This document shows, piece after piece, positions 1 to 32,000 of a DNA stretch of 32,000 nucleotides. Numbering within the stretch: the first letter of the stretch is position 1; each line of letters starts with the position of its first letter. A program made the position numbers and the translations under genes. A model generated the notes under the pieces. That model made no database searches and had not been told where the DNA came from. It saw only the letters and a list, made by a program, of their open reading frames with translations. This DNA is from Desulfotalea psychrophila LSv54 (GTDB taxonomy: Bacteria > Desulfobacterota > Desulfobulbia > Desulfobulbales > Desulfocapsaceae). The stretch lies in assembly GCF_000025945.1 (NCBI RefSeq), contig NC_006138.1:1290001-1322000 (forward strand), written 5' to 3'.

Positions 1-1
1 C

Positions 2-460
2 GCCATGCAGGATGCGCTTGAGCGTAGCGGGGTCATCACTCGGGCTATGTCGGCTATTCCTATGCAATCGATTTGTGAATCTTATATTAGAAGGCGAGCA
101 ACCAGACATCTTGAAAAAGGTCGAGTGGTTATCTTTGCTGCTGGTACCGGTAATCCCTATTTTACCACTGACTCGGCGGGTGTCCTGCGTGCCCTGGAGA
201 TTGATGCTGATATCGTGGTTAAGGCGACCAAGGTTGATGGTGTCTATGATAAGGATCCTATGATTCATGATGATGCTGTCAAGTTTGAGCATCTTACCTA
301 TGACGATGTCCTGCGTAAGGGACTGAAGGTCATGGATGCTGCTGGAATTGCCTTGGCAAAAGACGATGACAAGCCTATTATGGTGCTGAATATGAGTGTT
401 GCTGGTAATATGAAAAAAGCTGCACTTGGTGAACGTGTTGGGACACTTATTACTGCGTAA
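2..460 (+). CDS. pyrH: UMP kinase, C-terminal ~150 aa (5' end lies outside the window)
   Basis: The frame of ORF 5..460 stays open to the window edge. PyrH-like sequence ([36 protein letters not shown]). Sits in the conserved pyrH-frr-uppS-cdsA-dxr-rseP gene order. Confidence 0.9.
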
Positions 461-532
461 GAGCTCCAAGGGTAATGTGTAGCTGTTTACTACTTATAAG
501 AAAATTTTCATTTTATAGATGAGGTTAACCCC

Positions 533-1087
533 ATGAGTGAAGTTATTGTAGAGATGAGTGGCAGGATGGCGAAGAGTGTTGAAGCTTTTAAAAATGATTT
601 ATCCAGGGTCCGTACCGGCCGTGCCTCGATTTCTATTCTTGATGATATTACCGTTGTTGCTTACGGTAGCACCATGCCTCTGAACCAGGTTGCGACCTTG
701 ACCATCCCGGAATCTCGTATGATTGCTTTGCAACCATGGGACCCGCAAATGATACCGCCCATTGAAAAAGCTATCCTTAAGTCAGGCCTTGGACTTAATC
801 CGGTAAATGATGGCAAGGTTGTTCGTTTGAATATTCCTCAACTTACCGAAGATCGTCGTAAAGATCTGGTCAAGCAGGTAAAGAAAATCGCTGAGGAGTT
901 TCGGGTAGCAATCCGCAACGTTCGACGTGACGCCATTGATACCCTTAAGTTGCAAAAGAAGGATAAGGAGATATCTGAGGACGATCTGTTCAAATTGCAG
1001 GATGATGCTCAGAAAGAGACCGATATTTACATCAAGCAGTTGGATGAGGTTAGTGCCTCTAAAGAAAAAGAAGTGATGGAAGTATAG
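533..1087 (+). CDS. frr: ribosome recycling factor
   Basis: 184 aa with typical Frr length and sequence (RVRTGRASISILD, LNIPQLTEDRRKDLVKQVKK). Immediately follows pyrH. Confidence 0.93.
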   Translation: MSEVIVEMSGRMAKSVEAFKNDLSRVRTGRASISILDDITVVAYGSTMPLNQVATLTIPESRMIALQPWDPQMIPPIEKAILKSGLGLNPVNDGKVVRLNIPQLTEDRRKDLVKQVKKIAEEFRVAIRNVRRDAIDTLKLQKKDKEISEDDLFKLQDDAQKETDIYIKQLDEVSASKEKEVMEV

Positions 1088-1229
1088 GCTTTGATGTTTT
1101 TGCTGTAATGATTAAAAAATATGAGTACAGGCACCGAACAGCTTGCCCGGTTTATACATTTTATGTTTTAAGTCATGACATCCCCCTAGGGGACGTGAAG
1201 CTTTTTTCATGGACACAAATGGAGAATAT

Positions 1230-1994
1230 ATGAGACTGGCAGAATTAGCTGAGAAGTATGGGATTGATCCTCTCCACCTTCCTGCTCATATTGCAATTAT
1301 TATGGATGGAAATGGACGTTGGGCTCAGGCTCGTAAACGTCCACGTCTCTTTGGACATAAGGCAGGGGCTGATTCGGTTGAGGAGATTGTCTCAATCTGT
1401 TGCCAACTCGGTATCCCGGCACTTACCCTCTATGCCTTCTCTTCTGAAAATTGGAAGAGACCGAAAGCAGAGGTGAGTGGCCTTATGTCTATCCTGCAGA
1501 AATATCTTCGGGCAGAGTTGCCCAAGATGCAAAAGAATAATATTCGTCTCCACTGTATCGGCGATATTGAGCGTCTGCCATCTGCTGTACGCGATACCCT
1601 GCTCCAGGTAATGGGCGAGACTGCAAAAAATACGGGGATGATACTCTCACTGGCCCTCAGTTATGGGGGGCGGGATGAGATCTGTCGTGCCATAAAAAAA
1701 ATCTCTGCTGAATGTGTCGCAGGTGATCTTGAGGAGACGGATATCACTCCAGATCTTCTCTCCGACTATCTTGACACCGCTATCTTGCCGGAACCAGATC
1801 TGTTGATACGGACGGGCGGTGAGTCTCGGCTTTCCAATTTTCTTCTCTGGCAACTCTCCTATGCAGAGTTGTACTTCACAGATATTATGTGGCCAGAATT
1901 TCGTACAGAACAGCTGGCAACTGCTATTGCCAGCTTTCAGGAACGTGAACGCCGTTTTGGCAAAATTGGTGCACAGTTAAATAAGAATAAATAG
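1230..1994 (+). CDS. uppS: undecaprenyl (isoprenyl) diphosphate synthase
   Basis: Motifs IIMDGNGRWA, FSSENWKRP and IRTGGESRLSNFLLWQ. I prefer the ATG at 1230 (GGAG at 1221-1224, 5-nt spacer) over the track start at 1209. Confidence 0.88.
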   Translation: MRLAELAEKYGIDPLHLPAHIAIIMDGNGRWAQARKRPRLFGHKAGADSVEEIVSICCQLGIPALTLYAFSSENWKRPKAEVSGLMSILQKYLRAELPKMQKNNIRLHCIGDIERLPSAVRDTLLQVMGETAKNTGMILSLALSYGGRDEICRAIKKISAECVAGDLEETDITPDLLSDYLDTAILPEPDLLIRTGGESRLSNFLLWQLSYAELYFTDIMWPEFRTEQLATAIASFQERERRFGKIGAQLNKNK

Positions 1995-2002
1995 GAAAAG
2001 AT

Positions 2003-2794
2003 ATGGATAGAGTGGTTCCGGGCTTACTTCTGGCGGGGTTTTGGCTCTTGTTGCTTTTTAAGGGGTCTGCTCTGCTGTTCTCTGTTGTTATCCTGGCTGT
2101 TATTTTCATGGCGGCAAATGAGTATCTGCGCATGGCAGCTGCGGGCTTAATTGGGAAAAAGGAGAGGTATTTTCTTAATCTGGTGCTGATGTTTCCAGCT
2201 CTTGCTGTTACCATCAATTCAACTCAGCAATATCTTGCTCCCGCTCTTCTGGCCTCTTTTTTCGTCCTGACAGGTTATTTTCTCTATCGCTACGCCAAGT
2301 TTGAACAGCCCTACGCCTTCTTTGCCCGTCTTCTCTTTGGGGTCTTCTATATAGGCTTTCTCAGTTCATACCTCCTGCTGGTCCGGGCCCTGCCCGATGG
2401 AAATTACTGGCTGATCGTTGCCTCGGCTATTACGGCAGGTGCTGATTCAGGGGGATATTTTGTCGGCTGTTCCATTGGTAAGCATAAGCTCTGCCCTAAT
2501 GTCAGTCCCAAGAAGACCATTGAGGGCGCTCTGGGCGGCCTTGTCTTTGCCCTCATTGCCGCCTTTGTCGGCGCTCACTTTCTTCTCCCCGAGGTTAGCC
2601 CCTGGTTTTTGGCTCTTGGCACCGTGGTTCTCACCGCAGCTGGAGTGGCCGGTGACCTGACAGAATCTATTATAAAGCGAGGCACGGGCACCAAGGATTC
2701 CGGCACCTGTCTTGGCGGGCATGGTGGTATTCTGGATCGAATTGACTCTCTGCTCTTTGCCCTTCCGGTGCTCTATACGGTGCTTACCTTCTAA
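2003..2794 (+). CDS. cdsA: phosphatidate cytidylyltransferase (CDP-diglyceride synthase)
   Basis: Polytopic membrane protein with the C-terminal CDS signature SIIKRGTGTKDSGTCLGGHGGILDRIDS. Conserved position after uppS. Confidence 0.85.
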   Translation: MDRVVPGLLLAGFWLLLLFKGSALLFSVVILAVIFMAANEYLRMAAAGLIGKKERYFLNLVLMFPALAVTINSTQQYLAPALLASFFVLTGYFLYRYAKFEQPYAFFARLLFGVFYIGFLSSYLLLVRALPDGNYWLIVASAITAGADSGGYFVGCSIGKHKLCPNVSPKKTIEGALGGLVFALIAAFVGAHFLLPEVSPWFLALGTVVLTAAGVAGDLTESIIKRGTGTKDSGTCLGGHGGILDRIDSLLFALPVLYTVLTF

Positions 2795-2853
2795 TTTTTT
2801 TTGGTTACCCGTTGTTCTGTTAAGGGCGTATCCATACTAGTTTATCATTTAAT

Positions 2854-4011
2854 ATGAAAAAAATATCTCTTCTTGGGGCGACGGGTTCCATTGGCACAAG
2901 TGTGCTTGAAGTTGTTCGGAAATTTTCCGATCAATACAGGATTGTCGCTATGGCTGCTGGTCGCAATATTGATCTCTTTGCCAGACAGATTGAGGAGTTT
3001 TCTCCAGATCTTGTTTCAGTGCTTGATGAGGAATATGCCCATTGCCTGCAGGAGAGGCTGGGAGGATTCAGGGGTAAGATCCTCTGGGGAAACGCGGGCA
3101 ATGAAGAGGTTGCCGCCTATCCCTCTGCCTCAATTACCATCTCAGCAATTGTTGGTGCGGCTGGTCTACTTCCTACCCTGGCGGCAATTGAGGCGGGAAA
3201 GGATATTGGCCTTGCCAATAAAGAGACCCTGGTCATGGCAGGAAAAATTGTCATGGAGAGAGCACGGCGTAAGGGGGTGGCACTGCTTCCCGTTGATTCC
3301 GAACACTCTGCCATCTTTCAGGCCCTGCATGCAGGTAAGAGGGCAGATCTGGCTAAAATTATTCTCACCGCCTCCGGTGGACCATTTCATGGCAGGACAG
3401 CTGCTGAACTTGCGCAGGTCACCCCTGCTCAAGCTCTGGCTCATCCAAACTGGAGTATGGGTAGAAAGGTCTCCATTGATTCAGCTACCCTGATGAACAA
3501 GGGGCTGGAGGTGATTGAGGCGAAATGGCTCTTTGATGTAGAGCCGGAGAACATAGAGGTGGTGGTGCATCCCCAGTCTATTGTTCACTCTCTGGTTGAG
3601 TACCATGACGGTTCGTTGATTGCCCAACTTGGGGTGGCTGATATGTGTATTCCCATTGCCTATGCCCTCTCCTATCCAAACCGTTTACCCCTCGGTCATA
3701 AGCGCCTCTCCTTAACCGACTGTGCCTGTTTGGACTTCATTCGGCCCGATACGGAAAACTTTCCAGCCCTGCCCCTGGCCTTTGAGGCCCTACGGCGGGG
3801 AGGGGTTGCGCCAGCAGCACTTAATGCGGCAAATGAGATAGCGGTTGCCGCATTTTTAGATGGCAAAATACGCTTTCTTGACATAGCAAGGCTTGTAACA
3901 GATACTGTAGACGTTGTTTCCCCGGGGGATGAAAATAAATTAGATGATATCTTAGCAGCAGACAGGGAGTCCAGGGAAATAACCCGGCAAAAAATAACGG
4001 AACTCTTCTGA
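2854..4011 (+). CDS. dxr: 1-deoxy-D-xylulose 5-phosphate reductoisomerase
   Basis: [15 protein letters not shown]-binding N-terminus plus DSEHSAIFQ and HPNWSMGRK motifs. 385 aa. Confidence 0.95.
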
Positions 4012-4056
4012 TATCATCTGTTTTCACGCCTCTTAACCTCTAAAGACAATGGTTAT

Positions 4057-5130
4057 ATGACTACAATTTTTTCATTTATACTGGTTCTTGGTGCTCTGAT
4101 ATTTGTCCACGAGTTGGGACATTTTCTCTTGGCAAAGTTCTTTGGCGTTCGGGTACTTAAATTTTCCTTAGGGTTTGGGCCACGTCTCTGTGGCAAAACA
4201 ATAGGGGAAACAGAGTATGTGCTTTCGGCCTTTCCTCTGGGTGGATTTGTTAAAATGCTTGGGGAAAACCCCGACGAGGAGGAGCTGACAGGTGTTGAAA
4301 AGGAGAGGGCTTTTTCCTATAAACCGACATACCAGAGATTTCTTATTGTCCTTGCCGGTCCGCTTTTCAATTTTATTTTTCCCGTTCTCATCTTTTCATC
4401 GCTCTTCTTCTTTCAGGGTATTCCCGTGTCGCAGGACACCACCAGAATTGGCCAGGTAAATGAGGGCTCCCCTGCCGCGCAGGCAGGTATGTTGGCAGAT
4501 GATATTATTGTGGACATCAATGGGGTAGAAACTACCAGTTGGCAGAGTGTTCTCAATGGGGTCAAGGATAGTGGCGGTGTACCTCTTAAGGTACTTGTTC
4601 TTCGTGGGGATAAGGAGGTGAGCCTCGCTATTGTTCCCCAGCGTGATGAGGTCAAAGATGTCTTTGGTCAAGCCGTTGAAGAGAGATATATGATAGGGGT
4701 GATGAAGGCGGAGGCCCTCTCCTATGAGGAGACAGGGCTCTTTGCTGCCATATGGCGAGGTCTGCAGCAGACATGGTTTTATATCTATTTGACCGGCCTT
4801 GGTATTATTAAGCTTATTCAACAGGTGGTGCCTGCATCGGAGATGGGTGGGCCAATTTTGATTGCTCAGATGGCCGGTGAACAGATGCGTGCCGGTTGGA
4901 TAAACCTCCTCTATTTTACCTCCCTGCTCAGTGTTAATCTCGGTATCCTTAATTTACTGCCCATCCCTGTCCTTGATGGTGGTCATTTAATGTTTTTGAC
5001 CCTGGAGGGGATTCGCAAAAAACCACTCGGTGAAAAGGCACAAATTATTGCCCAACAGATAGGGCTTGGCCTCTTGGCTACCCTGATGCTTTTTGTTTTT
5101 TACAATGATATTATGAGGCTTATAAAGTAA
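4057..5130 (+). CDS. rseP: RIP site-2 zinc metalloprotease RseP
   Basis: HELGHF (HExxH) in the first TM helix, a central PDZ-like segment, and C-terminal NLLPIPVLDGGH. Conserved position after dxr. Confidence 0.9.
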   Translation: MTTIFSFILVLGALIFVHELGHFLLAKFFGVRVLKFSLGFGPRLCGKTIGETEYVLSAFPLGGFVKMLGENPDEEELTGVEKERAFSYKPTYQRFLIVLAGPLFNFIFPVLIFSSLFFFQGIPVSQDTTRIGQVNEGSPAAQAGMLADDIIVDINGVETTSWQSVLNGVKDSGGVPLKVLVLRGDKEVSLAIVPQRDEVKDVFGQAVEERYMIGVMKAEALSYEETGLFAAIWRGLQQTWFYIYLTGLGIIKLIQQVVPASEMGGPILIAQMAGEQMRAGWINLLYFTSLLSVNLGILNLLPIPVLDGGHLMFLTLEGIRKKPLGEKAQIIAQQIGLGLLATLMLFVFYNDIMRLIK

Positions 5131-5858
5131 TGACCCAACCTGTTTTACTTGCAATCGATACGGCCACAAACTGTAGCTCTGTGGCAATAACCAGGGGCGA
5201 TAGTCTCTGTGGTGAGGTAATTGCCTCTCTCTCTCTCAGTAGTGGCATTACCCATTCCCGCCGTCTTCTCACCTCTATTGAGTGGCTGATGGCCGAGGTA
5301 GGTATGGACTGGCAGGGGCTTACCGGCATTGCCGTGAGCCTTGGTCCCGGCAGCTTTACCGGTCTGCGGATCGGCATGGCAACGGCTAAGGGACTTGCCA
5401 CCGCCGCCGGACTACCCCTCTACGGAGTTTCAAGTTTGGATGTCCTGGCCAGCAGATGTGTCACCGATAAGTTGATCTGTGTTGCCCTGGATGCGAGAAA
5501 AAAAGAGGTGTATACGGCCCTTTATCGGAGGGTCGGCGGAGAGATTCAGCGACTTGGTGACTATCAGGTGCTTGCCCCGGAGAGTCTTGTCGCTATGATT
5601 GATGAACCTGTCCTCTTTGTGGGTGATGGTGTCCGGGTCTACAGTGACAGATTGTCTCTGTCGGCACTGGCTGGGGCTGAGATTGCCCCTGCTATCCTGC
5701 ATACCATTTCAGCCACGGCTTTGGGCTTTTGTGCAGCTGATTGTGCCATAAGGGGGGAGATGCTGGATACTGCAGCGGCTGTACCCCTCTATGTGCGAGC
5801 CTCCGATGCTGAGCTCAATCTTGGCATAAAGGTTACTCCCCGGCCCATCCCCTGCTAA
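5130..5858 (+). CDS. tsaB: tRNA t6A37 threonylcarbamoyl-transfer protein TsaB (YeaZ family)
   Basis: LAIDTATNCSSVAI N-terminus and GPGSFTGLRIG motif. Its start overlaps the rseP stop (TAATG), suggesting translational coupling. Confidence 0.8.
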   Translation: MTQPVLLAIDTATNCSSVAITRGDSLCGEVIASLSLSSGITHSRRLLTSIEWLMAEVGMDWQGLTGIAVSLGPGSFTGLRIGMATAKGLATAAGLPLYGVSSLDVLASRCVTDKLICVALDARKKEVYTALYRRVGGEIQRLGDYQVLAPESLVAMIDEPVLFVGDGVRVYSDRLSLSALAGAEIAPAILHTISATALGFCAADCAIRGEMLDTAAAVPLYVRASDAELNLGIKVTPRPIPC

Positions 5859-5887
5859 TCGTGAAAAAATCAATATAGAGGTCTGCG

Positions 5888-6982
5888 ATGATAAGTCGAC
5901 GTTCGACAAGGCAAATACAGGTGGGTAGGGTAGCGGTGGGTGGTGACAGCCCTGTTAGCGTTCAGTCCATGACCAATACCGATACCCGTGATATAGAAAA
6001 GACGGCGGAACAGCTGCAACGTCTGCAGCAGGCGGGCTGTGATATTGCCCGGGTGGCTGTTCTCGATCAGGATGCGGCCCGGGCCATATCGGCCCTTGTC
6101 GATATGAGCTCCATGCCCATTATTGCCGACATTCACTTTGACTATCGTCTGGCCATTGCCGCCATGGAAAATGGTGCCGCTGCTATTCGTATAAATCCGG
6201 GAAATCTCGGTGGTGAAGAGAAAACCGCCAAGGTTGTGGCCGCTGCCAAGATGCATGGACTGCCTATTCGGGTGGGGGTTAACAGTGGTTCCATCGAAAA
6301 AGATCTTCTGAAAAAGTATGGTTATCCGACTGCTGATAATACCCAGGCCCTGATTGAAAGTGCTCTGCGTAATGTCCGTCTCTTGGAGAAACATGGTTTT
6401 GAACAGATAAAGATATCCATTAAATCATCGGATGTGCTGACCACCGTAAATGGCTATCAGCAGCTGTCCAAGGTCACCGATTATCCCCTGCATTTAGGTG
6501 TCACCGAGGCAGGTGGGCTTATTGCCGGAACCGTTAAGTCAAGCGTTGCCCTCGGTATTCTCCTGAACCAGGGTATTGGTGATACCCTGCGTATTTCCCT
6601 GACCCGTGATCCGGTGGAAGAGGTACGGGTGGCCTTTGAGCTTCTTCGTTGCCTCGGTATCCGTCAGCGAGGACCGGAGCTTATCTCCTGTCCCACCTGT
6701 GGCCGGACCCGAATTGATCTCTTCTCTCTGGCCGAAAAGGTCGAGCAGGTGGTGCAAGCCATGGAGGCCCCCATCAAGGTGGCAGTTATGGGCTGCGTGG
6801 TCAATGGCCCGGGCGAAGCTAAAGAGGCTGATATTGGTATTGCCGGTGGAGAAGGTTTGGGGATTATCTTTAAAAAGGGTGTCCTTTACAAAAAGGTCGC
6901 CGAGGAGCAACTCCTTGAGGTCTTTTTGGCAGAGTTGCGTGAGCTGGAAGAGGAATATCAGAAAAAGCATAATAATGTCTAG
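5888..6982 (+). CDS. ispG: 4-hydroxy-3-methylbut-2-enyl diphosphate synthase
   Basis: IspG/GcpE-like throughout. Fe-S cysteine motifs SCPTCGRT and GCVVNGPGE. Confidence 0.95.
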   Translation: MISRRSTRQIQVGRVAVGGDSPVSVQSMTNTDTRDIEKTAEQLQRLQQAGCDIARVAVLDQDAARAISALVDMSSMPIIADIHFDYRLAIAAMENGAAAIRINPGNLGGEEKTAKVVAAAKMHGLPIRVGVNSGSIEKDLLKKYGYPTADNTQALIESALRNVRLLEKHGFEQIKISIKSSDVLTTVNGYQQLSKVTDYPLHLGVTEAGGLIAGTVKSSVALGILLNQGIGDTLRISLTRDPVEEVRVAFELLRCLGIRQRGPELISCPTCGRTRIDLFSLAEKVEQVVQAMEAPIKVAVMGCVVNGPGEAKEADIGIAGGEGLGIIFKKGVLYKKVAEEQLLEVFLAELRELEEEYQKKHNNV

Positions 6983-7121
6983 TATCTAGAGATTTTTTGC
7001 GTATGGCATCCATCTATTGTATTCTTATGATGGTTGGGCCTCGCTCCCCATTTAAATCCATGTTGAGTCCTGGCCCGTCTTATTTAAAAGAGAAAAATAT
7101 TTAATTTATCACGGTGAAAAT

Positions 7122-8834
7122 ATGCGTTATTCACAATCATTTATACCAACCAAAAAAGAGACACCTGCTGAGGCAGAGGTGGCGAGCCACCAGTTGATGC
7201 TTCGGGCAGGTTTTATGCGAAAGCTTAGTTCCGGCGTTTATAGCTATCTTCCCTATGGCCTTGCTGCCATTCGTAAGGTGGAAAATATTGTTCGTGAAGA
7301 GATGAATCGTGCCGGTGCCCAGGAGATGTTGATGCCCATGGTACAACCTGCCGATCTTTGGAAGGAGACAGGCCGATATGAAAAATATGGTCCGGAACTC
7401 CTCCGCTTCTTCGATCGTAATAATCGTGAGTCCTGTCTTGGACCCACCCATGAAGAGGTTATTACCGATATCGTTCGTAATGAGCTGAGCTCCTATCGGG
7501 ATCTGCCCATCAACCTCTATCAGATTCAGACCAAGTTTCGTGATGAGATCAGACCTCGTTTTGGTCTGATGCGGGGTCGTGAGTTTGTCATGAAGGATGC
7601 CTACTCCTTTGATGTTGATGATGAGCAGGCAAATCTCTCATACGACAAGATGTTTGAGGCCTATAAGCGTATTTTTACTCGTTGCGGTCTGCAATTTCGT
7701 CCTGTCCAGGCGGATTCCGGGGCCATTGGCGGAAGTCATTCCCATGAGTTTATGGTGCTGGCTAAGACCGGTGAAGATACCATCGTGGTCTGTAAGGACT
7801 GTGAGTATGCGGCCAATATGGAAAAGGCCGAGGTTAAGCTGGTTGCCACCGAGAACGATGAGGCTCTGGCTGAACTGGAAAAAATTGAAACTCCGGGTAA
7901 GAGAAAGGTTAACGCCGTCTGTGATTTCCTCCAGATTACCCCGCAGCAGTTGGTCAAGACCATGGTCTTTGAGGCCGACGGGGAAGCTGTTGCCGTGCTT
8001 GTCCGAGGTGACCGTGAAGTAGAGGAGGTGAAGTTGAAGAACCTCCTGGGTGTGGCTGATGTAGAGTTGATGGATGATAAGGCCGTTTTTGATGCGACCG
8101 GCGTGCCCACCGGCTATCTTGGACCCGTTGCCATCCCAATTCGGGTGGTGGCTGATCAGGAGGTAATGGTCATGAAAAACTTCTATGTGGGCGGTAATGA
8201 GAAAAACTTTCACCTGAAGAATGTGAATATCGAGCGTGATTGTACCGTGTCCGCCGTTGCCGATCTGCGTCAAATCAGCACCGATGATCCCTGTCCGCGC
8301 TGTGGTGGTAGATTAGAGCTTACCGAGGGAATCGAGGTGGGCCATGTTTTTAAACTTGGTACAGGCTATTCTGAATCAATGAATGCCCGTTTTCAGGATG
8401 GCACCGGAGATGAAAAACCCTTTGTTATGGGTTGTTATGGTATTGGCGTTAGCCGGGTTGTGGCGGCGGCAATCGAACAGAATCATGATAAGGATGGCAT
8501 TATTTTTCCTGTTCCCCTGGCCCCATATACGGTAACTGTCTTAAATCTTGGTCTTAAAGATCCGGAGATTACTGCTGCTGCTGAAAAGCTCTATGCAGAG
8601 CTTCAGGCGGCTGGCCTCTCGGTTTTGCTCGATGACCGTGATGAGAGACCGGGTGCAAAATTCAAGGATGCCGATCTTCTGGGTATTCCTTACCGACTTA
8701 CCGTGGGCAAAGGCCTTGCCAAGAATGGCATGGTTGAAGTGAGACGTCGTCGTGATGGCCACACCGAAGAGATGACCCCTGAGGTGGCGGCAGATTTTCT
8801 TGCTCGTTGCATTCAAGCAGAACTCACCGACTAA
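7122..8834 (+). CDS. proS: prolyl-tRNA synthetase (bacterial type with INS editing domain)
   Basis: 570 aa. Class II motifs ([26 protein letters not shown]) and an insertion domain between motifs 2 and 3. Confidence 0.95.
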
Positions 8835-8844
8835 AGGATGTAAA

Positions 8845-11028
8845 ATGCCACTCTCGTCTATGCTTGGCCCGGATGGGATCAAGGTGCTTGTAGCAAATTA
8901 TCAGCCTGATGCTGATATGCAACGTATTGATGATGCATGGCAGTTTGCTGCCCGTGTTCATGAAGGGCAGGAACATTTTTCCGGGACCCCCTACCTCTTG
9001 CATCTGCAAGAGGTAGGGGCAACCCTTGCCTCAATGCAACTTGATCTTGATACCATTCTTGCAGCTCTGCTCCACGGTACTATTAAGCATGGGGTTGAAA
9101 TTACTGAATTGCGGGACGCATTTGGTGATGATGTAGCTTCCATTGTTGAAGGTGCCAGTCGTATTACCAAGGTACAGTACAACAATAAGTTGGTGGGCCA
9201 GGCGGAGGGCGTTCGTAAGATGCTCCTTGCCATTGCCGCCGATATTCGGGTCCTTCTGGTCCGGCTTGTTGATCGTCTCACCGATCTCTTTAATCTGGAA
9301 AAACTGCCCCGTGAGCGCCAGCTTGAGATTGCCTGGGAAACCATGAATCTCTATGCGCCGCTGGCTAGTCGTCTGGGCATTGACTGGCTGAAGAGAGAGC
9401 TAGAAGATAACTCCTTCAGATTTCTCTATCCGGATGAGTACGCCGAGCTGAGTCGGGATATGGAGAGCTCTCTTGAGGAACGTGAGAGTTATGTGGCAGA
9501 GATGCTTGCCACCCTCAAGGGGAAACTGGAAGAAAACGATATTCATCCTCTCCGTGTTTTAGGCCGGCCGAAACATCTCTACTCCATCTATAAGAAGCTG
9601 GTTGCCCAGAATATTAAGCTCGATAAGGTCTATGACAAGGTCGCCTTTCGTATCATAGTTGACAGCGTTAAGGAGTGCTATGAGACCCTTGGGGTTATTC
9701 ATGGTGAGTGGGCCCCTGTTCCCGGGAGAATTAAGGATTTTATCTCGGTACCAAAGGCCAATAACTATCAGTCGATGCATACCACGGTGGCTGGACCCTG
9801 TGGCCATTTTATTGAGATTCAGATCCGTACTGAAGAGATGGATCGTGTTGCCTCGGAGGGGGTTGCTGCCCACTGGGCCTATAAAGAGGGCCAGAAGACG
9901 GCGGGGCGTGATGCTAAGCTCTTTGGTGATCTGAAAAATTTAGTTAAGTCACTGAAGGATGTTGAAGATCCGCGGGAATTTCTTGATTCAGTTCAGGGTG
10001 AGCTCTATGACCCCGATGTCTATGTCCTTACTCCGGGTGGTGAGGTAAAGGAGTTCCGCTACGGTAGCTGTCCCATCGATTTTGCCTATGCCGTGCATAG
10101 CGAGGTGGGAGACCACTGTACCGGGGCAAAGGTCAATGGCAGGCTTGTTCCACTCAAATATCATATGCAAAATGGTGATATTATTGAGATCCTCACCTCT
10201 CCATCTCAGCATCCCCGTCGGGGCTGGCTTGATTTTGTGCAGAGCGGTCGGGCCAAGGCCAGGATTCGCTCCTGGTTTCGCCGGGAGGAGAACGAGCGGG
10301 CCTTAAAACTCGGTCGGGAGATCTGTGAGAGAGAGATTCGTCTGCATAATACCAGCCTGAAAAAGTTGGTGAAGAGCGGTCAGATACGTCTTCTCTTTAA
10401 GGAGCTACGTTGCAACTCCCTCGATGATATGCTGATCAAGGTGGGCAACGGTGGCATAACCATCGAAAACCTGGTCAAGGCTCTGCAGCCCCATAATCCA
10501 CAACTGGATAGGGATGTGCCGGCTCAGGATGCAGTTACCGATGAGGCCCTGCCGATACTTCCTAAGCAGGCCACAACCCAGATAGAGCAGAGCAAGGATG
10601 GTCTGCGCATTGCCGGGGTAGAGGGGATGCTTGTCCGGGTAGGACAGTGTTGTCGTCCTGTACCCGGAGATAAGGTCATTGGCTTTATTACCCATGGACG
10701 TGGGGTAACGGTTCATAAGGCCGATTGCTCTAATCTCGGCTCGACCGATCCCCATCGACGTATTGATGTGGACTGGGCCCAGAGTTCGAGTAGCAGTTAC
10801 CGAGCAGTCCTTCATGTTGTCACAGAAAATTCTAAGGGGATCTTCTCCGAGGTAAGTGCTATTATTGCCGGAGAAAGTGCCAATATGGTAGAGATGTCCG
10901 CCCGGGTTACCGTCGAGGATACCGCTGAGTTTACCCTCTCTTTAGAGGTGAAGGATCTTGAACAACTCCAGCATCTTATGCAGATTTTGCGGCAGATGCC
11001 GGTGGTGATCTCTGTTCGTCGTCTATAA
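8845..11028 (+). CDS. RelA/SpoT homologue (long RSH) (p)ppGpp synthetase, with a degenerate N-terminal hydrolase domain
   Basis: Synthetase core (RPKHLYSIYKKL, AFRIIV, GRIKDF, EIQIRTEEM), a TGS domain (YVLTPGGEVKEF...DIIEILT) and an ACT-like C-terminus. I prefer the ATG at 8845 (AAGGA 6 nt upstream, after the proS stop) over the track start at 8800, which overlaps proS by 35 nt. Confidence 0.9.
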   Translation: MPLSSMLGPDGIKVLVANYQPDADMQRIDDAWQFAARVHEGQEHFSGTPYLLHLQEVGATLASMQLDLDTILAALLHGTIKHGVEITELRDAFGDDVASIVEGASRITKVQYNNKLVGQAEGVRKMLLAIAADIRVLLVRLVDRLTDLFNLEKLPRERQLEIAWETMNLYAPLASRLGIDWLKRELEDNSFRFLYPDEYAELSRDMESSLEERESYVAEMLATLKGKLEENDIHPLRVLGRPKHLYSIYKKLVAQNIKLDKVYDKVAFRIIVDSVKECYETLGVIHGEWAPVPGRIKDFISVPKANNYQSMHTTVAGPCGHFIEIQIRTEEMDRVASEGVAAHWAYKEGQKTAGRDAKLFGDLKNLVKSLKDVEDPREFLDSVQGELYDPDVYVLTPGGEVKEFRYGSCPIDFAYAVHSEVGDHCTGAKVNGRLVPLKYHMQNGDIIEILTSPSQHPRRGWLDFVQSGRAKARIRSWFRREENERALKLGREICEREIRLHNTSLKKLVKSGQIRLLFKELRCNSLDDMLIKVGNGGITIENLVKALQPHNPQLDRDVPAQDAVTDEALPILPKQATTQIEQSKDGLRIAGVEGMLVRVGQCCRPVPGDKVIGFITHGRGVTVHKADCSNLGSTDPHRRIDVDWAQSSSSSYRAVLHVVTENSKGIFSEVSAIIAGESANMVEMSARVTVEDTAEFTLSLEVKDLEQLQHLMQILRQMPVVISVRRL

Positions 11029-11051
11029 GTGGAATATGAGGTAGGAAGAGG

Positions 11052-11495
11052 ATGTTGTTGTGTGATGTTTGTGGAAATGAGATAGGGGCAAGAATAGTGT
11101 TTTGCCCCTTTTGTGGGATAAAACAGGAGAGAGAGCTCGTCTGCAAGAAAGAGTATATACAGAGGCTTGTTAATCTTGAACACGGTCTGCCCTTTGTTGA
11201 AGCAGCCCTTAAACGCCTTGATAGGGCGGTGCTAGAGGCAGGTCAGCAGGGTGTGACTCAACTCACCTTGATTCATGGCTATGGCTCAAGCGGTAAGGGT
11301 GGTGTCATTCGAGAGGAGTCTCGAAAGATGCTCGACTTTATGTGGATGAACGGTGAGTTGAAAAAAATTGTTTTTGGTGAAGATTTTACCAAGAGTAGCG
11401 GTGAAGTACGTGATCTTATTCGTCGTTACCCCATACTTGGGCAGGATCGTAATTTAAACAAGGCCAATCGGGGAATTACCCTTGTCTTTTTCTAA
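11052..11495 (+). CDS. Smr-domain protein with N-terminal zinc ribbon
   Basis: CDVCGN...CPFCG zinc-ribbon pattern followed by an Smr-like core (LIHGYGSSGKGGVIREESRKML). Confidence 0.65.
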   Translation: MLLCDVCGNEIGARIVFCPFCGIKQERELVCKKEYIQRLVNLEHGLPFVEAALKRLDRAVLEAGQQGVTQLTLIHGYGSSGKGGVIREESRKMLDFMWMNGELKKIVFGEDFTKSSGEVRDLIRRYPILGQDRNLNKANRGITLVFF

Positions 11496-11561
11496 AGCGG
11501 ATTTATTATTTTTCGATCGTGTTTGATAACGCAGGCTAACTTGATAACTAAAGGATAGATA

Positions 11562-12299
11562 ATGAAGAAGAAGATTGTTGCAGCAACACTCGGAGTTTGT
11601 CTTGTCATGCCTCTTTGGGCCCAGTCAGCAGAGAGCAATAATACCAAGCTGAAGACCTTTGAGGATAAGCTGAGCTATAGTATTGGCACTGACATTGGCA
11701 AGTCTTTGGGAGAGCTTAAGGAGCAAATTCGTTTTGACTCCTTGATCCTGGGACTCACCGATACCTATGAGGGAAAGAAAGGTCTTCTTAGTGCTGAAGA
11801 GATGAAGCAGGTTCAGCAGCAGTTTGTGGCTAAGATGCAGGCAGATCAGGCTAAGAAAATGGTTGAAATGCAGAAGAAAAATAAAGCCGCGGGTGATGCC
11901 TTTCTTGCTGCCAATGCAAAGAAAAAAGGTGTTGTGACCACCAAGTCTGGTCTTCAGTATAATTTTGTGAAAAAGGGTAAGGGCGTAAAACCTGCCCTTA
12001 CGGATATTGTCAGCGTCAACTATACGGGTACCCTTATTAATGGAACAGAGTTTGACAGTTCTATAAAGAGGGGTAAACCGGTTACATTTCCAGTGGCTCA
12101 GGTGATTTCTGGTTGGAGTGAGGCTCTTCAGCTTATGCCCGTTGGTTCATCGGTGCATTTGGTGATTCCAGCAGCCCTTGCCTATGGTGATAATGGTGCG
12201 CCTCCGGTGATCGAGCCTGGTTCTGTCCTTGTCTTTGATGTGGATCTTATCTCCATCGGCGAGGAAAAAAAGGCAACTCCGGCTACAGCTAAGAAATAG
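11562..12299 (+). CDS. periplasmic FKBP-type peptidyl-prolyl cis-trans isomerase (FkpA/Mip-like)
   Basis: Signal peptide (MKKKIVAATLGVCLVMPLWAQS), a helical dimerisation region, and a C-terminal FKBP domain (VNYTGTLINGTEFDSS...GWSEALQLMPVGS...LAYG). Confidence 0.85.
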   Translation: MKKKIVAATLGVCLVMPLWAQSAESNNTKLKTFEDKLSYSIGTDIGKSLGELKEQIRFDSLILGLTDTYEGKKGLLSAEEMKQVQQQFVAKMQADQAKKMVEMQKKNKAAGDAFLAANAKKKGVVTTKSGLQYNFVKKGKGVKPALTDIVSVNYTGTLINGTEFDSSIKRGKPVTFPVAQVISGWSEALQLMPVGSSVHLVIPAALAYGDNGAPPVIEPGSVLVFDVDLISIGEEKKATPATAKK

Positions 12300-12323
12300 A
12301 TTCTTGTTTGAGCAGTTTTTGCA

Positions 12324-12364
12324 AAGGCCCTTCTCCCCTTGGGAGAAGGGCCTTTTCTGTTTTT
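12324..12364. terminator. intrinsic terminator between the convergent FKBP and LptF/G genes (probably bidirectional)
   Basis: Perfect GC-rich hairpin aaggcccttctccc/gggagaagggcctt followed by ttttctgttttt. On the other strand it is preceded by an A-run. Confidence 0.75.
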
Positions 12365-13451
12365 ACTGGTCAAAACGACGGAGCAAATAGAGTCCCAGAG
12401 TGATAAATATGGCATGGATGAGGAATGCGGCCAGCCAGGGAGAAAATTTTCCGGCAATGGCTAGGGACTGCAGGGCTCCCCATACGGCCCAGGCGCTGAA
12501 GGCCATGGTACAACTTGCCGGAATGGCAATGGAGAGGTCTTTGCCCCATTTCTGGTAGGAGAGGAGGAGGATGGGTAGGCCGAGGAGGAGGAGGGGGAGA
12601 CCCAGTAAGATATAGGAGATCCTGCCCAGGAAGAGTCCCCATGCCTCCTCGGCTTCAAAGGCTATTTGGTTGTTGAGGGCCCCTTTGAGGAGGGCGGAGA
12701 GTGATCGCTCTGATTCCGCATGCTGTGGCGTCCTGAAGGCCTCTGGCGTTTCGGGGAAATGGAATTTGCGGCTGGTAAAGGTCGTTGTCGTATAGCTGCC
12801 TCTACTCTCTTGCTGCTGAAGGACGCCCCCTTTCAGGAGCCAGCTGTTTTGCTTGGCATCCCACGATGCACTCGTAGCGGAAATCATCTCCTTAAGACCA
12901 TACTCCTTGTCCCAGCTGGAGTAAGAGAAGTTGGCAAAGAGATATTCCTTATTGTTTTTCCAGGCAAAGGAGTAAAATCCCTCCTGACCATGGTAGTAGT
13001 AGCGGTTGTTACGGACAATACCTACGGGGGTCTTACCCTGAACACCCTCAATCCAGATATCATTGGTGACGGCGACGGTGCTGGGCAGAATCCATTGGGC
13101 CGAGGCCATAAAGAGCAGGGTTACTGCCCCGCCACCGATAATAATCGGACGAATAATGGCCCTTAGGGGCAGGCCACCAGCCTTAAGGGCGGTGAGTTCG
13201 TTGCTGCTGTTCAGAACCCCTAAGGAGATGACTCCGGAGAGTAGAATAAGTATTGGTCCCAGTTGATCTACAATGGCCGGGATGGAGAAGAGAAAATATT
13301 TGATAACCACGGAGAGTGGCTTACCCGCTTCGGTGAAATTATCAAATTTTTCAAAAAAATCAATGAGGAGGTAGAGGGCGATAAAGCCTGCGGCCACCGT
13401 CAAGAAAAATTTGAAAAATTGTCCTAGGAGATATCGGTTAAGTAGGTGCAT
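12363..13451 (-). CDS. LptF/LptG-family LPS export permease (YjgP/YjgQ)
   Basis: 362 aa. N-terminus MHLLNRYLLGQFFKFFL, three N-terminal TM helices, a periplasmic beta-rich middle and three C-terminal TM helices, as in LptF/G. I cannot tell F from G. Confidence 0.8.
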   Translation of the reverse strand: MHLLNRYLLGQFFKFFLTVAAGFIALYLLIDFFEKFDNFTEAGKPLSVVIKYFLFSIPAIVDQLGPILILLSGVISLGVLNSSNELTALKAGGLPLRAIIRPIIIGGGAVTLLFMASAQWILPSTVAVTNDIWIEGVQGKTPVGIVRNNRYYYHGQEGFYSFAWKNNKEYLFANFSYSSWDKEYGLKEMISATSASWDAKQNSWLLKGGVLQQQESRGSYTTTTFTSRKFHFPETPEAFRTPQHAESERSLSALLKGALNNQIAFEAEEAWGLFLGRISYILLGLPLLLLGLPILLLSYQKWGKDLSIAIPASCTMAFSAWAVWGALQSLAIAGKFSPWLAAFLIHAIFITLGLYLLRRFDQ

Positions 13452-13456
13452 AGGGA

Positions 13457-13843
13457 TTAACGTAGTAAAAACTTATGGGAAATGAAAAAGCCGACTGCCA
13501 CCATGGCAAGTCCTAGGGAGATGCTGAGGAAGAGATAACCAAATCCCTGCCAGTATTCACCTGTTTCGAAAAATCCGTATGTTTCCCGAGAGAAGGTGGA
13601 GAAGGTGGTAAGACCTCCTAAAAGACCTGTAAATAAAAAGAGGCGAAAGGTATGGGAGATATGAATCTTTTCAAAGAAACTCCAGAGTAGGCCAATGAAA
13701 AGACAACCTGCCAAATTAGCTATAAATGTGCCAAAGGGGAAGGCATGGGCTATTTTTTGCGTTCCAAGGGCGATGGCGTATCTTGCCAGGGAACCTACTG
13801 CCCCTCCGAGGGCAACTGCAATAATACCCATTACAGGATCCAT
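13457..13843 (-). CDS. crcB: fluoride ion channel CrcB/FluC
   Basis: 128 aa with four TM helices and CrcB-like motifs (GGAVGSLARY, GLLGGLTTFSTF). Ends 5 nt upstream of the LptF/G start, so probably co-transcribed. Confidence 0.88.
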   Translation of the reverse strand: MDPVMGIIAVALGGAVGSLARYAIALGTQKIAHAFPFGTFIANLAGCLFIGLLWSFFEKIHISHTFRLFLFTGLLGGLTTFSTFSRETYGFFETGEYWQGFGYLFLSISLGLAMVAVGFFISHKFLLR

Positions 13844-14174
13844 GAATCTCTACCTCTGTTAAGATTTTTTTCCAGGTTAACTACTCATATGAGTATGGGT
13901 GACCGGGGGTATGACTGCTTCGCTCTCTTGCAATTTACGCAAAAGCTGTGGTATAGTTGCGATTTGTTGTACTTGTATGTCAAATATATCAGCAAGCTAT
14001 CTAGTGTGTTGTAACAAATTCACTGTTTCGTTTCCAGCTCTTGGTGACGAAATTTCATTTTAACGGAGGTGCTGACTTTTTAGTGGTGGCTTGACGGGCC
14101 CTTGCCAGTCCTGCACGGGAGTGTATTCCACTCAGGGTTTCAACCCTAACTAAGATGTCTTATATACCATATTT

Positions 14175-15200
14175 ATGGCTGCACGAAAAAAGAATTTTCC
14201 AACTGTACAAGCGACTCAACCATCTAAAAATACCGCAAAGTCCAGGCTTGAGTCTTTTTTGGAAATTTTTGAGAAAAATGACGAGGTTCTTGTTGTTATT
14301 AACGCTGATCCCGATGCCATTGCCTGTGCAATGGCGATAAAAAAACTTCTTCGTTACCGCGCAAAAAGCGTTACTATTGCCCATCCTAATGAGATTAGAC
14401 GGGTTAATAATGTAACCATGGTGGAACGACTTAAGGTGCCCCTGGAAAGATTTAAAAATATTAACCTTGAAGACTACGATAAGAAGGTGATGGTTGATTC
14501 TCAACCCAACCACCTGCCCGTCTTTGAGAATATTTTCATAGATGCCATTATTGATCACCATCCGACTCCAGCAGGTGGTTGGCCTAATGTCCCCTTTGTT
14601 GATATACGTCCGGACTACGGTGCCTGTTCAACAATGCTGGTGGAATATCTGCGGGCAGGCAATATGAAGCCTTCTTCGGCCCTGGCAACTGCTCTTTTTT
14701 ATGGGATTAAGGATGATACCCAGAATTTTGAAAATAAGAGTCTCTTGGCCGATAGTATCTGTTTTCGTTATCTCTTTGATTTTGCCAACCGCAACCTGGT
14801 ACGTAAGTTTGAACTTGCCGATCTGCGCCGTTCACAGTTGAAGGACTTTAATGTCGCCCTTGATAATTTGAAAGATTCCAAGGGAAGATACTATAGCCAC
14901 GCCGGTCGGGTTCGCAGTCCCGATGCTTTGGTTATCCTTGCCGATTATCTTAATCATGTGGGTGATATTGATTGGGTCTTTGTCTCCGGTATCCACGGAG
15001 ATAAACTGGTGGATATCTTTCGCTGTGACGGTTATCGTAAAAGTGCCGGAAAACTTGCCACTAAGACCTTTGGCGAGATTGGTTCCGCCGGTGGCCATAA
15101 GGACGCGGCCCGGGCCGAGGTGCCCCTGAAAAAGCTGAAAATGGGCGATAAGGAGTTCAGCTCGGACGCCCTGAAGCGTCTTATTATGCGTCATATCTGA
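14175..15200 (+). CDS. DHH/DHHA1-family phosphoesterase (NrnA-like)
   Basis: Motifs INADPDAIACAMA, AIIDHHP (DHH) and GSAGGHKDAARAE (DHHA1 GGGH-like). Confidence 0.8.
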   Translation: MAARKKNFPTVQATQPSKNTAKSRLESFLEIFEKNDEVLVVINADPDAIACAMAIKKLLRYRAKSVTIAHPNEIRRVNNVTMVERLKVPLERFKNINLEDYDKKVMVDSQPNHLPVFENIFIDAIIDHHPTPAGGWPNVPFVDIRPDYGACSTMLVEYLRAGNMKPSSALATALFYGIKDDTQNFENKSLLADSICFRYLFDFANRNLVRKFELADLRRSQLKDFNVALDNLKDSKGRYYSHAGRVRSPDALVILADYLNHVGDIDWVFVSGIHGDKLVDIFRCDGYRKSAGKLATKTFGEIGSAGGHKDAARAEVPLKKLKMGDKEFSSDALKRLIMRHI

Positions 15201-15217
15201 GATCGACGAGAAAAACG

Positions 15218-15245
15218 TTGCAGTTTAAGAATCTTCGAGTAATAT
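15218..15245 (+). promoter_or_regulatory. possible sigma70-type promoter for the tRNA
   Basis: TTGCAG (15218-15223), 16-nt spacer, TAATAT (15240-15245), about 28 nt upstream of the tRNA 5' end. Sequence pattern only. Confidence 0.3.
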
Positions 15246-15272
15246 TGCCTCGGTTTCAACATGAAAAAATAT

Positions 15273-15349
15273 GGTCCCGTAGCTCAGCTGGATAGAGCAT
15301 CTGCCTCCTAAGCAGAGGGTCAGGCGTTCGAATCGCCTCGGGATCACCA
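15273..15349 (+). tRNA. tRNA-Arg (anticodon CCU), 77 nt with encoded CCA
   Basis: Folded by hand. Acceptor GGUCCCG/CGGGAUC (one G-U pair), D stem GCUC/GAGC, anticodon stem UCUGC/GCAGA with loop CUCCUAA, 5-nt variable loop, T arm AGGCG-UUCGAAU-CGCCU, discriminator A, then CCA. Confidence 0.92.
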
Positions 15350-15397
15350 GTTATATAAGGCACTTACGGTTTACGCTGTAAGTGCCTTTTTCGTTTT
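15318..15397 (+). repeat. proximal copy of the island-bounding direct repeat (tRNA 3' 32 nt plus terminator hairpin), attL-like
   Basis: Aligns with 22286-22365. A 23-nt identical core ttcgaatcgcctcgggatcacca lies at 15327-15349. Confidence 0.85.
15357..15397 (+). terminator. intrinsic terminator after the tRNA
   Basis: 11-bp stem aaggcacttac/gtaagtgcctt (15357-15367 and 15378-15388) followed by tttttcgtttt. Confidence 0.7.
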
Positions 15398-15559
15398 AAG
15401 TGCATAATAAGTGCAGAAAGTGCTGGGGCTAGTTACAGCGCTGAACCTCTTTCCTCATCCGTATTATCGTTGTACTATCTCGAATTAATTATAAATTATA
15501 TCAAGAAAGCTCTCTCCTCTTGCCCCGCTCGCTGTTATACCGGAAAATAGTATGATTTT

Positions 15560-16010
15560 AACATCATCTGCCGGGACTTGCATTGAGGCTATTTGCATAT
15601 CGCACGCATCTCCATTAATCCACCAACATTTTTTTCAGCACTAAGTAAACAAAATGAGAAACAGCAGTATAAATATTTTCATCTTTAGTGGCACTCCGAC
15701 CTGCAACAGCCAACACGTTCGGCGGAACGTTCATATTTGAAGCCAGCAGGCACCCACAGCTTCTTAGAGTAACCGATGACCGCCATCTCTCATGTTTCGT
15801 AATACCCGCTGAGAGGCCCTGTGAGGGGCCTACGTCTCCTGCAAGTTTCAGGCGCTATCTATGCTCTATACCGGTAATATCGGCCCCTGCTACACCCTGA
15901 TACTCTTTTCTTTACCACGTAGACCTTCTGTCACAACCTGCCCTATTCCTACCGTGCAAGGCAACCTGCACCGTCTTCCTTTACTAGAGTAGAGGTGTGC
16001 TTCTGAGTAT
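15560..16010 (-). pseudogene. possible decayed tyrosine-integrase remnant next to the tRNA
   Basis: There is no long ORF on either strand. Minus-strand reading gives short integrase-like strings in different frames: GLRGKEKSIRV (~15893-15930), TFRRTCWLLQVGVPLK (15683-15730, preceded by a stop where the HxxR histidine would be) and ENIYTAVSH. This is weak evidence by eye. Confidence 0.25.
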
Positions 16011-16218
16011 TCCCTGTGATAGGATAAGATGCTGGTCGGCAATCTCTGGCGAACAAAGGTTTTTGGCTATCTGTGGGTGGTCAAGTGCTTGCTTGAGCTA
16101 AAACGCATTGATTTGATGGTTCTTTTTTGGTATCACCCGTAATGGATGCTGATCTTTATTTGTCGGCGGTTGAGTCAGGCAAGGTTGAAAAGATCTGGAT
16201 CGTACGGGAGATATCAGC

Positions 16219-16267
16219 TTATCACTCGTTATTAATGATATCCAGTTTCTGGATAATAATTTGTTAT
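16219..16267 (+). repeat. island intergenic repeat, copy A (upstream of the 470-aa gene)
   Basis: ttatcactcgttattaatgatatccagtttctggataataatttgttat is about 80 percent identical to copy B. Contains the hairpin tatccag-ttt-ctggata (16239-16255). Weaker similarity extends upstream (tgtcgg, tacggg). Confidence 0.7.
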
Positions 16268-16301
16268 TCTTTGGATTACGAACAGCAAATATGGATGAAA
16301 A

Positions 16302-17714
16302 ATGTCATTTAATTTAGAAGCATTAGAATTAGCAGAGACCTACGACTTTGGGGTCGTTGTAAATGATGGTGCAAATAATTTTGCCGCGAAATTAAACCTT
16401 TCTCCAGAAAAAATCACCATCACTATAATGGGGGAAGGAGGTGACGAAAGAAACTGTTCATTAGGTTATTGTGACGTAGATAGTTTGATTTGTAGAGATT
16501 TGAATAACACTTTCTTTTTACATGAGCTTACCTTTGTTAAAGGTAGTAGTAGACTGATATCACATCATCCCAAACATATAGGGTTTTTCGAAAGCACTTT
16601 TGAAGTCGGTTATGTGATTTTTTCACCGTCCCATCTAGATGAAAATAACTTGGTTGAATCGATAAGTATTCATTCAAACAAGATAAGTGAATGGGTAGGA
16701 ACTACGAATACACAAGAAGAAATAATTAGGGCTTATAATGACAAAGAGCCAATTTTGGAATGTCCAGAAAAACTAAATGAGTTTTTAACCCCACTCGACG
16801 GCGTAGGAATATTGGGTGTTGGTTATAACTTGTCAATGCACAGCTCCTCGCCAAGATTCAGTGCAGGAATTAGTTTTCCACCTTCATTAACCATAGTATT
16901 TCTAAATGGTCAAATTTCGAAAATAGTGATGGATAGCTTCCGTAAGTTATATGCTTTGCTGGCATTTTTTATGGGAGATGACTTTTTGGTCGAACAGGTA
17001 GATATTAGCTTCGGTTCAAGTTTCCGTAGCCGCAAGGGAACACTTTATTATCCTTCAAAAGGCCTGTGTCCTAGATACGAACAAGGCTACTCTTTGTTTC
17101 CGTTAGGGTTAAATGTTCGTTTTGATTCTTTAGGACTTCCTGCGCTTCCAGTGACCTCATTTAATAACTATTATTCTTTGCCAGAAGTTTATTCAGGCTA
17201 TTTTTCAAAGTATTTAAAGTATAAAAGAATGGAAAATCCAGAGGAAAGATTTTTAGGTTTCTTTCGGATTTTAGAGTCACTATGTTTCAACAAGAAGAGC
17301 TATTTAGACGAAGAATTACTGGGTCAAATGTGTGATAGAGTGAAGCCGTATTTAATAAAAAAATTCGGTGATAAAGAAAATGCAACCAGCTTTCTAAGAG
17401 GCATTCCTCGCTACAATAATTCTAAATACAACACAGAAAAATGTATCCAAGATTTTTATTCAAGAATACCAAAATTAGTTTCTGGTAAATGGAAAGTAGA
17501 AAAACGTGATATTGGCAGTATATGTAAACTCAGAAACGATATAACTCATGCAAATGACTATTATATCAACAATAACGAAATAGAAGAGAAAGTAAAATTT
17601 ATGGAGGTTTTATTGGTATATTCATTGTTCGAAAAGTTAGGAGTTGAGCTAACGACAACTGCAGAAATTGCCTATAGAATGCAAGGTTACCATTTGGTCA
17701 CTAAAAAACCATAA
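16302..17714 (+). CDS. HEPN-motif protein with an ApeA-like architecture (putative abortive-infection RNase)
   Basis: 470 aa and A+T-rich. C-terminal helical region with ERFLGFFRILESLC and the RNxxxH motif LRNDITH (17532-17549; R411, H416). The N-terminal beta-rich region (FAAKLNLSPEKITITIMGEGG) recalls the ApeA N-terminal domain. Not HMM-verified. Confidence 0.55.
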   Translation: MSFNLEALELAETYDFGVVVNDGANNFAAKLNLSPEKITITIMGEGGDERNCSLGYCDVDSLICRDLNNTFFLHELTFVKGSSRLISHHPKHIGFFESTFEVGYVIFSPSHLDENNLVESISIHSNKISEWVGTTNTQEEIIRAYNDKEPILECPEKLNEFLTPLDGVGILGVGYNLSMHSSSPRFSAGISFPPSLTIVFLNGQISKIVMDSFRKLYALLAFFMGDDFLVEQVDISFGSSFRSRKGTLYYPSKGLCPRYEQGYSLFPLGLNVRFDSLGLPALPVTSFNNYYSLPEVYSGYFSKYLKYKRMENPEERFLGFFRILESLCFNKKSYLDEELLGQMCDRVKPYLIKKFGDKENATSFLRGIPRYNNSKYNTEKCIQDFYSRIPKLVSGKWKVEKRDIGSICKLRNDITHANDYYINNNEIEEKVKFMEVLLVYSLFEKLGVELTTTAEIAYRMQGYHLVTKKP

Positions 17715-17798
17715 ATAACAACTTGTTAAGGCGCGCACAAAACAGCTGGTTCGCGCTCGTTCCTCGCTCAAATGTCGGGCAAAACTACGGGGCATAGG

Positions 17799-17849
17799 TT
17801 ATCACTCGTTGTTGAATGATATCAGGAAACCGGATAATAACTTGTTAGA
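17799..17849 (+). repeat. island intergenic repeat, copy B (upstream of the 201-aa gene)
   Basis: ttatcactcgttgttgaatgatatcaggaaaccggataataacttgttag. The hairpin at 17820-17836 occupies the same position as in copy A, with one compensatory pair change (A-T to G-C) and the loop changed from ttt to aaa. Confidence 0.7.
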
Positions 17850-17858
17850 TGTAAAGTA

Positions 17859-18464
17859 ATGAATGATATCTACCCAGATTTAGAATGGTATACATCGCTA
17901 AGCGCTAGCAAAAACGCAGCGCCTAGATGTCCATATGCAAATGTGCATCGGTGTAACCGCTATTACTCCAGTCTATATTTGTTAGGGGAGCGTAATATCG
18001 CAAGCAAAATGAATGAAAAAAAAATAATTGAACTAGATAACTATTGGCAAGAAACTGATTTAATACCTGTTGTCCAAGAGCATGATCCGGCTATCAGTTC
18101 TAGTAATGGTAAGATCTTTAGTGTTAGCAATTTCTGCCCTGAAGTTAGTTTTAATTTTTTTAGTTTATTTACTGAATATATGTCGAAGTATGTAGATGAA
18201 ATTGATAGAGACTATGTTCATCAACGATTGAGTTCTGAAGCAAGGAGTAAAGATTGGCGATGGGAATGGATGTCCATAAAAGAAATGCATTATCTAGATT
18301 GCCCAGCCTACTCTCAATTAATGGGTTCCGCATATAGCGCAAATAAAAAAGAAAACGAAACGCAAAAAGACGAAATACTAGAAATAAAGCCAAGTTTTAT
18401 GGGTGTTAGCATTAACCTAAAATCCTTGTATAAATGGGTTGTTAAAAAAGCGCATAATAAATAG
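17859..18464 (+). CDS. hypothetical protein, 201 aa, no recognisable domain
   Basis: Uninterrupted ORF with the same A+T-rich composition and strand as the upstream HEPN gene. Scattered Cys/His (CPYANVHRC, FCPEV, LDCPAY). Basic C-terminus. Confidence 0.6.
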   Translation: MNDIYPDLEWYTSLSASKNAAPRCPYANVHRCNRYYSSLYLLGERNIASKMNEKKIIELDNYWQETDLIPVVQEHDPAISSSNGKIFSVSNFCPEVSFNFFSLFTEYMSKYVDEIDRDYVHQRLSSEARSKDWRWEWMSIKEMHYLDCPAYSQLMGSAYSANKKENETQKDEILEIKPSFMGVSINLKSLYKWVVKKAHNK

Positions 18465-18720
18465 ATTCAGCGTATGGCCATCGCGCGCCGGGACTGTTAA
18501 ACAATTTTTGATCAATAATTTTGTCCACCCCAACCCCCTGCTTCCGTTGCCAATCCTCAACAAGCAGATACTGCTCCCACTTTCCCGCATCTTCAGAGAG
18601 GGCTTGCCGGACGGTCTCGGTATTTCTACCAGCGTGGACGGTAATCTCATCCATGCCACCACCTGCACCTCTCTTTTTCACTTCTATCCCAATATATGCT
18701 ACATAACCTTCACCAACCAA
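18442..18720 (-). CDS. doubtful ORF or gene fragment in a short higher-GC patch
   Basis: 92 codons starting at a TTG directly after an in-frame TGA. Contains IGIEVKK (an ExK-like string). Overlaps the 3' end of the 201-aa gene by 23 nt. Confidence 0.2.
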   Translation of the reverse strand: MVGEGYVAYIGIEVKKRGAGGGMDEITVHAGRNTETVRQALSEDAGKWEQYLLVEDWQRKQGVGVDKIIDQKLFNSPGARWPYAESIYYALF

Positions 18721-19015
18721 TCATAGGACCCCAACACGTACACCTAATGGTTCTTAATTATTGTCTATAAAAAAGAAATAGTGTAAGGACAGGGGCGGAG
18801 GACATCAATGCACCCTTTTGTAAGGTAGGTAGCCGTGGGTGTTTAGGTTGGAGCGCTGTAAGTTGATCGGTAAGGCTAGAAGGATCATGTGTATGGTTGC
18901 AACAATCTTTCACTACGGATCTCTAGGAAATCATCAGGGACACAATAGTTAGTTTTGCCAAATAGTATGCTTGCCCCCTAGAGTTCAGAAGCATGTGCAG
19001 CGTAAATTTTAATTT

Positions 19016-19597
19016 TTATGCATCTGAACCGGATTTATCTGAGATACTATTGGGTTTAATCGAAGAGGGAAACCAATCAAATAAATTTGAAAAAAGACTC
19101 TGATACCAGTTTATCTTGTAAGAATATTTTTCATCATACCCTAGTGCTTTTGCTAATTCATTGTGGCACATTAAGTTTAACACTTGGAGCACAGGTGGCT
19201 CTTCTGCCTCTATTTCAAGACGTTCACGCATCACGCCCAACAACTGATCAGAATGTAATTTTGGATCTATCAATTTTTTTTCTAACGATATAAAATCCCT
19301 TGCGAAATCATGATGACTCCTTGCTTTCCCCTTAGTCTCAAAAACAAGATCTAGAACAGAAAAAATAGCTGTAAGGCTAGCTAATATCAATGGAATCCAC
19401 GCAGTATTCTCTGAGGAAATAAGGGCTATAATCGTACTAGATCCAAATATAGCAGTAAAGGCATCTGACAATTTACTGACTCGATCGAAAAAACCTCGCC
19501 GTCTATTGTGATACCTCACTGATCGTCGGACACTGAAAAGTAGATTGTGTTGCTCCTCTGCAATCGTATCGTTTTCTCCCGTTACATCTTCTTGCAT
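19016..19597 (-). CDS. SLATT-like two-transmembrane protein (putative membrane-disrupting effector)
   Basis: 193 aa. Basic N-terminal helix (SVRRSVRYHNRRRGFFDRVSKL), then two adjacent TM helices (AFTAIFGSSTIIALI and AWIPLILASLTAIFSVLDLVF) and a helical C-terminus. This layout and the RYHxRRRxFF string match my memory of SLATT-family proteins. Not HMM-verified. Confidence 0.5.
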   Translation of the reverse strand: MQEDVTGENDTIAEEQHNLLFSVRRSVRYHNRRRGFFDRVSKLSDAFTAIFGSSTIIALISSENTAWIPLILASLTAIFSVLDLVFETKGKARSHHDFARDFISLEKKLIDPKLHSDQLLGVMRERLEIEAEEPPVLQVLNLMCHNELAKALGYDEKYSYKINWYQSLFSNLFDWFPSSIKPNSISDKSGSDA

Positions 19598-19602
19598 TTT
19601 AA

Positions 19603-19773
19603 TTACTTCTTTCCAGGAGGTTTTCTCGGTGGTGGTGGAGCTGTATCAACAATTCTGTCTTTTCTGCTATAGTCAATTGACTGTGGGGTGCTGTGATCAG
19701 TAAACGGCATACTTTTACCACTTCCAGCTCCACCCTTATCTTGCTTTTTACCTGTTTTCCCTTGTTCTGCCAT
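19603..19773 (-). CDS. 56-aa Lys/Gly/Pro-rich micro-protein, not in the supplied ORF track
   Basis: Hand translation: MAEQGKTGKKQDKGGAGSGKSMPFTDHSTPQSIDYSRKDRIVDTAPPPPRKPPGKK. GAGGTG (19780-19785 on the - strand) lies 6 nt upstream of the ATG. Its stop is 5 nt before the SLATT-like ATG, and the purine-rich end of the ORF could serve as that gene's RBS. Confidence 0.5.
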   Translation of the reverse strand: MAEQGKTGKKQDKGGAGSGKSMPFTDHSTPQSIDYSRKDRIVDTAPPPPRKPPGKK

Positions 19774-19878
19774 TAAAGTCACCTCACGCTTAATTTCTTT
19801 TCATTTTTTTATGATATTTCTAAAAGCTGCTGATTTCACCTAACAGCATAATAACTTACCACAAAGCTGGATTAGTAC

Positions 19879-19903
19879 AATAAGTGCAACAGACTAAAAT
19901 TTG
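19879..19903. repeat. 25-bp exact repeat, copy 1 (aataagtgcaacagactaaaatttg)
   Basis: Identical to 30534-30558 in the same orientation. Its first 10 nt, aataagtgca, also occur at 15406-15415 at the island's left junction. Confidence 0.9.
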
Positions 19904-19977
19904 AAAAGTGAGTGAGTTGGAGGTATGGTTTGCCCTCTCCCTCCGTGTCCAGTCCGTACTATCGTGTGAGGAGAGCA

Positions 19978-20380
19978 GATTAAATCCTGCCCACTTTCGC
20001 CTATGCTGGGTTTGATTCTCGACTCTTTACAGTCACTTATTGACGAAATTCCCCCAAGTCACCCCCCCAGGAGGGAAAACTTTTAATGGTGATCAGCGGT
20101 GAAAGATTAGGAAGGGAACTGCTCTCTCTACCTGCTTAAACTATATGCACAGTCAAAGCCTACTTTTTGTGCACGTTTTCCCCATATGCACTGTATCGAC
20201 CTTTCTTTGGGCAATCCCCATTGTCACGGAGCTGAGCAGTGGAGAGGTTGGGGAAAGCAGAGTTTGAGTTGTTTAAGCTAGCCTTCTTAAACTCTCGCTA
20301 AGCTTTGAGAAGCACAGGCTAGGCGCCCGTAGTGACGGGGCTCCTTTCCTTCGTTTTCTTTTGAGTAAAAGAGATGAATA
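19978..20380 (+). pseudogene. decayed second copy of the Fic gene (internal deletion, 3' part plus downstream tail)
   Basis: 19978-19990 matches Fic nt ~21715-21727. 20002-20137 matches ~21938-22090 at roughly 80-85 percent identity by eye. 20337-20380 matches the Fic stop region and the 40 nt after it (22236-22283). No open frame. Confidence 0.7.
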
Positions 20381-20411
20381 TGTGCCCTTTATTTGCATCA
20401 GCCTGTTTGGC

Positions 20412-20816
20412 CTACTCTTTATAACCAAAGACAGTGATGAAAGAGGTGGTCTCTGGTGGTCTTGCCAAATACTCATCAACGAGAATGTGGCTCACATCGG
20501 GGGATGTCATTTTTGCTAACTTCTCCATAAGAATATCGTCAAAACGCTCCTTAGCAATATAGTTGTTTTCTTTGAGGTAGGACTCAAATTCAGTTGCAAT
20601 ATCGAGCATATTTTTAATAACAGGACTTTCCTTATACTCTTCTCGAATATATGAGAAATCAAAGCCGAAATAGGTGCAGGCCGCAAAGATCAGGTGTGGA
20701 CAGTGCCAGTACTCTCCTCTGGCAAACCACTCTTTATTGCATATAGGGCAGCGTATTTCCTCCCATCCTTCATCCCTGTTAACTCTCTTGTGCGCGTCAG
20801 ATTGTACTATTTTCAT
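20412..20816 (-). CDS. hypothetical Cys/His-containing protein, 134 aa
   Basis: ORF with a CPICNKEW...HCPH pattern (possible zinc-binding knuckle). Divergent from the Fic gene across a 395-bp spacer. Confidence 0.5.
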   Translation of the reverse strand: MKIVQSDAHKRVNRDEGWEEIRCPICNKEWFARGEYWHCPHLIFAACTYFGFDFSYIREEYKESPVIKNMLDIATEFESYLKENNYIAKERFDDILMEKLAKMTSPDVSHILVDEYLARPPETTSFITVFGYKE

Positions 20817-21211
20817 GGACTATCCTTATAAATGATCTTAGGTTTTCTGGTTATGCATAAACAATCTTATTCCATGCTACTAAACATTCTATTTTCAATT
20901 TGTCATGGTTCTATTGAGGATGAAATAAAAAAAGCTCTTGCCGGGTCATATTGTGTAGAAAGAATATTTTTCGTAGTTTTTCATTGATCCTGAAGCATCG
21001 GTTTCAGGGGGCACGTTTGGGGCACGAGGGTGCAGAGGGTGTGGCGAGTGATACAAGGTACAGGAGAGTTTATATGCTTATGCAAAGGTATAGGGCAGAT
21101 GAGTGGCTGCTGTAAGCGGAGCCATCTGCTACTGTTTTACCAGTAAATAGAGTATGCTTAGGCTCAAAGATAAAAACTTGGCATCTAACAGCTCATACAA
21201 ATAAAATAGCA

Positions 21212-22243
21212 ATGAATCCTCCCTTTACCATCACCAGCCAGATACTCTCTCTCGTGGCAGAGATCAGTGAGAAAGTTGGCAATATCAAGGCCTTTCAGCA
21301 ATCTGGAGGAACGGACCATAAGCGGGATGATCTCCGTCTGCGCAGGATTAATCAAATCCGTACCATCCAAGGCTCTCTTGCCATTGAGGGTAATACCCTC
21401 AGTGAAGAGCAGATCACCGCCATCTTAGGGGGAAAGACCGTTATCGCGCCCCTAAAGGAGGTGCAGGAGGCTCGCAACGCCTTAAAGGTCTATGGTCAGA
21501 TGGAGAGATGGCGTTTCGCGGCAAGAGACGACCTCCTCCGGGCCCATAAAGAGCTGATGCTCGGTCTTCTTGACAGTGCCGGACAGTACCGTAGCTCTGG
21601 GGTTGGCATAATGAAGAACGAAGAGGTTATCCACCTGACACCACCTGCGGATATGGTGCCAACTCTGATGGCCAATCTCTTCTCATGGCTTAGAGACAGC
21701 GAGGCGCATCCCCTGATTAAATCCTGCGTCTTTCACTATGAATTTGAGTTCATCCACCCCTTTGCCGATGGTAATGGCCGAATGGGTCGCCTCTGGCAAA
21801 GCCTCATTCTCTCTGATTGGCATGAGATCTTTGCCTATCTGCCCGTAGAGAGTCTCGTCTATCAATATCAGAGTGAATATTATCGGGCCTTGAATGAAAG
21901 TACGAACCAGGCTGATTCTGCTCCCTTTATCTCATTGATGCTGGGTTTGGTTCTCAACTCTTTACAGGCATTTATTGATGATACCCCCCAAGTCACCCCC
22001 CAAGTCACCCCCCAAGTCGGAAAACTTTTAATGGTAATCAGGGGCGAAATGTTGGGAAAGGAACTGCTCGCTCTGCTTGGTCTAAGGGATAGGAGATCGT
22101 TTGTCAGGCTTTATCAGGAGCCGGCCCTTGCTACCGGTCTTGTTGAGATGACTCTGCCGGAAAAACCCACCAGCCGTCTGCAGCGATATCGACTGACTCT
22201 CCTGGGGCATGAAGTGCTAAGAACAATTTCCTGTCAGGGCTAG
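21212..22243 (+). CDS. Fic-family protein (AMPylase-type), with an N-terminal inhibitory motif and a C-terminal winged-helix-like tail
   Basis: Canonical Fic motif HPFADGNGRMGR (21755-21790). (S/T)xxxE(G/N) inhibitory motif SLAIEG (21374-21391). C-terminal LPEKPTSRLQRYRLT string typical of Fic proteins with a wHTH tail. Confidence 0.9.
   Translation: MNPPFTITSQILSLVAEISEKVGNIKAFQQSGGTDHKRDDLRLRRINQIRTIQGSLAIEGNTLSEEQITAILGGKTVIAPLKEVQEARNALKVYGQMERWRFAARDDLLRAHKELMLGLLDSAGQYRSSGVGIMKNEEVIHLTPPADMVPTLMANLFSWLRDSEAHPLIKSCVFHYEFEFIHPFADGNGRMGRLWQSLILSDWHEIFAYLPVESLVYQYQSEYYRALNESTNQADSAPFISLMLGLVLNSLQAFIDDTPQVTPQVTPQVGKLLMVIRGEMLGKELLALLGLRDRRSFVRLYQEPALATGLVEMTLPEKPTSRLQRYRLTLLGHEVLRTISCQG
21983..22018 (+). 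repeat. three tandem copies of a 12-nt unit (accccccaagtc) inside the Fic gene, encoding TPQV x3
   Basis: Read directly from the sequence. The decayed copy at ~20050-20068 has only about one unit. Confidence 0.9.
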
Positions 22244-22285
22244 TTCCTCTTCATTGTCTCTTTTGAGCAAGAGAGATGAATAATC

Positions 22286-22365
22286 GGCTCAGGCATTCGA
22301 ATCGCCTCGGGATCACCATTGATAAAGGCACTTACGGCTCACGCTGTAAGTGCCTGTTTTCGTTT
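22286..22365 (+). repeat. distal copy of the island-bounding direct repeat (tRNA 3' fragment plus terminator hairpin), attR-like
   Basis: cggctcaggcattcgaatcgcctcgggatcacca plus hairpin aaggcacttac/gtaagtgcct. The G-to-A change at 22295 would break the T stem, and no 5' half of a tRNA precedes it. Confidence 0.85.
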
Positions 22366-22497
22366 ACGGCCAATCTGTAGCCACTATGTAGCCAGATTGC
22401 AGGAAAATGGGGTCTACGCCAAAGAAGGGGGATGGCCGTTTTTCGCTGCCATAGGCGGGCAGATTGTCGTTAATGAGTAAGGTGGCCAACCTGTTGA

Positions 22498-23436
22498 CTA
22501 CAAGCCGTTATCGCCTTTTTTGCGGAGGTCCAAAACGTGATTGTCGTATGCCAAGAGTCCCTTGCCGTAATTGTAACGCGTATCTATTTCGAGGCCCAGG
22601 CTGTTTCTCTTGCCCGATCTACCCGCAAAATCCGGCGCGTCATTGGTTCTGGGCCTCTGAGCGAGAGATTCAGGGTCTGTCTTGCCCACAGCACTGTTTT
22701 CTTCACAACCTGGTCTGTTGCTATGTTCCAGGGTTTTTATGAGTCTCTTTTTTTCCGGGACAGATTGAACAGCATTGATTGTTTCAATGATTCCATCGCT
22801 AAGAGGGTCGAACATATTGATCGGCAGGGAAACAGCAAGCTCCCCCTTGTCGAATTTTCCGTACCGCCTTGTACCGTTACACATCAGTGATAAATTGATA
22901 TCGTTTGTATGGAATACCTTTGATGTCATGTCGGAGCACATGGCCTGATTCCCATAAAAGCTGAGATTTTTTGGTGCGCCGTATTTGTAGGTGTATCCCT
23001 GCATTATTCGCATCATTGTATGCGCGTAATCCACCATGATGACAAGATCGGCATGTTCCATTTCTTCAAGAGGGCCGAGTTCAACGCCAAAAATATCCTG
23101 GTCAATGTACATCATTGCATCAGCAATGCTTTTTCCAATCGCCCGGCTTTCAGCAAGTCCGCAATAGTCAAAGCTTCGGCCTTCGCGCATGGAAATATCC
23201 GGTTTCTCCAGACCAATGGCCGCACGGGCATAGTCGCAGGTGACGAGATTTTTATCTACCTTAAAATGCTTGCCATCTAATGCCTGTCGGACTTGATAAC
23301 AGTAAGGCCCCTTGAGTGCTGCAGGTTCGGCTTTGCAGTTGTCATAGTCTTCCTGAAAATCAAGGAAATGCAGCCCCACAATTCTGTGCTGCAGGTCGAG
23401 TGCTGTTGTCATTTTCCATACATTTGTATTCTTCAT
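22498..23436 (-). CDS. DUF169-like protein with a ~70-aa low-complexity C-terminal extension
   Basis: 312 aa. By my recollection the N-terminal 240 aa resemble the DUF169/COG2043 family (GPYCYQV, VTCDYARAAIG, SLMCNGTRRYG). AAGGTG RBS 6 nt upstream. Last gene of the ABC operon. Confidence 0.45.
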   Translation of the reverse strand: MKNTNVWKMTTALDLQHRIVGLHFLDFQEDYDNCKAEPAALKGPYCYQVRQALDGKHFKVDKNLVTCDYARAAIGLEKPDISMREGRSFDYCGLAESRAIGKSIADAMMYIDQDIFGVELGPLEEMEHADLVIMVDYAHTMMRIMQGYTYKYGAPKNLSFYGNQAMCSDMTSKVFHTNDINLSLMCNGTRRYGKFDKGELAVSLPINMFDPLSDGIIETINAVQSVPEKKRLIKTLEHSNRPGCEENSAVGKTDPESLAQRPRTNDAPDFAGRSGKRNSLGLEIDTRYNYGKGLLAYDNHVLDLRKKGDNGL

Positions 23437-23541
23437 CTATAACACCTTGCATTTATATGTCGTTCTTCCGCCTTATAAAACTTGCCGGGCAGTATCATCT
23501 TGATATTCTCCAAGAGACGTGCCCGGCAGAAACGGCCCTTA

Positions 23542-25182
23542 TTAGTTGGCTGAATCGTCTACCCACGCATTCCAGAAAAAAGGCTGTCCATAGGCCTGAA
23601 AGCCCTTTACCCGTTCGTTAATGCCATAGAGACGGACATCATTAAAGCTCTTTATATACGGGACTTCTTCCCAGAATTTGGCATAAAATTCCTTTACGAT
23701 TTCATACCGTGCCTTCTGATCTGTCGCGACTGCCATTCTCTCGAATATTGCGTCCATTTCGTGAGATCCCTTATCGTCCCAACCAGTGATCCACCCATTG
23801 GTACCTGTCCAGGGCTGGAAGTTCTGGGGGTCGGGGGTCATATCGCTCCATCTGGCGATTCGGATATTCCATTTGCCGCTTGTCTCGTAATCATAAGCGG
23901 TTGCCTCATCATAGAGGTCAACGGAGACATTGAGGCCAATGGCTTTAAGCTGATTTTGCAGGACAAGTGCCGCGTTACTTTCGTACATGTTTGATTTGTC
24001 GCCAATAATGCTGATTGTTTCTCCGCTATATCCAGACTCCTGTACCAGCTTTTTTGCCCTGGCCAGATCGTGCACATTGTACATCTCTTTGCCAGCGTTA
24101 GGGTCATACCAGATATTCCCTTTTTTGAACCAACTTCCGTCTTCAACAGACCAGAATTTTTCATTGCCAATTTGCGCTTGGGCCAGTTCTTTATCATCTA
24201 TGGCGCAGGCCAGGGCTTGTCGCATACGCTTGTTGTCAAAGGGTGGTTTTGCAGAATTGATGGCGATAACGCTGATTGTACCATCATTACAAATAATCGG
24301 TTTGATGCCAGGATAATCGGAGAGTGTAGCGTACTGGTCTGTGGAAACCTCGTCTATGAAGTCGTACTGGCCACTTTGAAGCCCGGCCACGCGCACGCTC
24401 TCTTCCGGAACAAAATCCATGGTGATTTTGTCAAGATAAGGATTTCTCTGGCCGGTAAGGCCTGAAAGTTTTCCTTTTGCAGGCGTATAATTTACATTTT
24501 TTACAAGGACTGCCTTCTGGCCGGGGACGTATTCCCCAATGATATACGGACCGGTGCCAACATAGTCGGTAATGATATTCTCTCCGAATTTGTCCAGAAT
24601 TTTCTTTTCCCGCACATACACCCTTTGCCCGGATACCTGAGAAGCCATGATGCTGAGAATGGGCGCATAGATCTGGTTCAGGGTGATCCTTATTTCATAA
24701 TCATTTATGATATCAACGCTTTTGACTTTGTCTTTGACAATGTGGCCGGCCTGATTCATGCGCAGCCAGCGATCAATGGAGGCCTTTACATCTTCAGCCT
24801 TCATCTCGTGCTGGTCTGAGAATTTCACGCCTTTTCTGAGTTTTATTTCATACTGTTTCGAATCACTGGAAAGCGTGCAGGACTCAGCAAGATACGGTTG
24901 TGGTTGGCCGTTTCCGTCTGTTTCAAAGAGTCCCTCGTACACGTGATTCATGACCTGGGTGGCTTCCCACTGTGTACCAAAATCTGTATCAAGATTGTCA
25001 GGGGCCTTTTGTAGGGCAATTGTAATTTCTCCACCAGAATGTGGTGCGTTAGAAACAGCAGGAGCTTGCTCTGCGGCTACCGACTTTGCTTTTTCGGGCT
25101 GTTCAGAATTGCTCTTACAACCAGCAATAGTGAAGGCTGCAAGGAGCAGCATAAACAGCAGTGTGTATTTTCGTCTTTTCAT
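23542..25182 (-). CDS. ABC transporter substrate-binding lipoprotein, family 5 (peptide/nickel/opine type)
   Basis: 546 aa. Lipobox signal peptide (LLLAAFTIAGC). Family-5 SBP-like length and sequence. Adjacent to Dpp/Opp-type permeases and ATPases. Confidence 0.85.
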   Translation of the reverse strand: MKRRKYTLLFMLLLAAFTIAGCKSNSEQPEKAKSVAAEQAPAVSNAPHSGGEITIALQKAPDNLDTDFGTQWEATQVMNHVYEGLFETDGNGQPQPYLAESCTLSSDSKQYEIKLRKGVKFSDQHEMKAEDVKASIDRWLRMNQAGHIVKDKVKSVDIINDYEIRITLNQIYAPILSIMASQVSGQRVYVREKKILDKFGENIITDYVGTGPYIIGEYVPGQKAVLVKNVNYTPAKGKLSGLTGQRNPYLDKITMDFVPEESVRVAGLQSGQYDFIDEVSTDQYATLSDYPGIKPIICNDGTISVIAINSAKPPFDNKRMRQALACAIDDKELAQAQIGNEKFWSVEDGSWFKKGNIWYDPNAGKEMYNVHDLARAKKLVQESGYSGETISIIGDKSNMYESNAALVLQNQLKAIGLNVSVDLYDEATAYDYETSGKWNIRIARWSDMTPDPQNFQPWTGTNGWITGWDDKGSHEMDAIFERMAVATDQKARYEIVKEFYAKFWEEVPYIKSFNDVRLYGINERVKGFQAYGQPFFWNAWVDDSAN

Positions 25183-25222
25183 CTATTTTCCTTTTTATCA
25201 TGAGATGAGAGTAAATATGCTA

Positions 25223-26143
25223 CTAATCTGAAAGCAAATAATGTGTTTTGCTTACTGCTATCTTTGTGCTCGAGTGTTCTTTTACATCACGAAGCACTTT
25301 CTGATAGGTCTCAGTATCTTTTTGAATATTTGTTGTTGTGAACGCGTCAGCATTCTTGAGTGTGGGTAATGATGCAAATAAAAGCCTGGTATAGCTGTGC
25401 TGTGGATTCTCAAATATTTCGTCGCGCGTACCCTCCTCGACAATTTTACCGTTGCACATCACGCCGATCCTGTCGGTCATATAGCGGACAACCGACAGGT
25501 CATGGGAAATGAACAGGTAAGAAAACCCATACTCTTTCTGAAGATTTTGTAAGAGACAGAGGATTTGGGCCTGGACGAGCAGATCAAGCGCCGAGACCGG
25601 CTCATCACAAATGATCAGCTTTGGATTTGTGGCAATGGCCCTAGCAATACAAATCCTTTGTCGCTGTCCGCCGGAAAATTCATGGGGGTATTTATCCAGA
25701 TGTTCCTTCTCCAGGCCTACACTCTGTAGCAATCTCTCCGCTTCCGCTTGGATATTAGAAGGTTTTTCGGCCCTGATTGAAATCGACTCTGCCAGAAGTG
25801 CACTGATTTTCATTCTTGGATTCAGAGAACCATAAGGATTCTGAAAAATAACCTGAATATTGTGTCGTTTTTTGCGTAATTTCCGTTTTGTCAGCCCGCT
25901 TATGGGAATGCCTTCAAAAAGGATCTGCCCTTGGTCGACATCCAACAGCCGGAGAATCAGCCGTCCTGTTGTTGTCTTGCCACAGCCGGATTCGCCCACC
26001 AGAGCATAGGTTTCACCTCTATGTATAGCAAAGGAAACACGGTCTACCGCCTTGATTACAGACTTTTTCGAAACAAAATTTTTACATATATTTTTTATTT
26101 CGAGTAAAAGAGGAGGCTTTTTGTCTAAATTTTGTTCGATCAT
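25223..26143 (-). CDS. ABC transporter ATP-binding protein (DppF/OppF-like)
   Basis: Walker A GESGCGKTT, signature FSGGQRQRICIARA, Walker B LIICDEPVSALD. Confidence 0.9.
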   Translation of the reverse strand: MIEQNLDKKPPLLLEIKNICKNFVSKKSVIKAVDRVSFAIHRGETYALVGESGCGKTTTGRLILRLLDVDQGQILFEGIPISGLTKRKLRKKRHNIQVIFQNPYGSLNPRMKISALLAESISIRAEKPSNIQAEAERLLQSVGLEKEHLDKYPHEFSGGQRQRICIARAIATNPKLIICDEPVSALDLLVQAQILCLLQNLQKEYGFSYLFISHDLSVVRYMTDRIGVMCNGKIVEEGTRDEIFENPQHSYTRLLFASLPTLKNADAFTTTNIQKDTETYQKVLRDVKEHSSTKIAVSKTHYLLSD

Positions 26144-26188
26144 ATATTGTTGTCCAGCCTGTATATTTATCTCTGAATATTTTTTATA

Positions 26189-28048
26189 TTACAGATAGTT
26201 CCAACATCTTACAGTTCCTGCCCCATCTTCTTTTTGTGTCAGTGGCGGGTGTTCTGTATGGCATTTTTGTGTACTGAGAGTACATCGCGGGGCAAATTTG
26301 CATCCTATGATATTGTCTCCGGGCAGGGGGACGTTTCCTCTGACAAGGGTCAGTTCATCGGTACCGTCATAGAGTTCTTCAGCCGCGCCTATCAGCTTTT
26401 TCGTATAGGGATGGGAAGCCTGTTCTATGATATTGTCCCTCGTGTCCTGCTCAACAATTTCTCCACCGTACATAACCGTTATGTTTTCGGATAAAGAGGC
26501 AATGACCCCCATATCATGGGAGATGATGAGAAGCGCCATGTGATTTGTGTGGATCAGTTTTTTGAGGATTCCCAGGATCTGGGCCTGGATGGTGACATCA
26601 AGGGCTGTTGTGGGCTCGTCTGCGATCAGAAGTTGAGGGTCACAGGATATGGCGATGGCGATGGCGACTCTCTGGCACATACCGCCTGAAAGTTCGTGGG
26701 GATATGATTTAAGTGTTTTTTCAGGATCTTTGATACCCACATCCTGCATGAGCCTGATACAGCGCTGATGAATGCCTGTTTTGCTCAGGCCAAGATGCAA
26801 TCTGATGGGTGCGGAAAGTTGTTGTTTAATGGTAAAAACCGGGTTGAGAGATGTCATGGGTTCCTGGAAGATCATGCCGATTTCTTTCCCACATATTTTT
26901 CGCAAGCTGCTCTCTGAAAGTTCGCTCAGGCAGATATTTCCCCAGTCTATGTGCCCCTTGTCAATATAGATGTTTGGTTCGGTCAGCTTCAGGATGCTCA
27001 TTGCGGTAATGCTTTTCCCACATCCTGATTCCCCGATAATCCCCATGGTTTCGCCGTTGCGGACAGCAAGGGAAATTTCACTGACAATTTTAGTTGTGTG
27101 TTTTTCGTCTGCTGCCACAACGGTCAGGTTTTCTATTCTCAAAAGGTCTTGCATCTCAATATCTCTTGTCTTGTCTGCACCCTGGGGGGGTGCCACGTTT
27201 TTTTGAAAATCAGTTGGTGCGACCCTGCCCTTGGGATCCATTATTTCTCTCAACCCGTCGCCCAGAAGATCCAGGGAAAGGACTATCCATGAAATCACCA
27301 GCCCCGGGAAACCGATGATCCAGGGAGCGATACTGATATAGTTTCGGCCATCGCTGGCCATTCCCCCCAGACTCGGCGTCGGAATTTGTATTCCGACTCC
27401 GAGGAAACTCAGGATTGATTCATTCAAAATGGCCATGGCAAAGGTGTAGGTCATCTGGACGATCAGCGGAGAGGCGATATTTGGGAGTATATAGCGAAAG
27501 ATGATGTAGGTATTTGATTTACCGAGGACTTCGGCTGATTCCACATATTCGGTCGCGAGAACTTCAGCTGTTGCATTTCGTACTACCCGAGCAATCATCG
27601 GAAAATACGAAATGGACAGAGCAATGATGATATTCCTCATGCCTGCCCCCATAATCCCGGCAAGTATGATGGCGAGGATGATCGTGGGGAAAGCCATAAT
27701 GCTATCGACGATGCGCATGATGACTTTTGAGGTGACGGGATAATATGCGGCACTGACGCCCGCAAGAGTACCCACAAGTCCGCTTATAAGGGCTACGGCA
27801 AAGCCGATTATCATGGACATTCTAATGCCACAGATGACTCTGGTGAAGACATCCCGCCCAACATCGTCAGTCCCCATCCAGTGAACAGTGCCCGGAGCAG
27901 TCAACCGTATGGCCGGCGCTGTGAGCAGGGGATCAAAAGCGGAGACGAGCGAACCAATGGTGCTGAACATGAAAACGATGGCTAGAAGCACGGTCCCCGT
28001 AAAAATATACGCGTTTGTTTTTTCTCTTATTTTAAGAATCGTATGCAT
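26189..28048 (-). CDS. fused ABC permease (DppC/OppC-like) and ATP-binding (DppD/OppD-like) protein
   Basis: 619 aa. The N-terminal ~290 aa are a polytopic permease. The C-terminal half has GESGCGKSIT, LSGGMCQRVAIAIA, LLIADEPTTALD and the Cys-rich oligopeptide-transporter C-terminal tail (CKFAPRCTLSTQKC). Its start overlaps the upstream stop (TAATG). Confidence 0.88.
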   Translation of the reverse strand: MHTILKIREKTNAYIFTGTVLLAIVFMFSTIGSLVSAFDPLLTAPAIRLTAPGTVHWMGTDDVGRDVFTRVICGIRMSMIIGFAVALISGLVGTLAGVSAAYYPVTSKVIMRIVDSIMAFPTIILAIILAGIMGAGMRNIIIALSISYFPMIARVVRNATAEVLATEYVESAEVLGKSNTYIIFRYILPNIASPLIVQMTYTFAMAILNESILSFLGVGIQIPTPSLGGMASDGRNYISIAPWIIGFPGLVISWIVLSLDLLGDGLREIMDPKGRVAPTDFQKNVAPPQGADKTRDIEMQDLLRIENLTVVAADEKHTTKIVSEISLAVRNGETMGIIGESGCGKSITAMSILKLTEPNIYIDKGHIDWGNICLSELSESSLRKICGKEIGMIFQEPMTSLNPVFTIKQQLSAPIRLHLGLSKTGIHQRCIRLMQDVGIKDPEKTLKSYPHELSGGMCQRVAIAIAISCDPQLLIADEPTTALDVTIQAQILGILKKLIHTNHMALLIISHDMGVIASLSENITVMYGGEIVEQDTRDNIIEQASHPYTKKLIGAAEELYDGTDELTLVRGNVPLPGDNIIGCKFAPRCTLSTQKCHTEHPPLTQKEDGAGTVRCWNYL

Positions 28049-29001
28049 TATTCGATATCTTGTTTAATCTTGGGATTGACGTATACGCACAGAATGTCCG
28101 TAAGCATGTTTATCATAATGAAAATGACGGTGATAAATATCAGAGTGGCCTGAATAACAGGATAATCTCTGTTGAGTATTGAGGTGATAGTAAGATTCCC
28201 CAGGCCGGGGATATTGAATATTTGTTCTATGACCACGGCCCCGGCAAGCATACTGGCAAAACTGTAGCCAATAACCACGATGATTGAGGGCAAAGAATTT
28301 TTCAGCGCATAATAATAGATGACTTTCCGTTCACTGATGCCAGCTGCCCGAGCCGTTCGCAGGTAATTCTGACTCATTATTTCAAGGGTTGACACCTTGG
28401 TCATTCGCGCAATCTGACCGCAATACATGATACCCAGAATCAGCCCGGGAAGCAGCAGGTCGTAAAGCGCCTTCAAGAAGCCGTACTTGGCAATGGTATG
28501 ATATCCCGCCACAGGAAACAGATGGATTTTAACCGCGAGAAGCTGGATCATGAGGATTGCGGTCCAGAAAGCCGGGACAGAAATGGAAATAAGGACTGGT
28601 AAGGCAAGCAAGTTATCAGCCAATTTCCCGTGATGCCGGGTGGAGAGGATGCCAAGAGGGATGCCAACCATAACGCTGATTAGGGTTCCGAGAATGCCCA
28701 GAATAAATGTGGGCTCTATGCGGTTTAAAATCAGTGGAAATACGGGTGCTCCCAGCGATATAGAGGTTCCGAAATTACAATGGAGGAGATGTTTTAGCCA
28801 AGCGATGAATTGTATGACCAGCGGCTGATCAAGGCCCAGATTTTTCGTCATTCTGGCTACTTGCTCAGCGGGTGCCTGATCTCCGAGCAATGTTCTGATC
28901 GGATCGCCCGGCATGATATGTATGACGAAAAAGGAAAAGACGATGACCATCACAAGTAATGGTAACGAGTGAATCGCGCGTTTTACAATGTATGTGCCCA
29001 A
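28048..29001 (-). CDS. ABC transporter permease (DppB/OppB-like)
   Basis: 317 aa with the typical N-terminus (YIVKRAIHSLPLLVMVIVFSFFVIHIMPGDP). TTG start with GGAG 7 nt upstream. Confidence 0.88.
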   Translation of the reverse strand: MGTYIVKRAIHSLPLLVMVIVFSFFVIHIMPGDPIRTLLGDQAPAEQVARMTKNLGLDQPLVIQFIAWLKHLLHCNFGTSISLGAPVFPLILNRIEPTFILGILGTLISVMVGIPLGILSTRHHGKLADNLLALPVLISISVPAFWTAILMIQLLAVKIHLFPVAGYHTIAKYGFLKALYDLLLPGLILGIMYCGQIARMTKVSTLEIMSQNYLRTARAAGISERKVIYYYALKNSLPSIIVVIGYSFASMLAGAVVIEQIFNIPGLGNLTITSILNRDYPVIQATLIFITVIFIMINMLTDILCVYVNPKIKQDIE

Positions 29002-29323
29002 AAAGACTCCGTTTCAAATGAACAAGGAAGTTAAAAACGACTATCTATAGCATGACCGACAGGGGGCGGCAAATCGTTTATTTGGATACAGAGCAGCTCA
29101 CCTATCGAGAAAAACTATCGAGGAAGAAAGGACCTGCTGGTAAGGGATGGATTGAAGAAAAGTTGAGCGCAAAAAAGTCTCAGCAAAACGGAGGATGTAT
29201 CGGTAGGCCGGTAACTGTGAGAAAGTAATAAAAGAAGTTGAAAGCTAGGAAATTCATTGATTTTTAAGTTACTTAAAGCAAGTCGTACTCTCGTAGAGTA
29301 TCACTTTTCTGCGGGAAGAAAAA

Positions 29324-29611
29324 TCAGTCCCTCTCTGCTCCATTCCGTCTTAGCAAACAGCCTCTCGAACAGGCATTCCTCTTGTTCAAAGCCTTGATTG
29401 CAGCCCTACCTGCTGGAACCCTGTATTCGCGGAGGCTTAATTTGCCATTGATCAACTGTTGGTAGCGATACATTGCTGTTACAGCAAGAGACCTTTGATG
29501 ATACCCTCTGCTTGCTTTCAACGCGCCTTTTCGCAGTGCTTTTACAGTGTCATTTCGTGGGTGGCCGTCTTCCCACATTCCAGCATTCTTCCGTGGTGGA
29601 TGAGCAAACAC
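29324..29611 (-). pseudogene. C-terminal fragment of an IS5-family (IS903-group-like) DDE transposase
   Basis: PPRKNAGMWEDGHPRNDTVKALRK...GYHQRSLAVTAMYRYQQLINGKLSLREY...AAIKALNKRN resembles the conserved C-terminal ~90 aa of IS5/IS903-type transposases (YHRRSLAET..FRFK..G..L..R). There is no room for the N-terminal ~200 aa, and I saw no terminal inverted repeats. Confidence 0.55.
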
Positions 29612-29759
29612 CTTTGACTGTAATATGATAGCAAACTCTCGTGTCCTGCACCATCACCCGATATCTGCTTAATTTAACGACGAAGAGGATTTAATAACGC
29701 CTCCGCCATCCAATTACTTTTTCTTACCAATATTTCTTCCACGGAGAAGATGGCGCTGA

Positions 29760-30200
29760 TTAACCTCTCAATTGTTTTTCTAGCTCAGCTATAATTTTTT
29801 CTTTCTCTTTTATCTGGGCATATGCTTCGGCTGCTGCCTCGTAATTATCTTCTGCAGCCTGAACAGCCTCTTCCTTGGACTGTTCTGCATGGGATAGTTT
29901 CTGGATTGAGGCCTGAACGATATCATCCATTTTACTTTCGAAATCGTTTTCCAAGGCCTCCAATCTTGATGCCTTTTCATCACGGTCTTCTAACGCTGTT
30001 TTGAGCTCCTGCTCTTTTTCGACAAGAGAATCCTGAGCTTCACCTAACTCTTTTTCAAGCAAGGAGAGCTTTTGGGAAAGTTCTTCCGTCCGTGCAAAAT
30101 CTTGACTGTTACCGCCGCCTTTTTTTTGCAAGATCACCGTAGCAACACCGGCTACGATAACAGCAGCCGCATATCCACCCCACATAATCATCGTATCCAT
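29760..30200 (-). CDS. membrane-anchored coiled-coil protein, function unknown
   Basis: 146 aa. One N-terminal TM helix (WGGYAAAVIVAGVATVIL) followed by an E/K/A/L-rich heptad-like sequence. Confidence 0.5.
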   Translation of the reverse strand: MDTMIMWGGYAAAVIVAGVATVILQKKGGGNSQDFARTEELSQKLSLLEKELGEAQDSLVEKEQELKTALEDRDEKASRLEALENDFESKMDDIVQASIQKLSHAEQSKEEAVQAAEDNYEAAAEAYAQIKEKEKIIAELEKQLRG

Positions 30201-30324
30201 CGATCACTCCTGTATAGAAAATTTAGGTTTACATCATTCTATGCCCTTGGCAGTGCTCATATTTTCAATATAAAGCCTATCTCTTTGCGATCATACACAC
30301 AATGTTTTCAACGATTGTTTTTAT

Positions 30325-30392
30325 TTTTTTACGTCACTCTTTTAGTTGAGTCTAAATAACAATAGACACAAACAAAAGAGTGACGTAAAAAA
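30325..30392. repeat. 19-bp perfect inverted repeat with a 30-nt spacer
   Basis: ttttttacgtcactctttt (30325-30343) and aaaagagtgacgtaaaaaa (30374-30392). Lies between the divergent coiled-coil gene and the flavoprotein remnant. Confidence 0.85.
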
Positions 30393-30428
30393 TTATAGAA
30401 TCAGTAATCTTAAGGTAAGGAGACCCAA

Positions 30429-30599
30429 ATGAAAATTTTAGGTATATCAGGCAGTCCGGGAAAAGAAGAACAATCAGGAACCCATGCATTGGTTGAAACC
30501 GTATTTATACTACAGTCAAGGCTGAGTTCATGTAATAAGTGCAACAGACTAAAATTTGCATGTAGACCCCTCCTTCTTTTTTATCATATTTTTTAAGCC
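30429..30599 (+). pseudogene. truncated NADPH-dependent FMN reductase / flavoprotein-type gene (only the N-terminal ~25-30 codons are recognisable)
   Basis: AAGGAG RBS (30417-30422) and ATG at 30429. MKILGISGSPGKEEQSGTHALVETV is the typical N-terminus of this family. The similarity is lost before the 25-bp repeat, and the frame stops after 56 codons. Confidence 0.5.
30534..30558. repeat. 25-bp exact repeat, copy 2 (aataagtgcaacagactaaaatttg)
   Basis: Identical to 19879-19903. Sits at the point where the flavoprotein reading frame degenerates. Confidence 0.9.
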
Positions 30600-31002
30600 T
30601 TTGTCTAACCATGTGAACCTCCTGTTACTTGTATAAAAACGAGTTAATATGGACGCCACAATATCGGGGGAGGATCAAGACCATCGAAATGCATTCGGTG
30701 CAGCCTATTAAATTCCACCAAGTTCAAGTGAGTGTGGATGACCCGCTCCGTTTATAACTATTAGAAACAGTAACAGAAGCCTGTTTTTAAGGGCTGTCTA
30801 ACAGTGTATTCGCGCCCTGTCTGCGACCAGATAAAAGATTCTATCTTAAAAAAGTAAATTTGAAATTTGGTTTGTTTTGTATAGTACAAGTGATAGCATT
30901 AATCTGTATGTTTAATTGATTAAAAAACATCCAATTATAAGGCAATATTTTGGGATTTTTCATGTATTGCATTGTTAGAAAAATTGATTGCTAAGGGAAT
31001 TA

Positions 31003-32000
31003 ATGGTAAAGAAAAAAACAGTTAGTTTTCTCGTGACCACAGCAGTGGCCGGACTATTAATGAGTACATCAGCGAACGCCTGTACCAGCTTACGTCTCGT
31101 GGCTGGAGATGGTGGCGTAGTTGTTGGACGAACAATGGAGTTTGAAGTTGATATGAAATCCAATGTTCTCGTGATTCCGGCTGGTACCGAGATGACGAGT
31201 TCTCTGGCTGATAAGTCCCAAGGCATGAAATATAAAACTAAATATGGAATGATTGGTGCCAATGGTTTCGACCTGCCTATTATAGCGGACGGGATCAATG
31301 ACCAAGGCCTTTATGTCGGCACTCTTCTTCTTCCAGGTTATGCGAGTTATCCTGATGTTGACTCCAAGAATGCATCACGAGCTCTGGCCTCGGAAGACTA
31401 TGGGGCTTGGCTGCTTGCTAACTTTGCTAACGTCGAGGAAGTCAGGGCCAATTTCAACAAAGCCGTTATCGTGAGCCATCCTCTAAAGCCACTTGCTGGC
31501 CAAAGCTTCCCCTTTCATTATGTCGTGCATGATAGCACCGGTGCTGCCGTAGTGATCGAACCCGTTAACAAGGAGATCAAAATCTACGAAGACCCCATTG
31601 GCGTCCTAACAAATTCCCCTCCCTTTGATTGGCAAGTTACCAACCTGAGTAACTACGTTAATTTGAACGTAAACAATGTGCCACCTGTTGACTTGAGTGG
31701 GCTGAAGATTACAAATTACGGACAGGGTAGTGGTATGCACGGTCTTCCAGGAGATTTTACTCCACCGTCCAGATTTGTACGCGCTGTTGTATTTTCTGAG
31801 ACTGCCGTAAAGCTCCCTACAACAGAAAAAACCGTACCTCAAGTATTTCATATTATGAACATGTTTGATATTCCGGTAGGCGCAATGCGTGAAGTCTTAG
31901 GGAAAAAAGTAGTACATGACTACACCAACTGGACCAGTGTTTCTGATCTGAAGCATCTTACATGGGCGTATAAAACATACGATGATCAGTCAATTCGAAG
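31003..32000 (+). CDS. secreted linear-amide C-N hydrolase, choloylglycine hydrolase / penicillin V acylase family (Ntn hydrolase); 3' end outside the window
   Basis: Absent from the ORF track because no stop is reached. Hand translation: MVKKKTVSFLVTTAVAGLLMSTSANA|CTSLRLVAGDGGVVVGRTMEF... The signal peptide ends directly before the nucleophile Cys. Later strings match the family (GINDQGLYVG, VLTNSPPFDWQ, GLPGDFTPPSRF). Confidence 0.8.
   Translation, partial: MVKKKTVSFLVTTAVAGLLMSTSANACTSLRLVAGDGGVVVGRTMEFEVDMKSNVLVIPAGTEMTSSLADKSQGMKYKTKYGMIGANGFDLPIIADGINDQGLYVGTLLLPGYASYPDVDSKNASRALASEDYGAWLLANFANVEEVRANFNKAVIVSHPLKPLAGQSFPFHYVVHDSTGAAVVIEPVNKEIKIYEDPIGVLTNSPPFDWQVTNLSNYVNLNVNNVPPVDLSGLKITNYGQGSGMHGLPGDFTPPSRFVRAVVFSETAVKLPTTEKTVPQVFHIMNMFDIPVGAMREVLGKKVVHDYTNWTSVSDLKHLTWAYKTYDDQSIR

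Follow-up and report, generated by a model that had tools for sequence, protein, structure and literature searches.

Do the HEPN-protein gene in a low-GC island of Desulfotalea psychrophila and the small gene that follows it make up a partnered, two-gene variant of an ApeA-type defence system, as the first-pass annotation had suggested, or are they separate units that happen to be neighbours? We addressed this question in a window of 32,000 nt, the whole stretch of DNA analysed, by comparing the domains, structures and genomic neighbourhoods of both gene products and by examining the sequence around them.

A low-GC island next to a tRNA-Arg gene

Between ~16000 and ~21000, in an island that adjoins tRNA-Arg, the GC content of the window falls from ~0.50 to 0.35-0.40. 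The genes in and around this stretch are:

15273..15349, + strand: tRNA-Arg(CCT) (ARAGORN; Rfam 65.6 bits), the left landmark of the low-GC island
16302..17714, + strand: ApeA-type HEPN protein, 470 aa (ApeA_NTD1 + HEPN_Apea; Pfam, AF2)
17859..18464, + strand: 201-aa protein, a short representative of an undescribed family in which the core is constant and the C-termini vary
19016..19597, - strand: SLATT-like 2TM protein, 193 aa (GC3 0.31), island cargo outside the pair
19603..19782: 59-aa ORF that precedes the SLATT-like gene, likewise outside the pair
21212..22243, + strand: Fic/DOC family gene where the low-GC stretch ends on the right (Pfam Fic 1.3e-21, Fic-like_C 7.8e-21)

The 470-aa and 201-aa genes are separated by a gap of 144 nt in which no terminator is predicted. 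Both have a GC content of 0.35 and a GC3 of 0.30-0.31, near-identical to that of the SLATT-like gene, whereas the GC3 of the flanking housekeeping genes is 0.44-0.61; coordinates and composition thus agree with the earlier description of a small, A+T-rich ORF lying 144 nt downstream on the same strand. We infer that the island is a horizontally acquired one of the defence type.

The best candidate for a tRNA-derived att repeat at the right border, a match of 15 nt (87%) at 21032-21046 that extends no further, was unconvincing. The gap between the two genes was also considered as a structured recombination site, such as an integron attC; this was rejected, since the intergenic region (17712-17852) folds like shuffled sequence on both strands (z -0.30 and -0.49), and a repeat 3′ of the second (201-aa) gene is absent. 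A tblastn comparison of the island with the first 52 fetched loci, which covered decayed integrases and other shared genes, matched only the 201-aa gene itself. E. coli genomes contained no nucleotide match to the island, and searches with Rfam families and for tandem-repeat RNA identified no regulatory or antitoxin RNA in it. A linkage of the SLATT-like protein (NCBIfam SLATT_4 5e-6, below the cut-off; phrog_11791 2.3e-49) to ApeA was considered and discarded: BLAST retrieves no relative of the window gene from the other loci, and the SLATT_1/DUF4231 gene found beside one ApeA homologue belongs to a different family.

Architecture of the 470-aa ApeA-type protein

The 470-aa protein matched two ApeA Pfam models, both above their gathering cut-offs:

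16362..17135, + strand: ApeA_NTD1 (PF18862), aa 21-278, beta-rich (Pfam 2e-29; 103.4 bits versus a cut-off of 25.5)
17256..17651, + strand: HEPN_Apea (PF18739), aa 319-450, all-helical (Pfam 5e-16; 59.8 bits versus a cut-off of 24.4)
17532..17549, + strand: HEPN catalytic motif R411-N-D-I-T-H416 (LRNDITH), of the Rx4H type

The AF2 model (pLDDT 92.6) displays a beta-rich N-terminal half, with strands across aa 14-249, and a helical C-terminal domain, while R411, N412 and H416 are invariant among 102 homologues, down to 34% identity. The HEPN RNxxxH signature and the ApeA-like, beta-rich N-terminal half that had been read from the letters were therefore both confirmed. NCBI names the product 'ApeA N-terminal domain 1-containing protein [Desulfotalea psychrophila]'. 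ApeA proteins are reportedly among the defence proteins of Gao et al. 2020, and the PADLOC database includes an ApeA model; no PADLOC family matched the 470-aa protein at E ≤ 1.

The ApeA/BMEI1217 HEPN family, with an ApeA-NTD1 of ~300 aa made up mostly of beta strands, was described by Anantharaman et al. 2013 (PMC3710099). The 470-aa protein shares with this family the two-domain architecture, the Rx4H motif and the occurrence as a lone gene in contexts that are variable, prophage or defence-related, and nothing substantive sets it apart, with its nearest relative being 72% identical. Among 24 non-redundant ApeA loci we detected no dedicated recurrent neighbour; only prophage core genes were common to five contigs. 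Judged by its domains and relatives, the 470-aa gene stands alone and is ordinary for the ApeA_NTD1 + HEPN_Apea family.

The characterised ApeA proteins, Ec1ApeA to Ec4ApeA, Thr1ApeA and Ps2ApeA, act as single proteins (bioRxiv 10.64898/2026.01.26.701840; 10.64898/2026.03.20.713152). They are ~600 aa long, have mainly alpha-helical N-terminal and Mid domains and form rings of dimers (bioRxiv 10.64898/2026.01.26.701840). In comparison with this Ec1ApeA clade, the window protein is shorter and carries the beta-rich NTD1 instead of a helical N-terminal region; by analogy, it presumably resembles the characterised proteins in having an N-terminal sensing region that gates an HEPN RNase, whose targets in their case are tRNA anticodon loops or phage RNA. 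The N-terminus of Bm1ApeA, as judged by eye from the first 500 nt of the construct, also looks helical, unlike that of the 470-aa protein. Since the ApeA_NTD1 type differs N-terminally from all characterised ApeA proteins, what is said of the mechanism of 'ApeA' should be applied to it only with caution; our literature search found no published functional test of this architectural type. NTD1 is presumably a sensing or oligomerisation module. A Foldseek search with the model yielded weak but consistent matches of NTD1 to Hcp/tail-tube proteins, and neither sequence, profile nor Foldseek searches retrieved a PDB relative of the 470-aa protein or a solved ApeA structure.

Co-occurrence of the two genes in other genomes

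To establish whether the pair is conserved, we ran profile HMMs of both families against the six-frame ORFs of 90 loci. Outside the window, all 28 ApeA loci (72-30% identity), a modest sample of which about 24 have at least 1 kb of downstream sequence, lack a 201-aa homologue, and all 62 loci that contain a 201-aa homologue lack ApeA; the window alone has both. The closest ApeA relatives (72, 69, 68, 67, 61 and 58% identity) each lack a 201-aa homologue and have other neighbours instead, and the closest relative of the 201-aa protein (61% identity) is not accompanied by ApeA. The idea of a two-gene partnered HEPN variant had been staked beforehand on conserved adjacency, and adjacency was absent in both directions. 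On this evidence, there is no conserved system that corresponds to a partnered ApeA variant, and there is little new in the pair as proposed, its ApeA gene being typical and already annotated.

The arrangement is reminiscent of HEPN-MNT (HepT/MntA) and other HEPN toxin-antitoxin pairs, in which an HEPN RNase gene lies beside a small gene on the same strand. However, the conserved pairing that defines such systems is missing here, the small gene lies downstream, and its product contains neither a nucleotidyltransferase nor another antitoxin-type domain (MNT, HTH and the like) as judged by Pfam, NCBIfam and PADLOC. The 201-aa family also differs from these pairs in having effector fusions of its own elsewhere.

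A family with a constant core and variable C-termini

With 102 homologue clusters, the 201-aa ORF represents a real gene, and its product consists of two parts:

17859..18338, + strand: conserved core, aa 1 to ~160 (alignments A1, A3 and A5)
18384..18461, + strand: C-terminal tail, aa 176-201, a short strand followed by a basic amphipathic helix

An exhaustive profile search returned 500 clusters at 50% identity, with lengths of 146-819 aa and the core nearly always N-terminal, from Desulfobacterota, Pseudomonadota, Nitrospirota, Acidobacteriota and Verrucomicrobiota as well as phage-plasmids (P1-like) and prophage contigs. Numbered on the window protein, the near-invariant core residues are C24, C32, C93 (in S-N-F-C-P-E), H144, C148, W10, W63, E74, E95, D116 and W137, with C24, C32, S-N-F-C93-P-E, H144 and C148 being conserved to at least 90% both in 102 homologues (A3) and in 87 long forms (A5). 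The pattern suggests that the core, which AF2 models with a pLDDT of 83-97 per 10-residue block over aa 1-160, probably binds metal through the four conserved Cys and the one His. Structure searches with the core found no homologue in PDB or BFVD (best E 0.7-2.8, TM ≤ 0.2), the sequence profile found nothing meaningful in PDB, and the protein has no domain match in Pfam, PADLOC, NCBIfam or PHROG. The first-pass annotation had described an ORF without a recognisable domain but with scattered Cys/His and a basic tail; this description holds in both libraries and structure comparison, and the Cys/His residues proved to be conserved. A precomputed Abi_C/HEPN (PF14355) label on the 287-aa relatives was dismissed, because on rescanning it reached only E 0.02-0.05, below the cut-off.

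Beyond the core, the family members diverge. Among 86 long representatives the core is fused to TIR_2 in 17 cases, to a CAP12/Pycsar TIR in five, to DpnII-MboI in three, to PLDc_2 in two and to SEFIR in one, while in 37 of 150 relatives it is followed by a transmembrane-like helix. The tail of the window protein sits at the position of this helix, and a conserved C-terminal tail is common to the short forms. In the window protein these 26 basic, amphipathic residues (maximum hydropathy 1.03) are all that follows in place of an effector domain; the tail may act at the membrane or in oligomerisation. Since no effector is recognisable, the protein could also be a degenerate or regulatory form.

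The long relatives carry the same C-terminal effectors as PADLOC PDC-S35, PDC-S66, PDC-S05, bSEFIR, ThsB-like and PycTIR/PycTM-type systems (PDC-S35 6e-67, PDC-S66 9e-59, bSEFIR 7e-44, PDC-S05 3e-30). They also follow the same logic as the PADLOC single-gene candidates, namely a variable N-terminal module joined to an effector, TIR-to-TM swaps included. The difference lies in the core: the matches begin at about residue 161, reach just the C-terminal parts of the models and fall exclusively on effector parts common to PDC-S35, S66, S05, ThsB and bSEFIR, so that none of these models covers the ~160-aa core. The window protein itself, which has no enzymatic effector, matches none of PDC-S35, S66 and S05.

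Members of the family often reside within defence islands, with genes nearby that match HamB (1e-267), SduA (1e-158), PD-Lambda-1 (1.6e-108), PDC-S19, PDC-S18, PDC-S08 and type IV DinG. The family has no dedicated recurrent neighbour; the tight same-strand neighbours of the short forms (n = 30) are a mixture of methyltransferases, GrpE, glyoxalase, nucleotidyltransferase and others, with no recurring class and no homologous clusters. That the family has its own effector domains elsewhere argues for a self-contained system rather than an ApeA accessory; most likely, the 201-aa protein is a candidate sensor-effector encoded by a single, independent gene. A defence-type locus was inferred correctly at the outset, and so, probably, was a defence role for the 201-aa gene. 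As far as sequence comparison can tell, the family is separate from ApeA and undescribed; it is sizeable and, by virtue of its effector fusions and neighbourhoods, constitutes a reasonable new single-gene anti-phage candidate, a modestly interesting lead.

A repeated element upstream of both genes

A ~52-nt element is found upstream of each gene, and part of it recurs behind ApeA:

16216..16268, + strand: repeat copy 1, ~52 nt (nhmmer E 6.7e-11), ending 35 nt before the ApeA ATG
17796..17849, + strand: repeat copy 2, ~52 nt (nhmmer E 1e-13), ending 11 nt before the ATG of the 201-aa gene
17715..17728, + strand: third copy of the 14-mer, ATAAYAAYTTGTTA, directly 3′ of the ApeA stop codon

Copy 1 comprises a dyad (TATCA-N11-TGATA), a short hairpin, a GATAAT -10-like box and the 14-mer ATAATAATTTGTTA. 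The 14-mer has three exact matches in the window versus 0.06 expected, and its copies at 16253-16266 and 17715..17728 bracket the ApeA ORF; a 25-nt pattern of the 5′ part of the repeat had no match in shuffled sequence. The related upstream repeat that had been reported for the two genes is therefore real, but its register differs between them (35 versus 11 nt to the ATG). It is the only link between ApeA and the 201-aa gene.

The 3′ part of the repeat, ATAATAACTTGTTAGAT (the -10-like box plus leader), also occurs upstream of 201-aa-family genes in other phyla, with 17/17 positions matching in locus L027, one mismatch in L021 and three in L030, and again in L051; upstream of ApeA genes elsewhere it is not enriched. 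Since this part is native to the 201-aa family and not to ApeA, most likely ApeA came to lie behind a duplicated copy or acquired one. The repeat would be a promoter/operator element, and local co-regulation of the two genes is plausible. A wider role as a phage or mobile-element signal was rejected, as the 12 exact matches in the whole viral collection are about what chance gives for an AT-rich 18-mer.

Two cassettes or one system

Taken together, these observations are probably best explained by two independent single-gene cassettes that lie side by side in an acquired island adjacent to tRNA-Arg, one a typical ApeA and the other a minimal member of a different family, with the repeat having been duplicated. 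Going by characterised HEPN and ApeA proteins, ApeA would assemble into dimers or oligomers with a composite Rx4H RNase site, its beta-rich N-terminal domain would keep the enzyme in check until an infection cue appears, and upon that cue it would cleave RNA (tRNA or phage RNA) with no need for a partner. The ~160-aa core of the 201-aa family would serve as the constant module, a sensor or regulator, and the C-terminus as the swappable output: TIR, SEFIR, a DpnII/MboI nuclease, PLD or a membrane helix. In the window protein the output may be the short basic amphipathic helix, and the promoter-proximal element upstream of both genes would probably co-regulate them locally.

The near-identical composition of the two genes, the shared repeat and the lack of a predicted terminator in the short same-strand gap keep a lineage-specific functional coupling in play, in which the 201-aa protein would be a sensor, antitoxin or regulator that modulates ApeA and both would be expressed from a duplicated promoter/operator. 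In addition, E. coli could not be transformed with one of the ApeA homologues, presumably owing to toxicity; from the preprint it is ambiguous whether the distant 467-aa one is meant. We nevertheless give this reading little credence, given that the genes do not co-occur elsewhere (0/28 and 0/62), that the closest relatives of each do without the other, that the 201-aa family has its own effector fusions and the repeat is native to it rather than an ApeA feature, and that characterised ApeA proteins are self-sufficient. It is also improbable that short, core-only members act as in-trans sensors or regulators for whichever effector gene adjoins them, be it the ApeA HEPN RNase here or a protease, HNH nuclease or the like elsewhere. 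Many short forms do have same-strand neighbours at gaps below 100 nt, a few of them effector-like (Trypsin_2, HNH, DUF3800), but the 30 tight neighbours are a miscellany in which no class recurs, and the conserved tail of the short forms at the position of the TM helix suggests a built-in output.

Were the 201-aa family not an immune sensor-effector at all but a mobile-element maintenance, superinfection-exclusion or anti-defence protein, or a hitch-hiking metal/redox protein, its position beside ApeA would be functionally meaningless. The occurrence on phage-plasmids and prophages, the lack of structural or sequence matches to anything characterised and the missing effector domain of the window protein are consistent with such a role. 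What makes it rather unlikely is that TIR, SEFIR, restriction-nuclease and PLD domains, as in the PADLOC single-gene candidates, have been joined to the core repeatedly and independently, and that the neighbourhoods are rich in known defence genes.

The reading with two independent cassettes can be carried further, to a more ambitious version that we put forward tentatively, as possible rather than probable. In this version the Cys4/His core would be a new, widespread sensor domain of single-protein anti-phage systems with interchangeable outputs, the short form would act via its amphipathic tail, and the duplicated operator would also drive ApeA, placing two unrelated defence genes under one regulator.

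The two ORFs lie in a horizontally acquired island

ORF A (the ApeA gene) and its downstream neighbour ORF B have the coordinates, lengths and 144-nt spacing assigned to them in the first-pass annotation. They occupy a low-GC trough that ends near 21000, with housekeeping genes (LptF/G, CrcB, DHH phosphoesterase) on its left and a Fic/DOC gene and DUF169 on its right.

Features of the island
15273..15349: tRNA-Arg(CCT), after which the low-GC trough starts
16302..17714, + strand: ORF A, 470 aa
17859..18464, + strand: ORF B, 201 aa
18442-18720, - strand: 92-aa ORF (GC 0.47), overlapping the 3′ end of ORF B on the opposite strand
19016-19597, - strand: SLATT-like 2TM protein, 193 aa (NCBIfam SLATT_4 5e-6, below cut-off; phrog_11791 2.3e-49)
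19603-19782, - strand: 59-aa ORF preceding the SLATT-like gene
20412-20816, - strand: 134-aa ORF with CxxC...C/H motifs, zinc-ribbon-like (weak Pfam hints only)
21212-22243, + strand: Fic/DOC family gene, where the low-GC stretch ends on the right

GC3 is 0.30-0.31 in ORF A, ORF B and the SLATT-like gene versus 0.44-0.61 in the flanking genes, and all three are horizontally acquired island cargo. The 866 nt right after the tRNA (15350-16215, GC 0.45) lack any ORF of 110 aa or more, include two shorter ones (70 and 50 aa) and start with a strong terminator-like hairpin (15357-15388); neither an integrase remnant nor an Rfam family was detected there. The 92-aa ORF has no Pfam match and may be a gene fragment left from the island's earlier history. 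Searches of Pfam, PADLOC, NCBIfam and PHROGs gave no family assignment for the 134-aa ORF, which sits between the SLATT-like and Fic genes. In locus L090 an ApeA homologue with 58% identity has a SLATT_1/DUF4231 gene immediately upstream, which shows no relationship at BLAST level to the SLATT-like gene of the window. In two Syntrophales contigs (L001 and L002) a Fic gene is found ~3.4 kb from an ORF B-family gene.

ORF A encodes a HEPN protein of the ApeA type

The ApeA-type HEPN identity first assigned to ORF A proved right: Pfam ApeA_NTD1 (2e-29, aa 21-278) and HEPN_Apea (5e-16, aa 319-450) both match far above their gathering scores, and the NCBI name of the protein already reflects the ApeA N-terminal domain. 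Across 102 homologues, the most distant of them 34% identical, the LRNDITH motif never varies at R411, N412 or H416. In the AlphaFold2 model (pLDDT 92.6, pTM 0.88) the N-terminal half is rich in beta strands and the C-terminal domain is entirely helical, just as the fold had been described. The ApeA gene of the window is ordinary.

ApeA proteins of known mechanism are about 600 aa long, have predominantly helical N-terminal and Mid domains, assemble as rings of HEPN dimers and work as single proteins; 5′-phosphorylated deoxydinucleotides bound in a conserved pocket lead to cleavage of the tRNA anticodon loop, and cleavage of ssRNA phage genomes is a further activity (bioRxiv 10.64898/2026.01.26.701840, 10.64898/2026.03.20.713152). 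In contrast, ORF A has 470 aa and a beta-rich N-terminal half, and belongs to the ApeA/BMEI1217 plus ApeA-NTD1 type, which a computational study defined in 2013 (PMC3710099) and for which our literature search found no experimental paper. It matches no PADLOC model, and PDB sequence, profile and Foldseek searches reached no solved structure. ORF A is a member of the Pfam-defined ApeA family outside the experimentally validated clade. Its mode of action is very probably that of ApeA, with the N-terminal domain predicted to gate the HEPN RNase. A distant 467-aa 'minimal' ApeA homologue has been described, for which the identity of the construct is ambiguous: the main text implies Bp1ApeA ('Brucella pseudomallei', untransformable), whereas the Fig. 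S1 legend gives no BLAST similarity for Bm1ApeA, a construct that did confer protection from DNA phages (bioRxiv 10.64898/2026.03.20.713152).

In Foldseek, the beta-rich ApeA_NTD1 half (ApeA aa 14-249; 16341-17048 in the window) gave dozens of consistent, individually weak matches to tube proteins, namely T6SS Hcp and the tail-tube proteins of PVC, AFP, pyocins and phages (probability 0.85-1.0, target-normalised TM 0.35-0.51, E 0.03-0.3). A ring-forming tube-protein fold on a HEPN RNase would, if confirmed, be of interest, since the rings of characterised ApeA form by other means.

Among the loci compared, the pair occurs only in the window; the two genes share an upstream element

The first-pass annotation had proposed that ORF A and ORF B form a partnered two-gene defence system, a proposal that depended on their adjacency being conserved in other genomes. 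Profile HMMs built from 120 ApeA and 102 ORF B homologues were run on six-frame ORFs of all fetched loci (47 loci from GTDB, one genome per species, 9 + 17 viral contigs, 3 metagenome contigs and further loci from individual look-ups). Outside the window they identified 28 ApeA loci and 62 ORF B-family loci, and the two families were together nowhere but in the window. The genes downstream of the closest ApeA relatives differ from case to case: an unknown 479-aa ORF (72% identity), a phage integrase (69%), a RelB/ParE pair (67%), an RHH protein and a transposase (61%) and a decarboxylase (58%). Conversely, the 352 nt upstream of the closest ORF B relative (61%) contain neither an ApeA fragment nor the repeat. 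Clustering of flanking ORFs gave no recurrent neighbour for the ORF B family and a single recurrent block for ApeA, the prophage core genes common to five viral contigs, in which ApeA is hotspot cargo. In five high-GC prophage contigs from IMG/VR (L071, L074, L075, L078 and L086) one conserved phage gene of ~340-370 aa lies directly upstream of the ApeA homologues, at ~80 nt, which suggests a prophage cargo hotspot. Since in these loci the pair is seen only in the window and neither family has another dedicated neighbour, the partnered system is not supported.

What does connect the two genes is the related upstream repeat noted initially, which is real:

16216-16268: ~52-nt element, copy 1, upstream of ORF A (nhmmer E 7e-11)
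17796-17849: ~52-nt element, copy 2, upstream of ORF B (nhmmer E 1e-13)
16253-16266, 17715-17728, 17834-17847: 14-mer ATAAYAAYTTGTTA (3 matches versus 0.06 expected)

The copies are about 80% identical; the element combines a dyad (TATCA-N11/12-TGATA) with a short hairpin, a GATAAT box and the 14-mer. A 25-nt pattern from the 5′ part had zero matches in shuffled sequence. The first 14-mer lies 35 nt before the ApeA ATG and another begins immediately 3′ of the stop codon; the 14-mer thus brackets the ApeA ORF, which could be the scar of an ApeA insertion event. An attC-like structure in the intergenic region was rejected by folding analysis.

The 3′ part of the element also occurs upstream of ORF B-family genes in a Burkholderiales MAG (17/17 identical; here a perfect TATAAT precedes a Shine-Dalgarno sequence and the ATG), a Nitrosomonas MAG (1 mismatch), Ca. 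Electrothrix (3 mismatches) and Desulfobacterium N47. Matches with at most 3 mismatches were found in 4 of 50 ORF B upstream regions versus 0.8% of controls, and at background level upstream of ApeA. From these sequence matches we infer that this promoter-proximal element is proper to the ORF B family and that the ApeA of the window sits behind a duplicated copy, so that the two genes may be co-regulated here. This shared element is the only real connection between them. The best explanation, and in our judgement a probable one, is that a defence-type island here carries two independent single-gene cassettes with a common duplicated promoter element: ORF A and ORF B would not be partners, and an ORF B-family element would now stand in front of ApeA too. 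Of the initial reading, the sequence observation and the ApeA call stand, and the partnership does not.

ORF B belongs to a widespread family with swappable effectors

ORF B, in which no domain had been recognised, indeed matches nothing in Pfam, NCBIfam, PADLOC, PHROGs or PDB sequences. Its AlphaFold2 model is confident in the core (pLDDT 83-97 per 10-residue block over aa 1-160, pTM 0.73), and structural searches of PDB and BFVD with it gave no neighbour (best E 0.7-2.8, TM at most 0.2). The family is nevertheless real and widespread: when 1.84 billion representatives were searched exhaustively with a profile, 500 clusters (50% identity) were recovered, and for 442 of these E was at most 1e-10. 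The proteins span 146 to 819 aa, and the shared core nearly always occupies residues 1 to about 170. C24, C32, the S-N-F-C93-P-E95 block, D116, W137, H144 and C148 are near-invariant; the four cysteines and the histidine suggest a putative metal site. ORF B, which ends in a 26-aa basic amphipathic tail, is a minimal form.

The C-termini vary. Among 86 long representatives, 17 carry TIR_2, five a CAP12/Pycsar-type TIR, three a DpnII/MboI restriction-nuclease domain, two a PLD-like domain and one SEFIR; a transmembrane-like helix is present at about residue 180 in 37 of 150 relatives. PADLOC matches are confined to these C-terminal parts, which the long forms have in common with the candidate single-gene systems PDC-S35, PDC-S66 and PDC-S05 and with ThsB and bSEFIR, whereas the core itself is absent from PADLOC. 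Within 4.5 kb of family members in 19 genomes we found HamB (Hachiman, 1e-267), SduA (Shedu, 1e-158), PD-Lambda-1 (1.6e-108), PDC-S19/S18/S08 and type IV DinG; models of MADS, PARIS, Septu and AbiL matched more weakly. Single-protein sensor-effector defence genes typically show this pattern, in which a constant N-terminal module is joined to swappable immune effectors and the genes sit in defence islands and on mobile elements. Short forms such as ORF B might instead use the effector of an adjacent gene in trans; however, their tight same-strand neighbours (methyltransferases, GrpE, glyoxalase, nucleotidyltransferase, Trypsin_2, HNH and others) include no recurrent class, and this idea is not supported. 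The family is a plausible, undescribed defence candidate and merits modest follow-up.

Members are also carried by P1-like IncY phage-plasmids and prophage contigs. The IncY, P1-like phage-plasmid pAPEC201602 of E. coli (NZ_CP127299.1; locus L103, 5992-6870) encodes a 292-aa member just downstream of the ddrA region, adjoining an IS3 element; relatives on five other enterobacterial plasmids are labelled 'hypothetical protein' or unannotated. In Desulfobacterium sp. N47 (locus L051, 282-1068) a family gene cut down to 104 aa lies behind an ORF for a 156-aa secreted protein, and that ORF has the promoter-like 18-mer of the window in front of it.

Follow-up and report, generated by a model that had tools for sequence, protein, structure and literature searches.

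A micro-ORF with a conserved proline motif is the coupled partner of a distant SLATT-like two-helix membrane protein gene

Here we report that a 193-residue protein with two transmembrane (TM) helices from Desulfotalea psychrophila LSv54 is encoded directly behind a 56-residue micro-ORF, that both genes are real and under selection, and that their pairing and geometry are conserved. Comparison of the homologous loci strongly supports the micro-ORF as the coupled partner gene of the two-TM gene. The reading that we favor, at a probability of about one half, is that the two proteins would form a module composed of a membrane effector and its regulator. The pair was analyzed within a window of 32,000 nucleotides (the whole stretch of DNA that was studied, positions 1,290,001 to 1,322,000 of contig NC_006138.1), and the coordinates of its features are collected in Table 1.

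Results

A small basic protein is encoded immediately upstream of the two-TM gene

The earlier note on this DNA had placed the micro-ORF 5 nt upstream of the two-TM gene, on the same strand and behind a good ribosome-binding site (RBS), and both points hold: its TAA stop codon lies 5 nt before the ATG of the 193-residue protein, and a GAGGTG sequence is located 6 nt before its own ATG. The encoded protein contains 56 residues when read from the ATG and 59 if an upstream GTG at 19782 is used; the ATG is supported by an N-terminus common to the related peptides, M-[AS]-[DE]-K, which is present in 38 of 39 family members. Just 5' of the micro-ORF there is a candidate sigma-70-like promoter, which is weak evidence since shuffled sequence is expected to yield just as many matches as the region does. 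No canonical GGAGG precedes the start codon of the two-TM gene in the window, where only GGAAAG/AAGAAG is found within the final codons of the micro-ORF.

The peptide is as basic as had been proposed (pI 10.0, GRAVY -1.46, with nine lysines, eight prolines and seven glycines) and lacks a hydrophobic segment. Scans of Pfam, NCBIfam, PADLOC and PHROG profiles identified no domain in it, and it is probably soluble and disordered. The description of the micro-ORF as unannotated needs correction, as NCBI already lists a 56-residue hypothetical protein of D. psychrophila (P0069) that carries neither a name nor a Pfam family. A likeness to proline-rich antimicrobial peptides was considered and dropped, as the tails of 8 of the 39 peptides are acidic and the motif is different.

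Table 1. Positions of the two genes and their features in the window
Feature	Position	Strand	Basis and remarks
193-residue SLATT-like two-TM protein, presumed membrane effector	19016..19597	minus	ATG start; SLATT_4 match below cutoff, phrog_11791, AlphaFold2, Foldseek
Codons R126...E147 (RLEIEAEEPPVLQVLNLMCHNE), core of the cytoplasmic helical domain at the C-terminus, conserved	19157..19222	minus	family conservation
TM2, residues 67-86	19340..19399	minus	Kyte-Doolittle >1.6, family mean 1.90; helix 67-86 in model
TM1, residues 45-61	19415..19465	minus	Kyte-Doolittle profile, family mean 1.46; helix in model
Codons R24-R-S-V-R-Y-H30, invariant cytoplasmic motif in the helix entering TM1	19508..19528	minus	alignment of 30 homologues
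5-nt spacer between micro-ORF stop TAA and two-TM ATG	19598..19602	minus	translational-coupling geometry; read from sequence
Micro-ORF, 56 residues, MAEQGK...DRIVDTAPPPPRKPPGKK, small basic non-hydrophobic partner	19603..19773 (stop codon included)	minus	read from sequence; positional homologues
Codons V42-D-T-A-P-P-P-P49, conserved [VI]x[DN]T-x-x-PP(P) motif	19627..19650	minus	GTT GAT ACA GCT CCA CCA CCA CCG
Shine-Dalgarno-like GAGGTG, 6 nt 5' of micro-ORF ATG	19780..19785	minus	read from sequence
Candidate sigma-70-like promoter GTGAAA-17-TATCAT, just 5' of the micro-ORF	19811..19839	minus	weak match

The two-TM protein is a distant relative of SLATT proteins

The 193-residue protein matches phrog_11791 (E 2e-49) and belongs to a family that comprises 2789 clusters at 50% identity. 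An AlphaFold2 model with a pLDDT of 91.3 contains a long helix (residues 6-61) that enters TM1 and a second helix (residues 67-86) that constitutes TM2, in agreement with the two hydrophobic segments that Kyte-Doolittle analysis locates at residues 45-61 and 67-86, so that the two adjacent TM helices claimed from the sequence alone are confirmed. They are joined by a loop of only 4-5 residues, and the segment ahead of TM1 is basic, with eight lysine or arginine residues between positions 20 and 44; both termini are predicted to face the cytoplasm, which leaves residues 1-44 and 87-193 on that side. An alignment of 30 homologues revealed that S26, R28, Y29, H30 and R33 are invariant in the helix leading into TM1. 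A second conserved region is located in the C-terminal cytoplasmic part, where R126, L127, I129, E130, C144 and H145 are invariant in this alignment and conservation reaches 90% or more at E133, P134, N146 and E147. H95 likewise counts among the invariant residues of the protein.

SLATT was reportedly defined by Burroughs and colleagues in 2015. The SLATT-like layout that the earlier note ascribed to the protein is present, as the model and the Kyte-Doolittle profile both display a basic helix at the N-terminus ahead of a pair of neighboring TM helices, and the fold is SLATT-like as well, but the protein does not reach the curated profile-HMM cutoffs (NF033632 / PF18186 and relatives). Specifically, the NCBIfam SLATT_4 model (NF033632) matches the protein with an E-value of 5e-6 and 26.4 bits as compared to a cutoff of 55, SLATT_1 matches it at E 0.019, and a Pfam scan of the window protein is silent at E-values up to 10. 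Sub-cutoff matches to NCBIfam SLATT_4 recur in 26 of 30 relatives (E <=0.01, best E 1.2e-7), and Pfam detects SLATT_1 weakly in 3 and SLATT_4 weakly in 2 of 30 family members. Weak matches to Rv2743c/PspM were also observed in Pfam and NCBIfam (6 and 2 of 30 members, respectively); these were treated as similarity of the TM segments only. When the model was compared to the viral models of BFVD with Foldseek, giant-virus proteins ranked first, and the top five matches all bear the name SLATT or SMODS-and-SLOG-associating 2TM effector (probability 1.0, best TM score 0.68 at an rmsd of 3.2), with marginal E-values of 1.9e-3 to 8e-3 for these five and of up to 1e-2 among the leading SLATT-named matches. 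No PDB entry was matched at E <=0.001, the best having an E-value of 1.1. Together, the data support the protein being a distant SLATT relative that lies outside of the curated family.

The pairing, its geometry and the proline motif are conserved

Of 81 homologous loci, at least 66 encode on the strand of the two-TM gene an ORF of about 47-67 residues that carries a relaxed form of the motif and terminates shortly before the start of that gene or overlaps it; the paired loci originate from Desulfobacterota, Alpha-, Beta- and Gammaproteobacteria, Acidobacteriota, Verrucomicrobiota, Nitrospirota and Binatia. The strict motif [DN]T.{1,2}PP, sought in plus-strand frames no more than 180 nt upstream of the two-TM gene, occurs in 58 of 80 loci, where it is enriched 122-fold relative to the remainder of these loci read in all six frames. 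The distance from the micro-ORF stop codon to the two-TM start codon has a median of +5 nt and falls between -30 and +15 in 52 of 65 loci, overlaps of -4 to -20 being frequent across the family. In four independent cases (L025, P0080, P0128 and P0174), the peptide is fused in frame to the N-terminus of the two-TM protein. An AlphaFold2 model of one natural fusion (P0128) is confident for the body of the protein, with a pLDDT of 53-64 for the peptide part, where the alignment is shallow; it thus predicts no docking of the peptide onto the body with confidence. Searches that began with the peptide led back to the same arrangement: three matches from a reverse look-up each lie directly 5' of a gene of the two-TM family, and ten matches from a profile search with the peptide alignment are all unnamed hypothetical proteins from the same type of locus. 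About 10-15% of the loci lack the peptide (L005, L054, L061, L068 and L077, plus an upstream tandem paralogue in L047), and thus the two-TM protein can exist without it.

Conservation within the peptide is strong only at the C-terminal motif, whereas its N-terminal two-thirds are poorly conserved. In 39 aligned peptides, conservation is 90% or higher at T44, P47 and P48, PPP is present in 28, and [VI]x[DN]T is found in 32, which indicates that non-proline positions of the motif are conserved too. A semi-conserved (D/E)(Y/F)(S/G)E element is positioned upstream of the prolines, and the tail that follows them is variable and often encodes the effector's RBS (e.g. AAGGAG). The motif prolines are specified by all four proline codons, in proportions like those of the neighboring gene. 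To assess selection, dN/dS was computed for 16 close pairs of micro-ORFs, of which two were saturated at synonymous sites; the value was 0.08-0.7 in 13 of the remaining 14 pairs and 1.18 in one. Two of the checks that had been named for the micro-ORF, its conservation in homologous loci and an excess of synonymous over nonsynonymous change, turned out in favor of a coupled gene, as did the geometry and the fusions.

The pair occurs in varied and mobile surroundings

In the window, the pair is located within a low-GC island that is flanked by tRNA-Arg and in which an ApeA-type HEPN protein and a Fic protein are also encoded. The earlier note had remarked that the island lacks a nucleotide-signal generator or reverse transcriptase, and this observation extends to the family: no cyclase, TIR, SMODS, SLOG or reverse transcriptase was found in the island, and among the families listed by Pfam and PADLOC for 141 immediate neighbors of 80 loci there is no SMODS, TIR or reverse transcriptase, the sole signal-type neighbor being one cpYpsA-SLOG protein. 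A CD-NTase adjacent to the effector, as in type I CBASS, was found neither in the window's island nor in the homologous loci. These 141 genes are heterogeneous, with known defence genes only scattered among them. All-against-all clustering of the ORFs from 81 loci was used to search for a third gene, and the only recurrent neighbor is an XRE/cI-type repressor gene, which in 20 loci precedes the pair by 1-2 kb and shares its strand; the other clusters reflect lineage-specific synteny. The order of repressor followed by pair on one strand is seen from gp17 to gp19 in BcepMu, from gp46 to gp49 in phiE255, and from repressor C to TC7_041 in TC7, while no repressor gene was found near the pair in the window.

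In phiE255 the pair corresponds to gp48 and gp49, the small protein being annotated as gp48. Klebsiella plasmids, OW969859 among them, also carry the pair. In phage BcepMu, a Klebsiella plasmid and phage TC7, the small gene is present in the DNA and unannotated, and to searches that ignore ORFs under 60-70 residues the two-TM effector therefore appears as an 'orphan'. Judged from these loci, the pair appears to be self-contained and horizontally mobile, with no enzymatic partner, and to range from Mu-like phages to many bacterial phyla.

Discussion

A proposed membrane effector and its regulator

As the effector gene begins where the partner gene ends, or within its last codons, the two proteins are expected to be co-produced from one mRNA, with the partner translated first and the effector second. 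In the effector-regulator module that we favor, the effector would be a distant SLATT-type protein of the inner membrane, in which a long basic helix bearing RRSVRYH passes into TM1 and, via a tight hairpin, into TM2, and whose C-terminal part forms a conserved four-helix cytoplasmic domain (RLEIEAEEPP...CHNE). The small protein would act as a polypeptide at the cytoplasmic face of the effector, either as an inhibitor (antitoxin) or as a tail that senses a trigger. Were its motif lost, displaced or occupied, as upon phage infection or loss of the element, the SLATT-like protein would disturb the inner membrane, with growth arrest or exclusion of the infecting phage as the outcome. That the two proteins touch, that the small one governs the large one, that the membrane is harmed and that the pair serves defence or addiction are our inferences.

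A more specific and tentative proposal, which we consider possible, is that the pair is a widespread minimal system of phage defence or exclusion, in which a SLATT-like effector is controlled by a disordered protein of ~57 residues with no nucleotide messenger. Here the DT-x-x-PP(P) motif would be the trigger-sensing or inhibitory element; a phage protein might bind it, or the polyproline stretch might report the state of host translation during infection through its EF-P-dependent elongation, and Mu-like prophages would express the pair from their immunity region. That such a pair had not been described before, as the earlier note supposed, is consistent with the literature and databases searched: PADLOC contains no model for it and returned only a weak '2TM effector' match (E 0.024) for the two window proteins, neither PADLOC nor Pfam has a family for the pair, the PHROGs that cover it are of unknown function, and no description was found in the literature on SLATT, BcepMu gp19, prophage exclusion, or EF-P and polyproline in an anti-phage context.

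Other explanations of the pair

The conserved prolines could instead act on the ribosome. We think it unlikely, though worth weighing, that the micro-ORF is a translational throttle with a peptide of little function of its own, in which slow, EF-P-dependent passage across PP/PPP sets or conditions the amount of effector as ribosomes cross the prolines before terminating and re-initiating on the effector gene, or before reading on in the fusions. Such a role would account for the consecutive prolines being the most conserved feature of the peptide, for the tight coupling geometry, for the variable tail that often amounts to the effector's RBS, for the window effector having no good Shine-Dalgarno sequence of its own, and for the fusions, in which the prolines still lie ahead of the effector. 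However, a plain polyproline pause needs neither [VI]x[DN]T nor (D/E)(Y/F)(S/G)E, only two consecutive prolines are present in 23 of 65 loci and a single one in 7, and dN/dS is below 1 over the whole peptide in most close pairs. Moreover, most loci have a good effector Shine-Dalgarno sequence, so initiation on the effector need not depend on the leader. A related mechanism, an arrest peptide of the SecM, MifM or ApdA type, has little to recommend it. In this case, a stall at the prolines would melt a hairpin that hides the effector's RBS, and the effector would be made only upon prolonged stalling. The pair resembles arrest peptides (SecM and the ApdA/ApdP RAPP class) and EF-P-dependent polyproline proteins in that a short ORF, with a proline motif conserved at its C-terminal end, stands directly before a gene for a membrane protein, with the first proline codon a median of 40 nt ahead of the effector start. 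Nevertheless, RBS accessibility computed from the partition function hardly changed when the prolines were covered by a mask the size of a ribosome: over 50 loci, the RBS was unpaired with a mean probability of 0.48 in the free mRNA, 0.51 under the stall mask and 0.50 under a control mask, so that stall-dependent unmasking was discarded; in the window the RBS is already 0.84 unpaired without a stall. The prolines lie anywhere between 17 and 102 nt from the effector start, the RBS would be masked by the stalled ribosome in 15 of 65 loci, the small proteins have no signal or TM segment with which to sense force, and the in-frame fusions abolish an intergenic switch. The arginine of the RAPP-type arrest core is reported to be irreplaceable (PMC12992588), but the R-x-P-P core, sought as R[AGSP]P[PG], occurs in 0 of 39 pair peptides. 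We also considered whether the proline codons act at the RNA level, as an anti-Shine-Dalgarno element that pairs with the RBS further downstream; this idea was set aside, as the use of all four codons displays no CCU/CCC bias. Finally, the micro-ORF might be an accidental open frame in the 5' leader of the 193-residue gene, the only real gene of the two. It is short and of low complexity, its N-terminal portion is poorly conserved and one close pair has a dN/dS above 1, but this explanation is rejected by the comparative data and retains almost no credibility: frame, position and motif are kept across phyla, the proline codons vary synonymously, the N-terminus is conserved, natural fusions exist, and the peptide has been annotated independently as phiE255 gp48 and as NCBI hypothetical proteins.

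It is rather improbable that the pair is a phage lysis accessory, a holin/antiholin-like or lysis-timing device of Mu-like phages of which the window copy is a stray remnant. Class II holins have two TM helices and place both termini in the cytoplasm, a topology that matches the one predicted here, and the pair is located just upstream of holin, transglycosylase endolysin and Rz/Rz1 genes in BcepMu, phiE255 and a Klebsiella plasmid, as well as in several Pseudomonas, Burkholderia and enterobacterial prophages. Yet lysis genes accompany it in only about 6-8 of 81 loci, all of them BcepMu-like, and Holin_2-3 accounts for 3 of the 141 immediate neighbors. BcepMu and phiE255 already possess a separate annotated holin, the TC7 pair follows a repressor with no lysis genes nearby, and the window's island contains no endolysin. 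The two-TM protein has cytoplasmic domains of some 44 and 105 residues in which polar motifs are invariant, and this is atypical for holins.

Comparison with known systems

The proposed effector is most readily compared to SLATT proteins. In the literature consulted, SLATT-type two-helix proteins appear in CBASS, DRT/UG-Abi reverse-transcriptase and RADAR systems, where they serve as the killing arm or as an accessory; in a lactococcal type I CBASS, the effector beside the CD-NTase is annotated as SLATT_4 (PMC11381338), and SLATT proteins are regarded as mobile effector or accessory modules that are still only predicted to form pores (PMC9226505). The two-TM family shares with the SLATT effectors of type I CBASS, retron, DRT/UG-Abi and RADAR systems (SLATT_4/PF18186, SLATT_1) a length of ~180-190 residues, a helix at the N-terminus, two TM helices in direct succession and a C-terminal portion that is helical, occurrence in mobile or defence-type contexts, and the sub-cutoff SLATT_4 matches and SLATT structural neighbors described above. 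It differs in having its own invariant motifs, RRSVRYH and RLEIEAEEPP...CHNE, and in that, at the loci examined, its constant partner is the small DT-x-x-PP protein and not a CD-NTase, SMODS, TIR or reverse transcriptase.

Two other arrangements invite comparison. In phage lambda, rexA and rexB lie alongside the cI repressor gene, and RexB has a membrane role. In BcepMu, phiE255 and TC7, and in about 20 loci of prophage-like character, the pair is similarly a two-gene module that lies downstream of a repressor and is transcribed in its direction, and one partner is predicted to be an inner-membrane protein and the other soluble. In contrast to RexAB, however, the window proteins have no RexA or RexB match in PADLOC, the soluble partner is only about 57 residues long and probably disordered, and the pair also occurs outside of prophages, as in the window. 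Type II toxin-antitoxin systems likewise couple or overlap a small upstream gene with a larger downstream one, and the pair shares this spacing as well as a mobile, patchy distribution over plasmids, islands and prophages. Most type II antitoxins bind DNA, though, whereas no DNA-binding domain or fold was recognized in the small protein, and the putative toxin would be a SLATT-type membrane protein rather than a cytosolic enzyme.

Significance

How SLATT proteins are switched on is poorly understood, and no PDB structure was found by Foldseek to resemble the 193-residue model. If the minimal-defence proposal is true, the pair would represent a SLATT effector with a signal-free, peptide-based logic of activation, which would be new. 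For annotation, the pair illustrates that small partner genes are missed by searches that ignore ORFs below 60-70 residues. As the partner is constant, only ~57 residues long and carries a single short conserved motif, the pair is perhaps the smallest system in which the regulation of a SLATT-like effector can be dissected. Its position behind the repressor in Mu-like phages of Burkholderia and Pseudomonas, and its presence on Klebsiella plasmids, make it a candidate for a prophage-encoded exclusion function in clinically relevant hosts.

The small gene and its coupling to the 2TM gene

The 193-aa protein encoded in the window, which is 100% identical to an NCBI protein, contains two hydrophobic segments (residues 45-61 and 67-86) that are separated by a loop of 4-5 residues and preceded by a basic stretch. 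Its gene starts 5 nt after the end of a micro-ORF, whose 56-aa product is rich in lysine, proline and glycine (pI 10.0, GRAVY -1.46) and ends in ...DRIVDTAPPPPRKPPGKK. The earlier note described both ORFs accurately, including their coordinates, the 5-nt gap, the GAGGTG, the basic peptide and the two TM segments; only its statement that the micro-ORF is unannotated fails, as the 56-aa product is present at NCBI among hypothetical proteins (P0069), with neither a name nor a family.

Features of the window, of the modeled 193-aa protein and of related loci (L, fetched loci; P, database proteins)
Feature	Location	Strand	Remarks
2TM gene, 193 aa	window, 19016..19597	minus	ATG start
Micro-ORF, 56 aa	window, ends 19603, ATG at 19773	minus	59 aa if GTG 19782 used
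GAGGTG	window, 6 nt before micro-ORF ATG	minus	seen in sequence
tRNA-Arg(CCT)	window, 15273-15349		low-GC stretch begins after this gene
ApeA_NTD1 + HEPN_Apea protein	window, 16302-17714	plus	low-GC stretch
Island ORF, 201 aa	window, 17859-18464	plus	
Island ORF, 134 aa	window, 20412-20816	minus	
Fic/DOC protein	window, 21212-22243	plus	low-GC stretch; Fic-like C-terminal domain
Long helix	residues 6-61		AlphaFold2; continues into TM1
TM2	residues 67-86		AlphaFold2
C-terminal helices	residues 88-110, 116-132, 138-152; 164-168		AlphaFold2; the last is short
Small gene, phage BcepMu	L081 (NC_005882), 3802-3990		
Small gene, Klebsiella plasmid	L083 (OW969859), 2808-3008		
Small gene, phage TC7	L084, 2314-2472		
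2TM copies	L047, 4460-4978 and 4989-5507		same strand, 10 nt apart
2TM copies	L054, 4986-5525 and 6723-7250		same strand, 1.2 kb apart
132-aa ORF, Methylococcaceae MAG	L014, 813-1211		contains VMDTIKPPPRPQ
Fic-family gene, Desulfuromonadales MAG	L018, 6008-7309	minus	
Fusion	L025, 3222-3896		...AIDTHPPPHDKPKDD...KLLFGIRRSVRYH
Fusion	P0080		VIDTIPPP
Fusion	P0128		VSDTLRPPSKPPP
Fusion	P0174		zinc ribbon + VSNTVEPPPPPKPP

We fetched 80 loci with relatives from one-genome-per-species collections, spanning Desulfobacterota, Alpha-, Beta- and Gammaproteobacteria, Acidobacteriota, Verrucomicrobiota, Nitrospirota, Binatia and other taxa. In most of them a same-strand ORF of ~47-67 aa precedes the 2TM gene, ending within a few nucleotides of its start codon or overlapping with it, and the small ORFs share the C-terminal motif [VI]-x-[DN]-T-[LHVF]-x-P-P(-P) (e.g. 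VVNTAPPPPPRKP, IVDTHPPPPPPGQ, VFDTLKPPPRPG and VRDTLAPPDPER). A relaxed pattern of this motif is present in 66/81 loci and the strict pattern [DN]T.{1,2}PP in 58/80, a frequency 122-fold higher than in the remainder of the six-frame translations of these loci; several further loci contain variants. The peptides also begin alike (M-[AS]-[DE]-K in 38 of 39), and their variable, polar middle contains a semi-conserved (D/E)(Y/F)(S/G)E element. All four codons encode the motif prolines (CCG 0.33, CCA 0.32, CCT 0.23, CCC 0.13), much as in the neighbouring gene, and the dN/dS of the micro-ORF lies within 0.08-0.70 in 13 of 14 close pairs (the remaining pair gives 1.18, and two further pairs, saturated at synonymous sites, give no value). 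This codon usage, together with dN/dS values mostly below 1, indicates selection on the amino-acid sequence. Three unnamed database proteins recovered with the peptide profile each have a gene of the 2TM family directly downstream. The micro-ORF is a gene and the constant partner of the SLATT-like 2TM family; the motif counts and dN/dS values bear out its proposed conservation upstream of homologues.

Measured from the small gene's stop codon, the nearest in-frame start of the large gene lies at a median of +5 nt, and between -30 and +15 in 52 of 65 loci, with overlaps of 4, 8, 11, 14 and 20 nt being common. This geometry is typical of genes that are co-translated from a single mRNA, and agrees with the translational coupling previously read from the spacing in the window. 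The tail of the peptide beyond the prolines is variable (4-27 residues) and often merely encodes the Shine-Dalgarno sequence of the large gene (e.g. AAG GAG), which in part accounts for its K/G/R/E-rich composition. As there is no good Shine-Dalgarno sequence before the 193-aa ATG in the window, coupling may matter more there than in most loci.

Some Acidobacteriota/Bryobacterales genomes contain duplicated 2TM genes (L047 and L054). The DT-PP micro-ORF is absent ahead of the upstream copy in L047 and of both copies in L054, so the effector can occur without the peptide. The 132-aa ORF of one Methylococcaceae MAG, which contains the motif, starts with a signal-peptide-like segment and runs on into glycine-rich hydrophobic sequence; it may represent a different architecture or an assembly artefact.

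Structural affinity of the 2TM protein

Pfam contains no match for the 193-aa protein, even at E up to 10, and PADLOC returned only a weak '2TM effector' match (E 0.024). Among NCBIfam models, SLATT_4 is matched at E 5e-6 with 26.4 bits (the curated cutoff being 55 bits), and there is a weaker match to SLATT_1 (E 0.019); of 30 diverse homologues, 26 match SLATT_4 (E <= 0.01; best E 1.2e-7) and 8 match SLATT_1. AlphaFold2 modeling with an alignment of 30 homologues yielded a confident, all-helical structure (pLDDT 91.3, pTM 0.84). Foldseek found no solved structure like it in the PDB (best E 1.1); among predicted viral structures, the top matches are all named SLATT or 'SMODS and SLOG-associating 2TM effector' (probability 1.0, E 2e-3 to 1e-2, best TM-score 0.68 at rmsd 3.2 angstrom). 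We conclude that the 193-aa protein belongs to a distant branch of the SLATT fold, one not covered by the curated family models. The SLATT-like layout claimed in the earlier note therefore stands with regard to the TM pair, the model and the structural neighbours, but not at the level of SLATT_4's cutoff or of Pfam.

Two motifs are invariant in the family: RRSVRYH..RR, located in the cytoplasmic helix that precedes TM1, and RLEIEAEEPPVL.VLD.ICHNE in the C-terminal domain. An alignment of relatives also reveals a conserved EEPP dipeptide-proline element that belongs to the 2TM protein itself, an invariant C-H pair with a highly conserved N-E next to it (C144-E147), and H30 and H95. Judged from the alignment, the conserved polar residues suggest a putative cytoplasmic site for a ligand, a metal or a partner. 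At 50% identity the family comprises 2,789 clusters (E <= 1e-3), or 629 at E <= 1e-30.

Genomic context of the pair

No enzymatic partner of the pair was found in the window or elsewhere among the loci checked, and CD-NTase/SMODS, TIR and reverse transcriptase families appear in neither neighbour census, consistent with the earlier observation that no nucleotide-signal generator or reverse transcriptase accompanies the gene. All-against-all ORF clustering of 81 loci identified a single recurrent neighbour, an XRE/cI-type repressor (20 loci) that is encoded 1-2 kb upstream on the same strand and in some cases contains an S24 peptidase domain. The 141 immediate neighbours are heterogeneous and include HTH proteins, holins, Dam methylases, integrases, a transposase, one cpYpsA-SLOG protein, one SoFic, one PtuA and housekeeping enzymes.

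Burkholderia phage BcepMu encodes the large protein as gp19 and phiE255 encodes it as gp49 (43-44% identity). In both phages, genes for a cI/Cro-type regulator and a membrane protein precede the small gene, which is followed by the 2TM gene, a further small gene, and then holin, endolysin and Rz/Rz1. The small gene of phiE255 is annotated as gp48 and overlaps gp49 by 20 nt; that of BcepMu is present in the DNA but unannotated in the public record, as is the one in Klebsiella plasmids that contain the pair. The pair of Pseudomonas phage TC7 comes immediately after 'repressor protein C', and the annotated N-terminal extension of the 2TM protein overlaps the unannotated small gene. In BcepMu-like prophages (L006, L012, L015, L026, L029, L034) and BcepMu (gp18), a poorly conserved gene of 140-260 aa separates the repressor gene from the micro-ORF. 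Its versions form several unrelated clusters, and the BcepMu and phiE255 records call its product a membrane protein; the operon may thus include a third, variable cargo gene.

In the window, the pair resides in a low-GC stretch (36-42% GC versus 45-52% in the flanks), and the region 15273-22243 looks like a small defence or toxin island. Its 201-aa and 134-aa ORFs have no match in Pfam, NCBIfam or PHROGs; the latter shares its strand with the micro-ORF, ~630 nt upstream of it, and contains a CPIC...HCPH cysteine/histidine pattern. The interval that separates the tRNA gene from the first gene of the island has no ORF of at least 90 aa, so that no integrase candidate is visible there. Both the window and L018 have a Fic-family gene no more than ~1-2 kb from the pair, the one in L018 taken to be the SoFic that PADLOC assigned among the 141 neighbours; its presence in 2/81 loci may be coincidence. 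The overall picture is of a self-contained, mobile two-gene cassette with a preference for prophage immunity regions and genomic islands, where exclusion, abortive-infection and addiction modules typically reside.

Function of the small protein

Four independent in-frame fusions place the peptide, including its motif, at the N-terminus of the 2TM protein, which argues that it acts as a polypeptide beside the effector's cytoplasmic N-terminal helix. In P0174 a CxxC...CxxC zinc-ribbon-like segment precedes the peptide. The body of the P0128 fusion was well modeled by AlphaFold2; residues 1-50, where the alignment is shallow, have pLDDT values of 53-64 and are not predicted to dock on the body.

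We place at roughly one half the probability that the small protein controls the SLATT-like effector, and infer contact, direction of control, membrane damage and biological role as follows. A soluble, disordered small protein would be made together with a SLATT-like inner-membrane protein, and its DT-x-x-PP(P) motif would engage the effector's cytoplasmic face, made up of the RRSVRYH helix together with the CHNE domain, or alternatively another component that signals infection. In both cases the small protein would govern whether the membrane is perturbed by the effector.

The fusions are also compatible with a translational throttle, in which the prolines only limit the ribosomes that reach the effector coding sequence, a reading that we consider possible but rather doubtful. 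A switch operated by an arrest peptide is very improbable. An mRNA switch by a proline-paused ribosome is not supported, as the predicted unpaired probability of the large gene's RBS is nearly the same with and without a stalled ribosome (0.48 free, 0.51 with the stalled-ribosome mask, 0.50 with a control mask); in the window this site is 0.84 open without a stall. The prolines lie 17 to 102 nt from the start codon, and a stalled ribosome would cover the RBS itself in 15/65 loci. Arrest peptides of the RAPP or SecM type have an R-x-P-P-type core, and the arginine of the RAPP-type core is reported to be irreplaceable (PMC12992588), whereas R-[AGSP]-P-[PG] occurs in 0/39 of the pair's peptides, which also have no signal or TM segment. 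A role as a lysis accessory of Mu-like phages is unlikely, as the pair has lysis genes beside it in no loci other than the BcepMu-like subset, and these phages have their own holin. That the micro-ORF arose by chance is scarcely credible given the selection on its sequence.

The effector is of a known kind, a SLATT-like 2TM protein, whose family is catalogued only as a function-unknown PHROG (phrog_11791, among phage proteins). For its small partner the only family match is that of phiE255 gp48 to phrog_27674 (function unknown), a model that does not detect the window peptide. PADLOC v2 has no model for the pair and no description was found in full-text literature, in line with the suggestion that it is of an undescribed kind; an earlier passing mention is possible. 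The pair would thus represent a SLATT-like effector governed by a micro-protein, as opposed to a nucleotide-signalling or reverse-transcriptase partner.
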